A stretch of DNA of 64,000 nt from Callorhinchus milii (lineage: Eukaryota), in contig NW_024704743.1 of NCBI RefSeq assembly GCF_018977255.1, positions 5,086,001 through 5,150,000 of the forward strand. Reading direction: 5' to 3'. Position 1 is the stretch's first letter. Every line of letters begins with the position of its first letter. The translations under genes and the position numbers were made by a program. Positions 1 through 64,000 of the stretch are shown piece after piece. The notes beneath the pieces were generated by a model. The model searched no databases. It was not told the DNA's origin and saw only the letters and a list, made by a program, of their open reading frames with translations.

Positions 1-79
1 ATTAGTGTGTAGGATACAATACAGAACAGATTGTAGGTTTCCCCTACTTCTCAGGGATAGATCTATCCATTGCTGTATG

Positions 80-730
80 ATGCTGCCTTTATGCGAGACA
101 GATTGTACACGACTAATCTATCGGAGTTCTCTGAAAAGATAACGGAGATTGTGGACAAGGGGAACTCACGGCATTGCATTTACTTTTTAGCAAAGATATT
201 ACAGAGCTGCACAGGATGTCGGTTCACAAGGTTGGAAGCCACACAATAGTGGAAGCATCTGAAGTGGATTGAAAATTGGCTAGATCATAAGAAACAATGG
301 ATGTGCATGTCATGAAGGGAGATAACTGTCCCGGAAACATAAGAGATCAGTGCCAGGGCCAGTGTTAATTACTCCGTATGTAGCTCATTTGGAATATTGG
401 GTAGAAAGCAAGCTGTCTGATTCCAAATTGGCAAGAGTTGCAAATAACAGGAAACAGCCTGACCAAATACTAAAAACATACAAATAGATTAAGAAGTCAG
501 GCTGACAGTTGGCAAATGTCATTTAACGTGGACGAATGTAGAGGGATGAGGTTTGGGCAGAAAAATAAACAATGTGAATATAAAGTGAAGGCTATTAGTA
601 TACAGGGAACATGACAGTACATGAGAGGGGTTGGCGGGGTGGGGAGACTGGAGGATAAATCACTGAAACGAACAGCACAGATGGAGGCAACGGTAAGAAA
701 AAACAAGATCTCACATTAGAACATAGGAAC
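80..730 (+). mobile_element. Degraded CR1-type LINE ORF2 (RT) fragment
   Basis: Remnants such as NLSEFSEKITEIVDKG and KWIENWL, with stops and frameshifts. Confidence 0.65.
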
Positions 731-1276
731 AGGAGGAGACTATCAAGCTTGTTCCACCGGTTTACTAGATCTTGGCAGATCTTCTAATCCCAATGCCTCG
801 CCCCTTTACCAAACTGCTTAATACCTTCACTACCCAAGTATCTGTCTGTTTCTCTTTTAAACACCCTGATTGAATCTACCTCAACAGTTTCTGAGGGCAG
901 AGTGATTCACCTTTCACAGTGTGAAGACATCCTTCCTGACCTCAGTTCTAAGCACCTCTACGCAGGGGAGACATCACAAAACACTTCACACAGAACTTAC
1001 TGTAAAGCGCAGTGACTGTATATTTTTTGTAAGCAAGCACGGCAACCAATATGAGGTGAATGACAAATTTAATTTGAGGGATTGTTCACCGTAACGTAAG
1101 GAGAAACTGCCGTATCTTTTCAAATAGAATAGTGAATGGGATTTTTAATATCCAGCTGATATCCATCAGGCAGGCAGGATGTCAGTTCAACATCTCATCC
1201 AAAGGATAACATTCAGCACTGCAATGTCAGCCTAAGCTATGCGAGTTGAAATGTGGGGGCTTTAACAAACAACCTT

Positions 1277-1676
1277 CTAAGCCCTCCATGGCCTTGCTCC
1301 CCCCTACCTCTGGGACCTCCAACCCCCTACCATCCTGCTCGCTCCCTCCGCTCAGCGGGCTCCAGCCTGCTTCACGTCCCCCATCTCGCTCACCCCACTA
1401 TTGGCAGGCGGGACTTCCGCCAGTCTGCCCCCACCCTCTGGAACTCCATCCCGCAGTCCCTCCACCTCGCCCCCCTCCCTCACCACCTTCAAGACCCATC
1501 TCAAGACCCTCCTCTTCGACCGTGGTTTCGATCTCCCGGCTTCCCCCCCCCTGCCCTCCACCCTCCCCGACCCCGACCCCCAGCTCGAGCTCGTAACTCT
1601 GTCTGTCCAGCACCTTGGGACGTCCTCCCAATTTGAAAGGCGCTATGCAAATGTAATTTTGTTGTTGTTGTTGTTC
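1277..1676 (+). mobile_element. L2-clade LINE 3' fragment
   Basis: LWNSIP...FKTHLKTLLF remnant, 3' stem-loop region and (TTG)n tail. Confidence 0.8.
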
Positions 1677-2537
1677 TAGCTCAGAGGCAAGAGAACTACC
1701 AACTGAGCCAGGCCGACACATCATAGTGTACTTGAGTGAACTTGAACAAAGGCACATTGCAAATCAAAAATAAAAGGCTTTTTAAACTACATACATGCAG
1801 AGGGAGCGTTTGCAATAAGTGATATTGTTGCGAGTAGAAAGTTCTGCAAGTATGTCACCGATCCATTAGTAAAGTAGAATTGTTTGATTCTCCACAGCTC
1901 AGTCAGCCAATTTCATCTCTCCTTTTTTTTCCTGTGCTTTTCCCACATTGACCTTTCAAATTATATAATCTTTTTTCCATCTTGTACTGTTTATACCTGG
2001 AAAGTGACTGTGGAAAGCACGATTGAAGAAAGTACGGTTCAGTACAACTTCAATGCGTTTTTAATTATAAACGCAGTTGGCTCTTAATGTGTAATAAATC
2101 CGATTTATTTCAACATTCATGTCTCTCTGACAATTTTAAAACCTGAAGACTCTCTGGCCTGGTCTGATGGCAGTGCTGTGGGCATGGATCTTGTCAACTG
2201 ACTGCAAAGTGTAAGAATTAAGGATTAAGCGAAGAACCCACAGCACTAGAGAAAGGAAATGAGAGAGGAAAGAGCAATGCTCCCACTTTAAACTGACAGA
2301 TGGCTTTACAGAGATTGAAAGCGTAACAGTCAAAAAAAATTTCAGCAATTTTGAAGAACAACAACAACTTGAATTTATATAGCATTCCCTAATGCATTTA
2401 TAAAGCGCCCAAGAGCACAGAAGAGTGATAGAAAAATGCTTCATGTCTGCCCATTCCATCACACACCTCCTCTGTTCAATTTTCTCCAGCTCTAACCCCT
2501 ACCCGCATTCTCCACTCTTCTGACTGTAGTTTAGTGG

Positions 2538-3040
2538 ATGTCAACCTGGTTCAGTTGACAGCACTCTCACCCCTGAGTTAGAAAGTTGTGGGCTCAGGCT
2601 CCATGTCAACCTTCTACCTCAGAGGCAAGAGAACTACCAACTGAGCCATTTATCTTACATAGTCCAGGCTGGCACTGCAATGCAGTACCGAGCTACACTG
2701 CATTGTCAGAGGTGCCGTCCTTTAGATGAGATTTTAAACTGAGGTCCTGTCTGTCCGTTCAGGTGGACGTTAAAGATCCTGTGAAACTATTAGAAGAGAG
2801 AAGAGAGTTTCTTCTTGAGTCAACTCTCTCAAATAAAATTGGTCATTTACTTCATTGATGTTTCTGGGACATTGATATGTGTAAATTGATGCTATTCTGT
2901 CCACAAAATACACAGTCAAACCACTTAGAGTATGTCCTGTGAAGCTCTTTGAGACATCTCAACAAGATGATAAGGCGCTATATCTAAGGAAAGGATTTTT
3001 ATTATTATTACATCAAATGCAAGGATTATTATTATTTATA
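2538..3040 (+). mobile_element. Deu-domain SINE
   Basis: tRNA-like head, then gatgag..aaactgagg..caggtggacgttaaagatcc (recognised as the Deu domain), then the shared tail ending in (ATT)n. Confidence 0.7.
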
Positions 3041-6000
3041 GCCAGTAAATCCTGTGAAGCACTTCGAGATGTGCTCAATGTGAAATTATTATTATCATTA
3101 ATGGCAATTTTTTAGTGACTATTGAAGAATCAGGCAGGTTTACCTTCAAAGGCTGCTAAATATATCAATGATGACAATAATAATCCTTGCCTTTGTTATA
3201 ACGCCTTATCAAATCATCAAAACTTCTCAAAGCGTTTACAGGATTGGCTGTAAAGTGCAGGGGACTGTGTGTTGATGGACTACACAGCAGCCAATTTGCA
3301 CGCAACAATGTCCTACGAACAGCCATAAAGTGAATGACCAATTTTAATTGGGGGAATTGTTGTCCAGGACACCAGGAGAAACTCCATTTTCTTTTTTAGT
3401 TGATATTGTTAACAATGAGATCTTTGCTATGCCGTGATCTTTAATGTTCAATTGAACAGGCACAAGCGATCTCAGCTTAACATCTTCTCCGAAGGACGGC
3501 ACCTGCAACAATGAAGAACTCCCCCCACCACACCCCTCACCCCGCCTCAGCCTAGATATGTCCAATCTGTCCAGTTGTTTATACGTTAAAAAAAATGACC
3601 CTTGCATTTGATATAACAGCTTAATACGTTGTGAAGTCAGCTCAAAGCACTTCACAGGAAATATTGCAAAGTAATTTGCGCACAGCAGTGTCCCGAGGAC
3701 ACAGCTATGGAATGAGTGATAAGTTTTATTTGGGGGATTGTATATTCAAACATCAAATAAATGTCTCTCATCACCTGAGTCAAAACATTCTCTTCCTGGT
3801 TCCGCCAAACATTTCACTCTTTTAAACGTTGGATTTTGAGCAATTGGGACTTTAAAACATTTACTTGAAGATTGTTCTGTTGCACATCATTGATAGAGGC
3901 TCTGAGGGTTCAGTATAGTATTTAGACATAGAGAGGCTGACACTAGACAGGGCTTCAGAATAGGCCAGAGTGCAAGAGACTTTTACAAATCGCTGGTCTT
4001 TGATGTACTCTGGTTATTTTAATCTGGCCAAGTGATGATATGAAGTCTCACTGGGCGTCCTGTTAGTGAGATTTATAAGATAACGGACTTTCTGGGTACA
4101 GATGTTTGGAAAGCCGGTTTGCACTGCACTCCGCAGCCAGGAGCTGTGGTTGAAGCAAAAAGATTCAATGCATTTAAACGAAAACCTGACACCCGTGAGG
4201 GAGAAGTGAATGGAAGGATATACGTAAGGGGAACAGGAGGAGGGGTGTGGGGCTCATCGGGCCGAATGACCTGTTTTGACACTCTTTCATTTTATGTAAC
4301 AATGTGTGCATAAATGATGATGGGTAAGTCACCTTCTGAGAACCATAGGTTGACACTGGCTTTTCCAATTAACACCAATTGCTTGTGTTCACAACCTTCT
4401 GAGTCAATACAACACAGTATAATTGACATTTATAGGACGCCTTTCACATTGGGAGGACTTCTCAGCGTTTCGAGACACTATCCTCCGTGAAGCATGCTAT
4501 ATAAATCCAAGTTGCTGCTGCTGTCTCCATCGTTGATAGATCGAATGTTTAATTTATTTCACTGGCTACATCTGCTGCTAAAGATATTTAGGAGTCAGAG
4601 ATATAATGGTGCTGTTTCTCTGAGCAGTGGTAGAGGTACCACTCTTGGCGGGTGTGAAGATATTGACAAGTATAAGGCAATGTCCTTGTTTTTAGTTCAT
4701 ACGTTTCTTTGCTGCTATTATCTCTTAAGGTTTATTAAAGAACAACAACAACTTGCATTTGTGTAAAGTCCTTCACCCAGGGTAGTATCTTGGAGCACCT
4801 AACAGTCACGTAGTTTGATGGGTTGAGGCAGGGAGTTCCAGAGGTTTCGGGTGAGGTGGCAGAAGGCATGGCTGCTGATGGTGGAGCGGAGGGGTCAAGG
4901 GACACACAGAAGAGCTCAGTAGCACCCCCAATTCACACTCTGGGGTCCTCGTGCTTGGCTCTTGCCAAGCTAAAACCACATAGCCATCGAAAGCACTGCC
5001 TGGCAAGCTTTCCTGTTGCTTATCCAGTTCAGACCACCCTACCTGTTAGGGCTTTGGCTTGCAGGGTTAACTGGTTTGCCCTTCCAAGTCCTGACAATGA
5101 GCCAGGCTGGCCTGCGTTATCAACAACAACAACAACAACCAGAGCACTTCTCAGGAACAGTGAGCTGGAATAATCTGGACCAGCCTACCTCAGGAACCGG
5201 ACTACCGAGACCACCACAGAGGGTGGGCTGGATTCTGACATTCCACTGCCAAATACGTCACTTTGGAGCCAGTTCAGCTCCGAGGAGACCCTGTTTATCT
5301 CCTCCCCACCCCTCTCTCCGCCCCCCCCCCCCCCCCCACCGCCCCCGAGGGAATAGTTAGTAAAGACAGCATTTATATAAAATTATTCGGGAAATAAGCG
5401 GATGAGTTAACCGGTGATAGAAAGATACAGCGGCGATCACCTGAAGTAACAAACCTCCCAGTTAATATTATTACTATTATTCATCACGTGACGGTATAAG
5501 TGAGATTGCCGACACAAAACAGCTGCATTGTTTGCCTGCAAACCAATTGACAGGATTTGCCGGTCAAGGTTTTGCAAGCTGATTTCCTCTCTTTCTTAGA
5601 AAGCAGGACAGAGAAACGAGATCAGAAAGGCAATGGGGAAAAAAAAGACATGTTCCAATTCATAAATATGGAGCGCAGACAAGCAATGAATGGGAGACAC
5701 GAAGCTGTAGGTTGTAGATTATTCCAGGTTTGCAAACGTAATCACGTCTGCACCACCATCGCTCATTTTAACCTCTCCTCTCACAGTGGCATTTGATCTG
5801 CACGATTTATAGCTTTCGATTTTTTTTTCATCTCCTGCCTGTTGAGAACCGTTGAAGATAATTATAAGCTTCAACGCGCACTCGGGAACCAGTTGTTAGT
5901 AACTTGACATGAGCTGCACTATTCCTGGCCGTTGTGAAGCACCCTCCCACCTTTCTCCAGGAATTGGCTTCGCATGAAAGTAATAGCCATAATAATAATA

Positions 6001-6737
6001 ATATGGACAACAATCCTTGCATTTGATTTAGCATCTTATCATTTACATAGGCATAGATTGTGAATGTTTCGCCCACAAAATATACAGTTAATTCACTTTA
6101 CAGTATATTCTCTGAAGCGCTTTGAGACGTCTCGAAGATGTGATAAGGTGCTGTATCAAATGCAAGGATTATTATTATTATAGATTGTACAGCACGGATT
6201 CGGGCCATTCAGCCCAATCAATTTGTGCCAGTGTTTAGACTCCACATGACATGAATGCCTGCTCACTGATGATGAGGCGGGTAGAAGCGGGTAGGGGCGG
6301 GGGCATGAAGGAGGTCGGTGCCCACCAAGCAAAGGGAGCGTCTGGGTCGGTTTGAGAATGCAAAGTAAACAACAGATAGTGCAGGCCTGATACTTCAAGC
6401 AAAGCACTTATCGCATCTGCCAACAGAACATTTTATATTAAATACTTATTATTTATTATGTATTTATTTCCAGATTAGCATTCCTTTTCGAATGAGTCAT
6501 TAATTTAGATCTCATCTGACTTGCAATTCAGAGTACTTTAAGGGACATCTCACCTCCCCCTTTTCAAAGAAACACAGCGGTTTTCCTCACGCTTATCCTT
6601 TATGCATAAAACAACTCAGATTTATACAGCACCTTTCCATGTACGATAAGGTCTCGGAGCGCTTCACAACAAAAGGGTCAGACCTCGAGCAAAAGAAGGG
6701 GGGAGAGGGGTTGGAGGAAAGAAGAGGCGACAATGGT

Positions 6738-7101
6738 AATATAATAATAATAATCATTGCATTTGATATAACGCCTTATCACGTCTTCGAGACGTCTCAA
6801 AGCGCTTCAGAGAATACACTGTAAAGTGAACTGACTGTATATTTTGTGGGCGAAACGCAGCAGCCAATTGCACACAGCAGCCTCCCATGAACAGTCGTGG
6901 ATTGAAGTGACCACTTTATTATTATTCCTTTTGAAGGAATTATTATCCCCAGAAAAGCGATATCACAAATCGACTAACAACTAGGTAAACAGAGACGTGT
7001 GGAGTAATGAAACTTGCCCAACATTTTACCCTGCCCGGGAATCGAACCCAGGTCTCTCGCTTGCGAGGCGAGTGCTCTAACCACTGAGCTACAGGACTTC
7101 A
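6738..7101 (-). mobile_element. tRNA(Ala)-derived SINE, long form
   Basis: A/B-box head (gtagctcagtggttagagc...gggttcgattccc), body, L2-type tail. Confidence 0.85.
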
Positions 7102-7141
7102 CACTGAGCTACAGGACTTCACACTGAGCTACAGGACTTCA
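7082..7141. repeat. Perfect 20-bp tandem triplication of the SINE 5' end
   Basis: (cactgagctacaggacttca) x3. Confidence 0.9.
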
Positions 7142-8829
7142 GTGTACACAGGATTGACAATAGGCTCAGTCAAAGGTGTAGGCTTTAAAGTGGGATTTAA
7201 AGAGAGGGCAAGGGGGAGAGGCAGGGGAGTTCCAGAGGTTAGGGCACAGTTTTTTTTATAATCATTATTATTATTATTATTAAACTGAGGTCACATCTGC
7301 CTCTTCAGGTGGACATTAAAGATCCCATGGCACAATTCAAAAAAAGGGAATGTCTCCCGGTGTCCTGGCCAACAATCCCCCGAGGTAAAATGAGTCACTC
7401 ACTTAATGGCACTTTGTGGGACATTGCTGTGAGCATATTGGCTCTTCCAGATATTAGAGGCTTGAAGGGGTATGTTGCTAAGCCAGAGCATTGGGATTGA
7501 ATGAACAGCTTACTCTGAGAGTCAATGGGCCTCTTTTTATTAGCCGTACATTTCTACGATTCGATGAGATACACAGTCACTACACTTTACAGTAAACTCC
7601 TGTGAAGCCCTTTGAAACGTCTTCTCCACAGGATAGGGTTTTACATAAAAATGCAAGGATTAAATAAAAATTGGTCACTCCATCCACTCACTGTTTGCGG
7701 GGACGCTGCTGTGTGCAATTGGCTGCCACGTTTCACCCACAAAATGTACAGTCAATTCACTTTACAATGCATTCATTCTGTGAAGCGCTCTGAGGCGTCT
7801 CAGTGACATGATGAGGGGCTGTATCAAATGCGAGGATTATTATTATTTTTATTATAGCTCAGGACACCGACCCGAAACCGTCGCGCTATCGCTGCATCCC
7901 TACAAGCTCCACGGCTTCAGCGACACGGCCATTGAACCTGCTTGAGTAGATTTTTACTGACGCCCCATATCTCAGGAGAACCATGGCACAACCACAGGAT
8001 CATTAATAATGAAAACAAAGGAGCAGGTTTGAGGGGTAGGGGAGGAGCTGGGTTCACGTGGCAGTCAACCTGGAAGAGAAGGCAGCATTTTACTTTACTC
8101 CGAAACTCTGGAAAACCTTGAAACACAAGCCGAATAGAACCATTTCTTGCTCGTGAATTCTTACAGGAGCCAGCAGTCAATTCCCGTCAAAAATTAAACT
8201 TCTCTCAGTTATCTACAACCTCACGCTTGGCAATGAGTAAGAACGAATTCCAATGTAATTTCTCCAGCTCCTAGAAAACAGCGCTTGGGATGTTATCACA
8301 GAGAAACATTCCCGTTTTATTGCATTTATATAAGATGACAAACACTACAGCCACATTAGTCACAGAATCAGACCTCCCTGTCTCTTCTTCCAGTCACAGT
8401 TATTATTATAAAAATAACAATTTACGTTCAAGATTATTACAGGACAGAGCTCCGCAATGATCTTATACCAGAGTGTCTTTAGCTACGACACTGCTGTACA
8501 ACCACAGTCAAAAGAAAAACACTGACATTTTAAACAGGATGCAGTAGGGTTGGGATTGTGGAGAGGTTGAGATCAAATGGACCGAAGGGCCTTTGTCAAT
8601 CCAACCACTCTTGTGACCTTGTGGACTTGTTTTTAAAGAAGTCAGGTCACTTACTTCATGGCTGTTTATGGGACTAACCAGGGCGCAACTAGCTGCCACG
8701 TTTCGCCCACAAAATGCGCAGTCAATCGACTTTACAGTATATCCCATGAGGCACTTTGAGATGTCTCACTGACGTGATAAGGCGCTATATCAAAAGCAAA
8801 GATTATTATTATGAGACACCCACAGACTC

Positions 8830-9260
8830 CTGATATTGGAGAATCTCTCAACCACCGCAGATACATAAATCTTTCAATATAGGAGTTTAGGTAGAAAGGG
8901 CCATCGAAGCTTCAGATAGATCCTGGGTTTAAAACATAGGGACACTGAATACAATAGGGCGGAAGTGAAGATATGGTTTAGGCCACAGAGTCCATAAAGC
9001 ACATCAGATCATGGAAAGGGTATAGAATGTATTCAAACAGGTAGTACCATAGATGAGCGGTTCTAGTTATGAGGATAAGCTTTTAAAAATTGTGTCTGCT
9101 TTCACTGTAACAGTAAAAGGATAACAGGGAGGTAACAACGCTTTCGAATTTCCATAATGTGTTGAGAATAGATAATGAAAGATTATTCCCTCTGCTTGAT
9201 GAATCAGTAACAAAGGGGGAGAAGATCGGTTTTAGCTTATGGGGAGGGTTGTGTTAAAAC
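8830..9260 (+). mobile_element. Degraded CR1 LINE 3' ORF2 fragment
   Basis: SYEDKL..FSL-like remnant typical of the CR1 C-terminus. Confidence 0.55.
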
Positions 9261-9730
9261 AAATAATAATAACAATCCTTGCATTTGATGTAGCACCTTA
9301 TTACGTTTTAAGAAGTCTCAAAGCACTCAAAGATTCTCTGTAAAGTGTAATGACTGTGTGTTTTGTGAGCAAATGCAGCAGCCAATTTTGCATACAGCAA
9401 TGTCCCACAAACAGTCATGACGTGAATGGCCATTAATATTTTTTTGGGGGTGGGGGGTGGGATTTGTTAGCCAGGACACCCGGAGAAACACTCTTCTCCT
9501 TCTGAATAGTTAAGCGCTCCAAGATGCATGAAGGGTGATGTATAAATGCAAGATATTGTCGTTGTTGTGCAATGGGAGGTAGGCAGGACCTTCGGGTTAA
9601 TGTTTATCTGAAGGCTGGCACCTCCAACAATGCGGGTCACCCCAGCACTACATTGAGGCGTCATCTTAGACTGTACGAGATCTGAATCCCGCAAACGTCT
9701 GACTCAGTGCTACCAACTGAGCTTGGCTGA
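9260..9730 (-). mobile_element. Deu-domain SINE
   Basis: Shared tail, ccaggacaccc Deu segment, head ending taccaactgagc. Confidence 0.65.
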
Positions 9731-10479
9731 TATTGAACGCTAAGCCACAGAACGTGGACCTTCAGCCTTTCGAGTCTGCCCTGGGCTCATCTAATCCACT
9801 CCCCTGATCCTTTAACATTCCTGTTTTTCGAGCGTCAGTCGGAATCCTTTTCAAAAGAATTTTACGGATTCACATCAAAGTTGCTACTTTACAAGAAAAT
9901 GACTATAGAAGGATTTGAAGCATTCCCTGGACTGTGTGCTTTCGTATTGCTTATTTTCTATTTATCTGGGTTTTACGTTGCAAGGGAAGTTTGTATAAGT
10001 ATTACTGTAGATCGAAAAAAACAAAGTTAGAAAATGACTCTTTGTGTTTACAGCGCTGGTCACATTAGGGTCGGTTGTATAACTTTCAGTCCAATATTTA
10101 TATTGGCCATAATCTACCAGATAAACCAACAATTAACAGATATTGAAAAACAATACATCAAAAGAGGAAAAAATATTTTAATGTTATACATAGTTTTTGT
10201 TGACAAACAGCGCCTCGCGAGATTGTACCATTTGCAGGCAGTGAGAAACCATCTAAGAAGATACAAAAAAGGCCACTAGATCCAGCAGCCCTGCACTTTC
10301 CCCAGTCATAGAATAATAATAATAATAATAATTCTTGCATTTGATATAGCGCTTTTCACGTCGGGAGGACGTCCCAAAGCGCTTCACAGAACACACTGTA
10401 AAGTGAATTGACTGTATATTTGTGGGCGAATCGCCACAGAAGGAGGCCAATTCAGCCCATCGAGTATATTTCCCCCACG

Positions 10480-10840
10480 TCAGGACTTGGAATCACATTG
10501 CCTAAGCCGACATTCCAATGCAGTGCTGGGGGGACGGGTGTTGAATTGCCCTTCGGATGAGACGTGGAACAAATGTCCCGTCTGCCTGCTCAGGTGGACA
10601 TTAAAGATCCCAGGGCACTATTCGAAAAGAGAAGGGAGTTTCTATTTCCCGGTGTCTTGGCCAACAATCCCCCAAATAAAATTGGACACTCACTCAATGG
10701 CCATTTGTGGGACACTGCTGTGTGCAAACTGTGTGCAAAACACACAGTCAATCCACTTTACAGTATATCCTGAGAAGCTGTTTGAAACATCTTGACAATG
10801 TGATAAGGCACTGTGTCAAATGCAAGGATTATTATTATTG
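10480..10840 (+). mobile_element. Deu-domain SINE
   Basis: cttcggatgagac..caggtggacattaaagatccc..ccggtgtcttggccaac plus tail. Confidence 0.75.
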
Positions 10841-12389
10841 TATTAATATTAATTACTATTTCACATTAGCTAATGAACAGAAATAGCGTGAACAGACAGG
10901 AAATTCCATACCCTTATCTCTGTGATTTCCTGAGGTCCTACTCTTCGGATTGGCCAGCTCAGGTCTGTTTCACATTCCCCACCCATTCCTCCCCTCTCTT
11001 CCCCACCATCTGTGGCCTTCAGCCCCTTTGACCTCACTCTTGAACTCACTCCCCAAATCCTCTCCACCTTGGGCCCTCCCTTCTCTGGTTTCAAAATCTG
11101 ACTAAAAAATACAACCTTTTTTCACTGTTATGTTCTCACAACTCAAATGTAGAACTCGCTAATTTGTTCTCAGCTCTCAAAACATAATCCATCACTTCAA
11201 CCCAAACCCCCTTTTGTTACTTCATCTGAATCCTGCTTTATGCTTCCTGATCCCCTTTCAATGGTTCCCTGTTAATTAGTCATTTCTTCTTAAAGGGTAT
11301 CAAACATTGACTACACCTTTGGCCATCTCAGTTCTACATCGACACATCTCCCACCTGCTCGGGCTCACACCCCATACCTGTTAAGCATTTTAAAACATTT
11401 AACTATGGGAAAGGCCCTATATAGGTGCAAGTTGTTATTTTTTTTCACACCATCGCCCATCTCATTTGATCTCTCTAAATACAGTGGATTTTGAAGTATA
11501 TTTTTACTGACTGTCAAGGGGCCCAATTCTAACCCTCTTCAGTCAGTCTTGGTGAATTTTTGGGAGCAAAGAAAGTGATTCGGTCATCACTACGGCTTCA
11601 CGAGTCATGAGACTATCTTCAAGAAACCTCTTTGAAATCACGTTCGGACGATTTGTCACAAACTCCAATTTTCCTATCATTTAGTATCATTTCTGACTAT
11701 CCATGTTGCATAGAATTACATAAAATGTTACAGCACGGAAACAGGCTATTTGGTCCAAATTTGTCCATGCCGGTGTTTATATTCCACGTGAGTTTGTTAA
11801 TCCACTGTCCAAAAGCCCTCGATTGCCTTCTCCAGTTATTAAATTTAGTTTGGTTTCACATTTCGCCCACAAATATACAGTCAATTCACTTTAGTTTATT
11901 CTGTGAAGCGCTTTGAGACGTCTAGAAGACATGAAAAGTGCTATATCAAATACAAGGATTAATTATTATTATACTAAACTGCCTTCGACGGTTCGTATTA
12001 CTTCTGCCTTCCAATAAAGACTGGGAGTGTAGTAGGAGACTAGACTGGGAACATTAAGTAGACCAGATCAGGAAAGATGTCCAGAAGAGTGAAACGTTAA
12101 AGAGGTGATCGACAAAAGACGTAAAAAGGGAAGAACGATGTGGTGGGAATGCATAACCGCTTCAACATGATGGCATTCTGGAAGAATGCTGTTAGAAACA
12201 CCTGGCAGAGAAAACATAGTGATTAAAGACCTCTTCTTCGCATTAATGGACTCAATGTTTGGGAAAGTGAATAACGCCTGCAGGAATGAACAGTTTAGTG
12301 AGTCACCAAGTCAATAATTCTCACAAGATAGAACCAGTTATCAAATGAGTCACAAAACTTGAGCAAACACACAAAATCTAGGCAGACTG

Positions 12390-12740
12390 TCCAATGTGGT
12401 GCTGAAGGGAGGGGAATAGGATGCATTGTTGGAAGGTGCTGTCTATCAGATTGAAGTATTAACTGAGCTCCCCAACTGCCTGTTCAAGTGGATGTTAACG
12501 ATCTTGTGGTACTATTGAAAAAGAGAAGGGAGTTTTTCTCTCCTGGTGTCATGGCGAACAATCCCCCAGATAATATTGATCATTCACTTCATGTCTGTTT
12601 GTGAGACATTGCTGTGCACAAATTAGCTTCACCTATATAAAAAAACATAGTCACTGCAGTTTACAGTGTATCCCGTGAACCACTTTGAGACGTCCTCCAG
12701 TCAAGAAAGGTGCTTTACCAAATATAAGGGTTATTAAAGC
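12390..12740 (+). mobile_element. Deu-domain SINE
   Basis: Diverged Deu domain plus shared tail. Confidence 0.65.
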
Positions 12741-13295
12741 TCGGATCCATGAGAATGGGAAGCCCAGGACCTCTTAGGATATGAAACAGGAGAGGAGCTA
12801 TTTTCCCAAAACTTTTTTTGGCAAAGTGCCACTGAAAATCCATAAGGTTCAAATTACCGAGTATTAGAAAAGGGGAGAGAGGAATTGTGATACGTGACAT
12901 GTTATCCCAACACATACACTGGGCTCCCCAAGTTGTGGCTCTTGTCGACCTTTCTAGGCTCTGTGAACCTATCACCCTCACTTGGCTCCATTAGCTCCCA
13001 ACGCCCAGTGGATCAAATTGAAGATTCTCGTTCTCACCTTTAGATCCCTCCACGGTCCCATCCCACCCTTCTTCTGTGACCTCCTTCAAACCTACCGACC
13101 CAGCTGCTCCATTGGCTCAGTGAGTATCAGCCTGCTTCATCTCCCCGCCCTATCCACCCTACCATCGGCTAGCAGCGGGCTAATTTGTATTGCATTTGTA
13201 TAACAAAAGTAAGGATTATTACAACAACAACATCAATAAAATTACATTTGTGTTCATAAATCTCCTGAAATTTGGATAAGACTGAAAAGTCTCGT

Positions 13296-13636
13296 GGAGT
13301 CCTGCAGTGTATTGGTTGGGGCATTCGCCTCGCAACTCGGTTTGATTCCCGGGCAGGGCAAAACCTTAGGCAAATTTCCTTAGTCCACAAGCCTCTGTTT
13401 ATCCAGCAATAAGTAGAAACCCGGTTGTTAGTCGATTGGCGGATCGCATTTCTGTGGGTAAAAATTCTTTCAAAATAAAAAAATAATAATTTGGTCACTC
13501 AATCCACAACTGTTTGTTTGTGAGACAATGCTGTGTTTCTCCCACAAAATATACAGTTAATTCACTTTACAGTATATTCTGTGAGACGTCTCGAAGACGT
13601 GATAATGAGCGATATCAAATGCGAGGATTATTATTC
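13296..13636 (+). mobile_element. tRNA(Ala)-derived SINE, long form
   Basis: ggagtcctgcag head to gcgaggattattatt tail. Confidence 0.8.
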
Positions 13637-16600
13637 TTACAAAACGAGCCAGGGTTCGATGAACGGGAATGTTTTTCTGCTTTGAAGCAACAATAAAAGG
13701 AATTCTGTTCCTAATTTTTTAAGCCTTTTACATCGGACACTCAGAAGAAATACGAACAGCACCTGGTAATGTATAGCACGGTAAGTGCTGGTGAAGGGAC
13801 ACAGGAATGCTCATCAAAATTGTAGCAATACAAATCAGTTAAAACACACCCACTCAATGGCTTGCCTCCAAACAATCATCTCTCACCTCCAAACATGTTT
13901 TCCTAATACCTCGTTCTAATCCCGTCTCTTTGTGGAATGTGAGCAACAAAGACATATGCGTTTCCACTTGAAACATAGGGAACCTGCCCTTCTAGGAGTC
14001 AATTTCTGCAGCCAAAGAGTCACGAGTTTAGCCACTGGGAGCGGAATCCTGTATATAGTTGTGAAATTAAATCAAATCAAATCGTTATTCACAGCTTTGA
14101 ATTTATGCATCAATTAGATTGCTTAGCCCTAACCTCTGGAACTCTCTGACTCAACTCCTCAGTCTCGCCCACTCTTTGTCTATCTTTAATTTCCACCTTA
14201 AGACCTCTTCGACCACTCTTATGGTCACCTCCCATCATTGCAACAAGGATGCAAGGCTTATTATTCATATTGGCTGCTACATTTGACCACAAAATGCAGT
14301 CACACCACTTTAATGGGTATGAGGTAAATTACAGTATCTGTGATGTGCTTTGAGGTGTCTCAACAAGATGGTTAAGGCACTATGCCAAGTGCAAAGATTA
14401 GTATTATTATGATGATTATTGTAGCTTCCTTTCAGACAGCCTGATTAATTCTGCTTCTATTGCTTTCTGGCGCATGAGCGCACTGTACGCTCACACAGTT
14501 TCTATGGGAATGCAAGTTGTTGTTGCTGTTGTTCACAACCCCAAGAAATCACAACCAGCAGAAAAAAGCAACAAGGATGTTTGAAGGATTAGAGCTCCAC
14601 ATTATTAGGAGTCTTCACAGAGCTGAACGTCTTCTCCCTGTTCTCCTTAGAGAAACCAGAATAGACAGTTTACGGGATCCCAGTCTTTAAACTGACAAGA
14701 AGCAGGACGAAGGAGGTGATAGGTTTAAGCATTAAAAATACAAAACTCTGATATCCCTCTGATGTAAAGCTCTACAAAGCACACGGCTATTATACTTTAC
14801 AGTGTCTCCTGTGAAACGCTTTGAGACGTCCTCCTGACGTGAAAGGCGCTATTATCAAATGTAAGGATTATTAATAAAACAAAAGTGGGCAAAGAACTTC
14901 CCTTTCGTCAGATTCCCTTGTTTAGGAGATTTACGCAATTTAAAGTCCCGACATTAAAGATATGGATAATGGCTGGGGTCTTTCACTTCAGACATAATAA
15001 TAATAATAATACTTGCATTTGATATAGCACTTTTCACGCCTTCGAGACGTCTCAAAGCGCTTCACAGAATATACTGTTAAGTGAATTGACTGTCTATTTG
15101 AGGGTAAAACACTTAGTTTCTCTTCTCACCCCCTCCATCACTTGCCAGACAAACTGAACCTTTGTTGGCTTCTAGATCTTGTAACATTGTACGGTTCTCT
15201 GATATAAAAACCCGACCTCTTGCACCTGTTTATTTCCCACTCCACCACCCACCGCCTCTCCTTGGCTGCCTCCGGCCTCCTGCATGTCCCTCATCCCCGC
15301 CGTTATACCATTGGCGGCCCTGCTTTCAGTCACTACACTCCGAAACTCTGGAACTCTCTCCCTCAATCCCTCCACCTTACTACCTCCCTCCCCATTTTCA
15401 GTTCACTCCTCTTCAATAGTGGCTAAGGTCACCTCCTCTGGGTCGGAGTCAAGCTTCACCACTGTTCAGCGCTCCGAGACGCTACCCTGCATGAAGGGCA
15501 CTATATAAATGCAAGCTGTTGTCATATAAGACACACATGCCACACTCTCTAATTTTTGCTCCTGTTGCTCTACTCAGGCAGGTTTTATTGCAGCAATTAA
15601 TCTCTTTGACTTTTGTGCGAGGTACTCGCAGAAAATGTTAGAACTCCAAATGATTCAAAAGAGATTTGATGTGATCAGAAACGACTGCGAAAATCAATGG
15701 CCTCTAAATCGCGGGAGTCTCAAAGGAATCGTAAGCTGTGAATTCCGTAAATAGTAAATAGTGAACGTGTCGACCCTCTGGAACTCCGCTCGGAAAGGCA
15801 AGTTCACGCAAATCGGCACTGAGACCATCACCCAAACAGATCCAGGATTCACTGCTTCCAGATATCCTGTGATGTACTTTGGGACATCTTTCCGAATGTG
15901 AAAGGAGCGATATAGTGCCTTATCGCGTTGTTGAGATGTTTCAAAACACTTCACAGAATACACCGTGAAGTGAATTAATTGACTGTATATTCACTTTACA
16001 GTATATTCTGTGAAGCGATATTATTATTATTAAGTGAGGCTGTATTTTCTAGACAAACGCAGATGACAATTTGCGCACAGCAATATCCCACAAACTGACA
16101 TGAGGCGAATTACCATTTTTTTATCTGGGGGATTGTTGACCAGGACAAACCCTATTCTCTTTTTGAATAGTGCCATGGGAAGTTTATCATCCACCGGGAC
16201 AGGCAAATAGGTTTAAAGCCTCATGCGAAGGACGAGAATCTAAGGAAGATCGTAGCTGTTTAAGAACTACAGAGCATTTGGACTTCCAGGTTCAAACTTC
16301 AAGGCAGATGGCCTAAAGGGATCTGAAAACTCTTAAGCCCTGAGGACTCTGCACTGAGACAGTCACTGAGCTCAGAATCAGGCCAACCCTCAGGCTCATC
16401 CTTCTTGCGCAAGCTGCTGGAAGGTAGCTCAGTGGCACTGGCACTCTGAACTAGACTTCTCTATCTCAGGAGAGGGGGGAAAAAACTAACTAAATCCTCT
16501 TATAAGCGCAATAAATAACTGTTCGCCAACAAATAATAATAATAGTAATCCTTACGTTTGGTACAGATGTACCAATTTGCGCAGAGCGGTGTTTCGCAAA

Positions 16601-17237
16601 CAGCTATGGAGTGAATGACCGAGTTTATTTGAAAGATTGTTGGCTAGGATACTGGGAGAAACTCTTTTCACTTTTCAAATAATGTCATGGGATCTTTAAT
16701 ATCCACCGGAAAGGCAGATGGGACCTTGGTTTTACATCTCATTTGAAGCAAGGTCCTCCCACATTGCAGTACACACCCCAACATTTCATTGGAGCATCAT
16801 CTTAGACTGCATTGGTTCCAAGTCCCAACGTTGGCTTGAACCAACAACTTTCTGACTCATAACTTTGCAACGCACAACGCAGGGCAATTACTATTTGATT
16901 AAAACATTCTGGATAAGCATTGGCCTTAAATTTCTGCATCAAAAACACAGAAAAATCTTATTTTCAAATTATAATCCTTCAGAAAAGTCAAGTACTCATT
17001 TCCGGCCACATGTTCAATTATACCTCTGTAAAGCATGGAGATAAACATCTGATTAGATTTGGCAAATGAAACGATCAAGAACGGTTACCTATTCATTTTC
17101 GATTTTTTTTCCTTCTGTGTTCAAACATACTTTTACACCCATTTTGAAAATCTACCTGGTTCCCTCATCCCATCACGCTACCTCACTCCTAGAATTCATT
17201 CAGGAAATTCAGGGACAACTGGGACCAAAAGTAAGAG

Positions 17238-17612
17238 TAATAATAATAATCCTTGCATTTGATGGGGCACTTTCTCAAGTCTTCGAGATGTCTCGAAGCG
17301 CTTCACAGAATATACGGTAAAGTGAATTGACTGTATGTTTTGTGGGCAAAACGCGGCAGCCAATTGCATGTCCCACAAACAGTCGTGGATGGAGGACCAA
17401 ATTATTATTATTTATTTATTCTGAAGGGACTATTGCTCCCAGAAAGCCATCCGCCAATCGACTGACAACCAGGTTCCTACTTATTGTTAGGTAAACAGAG
17501 GCGTGTGGAGTTAGGAAACTTGCTTAATGTTTCGCCCTGCCCAGGAATCAAACCCAGGTCCTCTCGCTTGCGAGGCGAGTGCTCTAACCGATACGCTAGC
17601 TACAGGACTCCA
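17238..17612 (-). mobile_element. tRNA(Ala)-derived SINE, long form
   Basis: Full-length copy. Confidence 0.85.
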
Positions 17613-19504
17613 GTAGTACCCAGTAGAGCCCATTATCTCTCAATGTAAAAACAGATTTAAGAGATCTATCCTTTGTATCCTTTGGCTGCTTCCCAACAGG
17701 ATTCTAGGAACCACACAACTGAGTTATTCTGTTTTTCATCAGCCTCAGCAGTGACAGCATTATTTAACCAGACCGGCATTGCAAAAACATAGCAGACCCG
17801 ACCCAGACAAATCCGGGCTGCTGTGGTTTCAGGCACATTAATCTAACTTCTTTATGGACCTTCACACCATACTGCCAACTCCCCAAGAGCCTCAGGTTAC
17901 CCAATGGAAAGAAGATGGAAAATGGTGAGATGTAAAGGCTGGAAATATGCAATGCTTAAAAACATTGTCTTCAAATTTAAGATCGTGCAGAATACGGGAA
18001 CATCTATTTAATATAGATTGAATCCTCTAAATTTTCAATTTGTGAGTTCTGTAGCATATTGGTTAGAGCACTTGCCTCACAAACGAGAGGACCTGTGTTC
18101 GATTCCCAGTCAGGGCTAAACCTTAGGCAAGTTTCCTTACTCCGCTCGCCTCTGTTTACCGAGCAGTAAGCTGGAACCCAGTTGTTAGTTGATTGGCAGA
18201 ACACGTTCCGGGAGTAATAAACCCTTCAAAAAGAAAATTGGTCATTCAATCTATAACTGTTTGTGGGACACTGCTGTGTGCAATTGGCTGCATTCAGATG
18301 GCTGTTAAGAGTGTGGGATTCATTAGCACAAGTGGAACTGTTCCTTCATCCCATCACACTTTGCTACCTCGCTCCTGAAATTCATTCAGGAAATTCGAGG
18401 AACACCTGGGACCAAAGGTAAGAGTAATAATAATAACAATAATAATCCTTACACTGAAGTTACAGGAATAAAATCATTCAATTTTGGAGGGTCAGCCAGG
18501 TGTCTGACACAAGCAGAAACCTATTAGCGTCCTATCGGAACCCAAAGAATAAGAAATAGTAAGTGATATGGAAAAAGAGATGGAAGGTGGGATTAATAAT
18601 GAAGGCTGATAACCAAGGTGGCAGTCTTCCAGACACAATGGATGTTGTTCTGTACTGATATAATAATAATAATAATAATCCTTGCATTTGATACTTTTAG
18701 ATATAAGGACAAAGAGGGCAAGATTCAGGGTTACAGAGGACATGTTTAGGGCAGAAACCACAAAGCATTTCATTGCATGGTAATCAACATCAATGGTAGC
18801 AGAGGAGGTCCTCAAGGCAAGGATACTGGACTCGTTCAATGAACAAGATTACATTTGTATAGCGCCTTTCACGTCTGGAGGACGTCCCAAGGTGCTGAAG
18901 AACTTGATTCAACAGGTGAATATTCTAGAGAGGTGAGATCAACTGGTCCGAAGGATTTCTTTAATCCGTACCTCTCGTGTCATCTTGATACCTTCCATTA
19001 TAATCCTGTGTTTGAGGTCTGGATTATATCACGGAGCAAATCTGCCCTCTTCTGGGCCTCAATGGAAACAACCAAAGGATAACTACCTTTTTATGGAATA
19101 AAAACGAGGAAAAACAGGAAAAAGAACACCAATGTCACTAATGTTAGCCTTGTGCAACATCTTAGCTATTCAGTCCATGGATGAGAGTAGAACTGATGGC
19201 TCCATTTCAGTTACCTGTTTCTAGTCTACCCACTGTCGTCACACTACGCCAAAGCTCACTGTATCAATAGAGAAAAGGAATAGCCAAGGAATGCTTTCGC
19301 AACTTAACAGCTACTTGCATTATAGTCAAGATTGTAGTCCTCATATCCAAATCCCTCCAGAGCCTCAACCTCTGTGACCTTGTGCAACCCTACCCTCCCC
19401 TTTCACTCAGCAAACACTGGCCTGTCTCTTGCCCCCCACCTCACTATGGTTGGTGAGCTTTCAGACGTTCTTCCCCCTGCTCTCTGATCTTTAACAGAGA
19501 ATAG

Positions 19505-19895
19505 CAATAATCCTTACATTTGGTATACTTTCATGTCAGGAGGCCATCCTAAAATGCTTCACAGGATATACTGTAAAGTGCAGTGACTGTGCATTTTTAG
19601 GACTAACGCGAATAGCCATGGAGTGAAAGATTCAATTTATTTTGGGGGATTGTTGGTCAGGATAGCAGGAGAAACTGCCTTCTTCTTTTGAATAGTACCA
19701 TCAACGCTCACCTGAACAGGCAGTTGGGGCCTCAGTTTAATGTCTCAACTGAAGGACGACACCCCATACAACGCATCATACCTGCAACACTGCAGTAGAG
19801 AGTCACCTTAAATCAGTTCCAAGTCACAATGTGGGGCTCGAATCCACAACCTTGTGACTCAGGGACGAGAGTGTTACCAACTGAGCCAGGGTGTC
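19505..19895 (-). mobile_element. Deu-domain SINE, near full length
   Basis: Head (ggctcagttggtaacactctcg), Deu domain, tail. Confidence 0.75.
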
Positions 19896-20489
19896 GCACC
19901 TGAATAAGAGAAATCTTCACAACCGTCAGGAGTTTTCTGCATTATCGAACTTTCCCTTAAAAAAACATTATTGAGACAGCGCAACACAGCTAATCTCTCA
20001 CCGTTCCTAGACAATGTTTAATTCAAAAATAATTTAAGATGTTTTCCACCAATTTTTTTGGGCTGCCTTCTGCTCTTGAAGGCTTTATCTTTCCACTGAA
20101 GTAAAATTCTACAGCTCCTTGTTAACCTCCTGTACATTTTCAAGTGATAATTGGTTATGTTTGAACTTTGAGTGAGAATCGTTAAATGATTTAACCCAAT
20201 CCTGCTCATTTTACAGTATATCCTGTGAACGCTATGGGACATCCTCACCCCGTGAAAGGCGCTACACCAATTATAATTTCATATATTATAATTCTGTGTA
20301 ATTCCCCTTAAAAACTGCACAGCTAAACCACCATCAAGTATGACACTTCTAAGAGCAATTAATAAACTCTGGAATAAATTGCCGCAAAATAGATATCCTA
20401 TATATAAAAAACTTATTCATGAATTTTAATGAGCAGAAGAAAACTAGGTGGTTGCCATTACATGCTTTCAAAATGAAACATAGGCCATA

Positions 20490-22815
20490 AAAAGTCAAAC
20501 CTTTTGAATGTTTATTAAATCATAAAACAATAAATCACTAGAATATCCAGAAGTGCTGCTGCAGATCTTTCCATCTCTGTCCGGGTAAGTAAGCACTAAA
20601 CACTAAACACTACCTACCAACCAGTCGTGATAATAGTGGGAGGCAACATATTCTGAACTTCAAACAGATTTTTTCTTCCCCAAGTCCTGATAATGAAATT
20701 TTCAGTTCTAAAGATTTGGTGGGGAAAACATCACTATTTATAAAAGATCAGTGTTTGTTAGACTGCATTGTCTTTCAAAATAATGTTCTTGCAATAGCAA
20801 CGTTTGCAGTTTTTTTTATTTAACTGATTTAATTGTATATATCAACCATATCACCAAAAGAGCTCTGGACACACATTACTTTAAGCAAAAATCCTGTATG
20901 AAAACAATTTTGTGAAGTGTAAATAGTTTACAAGACTTCGCTAATGTAAATTCGCTTTTATACAACTTGGGTGGGTTGTGCAGTCTCAATGGGCTTTGAT
21001 GAGCTCCTCCTCGTTGCAATTTCTATGATTCTAACACTGTAACATTTCACCATATTATTGTGATGCGAGAACTGGGGAGTGCGTCCTCATGGTCCATTTA
21101 AACCCCAGTGCCTCCGCAAAGCATTGCTCCAAAAATGGTATCTTTCAATCATCAGTTATAGAACTGGCCCCCATTTTCTATCTCTATGGGTCAGACTTAC
21201 GTGTCTGTACATATATGTGTCGCATGTAAACCATGTGTAAAGGCGGCATTTTTGATGCCTTTAAATATGCAATTAACCAACCAAAAGGTTTGTTAAAGCC
21301 TGACCTCGGTTTTATCACCCCTAGTTATGATGATCCCTCCGGTTATAGCGAACTTGACACCGGGGCTCTTTTTTCCTATTGATTATTACCCCGATACTGC
21401 GATTGTTGAAGAATCGCAGCCCTGATATAATGATCTGCAGCCAAGTCAAAATGACGGAGTTGCTCGGCAGCCATTCGTGTGGGTACCGGAGAGTGTGAGC
21501 GCGAGCCAGTCGTTCGCTCGTACAGCCCGCTCCCTCTCGTCACCTCACCCCATACCCTCGCTCCTCTTCCTTCAGTAGATGTCTGCTCACCCTGTTTAAC
21601 ATTCAGCCATTTCAGTGTTTCAATGTTATAGCAAACACCCAGATACAAGTCTCTTTTCCCCAAGTCCCCAGGGCGTTCGTTATCCCGAGGTCAGCGTATT
21701 ATTACATAATTAATAAATTATTTTAATTGTAGTTAATTATATAATTAAAAAGGTACCTATAACTCTTTCTATACAGGCATTTGAACATTGCGCAAAATAT
21801 ACTTGCATTAAATATGGCAGATAATCGATCCCATAGTTTGTTTTCCATTACCAGAAGTCACATACGGTCACACATCAGCATGCATGGCTAAACCAGGTTA
21901 ATTTTCTTGTGATGTTCAAAATAGCAACAAGTAAGAGAAACTGGGACTAAAATGCCTTTTGTTAGTAAACGTGTTGAATTGTAAATGTGCAATGCCAAGG
22001 TCGACTGTTCTTCCAAACAGGATTTGTGCTTTAGAAATATAAACTTAGCAACAAGCTATTATGATACAAATCAGCTCATTATGCAGATACCCAAAATATC
22101 CAACTATAACCTTTTATATAATAAGATTTTCAAGATGAGTTAAGAAGACACGTAGAAAGTGATCTCACAAGAAAGTATTTTGAAATGACCAAGAGTAAAA
22201 TGAAGTATTGTTCTTGGGCATCATTTTACATTCAACTGTGATATAAACAACACAATAGATGTTAAGCCACCGAATGGGCAATTCATTTAACTGGCAAGTC
22301 ACTGCTCACTGCAACTTTCAGCAGTTACTTCCTTAATTCTGGAATAAATTCCACATACAACAAGGTAACTGTTGGCAAGTGTACTCTGAATGTCAGTACA
22401 TAGTGTTAATAAATACAGGGAAACTTCCTTGGTTTTTGAAATTACAATACAATATGTGCTGCCATGCTGTGCAGTTAGTTAGTTTGTTAGCTAGCTAACT
22501 GGCACAGGCTTTAAGGCTCTGTCCACATTCTGATGTTAATGGGCAGGAGCTGAAGTAGAGAAATGAGGATTCAGTTTTTGTATTGGTGTGTGGATATATA
22601 GTGGAGAGAAAAATAAAATGTACTCCTGAATACCAAAATCATAAATGCTTCGCGTGATATTTGGTGTAGTTCTTACAAAATTTACAAATAGTTCTTACAA
22701 AAAAAGTTGACTATATATAATAACAATTATATACAGTTGCACATTCATAAAGCTGCAACCATGGATCTGCTTCCTGCTCCATGATTCCTGAGTAATTTTA
22801 TAGTCCGTGCAGATG
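20490..22815 (-). other. Probable WDR60 3' UTR (about 2.3 kb)
   Basis: AT-rich stretch with no obvious SINE/LINE copies downstream of the stop. Minus-strand AATAAA occurs at 20820-20815 and 20516-20511. Confidence 0.5.
21294..21698. mobile_element. Old Tigger/pogo-like MITE
   Basis: Inverted ends ctgacctcgg (21300-21309) / ccgaggtcag (21685-21694), each with a TA just outside. Confidence 0.45.
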
Positions 22816-22987
22816 TTATACAACTTGCTGCAGAAAGTGATGGAATTTCTCTACTTCATCTGAACGAGGCCCTGACCAATGCTTCTTTAGGTACTGGATC
22901 TCAATCAGTCCTGACCCCTTTGCCAACACAAGACCAGACGATGCATTTGTTTTCTCTGGTTCACCGAGGACAACCATGGCTGTAAGC
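22816..22987 (-). CDS. DYNC2I1: WDR60 last coding exon ([12 protein letters not shown]...FLQQVV*)
   Basis: tcttgaag acceptor, phase 2, ends in TAA at 22818-22816. Confidence 0.94.
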
Positions 22988-25900
22988 CTTCAAGAAAGAA
23001 ATGGAGGAAAATTAGATCAGTCATTTACGATTCAAGTCATTTTAGATGTAAAACTGCAAAAACAAATTAAAAAGTTCCAGAGGGTAGATACCAAAAAATA
23101 ACTATCGACTGTGTAAAGAACTGTTGGATGGAAATTCCATGGGTCTAGATTTAGTTTATTTTATTAGTTTATTTTAGAGTGTGCAGAATTAGGCAAATTG
23201 TTATATTTAGTTTTAACTTTCATACCTGTTTCCTGTAGCTCTTCAAGAAGACTGTATTTAAGAGTTTGACAAATGCTGGATACTCTATAATAATAATCCT
23301 TGCATTTCATATATATCACTTCCTTATACTTTGAGATGTTAGTTAGCTAACAGGATATACAGAGCTTATACAGAATATACTGTAAAGTGAATTGACTTAG
23401 TTTGTGGATGAAACATGGCAGCCAATTGCCCACAGCAGTGTCCCGCAGACAGTGGTGGATTGAGTGACCAAATTATTATTATTTTATTTTGAAGGAATTA
23501 TTACCCCGGAAAATCGATCTGCCAATCGACTAACAACTGGGTTCCTATTTACTGCTAGCTAAACAGTGGTGTGCAGAGTAAGGAAACTTGCCTAACATTT
23601 CACCCCACACTCAAATCGAACCCATGTCCTCTGGCTTGCGAGGCGAGTGCTCTAACCAACTTGCTGCAGGCCTCGCTATTTTAATCTAGACCGAGGTGAA
23701 ATGTTACCCCACGGGGGTCTGAACACGAATATAAAAAAAAACTCAGTGTCAAAAATCATTTAAGAATAATTAGCATTTTAATGCCAGCATAATAAATTTC
23801 AAGAGCTAAATTGAAGTCTTCTGTCTGTCTTCTAGAGACGAACCTCACCTCTACTGCCCACACCCGAGGAGGATAGTCTCCCAGACTGTTTGTGAGAAAC
23901 TGCTGTGCGCAAATTGGTTGTTGTGTCCGCCCAGAAAAACAGTCACACCACCAGTACAGTCTCACAAGCGCTGAGACATCTTGACGTCTTGATAAGAGGC
24001 TATATAAAATATACATGGATTATAATTATTGGTTTATGGCAGTTTAAATTAATGGTCTCTAACAAGTGCCCCATTTGCCTCTGTATCCAAATCTGTTTTC
24101 CTTGTGTCATCAGGTTACTTTGTTAAGGGCTCACTGCTGTTTGCTCCTCTTTTCTTCCTCTCAGGTGAAACAAAAAGGAAGTGATTCCAGGAACTAAGCT
24201 ATCCAAGCTTCAGTAAAAGAATTGGGGATTCCTAAGTTTCTAAAGAGAATTTCTCTCAGTGTCCTGTTTAAATTGGCTGCTGCATTTGCCTACAAATAAG
24301 TCGCTAAACTTTATAGTAAATCCTATGAAGCTCATCGAGAATTCTCAACAATGTCGTAAGGCACTGTATCCAATACGGATTATTATAAAGAAAATGGCAC
24401 AAATTTATAGCACCGTTAGCTACTGGAAACAAAACTGGACCTTTCACTATAAACATTATACTTACAAATCAGACGGCAGGCTCTCCTTTGCTATTGGTTT
24501 GGAATCATCTTCTAGCAAGTCCCACGCATAAATATTAGAAGATACGTCAAGAACAAAAAATACAGCAGGACGTGTTAGTGCCCATTGAATGGTCTGGATT
24601 CGTCTACCCTGAGTGCTATCATTCCACTGCATAAGAGGTCGCTCAGCTGCCACAGAGTGTAGTCTGATCATTCCATCTGAACACCCGACCTGTAAAAAGC
24701 AACACAGAACTCCCTCTTTTTAGTACAACAAAGTCCAAGTCGTGTTTCCATTTGATTACATTCAGCCAGTTACACTTTCTGTAAATATGCATACTTACAG
24801 AAAATTTGTATAAAAGTTTTAAATCACATTATTTATCCCCATTATTTGGTAATCATATTCTTCAGATTTCTTAAATGCAGTCTTTACCGCATTTAATTAC
24901 TGATCAATGCCTCAATATAAACTGAATGAAATCAATTGTCAGCATTGTTTGTCAGGTCCTCCCAAACGTGAAAAGCATTATAAAAATTGTCCCTTCCTAC
25001 TGCTACCCCAATTAAGATTCGCTAACTCAGTACAAAGAAGCGTTATCTAGAAACGTGACGCAAGGTATTTATCCACTAAAATCAAAGCTAGGAATCACCA
25101 TCTTTAGTTATCTCCTCCCCTCTTGTAAGTGCAGTCAATTCACTTTACAGTATATTCTGTGAAGCGCTTTGAGACATTTCGAAGGCGTGACTATATCAAT
25201 TGCAAGGATTATTCTTAGCAGTATTATCATCCCATGGCAAGAGATCAAGCAGTTTGCTTCCAGGACTCTGCCAAATAATCTGTAATTATTAGGTAGAAAG
25301 AAGGCTTATGTAAAATGCCCAAAGTAAGTAGCTCACTCGTAAATTACCCTCCCTCTCAATCTATTCAGTTGCCAACTGCTTCAAGAGCAAATGGAGCTAT
25401 AGTTAACCTTTCAAGCATCTTCACAAGCTACATTTGAGTTCAATGGAGTAACAGTGGCCTTGTCACAAATACCCATACTGATGTTTGCTGCTGTGATATT
25501 TTATAATTCACGCATCTGTACTTAGCACAGCAACCATTAAAGCAAATTAATCAATACCCACGCTGAGTAAATATATCGGCACCAACAGGAGAAGTGTTGC
25601 ATTCTGTAAATGCACCTCTATCGATTCTGCAAGACCAAGCAGCAACAACAACGTGATTAAATAAATTTACACCAGATCAATAGTATTCTTACCAAAAATA
25701 TTGCTTCTTCAAAATTACAGAAGTCAATTGAAGTAACCTGAATTGGTCTGGTGGTGCTTAATTGGGATTTGTAGAGTTTTGGAGGTGCTCGTAATCCATG
25801 CAGTGTGCCGTGACTTACAAGACCCTGGTAAGGGAAGATAAATGGTTACAGAGTGGTTCTAATTAGAAATAATCTTGAAGCAGTGCTTTTATTTTCCATG

Positions 25901-28900
25901 GCAATGCAAAGCGTCACTTTCCAGCAAATCTCAAACAGCTTCCATCGATTTCAAATGTGATTGAAATGTTCAGTCTTATCACATGAAAGAGTACAAAATA
26001 ACCATTTCTCAAGGAAACAAAATAGCTTGAAACAGACTGCTTCAAAGAGAAAATTAAAAAAATGACCTGTTCCTATCAGATCATATTCTCAATGCCATTC
26101 ACACCAGATTATTTATATTCACTCTTAGGAGTGATACATTACTAACAATATATTGTCAAATTATTTTTTTCTCAATATCATAGTCAAATATTTAATATAT
26201 TTAAATATTAATTCATCCTACTTTGGTAATGAATCAACAAACATAGCACACAAGGCACAGGAAATGATCTTCATTTGCGCTACGTCTATAAGAATTATTC
26301 TGTTAATGTTTTAATTACTTACGATATCGGTTCCAACAAAAAAATGGTTGGGATCTGAAGGTAGAAATTTGATATTCAAAGTCTGAGGAGGTCCCAGTTG
26401 CATGAGATCTCTAGGGATAAAACTGACCAAATACAAAAGGAAGCACATTAAACATTAAACAACAAACTATATCATCTGGTGTACAAGTGCATCAATCAAC
26501 AAAAGCTAAACCAAAAGGATCTCAGTGAGTCACTAGTTTGTGAAAGGGCAGCATCGACTTGCATGGAGATCTGAAGATACATTGGTTGGAGACCTATCTA
26601 AGTTCCTACGTGATTCGCTTTTCAAAATCCCCAAATTAGCCCCATTGCATCACATCTTCGTTTGGAACAGGTTTAATTTTTAATCTCATCATAACATAAC
26701 GTCGCCCGCCTCCGCCACTACCTCACCCCTCAGGCCGCTGAAACTCTTGTTCATGCCTTCATCACCTCCAGGCTCGACTGTGCAAACACTCTGCTTGTCG
26801 GCCTTCCCAACTCCTCCCTCCACGGGCTGCAGATAATCCAGAACTCTGCAGCCCGTGTCCTCTCCCGCACCAAACTCCATGATCCCATCTCCCCCATTCT
26901 CGCCCAATTCCATTCGCTCCCTACCAAGCGCCTGCTCCCTCCGCTCAGCCGGCTCTGGCCTGCTCCACATCCCCCGACCCACCCACCCCACCATTGGTGG
27001 GAGAGCCTTCAGCCACTCCGTCCCCAACCTCTGGAATTCCATTCCCCAATCACTCCGCCTCGCCCTCTCCTTAGCCTCCTTCAAGTCCCGCCTCAAAACC
27101 CTCCTCTTCGACCATGCCATCGGTCATCCCCCTTCCCCTCCCCTCTCCCTCCGACCTCAGCTCGGGTCTGAAATGCTGTACACTGTCCAGTGCCTTGGGA
27201 CGTCCTTCTGATGTGAAAGGCGCTATACAAATGTAATCTTGTTGTTGTTGTAATAACAATAATAATAATCCTTGCATTTGATATAGCGCTTTTCACATCT
27301 TCTAGACCTCTCAAAGCATTTCACAGAATAAACTGTAAAGTGAATTGACTGTATATTTGTGGGCGAAATGCGGCAGCCAATTGCGTACAGCAGTGTCCCA
27401 CAAACAGCCGTGGATTGAAGTGACCAATTTATTATTGTTTGTTTTTTTTCTTGAGGGATTATTATTAGGCGTGTGGAGTAAGAAAACTTGCCCAAGGTTT
27501 TGCACTGCCAGGAATCAAACCCAGGTCTCTCGCTTGAGAGGCGAATGCTCTAACCTACAGGACTAAGCTACAGGACTCCATCATTGCTCTTCTTGCAGCA
27601 TTTGCACTCTTATGCACTGCCTCCAGGTCTCAATGATGTACTGAATGCTGACAGCCAGCACTCCAACTGATAGATAACTCATTCATCACAGACAGCCATT
27701 TTGAGGTCACTGGCAATATGGAAACTTCTCTGAACCATAAAGACAGGGGTTGAAATAACAGTAAAATGACAGTTGAGTCCTGTAGTTCAGTGGTTAGAGC
27801 ACTCGCCTTGCAAGCGAGACACCTGGGTTCAATTCCCAGCAGGGTGAAATCTTGGGCAAGTTTCCTTACTCCACACGCCTAATAATAATCCCTCCAAAAC
27901 AAAACAATAATGAATTGTTCATTTTCAATCCACGACTGTTTTTGGGACACTGCTGTGCGCAATTGGCTGCCGTGTTTCGCCCACAAATTATACAGTCAAT
28001 TCACTTTGCAGCAGTCTATTCTGTGAAGTGCTTTGAGATGTCTAGAAGACATGAAAAGTGCTATATCAAATGCAAGGATTATTTATTTATTATTATTATC
28101 TTTGGTAAGAATTGAAAATGTCACAGCACCCATAGTTGTGTTTGAGTTAAATCAGAACTTTCAAATCAGTTATTGAAAACACTGTAACAATACCCTATTC
28201 ACCACATAAACCTACATAGGTTTTCACTTCAGTGACTGTTGTATTTAAACTCTGCCATTATTACGTAAGATTGATGACAATTCTGCCACTGACTTAATGA
28301 GATTTACAAGTATCTCAAAGTGTATCTATTGTTATGAACCAAACAAACCCTCCTTCACTCTGGGATCATTTATCAGTATTAAAGTACAATATACTTTGAA
28401 AAGTCACACAAACAAGAGGACCTAATGCTCAAAACTAGAATCCTACCTGCTGTTGATGTTGATTGAAGAGCTGTGCAGCAGTTTCACTTTCCCACCAGGA
28501 CTCAGACCTGACAATATAGACAAAATTCAAGGAAAAGAACGAAGCCTATCTGCATATATTTTCTTAACCCTTAAGATCTAACCAAGCTTTGTCTCACTGG
28601 ACCAAGCAGGTCGACTAGACACCGAACCAATATTACAGTAATATAATCAGGAAACCTTATTATCTCAATTTTACCACGATACCACTAAATCACAATCTAT
28701 GCTGCTCCACCAGTCCAGTCCAAGGAGAGGGCTGAATTGTCGTAAATCAAGATCCAGTCCCTCTGTTCAGGTGGACATTAAGGATCCTACGGCATGATTC
28801 AAAAAGAGAAGGGATTATCTTCAACATGTACATGCCCTCTCTTGGTGACATCATCCACAGACATAGGGTCAACTTCCACATGTAGGCGGATGCTACCCAA

Positions 28901-31900
28901 CTCTATCTCTGCCTCCACCCTCAAATCCAGGACCACTGTTGTCCTGTCAGACATCAAGTCCACGATGAGAGCTAACTTTCTGCAGTTGAACGTCAACAAG
29001 ACAGAAGCCTTGCCCCTTCCTACTGCTGTGACCTGGTAACCCTATATCAACCTGCCCACTCCCTCCGCTCAGCAGGCTCTGACCTATTCCCCCAACCATC
29101 GCTGGTCGGGTCTTCAGCCTTTCTGCCCCCACCCTTTGGAACTCCATCCCACAGTCCCTTCACCTTGCTCCCTCCCTTGCCTCCTTCAAGGCACATCTCA
29201 AGACCCTTCTCTTCGACCAAGCCTTCGGCCACCCTCCTATCCCTACCCTCCACACCTGCAGATCCCACCCCCTGCTTGGGTCCAAATCCGATTGTCCAGC
29301 GCCTTGGGAGGTCGTCCCAACGTGAAAGGCGCTATACACATGTCATTTTGTTGTTATTGTTCTCCAGGTGCCTTGGCCAACAATCCCCCATTTGGTCTCT
29401 CACTTCATGGCTATTTGGGGTATATTGGTGTACGCCAGTTAGCCGTCACATTCACTTACAAAATACACAAGACACTACACCACAGCAAGTTACTGTGAAG
29501 AGGTTTGAAACATCTTGATCATGTGAATACAATGCAAGATTATTATAATAGATATTTTATATAAAACTTTAAATAATATTTTACTGTTGCTTTTTCTATT
29601 ATCTCTCCCCCCCACCCCCATCTCTCGTCTTTTCCTTCCTAAATAACAATGAATTTACTTTTACCCCACCTAACCTAACCTGTTTTATTTTATCTTTCCC
29701 GAAAAATGAATTTAACCTTTTGACTTAGCTCTTCTCTCTTTTCTTTCTGTACTCGTTATTCCTTTGTGGGGGAGTTAGTTTTGGCATTTCACTCACTGAT
29801 CTCCCATCCCAACCCCCCCACGCACACACGACGCACACGCATTGACAGTGTTCAGACAACATAAGGAAACACTTTGTAAATAGCAAACATTAGATGGCCT
29901 TTGGGTTTTGTAAATTAATGCTCCCACTCCATTAAATGATGTCGCAAATTAGACTCCAGCATGATCCACTCAGTTGTAACAATAATAATCCTTGCATGTG
30001 ATATAGCTCTTTTCACGCCAGAAGGACGCATCAAAGCTCTTCACTGTAAAGTGCATAATAACTGTGTATTTTGTCGGTGAACGTTATTACTTCTCTAACC
30101 TATATATTTCCCTTTCATTTTGTATTTAAGGTCTTGTTCTCTGCACGACATGTTTTATACATACCTAAGTCTGTCAGAGAACCGGCAACATCTGCCTTTT
30201 GGAGTTCAACCACTACCTGAAGAGAACCAGACCACACAAAAAATGACAGGTTTATAATCTACTCAAAACAAAAGAATGTCTTAACTATTGGAACTATTTG
30301 TTTCGCTGCCAAGTTACTTTTCCAACTAACATTTCTCTAGACACAATATTACCTGACAGTGATGTTTGATTAATAAACAAGCACATTAACTACAAAGTAA
30401 TTTGCAAAGATCAGTGAGCCGTGTTCAGACAGCCTGTTGCATCTTCTTCCACATACTTTGTTCCCTCATTTCCACTGGCTTATATCCCAATATTAGTGGA
30501 GTTTAATATATCTGCCAGGGTTTCTCAGGGTCTGGATCACATTACCTGCATGGGAATTTTACCCTCTCAAAATATAGCTCCTGTATATAAAACAATGATA
30601 ATCCTTACATTTGATATAGTGTCTATAACTTCGAATATCTCACAAGTAATTGCTTGTGCTTCACAAGTAATTGCTGACATGTGTATTGACTATATATATA
30701 TAACACAGTGTATTGACTGTATATTTTGAAGGCAAACAATATATATATATAATTGTCACTGCCATCATGCTGTTAAAATCTCAGCAGCATTTATTTATGT
30801 ATTTATACAATCTCGCCACTCTGGATAACTTGTCACTGAACCCTTTTCCCTTGGAGTGACCATACCATATCAAATATATACTCATATTATTTATTATAAC
30901 TGAATAAATGCATCATCTTTGAATAAATTTGAAATGTTTTTGAATTAACATCCAAATACTACAAAAAGGTTTCTCTAAATCATTGCTCTTTGGAAGTTCA
31001 GAACAAATTAGTTTGTACTACAGGACACCAGAAATGTGAGAACATGTCTACTTTCTAGGAGAAAGCTTTGTCAAACAACGCATGTTTTTTGGCAAAATCA
31101 ATGTCTTGGTTCATATAAACATCAGCGCAAGCCAGGCAGTTCATTAGAAAACAGTAAACATTGTAAACGATTTACAATGTAACTCACAGAAGAGCTGTCA
31201 CGATCAAAGGAATCAGTAGGAGGCAAATCATCTGGTGCAAAGCACAGGAAATTTATGTCTACTCCGCATCACAGGTCTGTTAACATTGGAACCTCTTGCG
31301 CTGTGCAAGTTACCCTCGGTTGGCACCACAAAGCAGATTCCAGAACATTAACGGCAACAGCCAAATGACATACAATTCTCACCAGTGCGCTTGTTGTCAA
31401 GTCACAAGTGGCAACTTTAGTTTACTGGCCTTGGACTTTCTGCGCTGTGTGGGGAAAGTTCACATGAATCTCGTGGAATGTGGTACGGGTGGGATGAGAG
31501 TTCAGGTAACCAGCGCTCAGAAAAATGACCACAGATGCTTGCAGTGGCGGCCGTTTATATTAACCAATTGCACAGGTACGATGTCACTTCATTAACATTC
31601 AACTACTGCCATCAAAGTCTAGGGCTGCCTTCAGCATCACGACTGTAATGGAAAGACAGCATAAGTCGCAGTTTAAAATAGTTACACCATTGCTTATTTA
31701 TAGTGGCTAAAGTCATTAATCAGCACCAGGAGAGCGACTGCAGACTTACTTTATTCAACAAAGTGGCAAAAATATTATAAAAATACTTAAAATAGATTAT
31801 AGAGAAAATACCTCTGGAATGAAGTACAGCGACTTGTTATTAAACAAATCGCTCATAAAAATGGTTCAAACTTATAGGAAAAACACATTCCAAACTCGTT

Positions 31901-34900
31901 AAAAAGTCGGTGATGAAAATAGATGGAATACAGCTTTGGAATATGCAGGCCTGGAAAAGACCATTCGCTAGCTGCAAGTTAAAAATAATAATAAATAATC
32001 CTACATTACAGCTCTCAACCCCTTCAAATTAATTATTAACTAAATAGTTATCTAAATCCTTTTTAAATTTGCCAGGACAATCTGCCTTCATCATCCCCTT
32101 GGGTAATCCATTTCACACAACAACCAAACAACAAATTGCATTTATACAGCCCCCACCTTTCACGATGGGAGGACATCCCATCCCACATATTTAGCAATCT
32201 CCGCTTGAAAACTGTATTATAATCCTAGATTAAAACACCATAGGGCTGCCAGATACTGGCAAAAGTAAAATTCACTTTACAGCATATCCTGTGAAGCACT
32301 TTAAGACGTCTCGAAGATTTGATAATGCGCGATACCAAATGTAATGATTATTATTATAAAAGAAAATCCAGTTGCTCGCTTACACTACAACTGCATGATG
32401 TATAAACCAATTGGGAACTTCCTTTATCCAAATTTTGAGGTTTTAGGAATAATATAAACAGAACAGCAGTACAAGCATGAAAGCCTAACTGATCTATAAG
32501 AGTTACTCATGTTTTTGTTAACCAATTTTCACTTTGGGATTGTGTAAAATTGTTAAAAAAAAAATTTTTTAAATTAGATCTTAAAAACTCAAATTAACCA
32601 CCTTGTTTTCTACATCAGGGATGGTGCATACACTTGTTTCCAGGAATTACACTCTGCCTTGTGAATCCAGTTGTGCACATGTGCAGAGTTACACGCGAGT
32701 TTGCAAGTTTACTCGTGACTCAATCTCAATGTTCATAGTAATTTCAGGCACACGCGTGTAACTGCAGTTGTACAACAGGATCATTTGCTGTGCGCTACGT
32801 TAAGTCTGTAACACTTACAGAAATTTACGTAGATTTACACAGACTAGACAGCATGGAAATAATAATAATCCTTATATTTGATATAGCGCTTTTCACATCT
32901 TTGAGACGTCTCAAAGCGCTTCACAGAATAAACTGTAAAGTGAATTGACTGTATATTTGTGGGCGAAACGCGGCAGCCAGTTGCGCACAACAGTGTCCCC
33001 ACAGTCGTGGATTGAAGTGACCAATTTATTTTTTTTTTTTCTTGAGGCATTATTATCAATAATATATTAATAATCATATAATAGAAATACAATAATGAAT
33101 AATTATAATAATTATTATTATATAATGAATAATACAATAATGAATGGGCCATTCGGTCCAACTAGTCCCTGCTGGCGTTTACACTCTCCACAAATCTCCA
33201 CCCACTCCTTACTCTCCCTATAACCTTCTATTCCCTTCCCTTCCATCTCATGTATATACTTAACTTCCACTTGGATGCATCTACACTATGTGCTCAACTA
33301 CCATTTCAGGCAACGAGTTCCACATTCTCACTACTCTCTGTGTGAAGTAGTTTCTCCTACATTCTCTTTTAGATCCCCCCTAGTCATTATCAGATACTTG
33401 TGCTACTGGCTTTCTACAGTTGTACAGTTTGATACAGGGATAGAAAACATCATAGATAGAAACAGAAAATCAGAGAGAGAGAAAGGGAGAGATGTAAAGT
33501 GAGAGAGGAAGTAGCAGAGAGTGAGAAGGGCTGGCAGAGGGTCAATATAGTGACAATGTAAGTCCTGATGAAATAATTTTTGAGTGAACAATATAATTTT
33601 CTTGATGTCGAATTATCCACAACTGTTTGCTTATCTGCAAAAGACCCATGTCCAACTAACGCCTACAAATACACAATCACTACACCTTAGGCTAAGTGTT
33701 TGAGACGTTTCAATGATACGGTAAGTTGCCATACCAAATGCAAGGATTACCATTATGAATATAATCAGCTCTCCGCTGCATCAACAATTGTGTCCATTAA
33801 TAAAGCTACTGTTTTATTATTATTTTCTGAATTTTTTGATGTTCCACACTGATTCCTGATTTTCACCAAATTTGCCCACATTTTCCTGTGTCCATTTATC
33901 TCCGTGGACAAAAAACACAAAAAGTAGATTCCCCAATGTATCTAGGTTTTTATTTTGTACTGATGAAAAAAAAAGTCCAGCGGTCCTCACTGATGCAAGC
34001 AGAGATTTTAATTCCCTTTCAATCCCATTAAGAGAGACATTTGGATTGAAACATATGATTTGCTAGTAAATTATTTACTGTGATCGTTAGCACTGAATTC
34101 ACTATTGCAAACTTTCGAAGGGACCTCACCGGCCTTTATAAGGAAGACTTGGACTAGTTCATACTTGCAGTTCACACACAGTCCTTACAAACTCATGTTC
34201 AAATTCCAAGCTTTGTGTGGGACCACATCAACAACAAACAACTTGCACCTATATAGCACCCTCCGTGCAGGCTAACATCTCAGAGCTCTTAACAGTGGGG
34301 GAGCCTGACTCTGAGCCGGGTGGGGGGGTGGTATGTGGGTAGAGGTGAAAAGGAAGGTTTTCAGGTGGGACTTGAAAAAGGGGAGAGAGGGGTCAAGGCG
34401 GAGGAATTGAGGGAGTGTGTTCCACAGTTTCGAGACGTAGTGGCTAAATGCACGACCTCCAGTGGTAGGGGCCCGAGGGATGAGCACGAGGCCAGTGCCA
34501 ATCGAGCAGCGGCACCTGGTGGTGCACTAGAGTGAGGAGTTCAGAGAGGTAGGGAGGTGCCAGTCAGCGAAGAGATTTGAAAACAAGTGTGAGGATCTTG
34601 AAGTCGACCTGTTCGGTGATAAGGAGCCTGGCCAGAACTGTGAGATGACGAGACAGAGGTTGGTCCGGGTTAGTATGTGGGCAGCAGAGTTCTGAAGAAG
34701 AGCACTCTATACTTACCCACAGATTAAGCAGACCACTTTCATCAAGTGAGGCCATCTGAAAGGACTGCCCTGAGCTTCCTGCACAAGTAAATATTAAAAA
34801 TATCATTTAAATGTTAAAAAGGACCAAAAAAAGATTGATCCCGCATCTTCTCTTATAATGTGCTATGACTCCTTACCAATCAAAAATAAGATTTAAAAAA

Positions 34901-37900
34901 ACATTAGCTTTTACTGCATTCGATACGACACATTTCCAATTCCCATATCACACAATCTGTGCGTGGCCTGTCTATGGCTGACTCCTACTTCAGAAGATAC
35001 TGACTAGAAATTAAATGAAGACAACTGAACAAACAAATGTACTTAACATGCATCCATAGAAATGGTCAGGTCATAATGAGATTGTTTGGCGGCCCATCAT
35101 GTCTGTGTCACTAAAGCCTCTACTTTTTAAGTCACTTTTTTTTAATTAAACAAATTTTGCAGGTCTTTCTGCGTATCCCTTATCCACATTCCCGGCAGAC
35201 AGGGGAGACTTGAACTTTATCGGGTCTTAAATCCAGGTCTCAGAAATGAAATACCAGTGCCTAAACCACAATGTCTCTCTATATAAAGTTGCTATGACAT
35301 GACACAACTTTGTTCTGACTGCAATACCAGACTTTAATATGTTGATATCAGGAAACACACAGATGATGAAATTGATATTTAGTTGGTGAATTTGCAGAGT
35401 AGATTTTTTCTAATATGGAACAAAAAAATTAAGTCTAAATTACGATCAATGAAAATCAAATGCATGTAAATTAAAGTCCCCATAAAGCGCAAAAAAAGGG
35501 AAGCTGAAAATCTAACAGAAGTCGTACCTTCATGGGACGTTAAAAGTGGAAGCCCAAGACCTTGATTCTCGTAAGAAGGAGATGACACAGGAGCAACAGC
35601 CTTTACTGCACAGGAGTGGTTTACTGCTGTGAGAACACCATCTATAATGCAATATAAAATAGTGTGTCAGCATAGCTCAGGTTATAGCACTCTTGGTTCT
35701 GAGTTTGTTTGTGGGTTCAAACCCAACGTCGGGACTTGGAACTCATATCATCTAGGCTGACTCTCCAATACAATGCTGGACGGACTCTGAATCATTGGAA
35801 TCTGAGTCCATTGGATGAAACGTTAAACCAAGGTTCCACCTGCCTGCTCAGATGGATTTTAAAGAGTTTTGAAAATAGGAGGGAATTTTTCCCTGTGTCC
35901 TGACAAACAATAACTCAAATAAAATTGGTGATTCACTGTGTGGCTGTTTGTGGGATATTAGTGTCCACAAATTGGCTGTTCATTCACCCACAAATTAGTC
36001 TTAATACAAAATAGGGTTGTTCCTCACTACCTTGTTAATGAGCATTTAATGTGAATTAGAGCGAGTTGCAGAGAGTTGTAAAGGGTAACGAAGTTCAAGG
36101 GAAAATTTCAGGACAGATACCAGGAACATTTTCTTTACACAGAAGGTAATGAAACCCGTGCGCAACTTAGGCGTCAGGTTCGATCCCCAGTTATCCTTCC
36201 TCCCCAATATCCGGTCCCTGACCAACACCGATTTCTTCCACCTCTGCCACATAGCCCGCCACCGACAATACCTCACCCCAAAAGCTGCCGAAACCCTTGT
36301 CCATGTCTTTGTCACCTCTTGGCTGGACTACTCTAACGTCCTCCTCGCCGATCTCCCCTCCTCCACTACTCACAAAATTCAGCTCATTCAAAACTCTGCT
36401 GCCCGCATTCTCACCCGCACCAAACTTCGTACCCCAATTATTCCAGTCCTTGCCAAACTCCACTGGCTTCCTGTCACAGAGCGGATCGACTTCAAGATCC
36501 TCACTCTAGTGTTTAAATCCTCCAATCCTTAGCACCCCCCCTATCTCTCTAACCTCCTCTATCCCCACAGTAGCACCCGCTGCCTCCGGCCTCCTCTGTG
36601 TCCCCCGAATCCTCCGCTTCACCATCAGCGGCCGTGCCTTCAGCTACTGCGCCCCGAAACTTTGGAACTCCCTCCTTCAATCCCTTCGCCTTGCCCCCTC
36701 CTTCCCCATCTTTAGGTCGCGCCTGAAGACCTTCCTCTTTGACCGTGCCTACCTTCCCCCTACCCCTGGCTCAGCCTCTGGCGCCACCATTGTTAAGTGC
36801 TTTGAGATGCCACCCGGCGTGGAGGGCGCTGTATAAATGCAAGTTGTTGGAAGTTGTTGTAATCAATGACTGAAACGGGTTGCCAGGAAAGGTGGCAGAG
36901 GCCAGTCACTAGACTCATTAAAAAAAACAGATTGATGCAATGATGAGGTGCAGAAGGGTGGGTGTTTTGAAGGGATGAGATTGGATGGGCCAAAGGGCCT
37001 TCTTCAGCCAGACCAATTTTGTGATCTTGTGAACAATGTATTTTTTCTTACATGTACCTGCGTGCATAGTCTATAAATAAAAATCAGTTCTCAATTGCAG
37101 TTAAATATTTAATCAGTTAAGTTTCTCCCTTAGCTGCCATGGTGGAGATGTGGTTGGCTCATTATTTAGCATTCTATACTCCTGCTCTGAACTATCTGCA
37201 AGCAGATGTGCACGAAAGCCCAGGGACTCTTATACTGCACTTATAATTCAGTTGTGCTTCAGGCAATATAACCACATGGACCAGGAAGCCTTATTTACAT
37301 GCAGCGCCTTTCCAATTTTTGGTGTACCTTAGCAAATGAGTCAGAGTTTGAAGGTTGTGTCTCACTTTCTGGAGTGTCAGGTTAGATTATGAATTCAGGT
37401 TCTGGTGTTAGACCTGAAACCAATGATCTTCCGATCCGGAGGCAAGGATATTACTAACTGAACAAAAGTGACACGTTTCTCCCAACACTATTCCCCTTTT
37501 CGAGGGAAGCTTCCACCAAGTGCAAATCAGCTAAGAACAGGAAACATGAGGACAAACAATCCGATGTTTCTCCATTGTTTGTTTGGTCGCCGGGTGTCTG
37601 ACACATGCGGGAACCCATCACCGTGCTTAAGAGTACCCAAACCAAGCTGAGAATTCCATGCATCCCAGCTACACATGGAAATTCCAGATAGATTCTTCAT
37701 CTCCCCCACCGCCACCATAAAAAAAATCATGTAAGAAACAGTCATGAGTCTGTGATGCTTTGATTTAAGTTCAATCCTATAAGTCTGATTAGAATTGTGT
37801 GTGATCCAAATATGAAATAATTTGCCCAAGTTGTTGGAAAGTAAAAGTCAATGACCATATGGCTGGTGAGAAGAGAAGAATTAATGGAGTTGAATTTAAG

Positions 37901-40900
37901 TTAATATTGTGATTTGTTTTAGAGTATGCCAATGAAAAATCAACAGCAAATTTAATATGAGCTTAACATACGTTTCCTTCAGTCACTGTTGGAAGAGGCT
38001 CCTTGACTCACCGGTAGAGAATGTTGGAGATCTGAAAGTCCATTCTTGACTCCCGATCTGAAGTGTGTGGTGCGTGCTGGAGTGCTGCCGGAGATCCCAA
38101 AGCACGACCGAGCCATCAACAGTTCCTGCAAACACCGAGATTGCCCTGCCAGGACTGAAACAGCAGCACTGCACCTACATCAAGACAGTTCAAAATATTT
38201 AGTAATACTTTCCTCAGCTAATGCACTTCCAATGTTGATGAGTTGGTTCCTAGAGTATGTATGCAATTTCATGCACCCAGAATATAGGCAATTCTGTCTG
38301 TCTTTTCTATGAGTTAATTTAATGCATTTTTTTTTCGGTGGGGGGTTGTGGGGTAGATGTTCAGAGAGCAAAATTCCAACAGCTGTTTAGAAACCACAAA
38401 AATTAGAGTTCCTATTGTTAATTCTGAATGGTGTAATTTCCCCGAGATCAGGGGAATGGTAAATAACACGCCTATGGCCAGAGAACACAAAGGCAGCTTG
38501 ACCAAAGCCAAAATATTAGGTTTGGGGACCATGAAACACACACTGGAGCAGTAATAATATTAGTAATCCTTGCATTTGATATAGCAACTTATCATGTATT
38601 CGAGATGTCTCAAAACGCTTCACAGAATATACTGTAAAGTGAATTAACTGTATATTCTGTGGACGAAACATGGAGCCAATTGCGCACAGTAGTGTCCCAC
38701 AAACAGTCGTGGATTGAAGTGATCAATTTATTAATTTTTTTGGAAGGAATTATTACCCCCGGAAAAGCGATCCACCAATCGACTAACAACCGGGTTTCTA
38801 CTTATTGCTAGGTAAACAGAGGTGTGTGGAGTAAGAAAACTTGCTGAACATTTCGCCCTGTCAGGAATCAAACCCAGGTCTCTTGCTTGCGAGGCGAGTG
38901 CTCTAACCATTGAGTTACAGGACCCCACAGTACTGGAACTGAAGCGACTAAACCTGTGCTGGTAGGCTACCCACCATTTGTCCAGTTAGAATTGCTCTGC
39001 ATTGGTTTACAGGGTTACCAGGAACCAAGTGGGAAGAATTCCATCCCCCTCCAAGTCTCACTTGATGGGAAGAGAGGGGAGGAGTGTAAAGAGCAAGCTT
39101 TTAAGAGTCGTTCTCCCCTGAACACGTTCAATCCATAACTGTGGAACGCTCTTGTGGAGGCCGCAGAGCTTTCGTTTTTCAACATACGCAGTCAGGGGTG
39201 GGAGTTTGTTCTTTTTTCTGTTTTAAAACAAAACAGTATGGGATTCCCTTCTAGCCTTCAGCTTCTGGACCCCAGCTTACAAAGAGTGTACAGCACGGAA
39301 AGGGCACTCAGTCCAACTAGTCCGTGCCAGTGTTTATACTCTCAACCCATTCCTTACTCCCTCCCACGGCATTCCTCTTCTTATTATGTTCTTTCTTATA
39401 CTCCACTGTTGATAACTGGTCTGAACCTCTTTCAGCTTTATAATGATACACACAGTTCATACTATTTTATTTCTTTCTGTTAACAGTTAAGGTTTCTGTA
39501 ACTCTTTCAGGAATTAATAAAAGCATAAATAATAATATTGTTTCTGCACAAACCGCAGATTCGCACACAAGGACTTTCTGAGGAGCTGATGGTTCCCAGA
39601 TATTCCAAACACAGATGATGTACTTGTTGTCTAGCTGGACTGCAACAGGTTCTTTAGGAACACTGTGAACTGATAGCAGGGTCTGCCTCTGTACTTGTGA
39701 AAAATGTAGACACAAAACCTGTCGACCTGCAGAAGAAACAAAACACGACATTACTACTTGGGACACTCCAAAATAAAACGTTAAAACTGTAGATTTGTGA
39801 ATATATAGGGAAATCTATATTAACGTACTGGTTTGCTAATCTTGTGGCATTCTGTTTGGCAATTTAAAATGGACCCCAAGCCAATGGCCATACTTTTGTT
39901 AAACAGTGAAGCTTCAGGTCACATAGTGGCCCATTGCCACCAAGTGGCAGAATATGGCTATGCACGGATGGTTCCCAATCTTAACTGGGCGGCATTAGCA
40001 GCACAGAATGCAGAGCAAGCTTTGCAGAGCTGAATTCTGCAAATTTAATCACAAAAAAGTATGATTCTATGAACGAACACTCAAATCTTGGGGAGGCTGA
40101 CAAGCAAGGAGTTTGCAATAGTCAAGCCTGGATGTTATAAATGTGTGTATGAGGATTTCGGTGGCTTGTGGTGTGAGGCAGTAGCGGAGCCGAGCGATGT
40201 TGTGGAGGTGGGGGAAGGCAGAGTGGGTCATGGCACGGACGTGGGGTAGAAAGGATAGTTGCAGGTCAAACAAGACGCCAAGGTCCCGGACTGGCTTAGT
40301 AAGGTAGAGTGGGATGGATGGTGATGCTGTCAGCGCCTGAGGGGTGGAGGCGCTAAAGGGAGCCAATCAGGAGGGCCTCGATCTTGTCACGTCGTTGAGA
40401 AGTGTCAAACCGCTTCATGGAATATACTGTAAAATAAATTGACTGTATTTTGTGGACGAAACATATATTACCATGGAAAAACGGCAGCTGTGTGTTCAGT
40501 TGAGAAGACCTATCACTTATTGATAGACTGGCTGGCTTTGACTGGAGGCTCTGATTGGCTTGATTCTCTGCCCGATCTTCTTCAAGCAGTACTGCTATTA
40601 CCTGCCAAAATGTTACAGCAGCAGTCAGAAAGCAAGCAAGCAAGCAAGCAAAGTAACACAAAAAATCAAACTGCAATACCCTCCTCGCAACATTTGAGCA
40701 TGGCCTATCTTCCCATTTCTTTTGGCGAGTGTCAAATGATCAATCAGAAGACATTCACTGTCTGGGGAAAATTGCGGAAAACTCTGCAACAATTAATGTA
40801 AGAAGTATTTTAAAAATCACATGCCTACATTGAACCTCTAAGTGGTTGGGATTACCAGGAAAACTGATGGAGGCCGGGACACTTGACTCATTTAAGGAAC

Positions 40901-43900
40901 AGCTTGGTGCAGTAATGGCAAGATGTTCAGGCTGGTATTCTGGAAGGATGAGATCAATAAGCCAAAGTGACTTCTTCATCTGTACCACTCTCCTGATTTT
41001 ACATTTTACCTTGTCATGACAGCATTATTTCAGTTCAAATATATGTACTCACTGTGGTAATCAGGGAATCTCCTCAGGCCTCCATTAAAGCAAGCGTCAA
41101 TGCAGTACTTAGAAATATTTCAGCACATTCTTGAATGCGTGAAAGATAGTACCTGGCAAGCAGATCTCAAGAAGTTAGCCAGTCTCCTGGAGTCAACATG
41201 CATAGCCACTGAATCAGAGGTCAATGTATCACTGGTGTTAGGACCTATTCGAGGAGAAAATACTTGGCATTAAAGGTCTAGTACAGGACAGCAACAAGAA
41301 CATCAATCCTGTTTATCAAAGGTCAAGGATTCATTTATATTTCCAAGTTGCAGATTGTAATATATTGTACCATGATAACTTGGAAGAAGATGTTAAAGAT
41401 GGTTTGAAAATATTTCATTTAGTATTGTACAACAACAGGTTAGCAGGATTTAAGAAGGTCGCAGAGGAAGAAAGAATACAGATTGTTACATATTACCATT
41501 CTTTCTTTACTTAAAGTAAACATTTGAAGCAGGAGTTTATAGTTGAGTCTCTGTGATTTCTATCTCAGGTCCATATTGAGAAATAGACTAATAAAATGTT
41601 TACAGCCTGGTCAGTGGGCCACATACAAGTTAATGTGAAGGGCACGGGAAGGGCGCTATATAAATGCAAGTTGTTGTTGGGTCTACGAATCTGGGTCATT
41701 AATGTAAACGAGCAACAGGAGGGGTCCCAGTCAAAGTCTCATGTCTAATGTAAATAATCCTAATTCAATTTACAAAATCAACAATAACAACTCGTATTTA
41801 TTCAGTGTCCTTCATTTAGTGCCATTCTTTCAAACACAGATTAAATAGTTTTCTTTTAGGAAATAATATTATAGGACATGGTACAAAGGTAGTTCGGGAC
41901 GTATGTGCATGCGACCGAACTAGATGGACCTTGGACGTTTTTGGTCAAGCATTTCTTATGTAGGATAACGTCCAGCCCAGTTTTTCTGGCTAATCAGCAT
42001 AACTTGGAAGGCCAGTGGGGCAGGTATTCTACTCACTCAGCTCCTATTAACCGTTCGAGCCAAAGCTTTAACATATAATAATAATCCTTACATTTGATAT
42101 AGTGCCTTATCACATCTTCGTGACATATCAAAGCACTTCACAGAATACACTGTAAAATGAATTGACTGTATATTTTCTGGGTGGAACGTGGTAGCCAATC
42201 GCGCACAGCAGTGTCCCACAAACAGTAGTGGATTGAGTGACCAAATCTTTTTTTAAAAAAGAGATTATTGCCCCCGGAAAGGCAATCCGCTAACAACCAG
42301 GTTCCTACTTACTGCGAGGTAAACAGAGGCGTGTGGAGTAAGGAAGCTTGCCTAATGTTTTGCCCAGCCCAGGAAATCGAACCCAGGTCCTGTCGCTTGC
42401 GAGCAAGTGCTCTAACCACTTAGATACAGGACTCCACATAGGGTGGTCCTAGCAGGACAAGCAGTGGAAAAGCTTCCGTGCAGTGTAGAATATCATCTCG
42501 GAGCGCTGAAGCACATAATGCATCTTACCCCCGCACACTAAGTTACTCTCTCCAGGATGTTGTGTCCACTTTTCCACAGTTTCTATTTCTTCAGTCTGAA
42601 TGTTTCGGTCAATATCATCTTCATTACACTGAATGTATGCCTATGGATAGTAATTCTCAATTCATAATACAGAAAGAGGTCAACCAGGTGTTTGATAGTT
42701 AATAATAATAATCCTTGCATTTGATATAGCACCTTATCACATTGTTGAGAAGTCTCGAAGCGCTTCACAGAATATAATGTAAAGTGAATTGACTGTATAT
42801 TTAGTTAAACAGAAATGCTAAGAATATGTTGTTCAACATAACTGAGAAATCTATATGTTAAGGGAAAGATCTCAACACTCATGTTTGGAACAAATATATG
42901 CTCATCATGTACATAATTCATTTCAGGAAGGAGTTTTTTTTTTGCTCCGCCAGGTGTCTAATACATGCGGAAACCGATCACCATGCTTAAGAGTAATTGT
43001 AATAATGCTCCTTGGATTTAATATAACGCCTTATCAAGTCTTCTAGACGAATCAAAGCGCGTTACAGAATATACTGTAAAGTGAATTGACTGTATATTTT
43101 GTGGGTGAAACGCACCAGCCAATCGCTCTGTATCCAAACAAAGCTGAGAGTACCACTCACCCATGCCTTCTACAAATGGAAATTTCCCATTCTGAAATAG
43201 TGTCTGTACTCTCTCCCCAAAGAGATGTACACTGCTTACCTAATTCTGGAAAGTATTAGGCGTAGGTTGGCAAGAGCCGACACTTGGGGACCCTGTAGTG
43301 TGTTTTGGAGTACTGCTGGGGTTTAACAAGTAAAATCACCTGAACACTGCCTGACAAGCTTTAAAAAGGATATTGATAAAGTTATGCAGGATCATAGTAC
43401 CATCATTGAAACTACAGTTAGGTTTCACTCACCTGAGTGAAACAGTGACTGTTTCAGTGGATTTGCATATGCCAGAACTAAGTGGTTATGTGTAGCTAAT
43501 TGTGCAAATTCCCTGGAACAGTGATCCATTCATTCATAGATATAATAAAAAAGTAATCCTTAGTTGGTTTATCACCTTTCACACAGGGAAGTGAAAGGTG
43601 CTTCACAGGATATACTGTAAAGTATACGTTCTGTATTTTCTCTGAGAAAAAGTGGCAGCCACTTTGCGCACAGCAATGTCCCAGAACACCCATAAAATGA
43701 ATGAATGACCAATTGTATTGGGGAGATTGTTGGCCAGGAGAAACTCCCTTCTCTTTTTTCAAATAGTGCCATGGGATTTTTCAACGTCCAGTTGAACAGG
43801 CAGATGGGACTTCGGTTTAACATCTCATGCGAGGACAGCACCTCCAACAACTTGCATTTACAAACCTGCTTGGTATTTGTTCGTCCAAAATTCTTGATGT

Positions 43901-46900
43901 ACATGTCGTACTCATTTAATGGAGGCATATCCAACAGCGAAAAGTTAATTGAGAAATCCAGATCAACCAGTCGGAGCAGCTCAATACAGCGCTTTCTGCA
44001 AAGAAAATAAATCAGGATTCTGTCAAATGTATTTGGATAAGTGAAAGTAAGATCTATTCCTAAACACTTCAATGGGAAATTATATCATCAAGCTCAATAT
44101 TGAGCTCCAGTTATGACAAAGTTTCCCTTCATCATCTTTAATCATCTAGAAGCATAGAGAAAAAATCCTGTCTTGGCACCCAAGCTGTGCCTGGGGTTTG
44201 GGAAGGGAAAAGATGACCAAAAGTATTGTCAAAGAGATAGATCTGTGCGCAATTGGCTACTGCGTTTTGCCCACAAAATTTAGTCAATTCACTTTATAGT
44301 AAAGCAACGATTATTATTATTACTATTATTATCTTGAGACGAACATTGAATTAGGCAGGGGATGAAGCGAACATTTAAACTTTAAGTGCTTTTACACACA
44401 AAAACTATTTTCTTGTGATCATCTTCTATGATTTCTAGCAATATCACCCAAATAAGAAACCTAAACAATCTCCCACTTCTGCGGTTTATGGATATCAGTC
44501 CAAAATTTTTAAGTTGCATGACATTAATTTAATGTCGGGACGTCCTCCCGACGTGAAAGACGCTCTATAAATGAAATCTTGTTGTTGTTGTTGTTGTTAA
44601 TTCACCAAATAAATAATTTGATGGGACTGTGAGCCTGTGGAGAAAGCATTCCCTCCATTTAAAACAAGATGTGCCTTTACAATGTCTAATCAACAAGTAC
44701 CATTAGACCTCAACTCAAACTGCTATTTTCTTGGCTGGAGAACATTGCAAACAGGTACTGTATTTGAAGGTCTTTCTGAGTTTCCCCAGTTGCTGCTTTA
44801 GAGATGTGTCTGAAGAGAGCAAACATCAGACATGCTTCCATTGAACAAGTACTTCAGTTAGAACCAGGTATAAATGCTGAAGTGGTGTCTCAGACTTCAC
44901 AATACAGTCTGCCAATAACTAACAGGCATACACTCAAAGTTCGGAATTGGTTAAAATAACTTGTTATTTGAGTTCTCTGAAACTGAAATCAAATTCTGAT
45001 AGAAGCAGTTGTTAAATCAAAATTCAAGTGATAGATTAAAAATCTAAATGAACAGGCACAAATGTTGAGGAAGATAGAATATGAAGCAGTATGTACGTAT
45101 TGCTATTACCCACTTTTGCCTGTTGGCTGCTTTGCGGCTAACCTCCCGCTTCTTTGCCGATACAAAGTCAATGAATGTTCCTCGAGCTGGGTTTCTTTGC
45201 TGAGATTCTTTCGATTCCTTTGCATCTGATTTGGAAAACAATGAATTTACATGCAAACAAAATAAATGATTATGCGTAAGTTCTAACCCAAACTTGTATA
45301 AAAAGTACAAAGTTAAAAACAAAATACACCTACAAAATACACAGTCACTGCACTTTACAGTCAAAGTGCTTTGAGACACCCTCCCGATGTGAAAGATGCT
45401 ATATCAAATGTAAAGATTATTTTATTTTAACATGTTGCAACATTTGCAGCTGAGTTTCCAGGCTAGTATATCTCAGAGTGTGCATGTCTGATATTTCACA
45501 ACACGTTAAACTATTTCCATAATTAAGAAATACTTTGGAATACCACAATTTTGATCCCATTTAGATCAAATTATGATTTGAGTGTATTAAAAACTAGCTG
45601 TACCTGTTGCAGCTACGCTTGTATCTAAAGGATCCAATATGGAATGTAGATTGACACACTGACAGACACACAGACAGACATTTCATCTTTATATATACTC
45701 ATCTGGGAGGACTCCTGTGGGAGGACCCCTTTTGGGCGGCCTCCTTTTGGGAGGACTCAGTGGGAGGACTCAGTGCTTCAAAAATTAAATTTTGTTGTTG
45801 TTGCCGCAGCTTAGCTTCGTCTGGGTTCTTTATTTTGTTCCCACCACTTGGCTACATGCGGGCTCTGTGACACAGGATGTCACAGCACCACGGTCAGCTG
45901 GCGTGGCCACCAGGTGTAACTGCAGTGTGTGTGTACATGCGTAGGTGCTCTGTGACACACAATGCCACAGCTCCACTTTAACTCGGCAGCCACCAGGCGT
46001 AACTGCAGCGAAAGACGCAAAACTGAAAATATATGAACGATAGGAGATACCCAAAAACAAATATTCCCATATCACTCCCAGTTTCAATACCTTTCCGATG
46101 AGGTATAAATCATGTCTCTACATCAATCGGTTATTGAGATCCTTCTTGAAGCGCAGACGGACATTGTCATTTTATTAGTGAAGATAGAAGATACACATAT
46201 ACACACACATTTTCTTGAACGACTGAACTATTTTAGCACAACAAAACTCTGTGATCTATTGGAATACCAATTAGATGGTATCCATAATGTAAGATCTTAT
46301 AGTACCGCTCTTAGGCTCTTTCTCGCATGTCTGTCCTCCGATTCCAGTATTTCTTTGTATTGTGAAGATCCGTTCATTTTCTGCAGTAATTGCTCTCTGA
46401 ATTTCTTCAATTTCAGCTCGTTTATATGCTGGAATCTCATCCTCTCGTTGAAGCTCACCATCTTCATCCTCCTCATCTTCATCTTCCTCAAAATCATCAG
46501 CATAGTCCTTTGCATAAAAGGAACAAAGAATTAACCAAAATTAACTTTTATCCATTTGTAATTCTCTCCCCCCAACCTCTTCCACAAACGTATATCACAA
46601 GATCACTTTGGATGAAGAAGGCTATTGGCCCGTCCAATCTCATCCTTCCAGAATACCTACTCTAACCCCATCCCCCAAATCACAGCATCAAGATTCGTCC
46701 TGGCTTCAAACAACTTTCCTGGCAGCCTGTTTGAATTGTTGATACCTTCGGAGTAAAGAAAAACTTCTTGGTAACTGTCCTAAATTTGCCCTTTAAAACT
46801 GTACGCGTGGCGAGAACTACGATGAATGACGTGCAGAGCTTGGTGCACATGAGGATTTGCGAGTGCATTTGAAAAGTCAAGGCATGGATATTCAGTTTCA

Positions 46901-49900
46901 TGCTGCCAGATCTGTCTTAGTCTATCCCACCAAACACAATGGTAGTGCCACAGTGGGAATCATTGGGGAGAATCACAACTCATTGGGGAGTGGGTCTGAA
47001 AGTGTATTGATCTTACACACTGGAAATAAATCTGAACACTATCTCCATTTTTAAAGTAAATCATCCATGCTGTCCATTCCCCTACAGGCTAGTACAACAG
47101 CAAATACCTCAAAGTCATCTTCATATTGTGATGATTCAACAACAGATGGCTTTTCCACAATAATCTCCTCTTTTTCAATCTCCTAGAGAAAGAAACACGT
47201 GTTTAAAAACAATACAACGGTCACCTTCTGTGATAACTACATTTCTGAACCAAATCCTTGCACAGGCATTATTGATTTTTACAGACCCACAACATAACAA
47301 AGTTCCAAATGTAATATATCTCCCAAATTACCATATCATTAGCCCCAAGAGATTCCAATTATCGATCTACTGCTTTACACCAAAATGCATCAGGAATTAC
47401 ATCATTCAAATATTAAAGTTGTGTTTTAAAAGGGAAACTGTACCCTGGACAACTAATGTGTCAGTTTATTTAGTGACACGACTGCTCAAAGAGTTCTGAT
47501 CACGTGCTGCTGCACTGTAACACTGTATTATTGCACCAAGAGGAAATGTAATTCCTTCACACAATAGACGTGACACAGCTGACACAGTCCTCACTGTGGA
47601 CACCTCTGAAGTCCATACCGGTTACAAAACTATACAGAGAATGTTGTTGTTTCTCTTTTAAAAAAAAGGAACATTTTCTCAGGTTTTACATAGTGCACAA
47701 GATGGCACAGAGTCGATTTCAAAATTTAAGAATTTACCTTCCTTGTACTTTTGTCTTTCTTGTCCTGTTTCATCTCAGCAGTGAAATAAATGCAATGTTA
47801 ATAGACGGTTTCCATTGCATTAGCACCATGCTAATATCTGACAATTTTGACTGAGTAAGTATGCAAACTGACCATTTTAGAGGGGAATATCACTCTGGTA
47901 GAGAGGAAAAGAAACTATTTAATATAGAACACCCTCTCTCAAAAAGAGTGCTAAAAATTGATAATGACTACAACTCTTTCCAAAAGTGAGCTATTCCCAT
48001 TTATATCCATCTAAAAGTAACCTGTAGGATTCAAGTCTTCTGGTTGTAAAAGCCCTGCTCTGATAATTTACAGAGCAAGTTCACTCAACCAGCTGTTGAA
48101 TAGAAAATGCCGTAATTTGCAGTTGTTTGCATATTACTGCCAATACAGAGAATAGGAGAAAATAATAATAATAATAAATAACACTGCATTTGATAGAGCA
48201 CCTTATACATGTTCGAGATGTCTCAAAGTGCTTCACAGGATATACTCACTCCGTGGCAATGTCCCACAACCAGCCATGGAGTGAATGACCACTTTTTTGG
48301 AGGTTGGAAGGACACCGGGAGAAACTCCCTTTTCTTTTTGAATAGAGTTGTGGGATCATTAACATCTATCTGGACAGGCAGATAGGACCTTGGTTTAATA
48401 GGACCAGGGCCCTGACCAGAATTTTTTAAATAGTTGGTTTTTGACTGTCACAAAAGAAAGCATTTTTTCAGCCAATTGTAGCACTCCAACTATTCTGATT
48501 ATTTTGCAAAACAATTTTCTATTTAAAATTGATTTCCAAAATAATATGGGCTAAAACTTACCAATCTAAGCTATATTAGTGTAAGTATATCATGTCTAAA
48601 TTGGAAAGGGTACGCAAAACAACAGCATTTCTCAACACAGTAAACACTATGTATTTGCGTGATCACAAAAACAACAACAAACAACATATTGCATTCATAT
48701 AGCGTCTTTCGTTTTGGGATGACGTCCCAAGGCACTGGACAGTCAAGGGTTCGCACCCAAAGTGGGGGTAGGAATCGAGAAGGGTGGGAGCCAAGTAGAA
48801 TGGGAGTGGGAAGATGACCAAAGGCATGGTAATAGAAGGTCTTGAGACGGGCTTTGAAGACGGCAAGCGATGGGGCAAATGTCTTTAATTTATGAGTTTG
48901 TATGTACATTCCTATGGATTAGTTCAAGACTTTTGAAAAATAATGCAGCGTTGGAAGTACTTGCTTGAGACCACTGAATCCATCAAAGTTAGAGTGCAGT
49001 ACTTTATTATGTATATATTTTTTCCTGATGGTTTATTGTACATTTCGCCCACAACATACAAAGCCAATTTACTTTACAGTATATTCTGTGAAGCGCTTTG
49101 AGATGCCTCAATGATGTGATAAGGTGCTATATCAAATACAAGGATTATCATTATTATAATTACTCGACCTCAGGATAAAAATATTTAGGGAGGAAAGTTT
49201 GAGTATAATGAAAGTATTTGCCCCACGACCAAATTTCAATGTTGCACTTGAAGGAACTGGCTTCTGAAAGATAATAATAATAATAATAATAATAATAATC
49301 CTTGCATTTGATATAGCGCTTTTCACGTCGGGAGGACGTCCCAAAGCGCTTCACAGAACACACTGTAAAGTGAATTGACCGTATATTTGTGGGCGAACGC
49401 GGCAGCCAATTGCGCACAGCAATGTCCCACAAACAGTCATGGATTCAAAATGACCAATTTATTGTTGTTTTTTTTTTTTTGGAGGGATTATTATTAGGCG
49501 TATGGAGTAAGGAAACTTGCCCAAGGTTTCGCCCTGCCTGGAAACGAACCCAGATCTCTCACTTGCAAAGCGAGTGCTCTAACCACTGAGCTACAGGACT
49601 CCAAGATATTGGTATTGCCTAGTCTCTTGCTGTGATTTGCAGTTCATTATCTTGAAAAGGAAGAATATTATTTGTACAAAATTAAAGGTATATGGTCTAA
49701 AAAGAAAATGATTTGCAGATGATTTGGAAAAAAAAACTAACCTCATTAGGCTCTGTTTCCCATCCTAGTTTCTCCTTTTCCTTCTCTTTATGTCGTCGCT
49801 GTTGATTTTCGTTTCTTTCATTTTGTTTCTGTTTGTCTCTGTGCTCCCGCTCCATGTCACCAGATTCTGCATTTGATTCTTTTGTATCTTTATGCCTTTT

Positions 49901-52900
49901 GTTCCCATGTCCTTTCTCTCTTTCCTCTTGATGTTTCCCATCTGTTTCTTCACTCGGTGTTTCCTGCACAGGTTTCTTTTCTTTGTATCGCTTTTCTCTA
50001 TCAGTTCCCCGGGAATCGTGCTCACGCTCCTTATGTTCTCTGTGTCGTCGTTCACGGTTTTCATCTTTCTTTTTCTTTTCTCGACTCTCCTCACTGATCT
50101 GTTAAGTAGTAAAAATACTTTTTATAATGTCTTATCACGTCGTTGAGACGTATCAAAGCGCTTCACGGGATAAACTGTAAAATGGATTGACCGTGTATTT
50201 TGTGAGTGAAACGCAGCAGCCAGTTGCTCACAGCAATGTCTCACAAGCAACCATGGAGTGAGTGACCAATATTAATTGAGGGATTTGTTGGCCACGGGGA
50301 GAAACTTCGGTTTCAGCATTGTAATTACACTTACACTTAGCCATTAATTCTGGCTCGTCAGACCAGAACTACCCCCTCATTAATCCAGCTAGCCGGGGTT
50401 TAAGTATATAATCTGCAAAGTGCTTTGCAGTATCCTCCTGATGTGAAAGGCACTAAATCAAAGGTAAGGATTAGGCCAGATCTGCCTGTTCAGGTGACTT
50501 TGACGATCCCAAGACACTATTCAAAAAGATGAGGGAGCTTTTATCCTGGTCAACAATCCCCCAGATAAAATGTTGGTCATTCATTTCATAGCTGTTTGGG
50601 GACACTGCTTGGTATAAACTGGCTACCATATTCGCCTACAAATATACAGTCACTATCCTTATAGAAAACTCTGTGAAGTCTTTGAGAAGATTCAACATGA
50701 TAAGGAACTATATATCAAATGCAACAATTACTAAAGATCATTATTTATGAGAGGAAAAGTAAAAAACAATTGCAAAATTTAAAGAAAATAAAGTTGATTC
50801 ACTCACGTCAGTTCCCTCCTTTGCCTTTTTTTCTCGATGTTTTCTCTCTTTTTCTTCAAATTTGTCAGATTTTGGAGTGTCTCCATTTTCTGAAACATCA
50901 CAATTGGACAGAAATATTCGATAAGCACCATGTCCTTCCCAGGACATCCAGCTCTAACCCTCTAGAAACCTTTAGTCCTAACTGCTAGATGTAATCACAA
51001 TAAAATACACAAGTAGTTTACATATGAAAAACAGATAATAATAACCTTTGCGTTTAGTATAGCGCTTGAACGTCGGTAGCACATCTCAAAGTGCATAAGG
51101 ATTTATTGTGAAGTGAAGTTGTTGGCAAACGCGGCAGCCCAATTGAGCACAGCAATGTCCAAATAGTTATTTTTTTTGGGGGTGATTATTGCCCAACTTG
51201 GAAGAAACCAACTTCTCTTTTCAAATAGTGTCATGGGATCTTTAACCTGAACAGACAGGTGCTTTAATGCAGTCGTGGCCAACCAGCAGCACACGTGCTA
51301 CAAGGTGGCAGCCATGCCCTTAGTAGTGGCCCGCAACACATTTTAAAAATAACTCCAACAGCAACAATTGCTGGATCCTGCGCTGAAGGGACATCATTGC
51401 CGCAGCCCCTCACCCGCCAGCTGTACCCCCTCACCCACTGGCCACAACCCCTCACCTGCCAGCCGAACCCCCCTTATCCACTGGCTCCGCTCACCACATC
51501 CAGAGCAGCAGCAGCGTGGACGCCAGCACAGAAAGAGTGTGTGTGAGAGTGAAAAAGTGCGTGAAAGAGGGACTGTGTGAAAGAGAAGACAGTGAGTGTG
51601 AGAGGAAGAGTGTGTGTTGGAGAGCAAGAGTGTGAGAGACTGAGTGTGTTGTGTGAGAGAAATTGAGTGAGAGAGATAGAAAGAGTCTGAGAGAAAGAGA
51701 AAGTTAGTAGAAAGAGAGACAAAGAGAGAGTGAGACCCCTACCCTGCAGGGGCCTCCCCCAAATCTCGCTCACCCCAAATGCCAACAAGGTTAATACTAA
51801 TACTAATTATAATAATTAACAACATTAATAATAATATTAATAATATCGACTAATAATAGTCAATACTAATCTGTGCAGGTTCAGATCAACCTACACCTGT
51901 GAGCAGTCCTCTTCCACCATGAATTTCAGAAAAAATAAATACTGTTCCAAACTAACAGAAGATCACCTTAGTAATCTTCTTCTATAGGGTTGCTCAAAAC
52001 TGAATCCAAATATTGAAGATATTAAAAACAAAAAAATTCAGAAACCTCATTAGGTGAATTGTATGATATTTTATGGCGAATTGCCTAATAAATGCATCGT
52101 TCTTTTCCTGTAATATTTTTCTTTTTAATTTTTTTTATTGGCACCGCGATATGTCTTGTGCTCACACCATGGCAAACCTCAGCAAAAGGTTGGCCATCGC
52201 TGGCTTAATGTCTCATCTGAAGCACCTAGAACATGCAAGTTCAACTCCCGATGTGAGCCTTGAATCACAACCTTCTGACTCAGAGGTGAGAGTGCTACCG
52301 GTAAGGCAGAGGTTGCAAAGTTGGGGCTACGAGTGGTGGTGTTTTGAATTAATTAGGTTTTATGAATGGTGGAGCTGGGGTGACTGGCAATTAGAGCACT
52401 GGAAAAATCAAGTCGGGAAGTGACAAATGCGTGGGTAAGAGTTAGGTGTGTCAGGTGTGAGGTATAATCGGAGGCAGGAAGTGGAGGAAAGCAGTCCTTG
52501 TCAGGGACCAGATATGGGGAAGGAAAGACATCTGAGGATCAAGCCTGATTTATGTTTCAAGTGACTGTTCAACTGGTGGAGCAGAAGGAAAGCAGTGAGG
52601 CAGGATACAAGGCAGAGCGAGAAATCGAGAATGATTCTTAAAGAAATAGCATCGCAGAAATTACAGTACAGAAAGAGGCAATTCATCCCATCAAGCCAAT
52701 GACGGAGCTGGGAACTCCACTGAAACAATCTTCTAAATGGTCTCAACACCCATATAAATTCACAAATTCCAGTGAAGACTTGATCATTACACATAGATGA
52801 CATTTGTAGGTCAGAAGTCACATTTTTCAATTTGAGAGATAATTCGAGGGAGTACTTAAGAACATAATATCAAGCTACGAAATCATGGCTTGAACATGTT

Positions 52901-55900
52901 CGATCAACAGAATGTTTAATCTGGAATCTATCTTAATTTGCCAGAATTTTCAGGACTCATATTTCTAAGATATTTTGCAATAAATCTTCAAGTTCTCTCC
53001 AATGCGTGGAATTCATTGGAGCTGAAAACTGGAACAAGCTCATATTTCAATTCCGCAGCTTGAATTTCAATCACTTGAAAAGAAGGTTTCATCTTGATGT
53101 TTCCACAGCATGGGTCAATTCTATTAAGGCGGTATATTTGTTCTGAGAAATTAAATTTATTTCTTGGTATAACTGCACGGTCCGTGGAAGCAGTGATCAG
53201 CTCTGGTGCAGATCCCTGATTGTCCAACGCCTTGGGACATCCTCCTGACGTGAAAGGCACTATACAAATATAATTTGTTGTTGTTGTTGTCTTCACCAAG
53301 TTTAATTAACTATAGTGGAAGTCCATGGTAAAATCCCTGTCCGTGCTTTGCATTCACTGCGCACGCACGCAGAAAGCCACCTCAAGGCGATATCTTTAAA
53401 TCAACTAAACATTGAGTAGTAACTTTTTGTTTACTTTTTAAAGGAAATCAATAATAAAGTTAAAGTTATAAATGAAACACATTTGCTATGTGGAATTACA
53501 AGAATCTTTTTTATAAGGGCGAGAGAAACATTGATTTTAAAACCACAGAAATGTTATGAGAGATAATCTCTTTGAAAAGCAAACTCTTTATCCAATGATA
53601 AATTCAGTAACAAATATTAGCAAAAATCTAACTTTAACTTTACTACATTAAATACAAACATAGCAATTATACCTTCATCTTCTTTTCTGGGTCGATGTTT
53701 TGAATGTTTGCCGCCATTCTCATGTTCTCGCTCTTTTTCTCGTTCCCGATGTCGATCCTTTTCTTTTTTCCTAGGTTTTTCTTTTTCCCTGTCTTTCTCA
53801 GACTTTTTATCCCTCTCTTTATGTCTGTCTATATGAGCATCTCTCTCTCCATCTTCATCAAAAACTCTTGGGTTTGGATCACTTTCTTGGCTCCTAACCT
53901 TATCTTTTGTCTCTCTCTTTCTCTATCTCTGATCTTATCCTTGTCTCGATCTCTTTCTTTAATTTGGTCCTTTTCACTGTCTCTGTCCCCATGTCGCTCT
54001 CTGTCCCTATCTTTTTTAGGCTCTCTGTCCCTTTCTCTTTTTGGATCCTCCTCTTGGTTTCTATCCCTGTCTTTATGTTTCTCCCGGTCCTTGTCTTTGT
54101 CCCTCACTCTGTCTTTATGATAGTCCTTTTCCTTTTCCTTGGGTCGACGCTCCCTAGATTCAGAGACACCACTCGCTTCCTCAACTTTACTCTTTCTCCT
54201 TTCTCTGCTCTTTGCATCAGCTTCTTCTGCATGATCTCCCTGAGCTGCCTGAAAACATAGAAAACAAAAGTAGCTTTTTCATTTCTATACTTCAGCCAAA
54301 CTGATTTCACTTTTACATAGATATTTAGGTTTGGTTGTGATGCCTTCACTCTCTCCCACCTTCCTATCTCTATAATCTTCTCCTACCCCACTCCTCTCCA
54401 TGCCTGCTTAACTAACTTGGGCTTCCTGTTTGTCCCTCATGCCACCAGTTGGGGCCGAGCCTCCAACTACTATATCCCTTAACATACTGAACTCCCTCCC
54501 TACACCTTTAGTTCACCTTTAAATCTGTCTTTAAATACCACCTAAAAACTTAACTCTTCAACGGTACCTATCGTCCCTTTCCCCCTTCTCCCTTGCTCAG
54601 CACTCAACCCGGTCATTATGACGAGCTTAGAGACATAATACTATGTGAAGGGCACTACATAAATGCAAGTTGTTGTTGCTGCTACATCATCACCCACCCT
54701 CCCATTCAAATGGCCTTACTCATCGGTGTCAAATAGGAATAAATAAGTATTTTATTGAACTATCCTACACACCTTTCAGTTAGGATGTAATAAGCAAATA
54801 AGGTACGGAAAACAGGCCTTTGAAGCACGTCTGTTCTACAACCATGGGTTCCCACCCACCCTATATCCTGGGGGAACGTATTGTAGAGATCCTCCCAGAA
54901 TCTCAAAATAATGAAGCAAATGCATGGTGCAACACTGGCCTCTTTTTGACTTGAATAGTGCCCCATAACTGGGGAACGTCATCGAATACTTCTCTTGCTC
55001 TCCTGACAAAATACAAGCGAAGGGTCATCATCTGATTTGTGATCCTTACCTCACCTCCAGCCTCCATACTTCCTTGTTCAGTCACAATCTTGCCTGCTTC
55101 TCCCTATTTCAAAATCAACACTACTAAGGTTACTGCTTCTCTGATTCAAAGATTTTAAACACAGTAAGTGTGGGGAGGAGAAAGATAATCTTGCATGTGC
55201 TTATCTTCCTCCCTACACCATATGGTGATTAAAATCAAGACTAATCATACTTTCTCCTACTCTTAACTCATTCTTTCCCCAGAACTCAAGACTGTAGAAC
55301 TCCCAGTCGTCCCTGCTTTGTACAATCTATATACTTTTTTTTAAAAAAAAACATATTTTCTTGATTTATTTGGTTTCTATTCTACTCTTTTTAAGCATTG
55401 GTAATGTCCTGACTGAATTTACCCCTCCCCAGCCCACAGGTCAATTGAAGTTTCTTAAATACTACACCAAGAATTTTAATATAAACTGAAAAATCAGACA
55501 TGCAGATTTCTGATGTATATGAGTTAGTACTACTATCTGGTACCCCAATTGAGTTTTATTTATAGAATGAGACATAATCAATTTAGTCCATGGGGAACCT
55601 ACAATCATACATATCATGGAGTCCTGTAGCTTGATGGTTAGAGCACTCACCTCGCGAGAAACCTGGGTTCAATTGCTGGCAGCGCGAAATGTTGGGCAAA
55701 GTTTCCTTACTCCACACGCCTGTTTACTTAGCAGTAAGTAGGAACCCGATAGTTAGTCAATTGGCAGATCGCTTTTCCAGGGGTAATAATTCGTTAAATA
55801 CATTTTTAAAAACAATTTGGTCACTCAATCCACGACTGTTTGTGGGACACTGCTGTGTGCAATTGGCTGCTACGTTTTGCCCACAAAATATACAGTCAAT

Positions 55901-58900
55901 TCACTTTACAGTATATTCTGTGAAGCGCTTTGAGCCGTCTCAAAGACGTGATAAGATGCTATATTAAATGCAAGGATTATTATTATTAGTCACAGAAACT
56001 GGTATCATGTAGCAATTGTTGATTTCAGTGGGAAAACAGGCTGTCCGTGCCACACAGACACAGCAAATACATATTAAATGTTATTTCATTACCTCTAGAG
56101 GCTGGATTCAGAATGCTTTTGTTTCTTTCTATTGGCTGAGATGAGTAGAAACCGAATAAATTAGTCTCAACCTAGTTCTCAGCTAACATGGCCCACAGCA
56201 TAAAAGAGTCAATGACTTGACACAATATTGACAATAACACTCCGAGAGAACTCAAGTGAATGGTGAAGCGCAAATAAATGCAGCACAGGTTATGACATGT
56301 ACAATGGCAATCAGTGAGTCTCAAGTCAACTGCATTTCACAACAGGCGCACGTGAACACTAACTCTTAAGTATGGCAATGGACTTCTGCAAAGCAGACCA
56401 AAGTAAAGAGAATATGCCATACATTTCATACTATCTGTAGCCCACCAGTAACTTGTATAGCACTCAACATTACAGGCATAGTTCACACTACTAAAGTTCA
56501 TTAAATCAACAGTGCAATAAGCATTCATTTCTAATTGCACCATTTGTGCCTATATCTAAACTAAAAAATAAATCTGTCTTAAATGTACGCTTACAATTCA
56601 CCTCCGACAATCCATTATTCCAGATTAATCTTTTGTTTTCAGAAAGAACACACTATTCTAACCTCACAACTTATTCTACATTCATACAGTGTTGTGAGTC
56701 TGGTCCATGATCAACTTGAGACATATCTGTGAAGCAACTAGTAATGATATGCCTTCTCTTCCTCCCCTTCCTGTCTCATCCTTCTGTTATGACTGCTCAA
56801 TGACTGCACCAGATTTTATAATCAATAATTACTTTAAGATGCCTCAGCAACTCTTCTGATTTCCAAGTGTCTTCTTTGGTTTTCCGCTGAAAGAAAAGTA
56901 AAAACAGAAGTAGTTATTAAAAATTGTTGTGGAATGTTTAAAAATGTATTTACAGACACAAATGCTACTCATTAAATCTTTCTATATTAACTTGCATGAA
57001 GAAACTATTGGAAAAGCAATGTACGATTATTTAAGGAATTATTACCCCTGGAAAATTGGAAAAGCGATCTGCCAATCGACTAACTATCGGGTTCCTACTT
57101 ACTGCTAGATTTATTTACTAAATTCTGCACAATGTTGAAAGAAACAAAATGAAAATACTGTATTTTCAGCAAAAAACATTACTATGTTTTTTAAAAATCA
57201 TAATAATGTTTTTGATTGAGAGTGTTGACATGACATGAATCATTGAAATTATGTAAAAAGAACAATTCAAAGGAAAATATATGAACACTTGGTGACTTGT
57301 AACAGTTACAATAATTATTGCTAACTTATTTTATCGTTCATTCTCCAACCAGATGCTGCTATTGCTACATAATATTGATGGGGGAAACAGAGAGTGGCCC
57401 TCCTTACCCCATTGTTTCATTTCTCAGTAAACTCAACCTTCTAATGAATTTGGGGTGAAAAGTCGTAGTCCAAGCAAAACTCCTGATAACTTATCCCTCC
57501 AAGAAAAAAGAGCCCATGGACGAGTAATCCGGAGTGACGAGTTAGACATATGTATCAATGCACAAACAAATCTGGACGGGATATTGACAGTATGATGACT
57601 TAAGTGGTGCTGACAGTTAAACCAGGGATGAGTTATTAGTTTACTGTATGGAAAGCAATATGCTCTGCCTCCATGTGTGACAAACCCCTATTATATAGAA
57701 TATTCCATTCTTTGTTAATTCTATCAGTCATAAATCATTGTGGTACTGTGTTTGTAACACAAGGCACAAAGTTGTTCTGTTTCCAGCAGTTATAGAGATA
57801 TGAAGCCGGATTTAAACATTTCTGTCCAAGCCACATCAAATTGGGCCAAAACACCATCTGATTTTGACATTTGGTATTTATAATTGATAGGGTGTCAGCC
57901 TAGCTTAGTTAATAACACTCTCACCGCCGAATCAGAAGGCTGTGGGTTAAAGTCCCACATCAAGAATTGGAGGTATCATCCTTTGGATGAGACATTAAAC
58001 CAAGATCCCACGGTATTGTTCAAAAACAGAGGGAGTTAGTTTGTCTTTGCTAACAATCCCCCAGATGCAGTTGTTCATTCATTTCTTGGCTGTTTGTGGG
58101 ACTTTGCCATGCGCAGATTGGCGACTGCTTTTGCCTGCAAATACAGACAAAAGCTGGCAACCAATTTGTGCATAACAAATAGCCGTATGGCAGTCATATG
58201 CAACTATTTGCACCAGCAAAATCCCACAAAACTGCCAGGTGGCTATCAACTAATGTGGAAAATTGTTAGCCAAGGCTCTCCCTTGTACTCTCAAATAGAA
58301 AATTGAGAAGAATGTATTCCAGTCTCAAACGATTCAGATGGTGCATCATCACAATCACAAGTTTTGCCGACAAAATATACAATCAATTCGCTTTACAGTA
58401 TATTCTGGGAAGCGCTTTGAGACGTCTCAACGATGTGATAAAGCACTATATTAAATGCAAGGATTATTATTATCAATCTTATCGTGGAGTCCTGTAGCTC
58501 AGTGGTTAGAGCACTCGCTTTGCAAGTGAGAGACCTGAGTTCAATTCCAGGCAGAGGGCGAAACCTTGGGCAAGTTTCCTTACTCCACACAGAGCCTAAT
58601 AATAATCCCTCCAAAACCAAAAACAATAATAAATCGGTCATTTTAAATCCACGACTGTTTGTGGGACATTGCTGTGCGCAATCGTCTGCCGCGTTCGCCC
58701 ACAAATATACAGTCACTTCACTTTACAGTGTGTTCTGTGAAGCGCTTTGGGACGTCTAAGAAGACGTGAAAAGCGCTGTATCAAATGCAACGATTACTAT
58801 TATTAATGCACATCTCCCCCTCTCCCTTAATAACAATCCTTGCGTTTAATATAGCGCCTTATCGCGCGGTTGAGACGTTTCAAAGCGCTTCGCAGAATAT

Positions 58901-59431
58901 ACTGAAAAGTGTGGACGAGACGCAGCACAAACTGCACCCACACAGAAGCCGCGGGGGATTGAGTGACCGAATCATCATTATTATTTTTTTTGAAGGGATC
59001 GTTTGCTCCCGAGAAAGCGATCCGCCGATCGACTAAAAAAAAAACCACACGGGTTCCCACTTACTGCCGAGTCACCAGAGGTGGTCAGGTGCGGAGTGAG
59101 GAAACATTGCCTGATGATGCCTTGGGCCCTCGGCCCGGGCGGGAATCGAACCCCCGGGGTCCTGCCACGGGATGTACCCCTCCTCTTCCCAAGCTCGCAG
59201 CCCGGGTGAGGAGGACAACCCCCAACCCCAACCCCACCCCCGATCGGCGCCAGTCTCCCCGCATCGCCCCATTCCCCAATTCCAGGCTTCCATTCCTCCC
59301 CCGGGGCCTCTGTCACCCTTTACACGAGACTTATTCGGACCCCAACGGCGTTGACCGGGAGGAAACAACAACAACCAGACAGACAGACAGACAGCTCCTC
59401 GGCTTTCACCCGTTACCTTGGTGGAGCGCAT
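22816..59431 (-). CDS. DYNC2I1: Dynein-2 intermediate chain 1 (WD repeat-containing protein 60), multi-exon CDS span
   Basis: 22 hand-assembled GT-AG exons sum to 3191 nt. Translation shows a charged N-terminus followed by motifs I recognise from WDR60 ([73 protein letters not shown]). All splice phases join except for one frame break inside exon 3. Confidence 0.96.
23288..23675 (-). mobile_element. tRNA(Ala)-derived SINE, long form
   Basis: Full-length copy in the last intron. Confidence 0.8.
24466..24689 (-). CDS. DYNC2I1: WDR60 exon ([11 protein letters not shown]...TRPAVFFV...WDLL)
   Basis: tttacag / gtaagt, 224 nt, phase 0-2. Confidence 0.95.
25693..25824 (-). CDS. DYNC2I1: WDR60 exon (GLVSHGT...[12 protein letters not shown])
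   Basis: ttaccag / gtaaga, 132 nt, phase 0-0. Confidence 0.95.
26323..26422 (-). CDS. DYNC2I1: WDR60 exon (...[21 protein letters not shown])
   Basis: ggtcag / gtaagt, 100 nt, phase 2-0. Confidence 0.95.
26690..27250 (+). mobile_element. L2 LINE 3' fragment
   Basis: [29 protein letters not shown] remnant, LWNSIP, (TTG)n tail. Confidence 0.85.
27251..27580 (-). mobile_element. tRNA(Ala)-derived SINE, short form
   Basis: Full-length copy lacking the internal segment. Confidence 0.85.
27775..28100 (+). mobile_element. tRNA(Ala)-derived SINE, short form
   Basis: Full-length copy. Confidence 0.85.
28447..28507 (-). CDS. DYNC2I1: WDR60 exon ([15 protein letters not shown])
   Basis: ttgtcag / gtagga, 61 nt, phase 1-2. 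Confidence 0.94.
28815..29360 (+). mobile_element. L2 fragment with RT remnant, nested in a Deu-SINE
   Basis: [11 protein letters not shown] (degenerate YADD) and [11 protein letters not shown]. Deu-SINE halves lie at about 28750-28815 and 29360-29550. Confidence 0.75.
30165..30216 (-). CDS. DYNC2I1: WDR60 exon ([17 protein letters not shown])
   Basis: tcttcag / gtatgt, 52 nt, phase 0-1. Confidence 0.94.
34228..34690 (-). mobile_element. L2 LINE 3' fragment
   Basis: [12 protein letters not shown] and LWNTLP remnants, (GTT)n tail. Confidence 0.8.
34717..34778 (-). CDS. DYNC2I1: WDR60 exon ([16 protein letters not shown])
   Basis: gtgcag / gtaagt, 62 nt, phase 1-0. Confidence 0.94.
35528..35641 (-). 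CDS. DYNC2I1: WDR60 exon (GVLTAVNHS...TSHE)
   Basis: ttatag / gtacga, 114 nt, phase 1-1. Confidence 0.93.
36040..37030 (+). mobile_element. CR1 3' end split by the L2 insertion
   Basis: The flanks rejoin as ttctttacacagaaggtaatcaatgactgaaacgggttgccaggaaag, matching the minus-strand CR1 copy at about 46590-46800. Confidence 0.7.
36151..36858 (+). mobile_element. 5'-truncated L2 LINE with GTAAT target-site duplication
   Basis: ORF2 C-terminus ([27 protein letters not shown]). gtaat at 36146-36150 and 36859-36863. Confidence 0.88.
38012..38174 (-). CDS. DYNC2I1: WDR60 exon (VQCCCFSP...VLWDLR...PTFST)
   Basis: gatgtag / gtgagt, 163 nt, phase 0-1, WD repeat. Confidence 0.95.
38552..38927 (-). 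mobile_element. tRNA(Ala)-derived SINE, long form
   Basis: Full-length copy. Confidence 0.85.
39554..39726 (-). CDS. DYNC2I1: WDR60 exon (RQVLCLHFS...KVLVCESA)
   Basis: tctgcag / gtttgt, 173 nt, phase 1-0. Confidence 0.95.
40085..40355 (-). mobile_element. L2 ORF2 fragment
   Basis: [18 protein letters not shown]. Confidence 0.8.
40472..40601 (-). CDS. DYNC2I1: WDR60 exon ([10 protein letters not shown]...LNTQLPFFH)
   Basis: ttggcag / gtaata, 130 nt, phase 0-1. Confidence 0.94.
41153..41244 (-). CDS. DYNC2I1: WDR60 exon (...[12 protein letters not shown])
   Basis: gaatag / gtacta, 92 nt, phase 1-0. Confidence 0.93.
42075..42437 (-). mobile_element. tRNA(Ala)-derived SINE, long form
   Basis: Full-length copy. 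Confidence 0.85.
42529..42640 (-). CDS. DYNC2I1: WDR60 exon (AYIQCNEDD...IQTEEIE...WTQHPGES)
   Basis: ccatag / gtaaga, 112 nt, phase 0-1. Contains a QT-type light-chain-binding motif. Confidence 0.95.
43545..43850 (-). mobile_element. Deu-domain SINE abutting a splice donor
   Basis: The Deu domain begins about 20 nt into the intron after the donor at 43865. Confidence 0.75.
43866..43995 (-). CDS. DYNC2I1: WDR60 exon ([15 protein letters not shown]...NTKQ)
   Basis: tttgcag / gtttgt, 130 nt, phase 2-0. Confidence 0.95.
45114..45225 (-). CDS. DYNC2I1: WDR60 exon (...[14 protein letters not shown]...NRQ)
   Basis: aatcag / gtgggt, 112 nt, phase 1-2. Confidence 0.92.
45588..46195. mobile_element. 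Composite non-autonomous element(s), Helentron/DINE-like
   Basis: aaaactag start, (caga)n followed by tttatatat, internal tandem units, tttattagtgaagat end. Confidence 0.35.
46306..46507 (-). CDS. DYNC2I1: WDR60 exon (DYADDFEE...[12 protein letters not shown]...KEPKS)
   Basis: gcaaag / gtacta, 202 nt, phase 0-1. Confidence 0.93.
47108..47182 (-). CDS. DYNC2I1: WDR60 exon (EIEKEE...YEDDFE)
   Basis: ttctctag / gtattt, 75 nt, phase 0-0. Confidence 0.93.
47738..47764 (-). CDS. DYNC2I1: Possible 27-nt WDR60 micro-exon (DKKDKSTRK)
   Basis: aaacag / AAG|gtaaat, frame-preserving, charged like the neighbouring exons. Pyrimidine tract is weak. Confidence 0.4.
49271..49603 (-). mobile_element. tRNA(Ala)-derived SINE, short form, young
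   Basis: Full length with a long (AAT)n tail. Confidence 0.85.
49742..50098 (-). CDS. DYNC2I1: WDR60 exon 5 (ISEESREKK...WETEPNE)
   Basis: ttaacag / gttagt, 357 nt, open, phase 0-0. Confidence 0.88.
50807..50889 (-). CDS. DYNC2I1: WDR60 exon 4 ([28 protein letters not shown])
   Basis: gtttcag / gtgagt, 83 nt, phase 1-0. Confidence 0.88.
51270..52202 (+). mobile_element. Internally deleted hAT (Charlie/Buster group) DNA transposon
   Basis: TIRs cagtcgtggccaacc / ggttggccatcgctg. Imperfect 8-bp TSD ctttaatg / gcttaatg. Transposase C-terminal remnant present. Confidence 0.85.
51871..52053 (+). pseudogene. hAT transposase C-terminal dimerisation-domain remnant
   Basis: [59 protein letters not shown] resembles FGSTYxCEQxFSxM..K.KxRSxLTDxHL...QxSH*. 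Confidence 0.8.
53673..54248 (-). CDS. DYNC2I1: WDR60 exon 3, charged R/D/E/K-rich, with an internal frame break
   Basis: gttttcag acceptor, gtataa donor. Length is 576 nt (3n) but the flanking phases (0 in, 1 out) require 3n+1. Confidence 0.85.
55618..55988 (+). mobile_element. tRNA(Ala)-derived SINE, long form
   Basis: Full-length copy. Confidence 0.85.
56833..56886 (-). CDS. DYNC2I1: WDR60 exon 2 ([18 protein letters not shown])
   Basis: ttctttcag acceptor, gtaatt donor, 54 nt, phase 0-0. Confidence 0.93.
58485..58806 (+). mobile_element. tRNA(Ala)-derived SINE, short form
   Basis: Full-length copy. Confidence 0.85.
58828..59165 (-). mobile_element. SINE long form, GC-shifted
   Basis: Recognisable tail, body and B box with many extra G/C bases. 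Confidence 0.75.
59417..59431 (-). CDS. DYNC2I1: WDR60 coding exon 1 (MRSTK)
   Basis: cagc ATG CGC TCC ACC AAG | gtaacg, inside the CpG island. A 5-codon first exon parallels the human MEPGK start (from memory). Confidence 0.85.
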
Positions 59432-59493
59432 GCTGCGGGCGCCACCGCCGCCGTTGCTATGTTCCGCGGACTCCTGGTTACCAGGCAGCCGCC

Positions 59494-59505
59494 GCCGCCA
59501 TCTTG
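59494..59505 (-). promoter_or_regulatory. YY1 site
   Basis: CAAGATGGCGGC on the minus strand, the canonical YY1 motif. Confidence 0.65.
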
Positions 59506-59536
59506 ATGCGATTCCCCGCCTGAGGCTGTGGAAAGC

Positions 59537-59546
59537 GCGCATGCGC
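59537..59546. promoter_or_regulatory. NRF1 site
   Basis: Perfect palindrome GCGCATGCGC about 105 nt upstream of the ATG. Confidence 0.65.
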
Positions 59547-59692
59547 CCAGCGCCACCGGGCGACTGCGTCAGGTCGTCCCGGCAACGACGCCAACGAGCT
59601 CGCCGCGTGAACGTCATCACGCTCCCCCCCCCCACTACCCCACTCCCCCCCACCATCACCCCCATCTTTTTGCGTTCCTTCGTAAAAAACAA

Positions 59693-60037
59693 TACGTCTC
59701 AAAGCGCTTCGCAGAACGTGCTGCGAAGCGATGGGACGTGAACCGACCGACCGCGTGTTCTCGTGGGCGAAACGCGGCGGCCGACGGCGCACCGCAGCGT
59801 CCCCCGCAAACAGTCAGTCGTGGATTGAAGCGACCAATTTATTTGGTTTTTTTTTGGGAAGGAATTATTACGCTCCCAGAAAAGCGATCCGCCAATCGAC
59901 TAACAAGCGGGGTTCCTACTTGCTGCTGGGTAACCAGAGGCGACTTGCCCAACATTTCATTTGGCCCTGCCCGAGGATCAAACCCAGGTCCCTCGCTTGC
60001 GAGGCGAGCGCTCTGACCGCTGCGCTGCAGGACTCCC
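59693..60037 (-). mobile_element. SINE long form, strongly GC-shifted, within the promoter
   Basis: Colinear with the other copies from tail to the gcaggactcc head. Confidence 0.8.
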
Positions 60038-60211
60038 ACTCCTCTTATTCAACAGATCTGATGTATCACGTTAAAAGATTTCCTTCATTTTAATGTTTGC
60101 CTTGAACGATGTGCTATTTTAAGTGCCCAAGCCATTTTTTTTTTCAAGAATGCAAAAGTGGTTGTATTTCTTAAACTGGCTGCATTTCTACTTCCGATAT
60201 CATTAATCGTA

Positions 60212-60225
60212 GTTACCATGGCAAT
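60212..60225. promoter_or_regulatory. Near-perfect RFX X-box
   Basis: GTTACCATGGCAAT, one mismatch from GTTACCATGGCAAC. Confidence 0.65.
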
Positions 60226-60268
60226 CAAAATTCGCAATGCGTCCATCTGTCAGTGTTCCTTGGTCTCT

Positions 60269-60592
60269 ATTAATAATAATAATAATAATAATAATAATCC
60301 TTGCATTTGATATAGCGCTTTTCATATCTTCTAGACGTCTCAAAGCACTTCACAGAATATACTATAGAGTGAATTGACTGTATATTTGTGGGCGAATGCA
60401 GCAGCCAATTGCGCACAGCAATGTCCCACAAACAGTCGTAGATTGAAAATGACCAATTTATTATTGTTTTGTTTTGGAGGGATTATTATTAGGTGTGTGG
60501 AGTTAGGAAACTTGCCCAAGGTTTCGCCCTCTGCCTGGAACTGAACTCAGGTCTCTCACTTCCAAAGCGAGTGCTCTAACCACTGAGCTACA
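60269..60592 (-). mobile_element. tRNA(Ala)-derived SINE, short form, young
   Basis: Near-consensus copy with a long (AAT)n tail. Confidence 0.85.
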
Positions 60593-61059
60593 ATGAACAG
60601 CAGGATATTCATTTTCAGAGCTGTGCACAGTAGGGATTGTAAGCAATAACTATTCTTACTGGTTTGGAAATATCACTGATGATGGTGAGAACTAAAGTGA
60701 AGAATAATAATAATAACAACCCTAATAATAATAATCCTTGCATTTGATATAGCGCTTTTCAGGTCGGGAGGACGTCCCAAAGCGCTTCACAGAATATACT
60801 GTAAAGTGAATTGACACTATATTTTGTGGGCGAAGGTATATTTTGTCTTTGAAGAAATCAAATCTAAATCAGTGAGGCTGACTCATTTCATTTTCAATTT
60901 TCATTTTTAATATAACTTTAAAATGAGATACAGAGTCACAACACTTTACAGGAAATACTGCAAAGCCTAGTCACTCAATCGCAAATGTTTGTGGGATACT
61001 GCTGTGCGCAATTGGCCTCCACAATTATAGGGTCAATCATTCTACAGTATATTCTGTGA

Positions 61060-61560
61060 AATCATTCAAAACTCTGCCGCCCGCATTCCCATCCGCATGA
61101 AACTCCGCTCCCCGACCACCCCAGTCCTCGCCAGACTGCACTAGCTGCCTATCCCGGAGAGGATCGATTTCAAGATCCTCACCCTTGTATTCAAGCCCCT
61201 GCACTCCTCTGCACCCCCCTACCTTTCTGACCTCCTCCCTCTTCAAAACAGTGCCCGTTGCCTCCATTCCTCCAGGTCTGGCCTCCTCCTTGTCCCCCGA
61301 GTCCTCCGCTCCACCCTCGGCAGCCGTGCCTTCAGCCACTATGCCCCGAGGCTCTGGAACTGCCTTCCTGACTCCCTTAGTCTCGCTCCCTCCCTTTCTA
61401 TTATCAGGTCTCTGCTGAAGACCTTTCTTTTCGACCGCACCTTTGGTCACCTTCCCCCCCCCTCCCCCTGGCTCGGTCCTGGGATCCGTTACTGTGAAGC
61501 GCTCTGAGACGCCGTCCGGCGTGGAGGGCGCTATATAAATCCAAGTTGTTGTTGTTGTTG
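61060..61560 (+). mobile_element. L2 3' fragment nested in a SINE tail
   Basis: IQNSAAR..RIDFKIL remnant, (GTT)n tail. The SINE tail resumes after 61560. Confidence 0.8.
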
Positions 61561-62299
61561 AAGGGCTGTGAAGAGACATCTTGAAGGCATGATAAGGCAC
61601 TATATCAAATGCATGGATTATTATGATTATTATTTTCCCCCATTTTTTACATTTTTTTTCACACTCCATTCTTTGTGTGTTTTTTCTCAGCAATTAATTT
61701 TTCGTTTTTTGGGGGTATTTTTTCACAGCGTATTTTCGCATTTGTCTCAGTTTTTTTTTGCATCTTTCCTTTTAAAACAATTTTAGCGAAAGAGAGATTG
61801 AGAGGGAGAAAGAGCGTGTGAGTGTGAGGAAGAACGTGAGAGAAAGTGTGAGAGAGTGAGTGTGTATGAAAGAATATGAGAGCACAAAACTGCGTACCCT
61901 AATCACTCCACTCCAGTCCTTGCCAATCTCCACTGGTTCCCAATTACCAAACAGATCAATTTCAAGCTCCTCTCACTCTGCCTCTCTGTGTCTCTCTCTT
62001 CCTCTCATCTCTTTTTTTCTCCTCTCTCTGTATAAATATTTCTTACTCTCCCTCTTTCTCCGCTTTTTCCTCCTACCTCTTCTTCCCGCTTCTCGCTCCA
62101 TCCTCTCTCTATATATTTCTTCCTCTCTGCTCTCTCTTTTCCTTCTCCTCTCGTTCAGCTCATCTTTCATCTAAGTATATCTCTTGCTCTTTCTCCTCCT
62201 CCTCCTTTTTTTTTTCCTATTTTTCCTCCTCTTTTTCTCCTCCTTCCTTTCTCTCCTCTATTCCACACTCTCCCTCACTCTTCCTCTCTTTTTGTTTTG

Positions 62300-62905
62300 C
62301 TTAACCGGGTGACTGAAACATGCGGCGACCCGTCGTCACGCTCAAGAACCTCCAAACCAAACAGATCCGTGTGCAGCCCACCTACACATGGAAATTCCCA
62401 TTGCAGATCGTTTGGAAGTCGCACTCTCACTTTCCCTGGAGGGACGCATCACGCTTACCTCATTCCGGAGAGCATCAGGTACAGGATGCTTAAGAGCCGA
62501 GGCTTGCTGAGCTCAGAGTGTGTGCGTTGGGGTGACTGCTGGAGTCTAACCAGCTAAAACCACGCAGCTCGCCATCGAGAGCGCTGTCCTGGCAATCTTT
62601 CCCACTGCTTCTCCAGCTGGGACCACCCAACCCATTTGAGGCTTTGGCTTGCGGGGTTAACGGGAGCTGAGCGGATTGACTCCCTGCCGCCAGCGATTGG
62701 TCTGCCCTTCCGGTTCCTGCCGGTGAGCCAAGCCGGGCTGTGCTGTTAGCGGATACTGCGGACCCGCCTGCCTCAGGTGCCCAATGACTGGAGACCGTCA
62801 CCGAGGGCCGGCTGAGTCCCGACCCAACTGTCCAGCGCCTCGCGACGTCCTCCCGACGTGAAGGGCGCTCTACAAATGCAAACTTGTTGTTGTTGTTGTT
62901 GTTGA
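62300..62905 (+). repeat. Unidentified dispersed repeat followed by an L2-type tail
   Basis: Homologous segments at about 4900-5130, 18495-18550, 37580-37720 and 42945-43360. Confidence 0.65.
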
Positions 62906-62978
62906 CAGTCCGTTGCCAAACATGTCACCTTGGAGCCGGTTCAGCTTCAGGGAGAACCCGCTTACACCCCACCCCAGG

Positions 62979-63014
<36 letters not shown>

Positions 63015-63384
63015 TAAAAAAGTAATAATAATCCTTGCATTTGATGTAGCGCCTCATTCAGTTGCTGAGTCGTCTCGAAGCGCTTCACAGAATATACTGC
63101 GAAGTGTAGCGACTGCGTATTTTGTGGGCGAAACGCCACAGCCAATTGGGGGGGGGGTGGCGGCGGGGCGGAGGGGGGGGGGTGGCGGGGCGGGGGGGGT
63201 GGGGTGTGGGCGAGAGCTCCACATTGTCAGAGACACCGTCCTTCGGGTGAGACCATAAAATCTCACTCCCCGTCCGTGCCCCGTTCGGGGCGGACATTAA
63301 AGATCTCGCTCAGCGTTGTCGGTGATGGGGGGGGGGGAGCGGTGTGGGGGGTGGGGGGGGGTGTCTTGGGCTGATAATCTGCCA

Positions 63385-63520
63385 CTTATCTCTCTCCCAC
63401 TCACCCCTCTCCTCTCTCCCTTTCTCATTACCCCACTCCCCCCCCCTCCCCTCACTCCCTCCCCCATCTCCCTCACTCTCTCTCTCTCTCTCCTCCCACT
63501 GGTTCTCTCTCCTGATACTG

Positions 63521-63554
<34 letters not shown>

Positions 63555-63752
63555 CCTCTCACTATCTTTCTCTCCTTCAAACCGTCTCTCACTATCTTTC
63601 TCTCCCTCACCCTGTCTCGTTCTCTCTCTCTCTCCCTCTCTCCTCTCTCACAATCTCTCTCTCTCTCCTCTCTCACAATCTCTCTCTCTCTCCCCTCTGA
63701 CACACTCTCTCTCTCTCTCTCCCCTCTCACTCTCTCTCTCTCTCTCTCTCAC
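63385..63752. repeat. (CT)n-rich low-complexity tract
   Basis: Visible dinucleotide / polypyrimidine tract. Confidence 0.9.
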
Positions 63753-63894
63753 AGGTGACGGTTTAAACTGTTGGTCGAAGAGGGGGAGAAAAAGCGCGGG
63801 AAAAGCGCCAACCGTCGCTCGCTCTCTCCTCGCGCTCCCTGTCCTGTCCTGTCCTGGTGCTGCCGTGTTCCTGCCCTCCCCAGAGCCGTGACTG

Positions 63895-64000
63895 CTCCCC
63901 CCCTCACACTCTCCCTCACACTCCCCTCACACTCTCCCTCACACTCCCCCCCCCCCCTCACACTCTCCTCACACTCCCCTCCCCCCCTCACACTCTCCCT
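63895..64000. repeat. Minisatellite, unit about ccctcacactc(t)
   Basis: Repeated cctcacactc units running to the window end. Confidence 0.8.

What the first reader, a model, noticed from the sequence alone, without database searches (positions are those of the whole stretch)
59693..60037. SINE copies at the promoter show one-way AT-to-GC rewriting, a possible gBGC hotspot footprint
Seen: typical copies read gcttcacagaatatactgtaaagtgaattgactgtatatttgtgggcgaaacgcggcagccaattgcgcacagcagtgtcccacaaac. This copy reads gcttcgcagaacgtgctgcgaagcg..aaccgaccgaccgcgtgttctcgtgggcgaaacgcggcggccgacggcgcaccgcagcgtcccccgcaaac. Nearly every change is A/T to G/C, including TA>CG and TT>CC, so it is not just retention of ancestral CpG. 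The copy on the other side of exon 1 (58828-59165) shows the same trend, while the young-looking copy at 60269 does not. Established: GC-biased gene conversion fixes weak-to-strong changes at recombination hotspots, and without functional PRDM9 hotspots sit at promoters and CpG islands. Inference: a long-lived promoter hotspot is converting SINEs into CpG island, so SINE copies could be used to map historical recombination in this lineage.
Basis: partly seen in the sequence, partly recalled or inferred. Interest (0 to 1): 0.7.

Follow-up and report, generated by a model that had tools for sequence, protein, structure and literature searches.

The report
GC-shifted SINEs flanking WDR60 promoter
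Two old copies of a common short repeat on either side of the first exon of the WDR60 (DYNC2I1) gene have gained far more G/C than their sister copies, most likely through recombination-linked GC-biased gene conversion in an unmethylated promoter, a process known in dogs and birds and here probably seen in a chimaera.

Summary
Observation confirmed. The SINE at 59692-60037 lies just upstream of exon 1 of WDR60/DYNC2I1, inside a 1.1-kb CpG island. After curation it shows 22 A/T>G/C against 2 G/C>A/T changes; eight sister copies show 46 against 54 (p=3e-5; strict set 17:2, p=4e-4). It ranks first of 66 hits. GC-conservative changes are not raised. Older and sister copies carry A/T at these sites, and the two island copies share no more changes than chance, so neither retained ancestral CpG nor a GC-rich subfamily explains it. 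Qualifications: part of the quoted stretch is a 46-bp palindrome probably made by template switching; 10 of 17 to 14 of 22 changes create CpG, more than context-blind conversion predicts; the non-CpG signal alone is weak (p=0.012-0.05); the 58828 copy is noisy (20:8). Best reading: gBGC plus CpG protection at an unmethylated promoter (0.55). Recombination, methylation and allele frequencies were untestable. PRDM9 loss is neither shown nor needed. The process and the repeat-as-probe idea are known; the lineage (probably elephant shark, inferred) is the new part. The scan noted the same pattern before at CAMK2D in this genome.

The parts
59692..60037 (-). GC-shifted copy of the long tRNA-derived SINE subfamily, 3' tail missing; A-box region altered
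   Evidence: matches the long family at 6 of 7 diagnostic columns; Rfam tRNA score 30.1 bits against 51.7-58.8 for the three best sister copies
59700..59815 (-). Most GC-shifted part, facing the promoter: 24 CpG in 142 nt (model columns 211-330) against 0-6 in eight sister copies
   Evidence: W>S 11 of 32 in columns 211-285, 2 of 34 in columns 111-184; 20 CpG in 59701-59800
59694..59739 (.). 46-bp imperfect palindrome extending the SINE's own tail hairpin, with a short insertion that copies the opposite arm; probable template-switch event
   Evidence: 19 of 24 columns match; I3: 13-nt arms, 92%; 10-bp stem, z=-2.58, 5 of 200 shuffles as good
58828..59154 (-). Second long-subfamily SINE copy, in intron 1, more diverged, W>S 20 against S>W 8
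   Evidence: one contig of run X2 covers 58882-59223 with 1 other letter
58971..60070 (.). CpG island, GC 0.60, CpG observed/expected 1.04, the largest of 14 such patches called in the window; its non-repeat core 59160-59690 is GC-rich on its own
   Evidence: no homologue of 59160-59690 elsewhere in the window
59417..59431 (-). Coding part of the probable exon 1 of WDR60/DYNC2I1 (MRSTK, then GT donor at 59416); an upstream ATG at 59501 opens a 7-codon frame
   Evidence: in frame with the exon starting at 56886; run X5 (RNA is a guess) covers 59437-59555 at depth 10 and 59080-59317 at about 0
59497..59546 (.). YY1-like site (59497) and NRF1-like site (59537), each found once in the window in that orientation
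   Evidence: motif patterns and names are recalled, not from a call
56818..56886 (-). Probable exon 2 of WDR60 (starts RKTKEDTW after an AG); its 3' end was not fixed
42524..42640 (-). Downstream exon that identifies the gene as WDR60/DYNC2I1
   Evidence: only match, 6rlb_C residues 531-569, E=8.9e-14
60269..60595 (-). Short-subfamily SINE copy outside the island, no GC shift (1 W>S, 4 S>W)
58486..58810 (+). Short-subfamily SINE copy at the island edge, 5 W>S and 1 S>W, 14 CpG; a copy far from the island (49272) also has 5 W>S and 14 CpG, so this is not distinctive

Best explanation
Two ordinary SINE copies inserted beside the WDR60 promoter and were absorbed into its CpG island. Steps: (1, shown) they derive from the same AT-richer family as copies elsewhere. 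(2, shown) After insertion they gained different A/T>G/C changes at about 4-5 times the sister-copy rate, with no rise in GC-conservative changes. (3, inferred) The island is unmethylated in the germline, so old and new CpGs persist. (4, inferred) Meiotic recombination is concentrated at such a promoter and heteroduplex repair favours G/C, a fixation bias of roughly B=1.5-2.5 over background for the target, with wide limits. (5, inferred) One or two template-switch or slippage events at the tail hairpin copied some changes and added the insertion. The result extends the island outward by a few hundred bases without needing selection.
For: W>S 22 of 105 against 46 of 1040 (p=2e-8), strict 17 of 96 against 45 of 973 (p=1e-5). 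Non-CpG W>S to S>W 8:2, 7:2 and 6:1 against 28:54, 35:53 and 180:217 (p=0.012, 0.037, 0.052); both copies pooled 19:10 (p=0.019). W>S transversions 9 of 203 against 11 of 1040 (p=0.002); GC-conservative 5 of 353 against 27 of 1792 (p=1.0). Log odds ratio for the target 2.15 (0.77-3.53), non-CpG only 1.55 (0.06-3.04). Simulations with B=3-4 reach W>S>=22 with S>W<=2 in 7.5-58% of 400 runs; B=0 never does. Ancestral CpG columns decayed in 2 of 47 against 33 of 213 (p=0.056). A second CpG-rich zone at 62.3-63.4 kb shows 12:1 (p=0.003). Precedent: dog CpG islands (PMC4350167), promoter hotspots in many mammals (PMC11161765), GC gain at canid TSSs (PMC11323403), unmethylated TSSs in an otherwise methylated elephant shark genome, somatic tissues (PMC5437953).
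Against: CpG-making changes are in excess of context-blind placement: 14 of 22 against 6.9 expected (P=0.0014); strict 10 of 17 against 5.1 (P=0.01), falling to P=0.10 if TpG/CpA transitions are weighted 2x. [quoted passage not shown] In the pile-up the non-CpG W>S rate in the three CpG-rich zones is not raised (12 of 240 against 180 of 4445, p=0.50). S>W is not significantly reduced in the target alone (2 of 78, p=0.15) and not reduced when both copies are pooled (10 of 150, p=1.0). Non-CpG p-values do not survive correction for 66 hits. Across 66 hits the net score does not track flanking GC (rho 0.03, p=0.81). No recombination, methylation or frequency data were available.
Confidence: 0.55

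Rival explanations
1. Selection for CpG or GC density: the copy next to the TSS was co-opted as part of the promoter island, and CpG-creating alleles were favoured.
For: 59-64% of W>S changes create CpG; 21 of 33 in the three CpG-rich zones against 37 of 217 in background; 24 CpG in 142 nt on the promoter-facing side.
Against: The copies are more diverged than their sisters, with indels and a lost tail, so there is no sign of constraint. Non-CpG and transversion W>S are raised too in the HMM alignment. The CpG excess weakens to P=0.10 under a 2x context weight and is absent in the 58828 copy (7 of 19, P=0.18).
Confidence: 0.18
2. Local mutation bias: open, transcribed, unmethylated chromatin at the TSS has a mutation spectrum tilted to G/C (for example more T>C at TpG), plus templated events, with no fixation bias.
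For: TSS-centred hypermutation is reported in humans (PMC13712754, abstract and Discussion). The 58828 copy has more changes of every class (S>W 8 of 72, conservative 4 of 170). A templated palindrome is present.
Against: The target has 1 conservative change in 183 sites and 2 S>W in 78, so its general mutation load is not raised. The same paper needs gBGC as well to explain GC peaks at TSSs.
Confidence: 0.13
3. The copies descend from a rare GC-rich subfamily or an older CpG-rich master element.
For: Published consensus alignments could not be read and no genome was held, so a rare subfamily is not excluded. Both copies share a T>G at model column 115 that 8 of 8 long copies lack.
Against: Shared W>S changes 4 against 3.2 expected (p=0.40). 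The target matches the long family at 6 of 7 diagnostic columns, and older-type copies are mostly A/T at 19 of the 21 target columns listed (column 282 is mostly C and column 290 is mixed). The A-box region is altered and the tRNA score is low. In run X2, 78-98% of laid depth reads A/T at the 4 listed W>S positions (59991, 59976, 58864, 58867), and depth over the target's bins is 25-708 times below a young copy's bin (contig depth is no copy number).
Confidence: 0.06
4. Hypomethylation alone: CpGs simply did not decay.
For: Ancestral CpG columns are better kept (2 of 47 decayed against 33 of 213, p=0.056), and most gains are CpG.
Against: Simulations with CpG decay switched off gave a mean of 5-14 W>S with 6.5-17 S>W, and 0 of 400 runs at each of three ages reached 22:2. 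Decay in sisters is only 15% per site, too little to hide a 4-5-fold gain.
Confidence: 0.05
5. Assembly or sequencing artefact.
For: No listed contig piece spans the core 59692-59992 (one search shows 32 of about 333,000 pieces).
Against: Contigs of run X2 match 58882-59223 with 1 other letter and 59993-60143 with none. Errors would not be one-directional or CpG-forming.
Confidence: 0.02

Closest known systems
gBGC at CpG islands in dogs (Berglund et al. 2015, PMC4350167; passages read)
   Same: W>S-biased, accelerated substitution in promoter-type CpG islands; interaction of low methylation and gBGC enlarges or creates islands.
   Different: Dogs have a proven PRDM9 loss, SNP data and recombination maps. 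Here there is one locus, polarised by repeat copies, with no map and unclear PRDM9 status.
PRDM9-independent hotspots in placental mammals (Joseph et al. 2024, PMC11161765; first part and passages read)
   Same: A gBGC signature at hypomethylated promoter-like sites used as a record of past recombination; B taken from the logit difference in equilibrium GC.
   Different: They exclude CpG sites and average over thousands of loci with three-species alignments. With CpG sites excluded, this locus alone gives only weak support. They find such hotspots in species with intact PRDM9.
GC peaks at TSSs (Qiu et al. 2024, PMC11323403, passages; Qiu et al. 2026, PMC13712754, abstract and Discussion)
   Same: A GC peak a few hundred bases wide around the TSS, attributed to past gBGC plus local mutation.
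   Different: The 2024 paper reports that in shark the DNA around exon 1 is near the genome average, and gives no substitution data for it. Here the flanking repeats are themselves GC-shifted.
Repeat copies as probes of base-composition evolution (Webster et al. 2005 on Alu; seen only as a title in the reference list of PMC2292697, content recalled)
   Same: Copy-versus-consensus substitution counts used to infer biased gene conversion.
   Different: As recalled, that work was at regional scale in humans, not at single promoters in a cartilaginous fish.
CmiSINEs (SINE2-1_CM, SINE2B-1_CM) and SacSINE1-CM of Callorhinchus milii (Luchetti et al. 2017, PMC5499810; parts 2-3 of 6 read)
   Same: tRNA-Ala head, a 3' part shared with an older family, very high copy number.
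   Different: No direct comparison with the published consensus was possible. The parts read describe no GC-rich subfamily or GC shift near promoters.

Membership tests
gBGC footprint at a promoter (PRDM9-independent) hotspot | Excess of W>S over S>W at non-CpG sites | tested here: met
   Weakly: 8:2, 7:2, 6:1 against 28:54, 35:53, 180:217 (p=0.012, 0.037, 0.052); does not survive correction for 66 hits
gBGC footprint at a promoter (PRDM9-independent) hotspot | GC-conservative substitutions not raised | tested here: met
   5 of 353 against 27 of 1792, p=1.0; low power
gBGC footprint at a promoter (PRDM9-independent) hotspot | S>W rate depressed | tested here: inconclusive
   target 2 of 78 (p=0.15); pooled 10 of 150 (p=1.0); pile-up zones 4 of 134 against 217 of 2571 (p=0.022)
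gBGC footprint at a promoter (PRDM9-independent) hotspot | [quoted passage not shown] | tested here: inconclusive
   CpG-making excess P=0.0014, 0.01 strict, 0.10 with a 2x context weight; none in the 58828 copy
gBGC footprint at a promoter (PRDM9-independent) hotspot | Location in a CpG-island promoter | tested here: met
   TSS position inferred, not mapped
gBGC footprint at a promoter (PRDM9-independent) hotspot | Germline hypomethylation | not testable with these tools
   indirect only: CpG o/e 1.04, 2 of 47 ancestral CpG columns decayed
gBGC footprint at a promoter (PRDM9-independent) hotspot | Elevated recombination; derived G/C alleles at higher frequency | not testable with these tools
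   one DNA run of organism A laid, as contigs
   No genome. For C. milii, PMC5519329 lists KRAB-SET without SSXRD, no rapid evolution, no testis expression detected; PMC8892340 counts it as complete
CmiSINE (SINE2-1_CM / SINE2B-1_CM) | tRNA-Ala-derived head | tested here: met
   Rfam tRNA hit on the target; 4 of 5 ARAGORN calls in the window are tRNA-Ala on sister copies
CmiSINE (SINE2-1_CM / SINE2B-1_CM) | CORE domain and L2-2_CM-like tail matching the published consensus | not testable with these tools
   supplement not available; the target's tail is truncated
Distinct GC-rich SINE subfamily | Diagnostic changes shared between copies | tested here: not met
   4 shared against 3.2 expected, p=0.40
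Distinct GC-rich SINE subfamily | Further copies with the same changes elsewhere in the genome | tested here: inconclusive
   none among 67 other hits in the window; 78-98% of laid depth reads A/T at 4 listed sites, 31 rows not shown; no genome-wide search possible

The most novel reading that the evidence does not exclude
In holocephalans the promoter fixation bias is context-dependent and favours CpG-creating alleles, as a glycosylase-type repair of T:G mismatches in CpG context would, unlike the context-blind bias reported for humans. Unmethylated promoters would then turn neighbouring SINEs into CpG island on their own, and the several hundred thousand SINE copies would give both a historical recombination map and a read-out of the repair pathway in a lineage for which my searches listed no recombination map.
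Probability: 0.12. Interest if true: 0.65.

Novelty: new member of a known kind. Interest (0 to 1): 0.36.

Why it matters
If gBGC is the cause, this is a local footprint of promoter-centred recombination in a cartilaginous fish whose PRDM9 status is disputed in print (PMC5519329 against PMC8892340). The SINE family has about 300,000 copies in C. milii (PMC5499810), many near genes, so one genome would be enough to ask whether recombination sits at promoters in this lineage and whether the bias prefers CpG. The locus also carries a methodological warning: hairpin-templated changes and CpG gains make up much of the eye-catching signal and must be removed before such a map is drawn. As a single locus it proves little.

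Tried and rejected
Genome-wide test: no genome is held, so all counts rest on the window's 74 profile hits. I dropped 5 hits before counting (reverse-strand or rearranged matches caused by the SINE's internal palindrome) and 3 more from the ranking for having under 40 firm sites; short-subfamily copies are split into two hits each. Orthologues in relatives: runs X14 and X16 (organisms B, C) hold the SINE family in great numbers, and paralogues swamped the target, so no orthologous copy could be read; 3 differences in one X16 contig at 59592-59598 and 10 near exon 2 are unpolarised and were not used. No RNA holder is listed as such; X5 is RNA by guess only. Correlation of net GC shift with flanking GC: none (rho 0.03, n=66); with flanking CpG o/e rho 0.34, p=0.005, but this includes the island copies and was not recomputed without them. 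The L2-like fragment at 61100-61650 and the copies at 60270-61100 show no shift (4:5 and 5:5). No target-site duplication was apparent in the flanks printed (by eye). The published consensus could not be compared because the supplement of PMC5499810 was unavailable; it may bear on the subfamily question. A by-sequence look-up of earlier findings returned nothing, and none were listed near this place. Literature: 10 searches. The one joining cartilaginous fish, shark, recombination and gBGC listed 6 papers, none a fine-scale study by title; the whale shark paper (PMC13100897, passages) says direct recombination maps are still needed. Subscription papers are not in the library, so absence from print is not established.

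Full report
Setting. No genome is held for this window. A profile built from 8 full-length copies finds 74 SINE hits in 64 kb. The full-length copies have tRNA-Ala-like heads and fall into a long form with an internal block of about 70 bp and a short form without it; an older type shares only the 3' part. This anatomy fits the CmiSINE and SacSINE1-CM families described for Callorhinchus milii (PMC5499810, parts 2-3 of 6 read). The four best-holding runs have 886-963 million letters of contigs, and earlier scan notes call the genome elephant shark. The species is therefore inferred, not tested.

The gene. An exon at 42524-42640 matches WDR60/DYNC2I1 and nothing else (E=8.9e-14). A minus-strand ATG at 59431 gives MRSTK and a GT donor, in frame with an exon starting at 56886. 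YY1-like and NRF1-like sites lie at 59497 and 59537 (motifs recalled). A CpG island covers 58971-60070 (GC 0.60, o/e 1.04), the largest of 14 patches called. Its non-repeat core is GC-rich on its own, so the island is not just the two SINEs. Run X5, RNA by guess, covers the exon-1 bin and not the two intron bins at 59080-59317. The target ends roughly 150-200 bp upstream of the probable start.

The observation. Against the 8 long copies the target has 37 W>S and 4 S>W; the 8 copies, each left out in turn, total 75 and 128. I then kept only columns where at least 70% of the 67 other hits agree (5 palindrome-derived or rearranged hits dropped), and removed the A/T tract, the hairpin zone, columns where 10% or more of copies show CpG, and bases within 2 of an indel. 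The target keeps 22 of 105 W sites changed to S and 2 of 78 S sites changed to W; controls have 46 of 1040 and 54 of 752 (p=2.8e-5), and it has the highest net score of 66 hits. Removing the whole palindrome and slippage zone leaves 17 of 96 and 2 of 74 (p=3.9e-4). A BLAST pile-up that uses no profile gives 15:1 against 217:217. The intron copy at 58828-59154 gives 20:8, 19:8 and 6:2; several of its changes are adjacent swaps that look like alignment shifts. The 60269 copy gives 1:4 but belongs to the short subfamily. Contigs of run X2 match 58882-59223 with one other letter and 59993-60143 with none; no listed piece covers the core.

Ancestral CpG and subfamily. At the target's TG>CG and CA>CG sites the other copies are almost all A/T, for example 30 A and 0 G at column 214, 48 T and 1 C at column 312. 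Older-type copies are mostly A/T at 19 of 21 columns listed; column 282 is mostly C and column 290 mixed, and both were left out of the curated counts. The target sides with the long family at 6 of 7 diagnostic columns. W>S transversions, which cannot be reversed CpG decay, are 9 of 203 in the two copies against 11 of 1040 (p=0.002). The two copies share 4 W>S changes where 3.2 are expected. Changes in the head alter the A-box region and the tRNA score drops to 30.1 bits, which argues against an active master. In run X2, 78-98% of laid depth reads A/T at the four W>S positions listed, with 31 rows not shown.

First, 59694-59739 is a 46-bp imperfect palindrome (19 of 24 columns). One template switch could have copied some of these changes, and the neighbouring triple CGGT looks like slippage. 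The same hairpin is rearranged in another copy at 15925-16065. Second, most changes create CpG: 14 of 22 against 6.9 under random placement (P=0.0014), and 10 of 17 against 5.1 in the strict set (P=0.01). This falls to P=0.10 if transitions at TpG/CpA are weighted 2x, close to the 1.9x seen in the long controls but not in all copies. Columns 211-330 hold 24 CpG against 0-6 in the sisters. The non-CpG signal alone is 8:2, 7:2 or 6:1 (p=0.012, 0.037, 0.052), and in the pile-up the non-CpG W>S rate of the CpG-rich zones is not raised (12 of 240 against 180 of 4445).

Mechanism. Forward simulations with control-like rates and CpG decay switched off never reached 22:2 (0 of 400 at each of three ages). 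Adding a context-blind fixation bias of B=3-4 reached it in 7.5-58% of runs but gave 14 or more CpG-making changes in at most 2.5%. GC-conservative changes are unchanged (5 of 353 against 27 of 1792), so age or general hypermutation does not explain the target. The log odds ratio, which estimates B over background, is 2.15 (0.77-3.53), or 1.55 (0.06-3.04) for non-CpG changes. A fixation bias toward G/C is the simplest account, and gBGC at an unmethylated promoter is its best-known source: dog islands (PMC4350167, passages), promoter hotspots in many mammals (PMC11161765, first part and passages), GC gain at canid TSSs (PMC11323403, passages). Elephant shark somatic DNA is methylated at SINEs and unmethylated at expressed TSSs (PMC5437953, passages). 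I put this reading at 0.55, selection for CpG at 0.18, local mutation bias at 0.13 (PMC13712754, abstract and Discussion), subfamily at 0.06, hypomethylation alone at 0.05 and artefact at 0.02. The CpG excess is the loose end. [quoted passage not shown]

PRDM9. For C. milii one paper lists KRAB and SET without SSXRD, no rapid zinc-finger evolution and no detected testis expression (PMC5519329, passages); a later one counts the gene as complete (PMC8892340, passages). Promoter hotspots also occur in species with intact PRDM9.

Extent. A second CpG-rich zone at 62.3-63.4 kb shows 12 W>S against 1 S>W in its repeats, 7 of them CpG-making (p=0.003; non-CpG p=0.10), while repeats at 60270-61650 show 5:5 and 4:5. 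The shift is therefore local to CpG-rich patches, not a smooth regional gradient. Across 66 hits the net score does not follow flanking GC (rho 0.03) and follows flanking CpG o/e modestly (rho 0.34, island copies included). An earlier scan note describes the same pattern at CAMK2D in this genome; I did not check that locus.

Verdict. The feature is real and well beyond chance. It works like the GC-biased footprint known at promoter islands of dogs and other vertebrates; membership cannot be settled without recombination, methylation or frequency data. Reading such bias from repeat copies is an existing idea (Webster et al. 2005, seen as a reference title in PMC2292697; content recalled). My 10 literature searches listed no fine-scale gBGC or recombination study in a cartilaginous fish, and the whale shark paper calls for such maps (PMC13100897, passages); the library lacks most subscription papers. 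New member of a known kind, interest 0.36.

Noticed in passing
window 62290-63400: Second CpG-rich zone about 3 kb upstream of exon 1 whose repeats are also GC-shifted (12 W>S, 1 S>W; SINE tail at 63021-63148). It may be the edge of another promoter; human WDR60 is head to head with ESYT2 (recalled, not tested).
   Followed up: partly
window 15909-16146: SINE tail fragments rearranged into a long fold-back around the same internal hairpin (z=-3.75); another probable template-switch product.
   Followed up: partly
window 59675-59692 and 59847-59864: The sequence that replaces the target's missing tail resembles an inverted copy of its own internal A/T tract (18 nt, 83% complementary, I2), hinting at a further fold-back or an old inverted fragment.
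   Followed up: no
window 59789-59799 and 60018-60028: Head and body of the target have become 10 of 11 complementary (I6); by eye the family majority is about 7 of 11. Chance among GC-rich words was not tested.
   Followed up: no
window 59478-59501: An upstream ATG inside the YY1-like site opens a 7-codon frame (MAAAAAW) 70 bases before the probable WDR60 start codon.
   Followed up: no
window 59556-59674: One contig of organism C aligns in the unique promoter core with 3 listed differences, so this part may be conserved; two GGCAAC half-sites at 59581 and 59590 recall RFX X-boxes of ciliary genes (motif recalled, no full match).
   Followed up: no
window 57028-57110 and 55617-55990: A short SINE fragment near exon 2 nearly matches the internal block of the 55617 copy, including a shared variant; possible local duplication.
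   Followed up: no
window 7663-7849: A SINE fragment inside the gene body ranks second for net GC shift (9 W>S, 1 S>W; flanking CpG o/e 0.67), away from any known promoter.
   Followed up: no
window 59371-59675: The X2 contig over exon 1 differs from the window by 26 gap letters and 2 other letters, so the promoter carries length variation.
   Followed up: no
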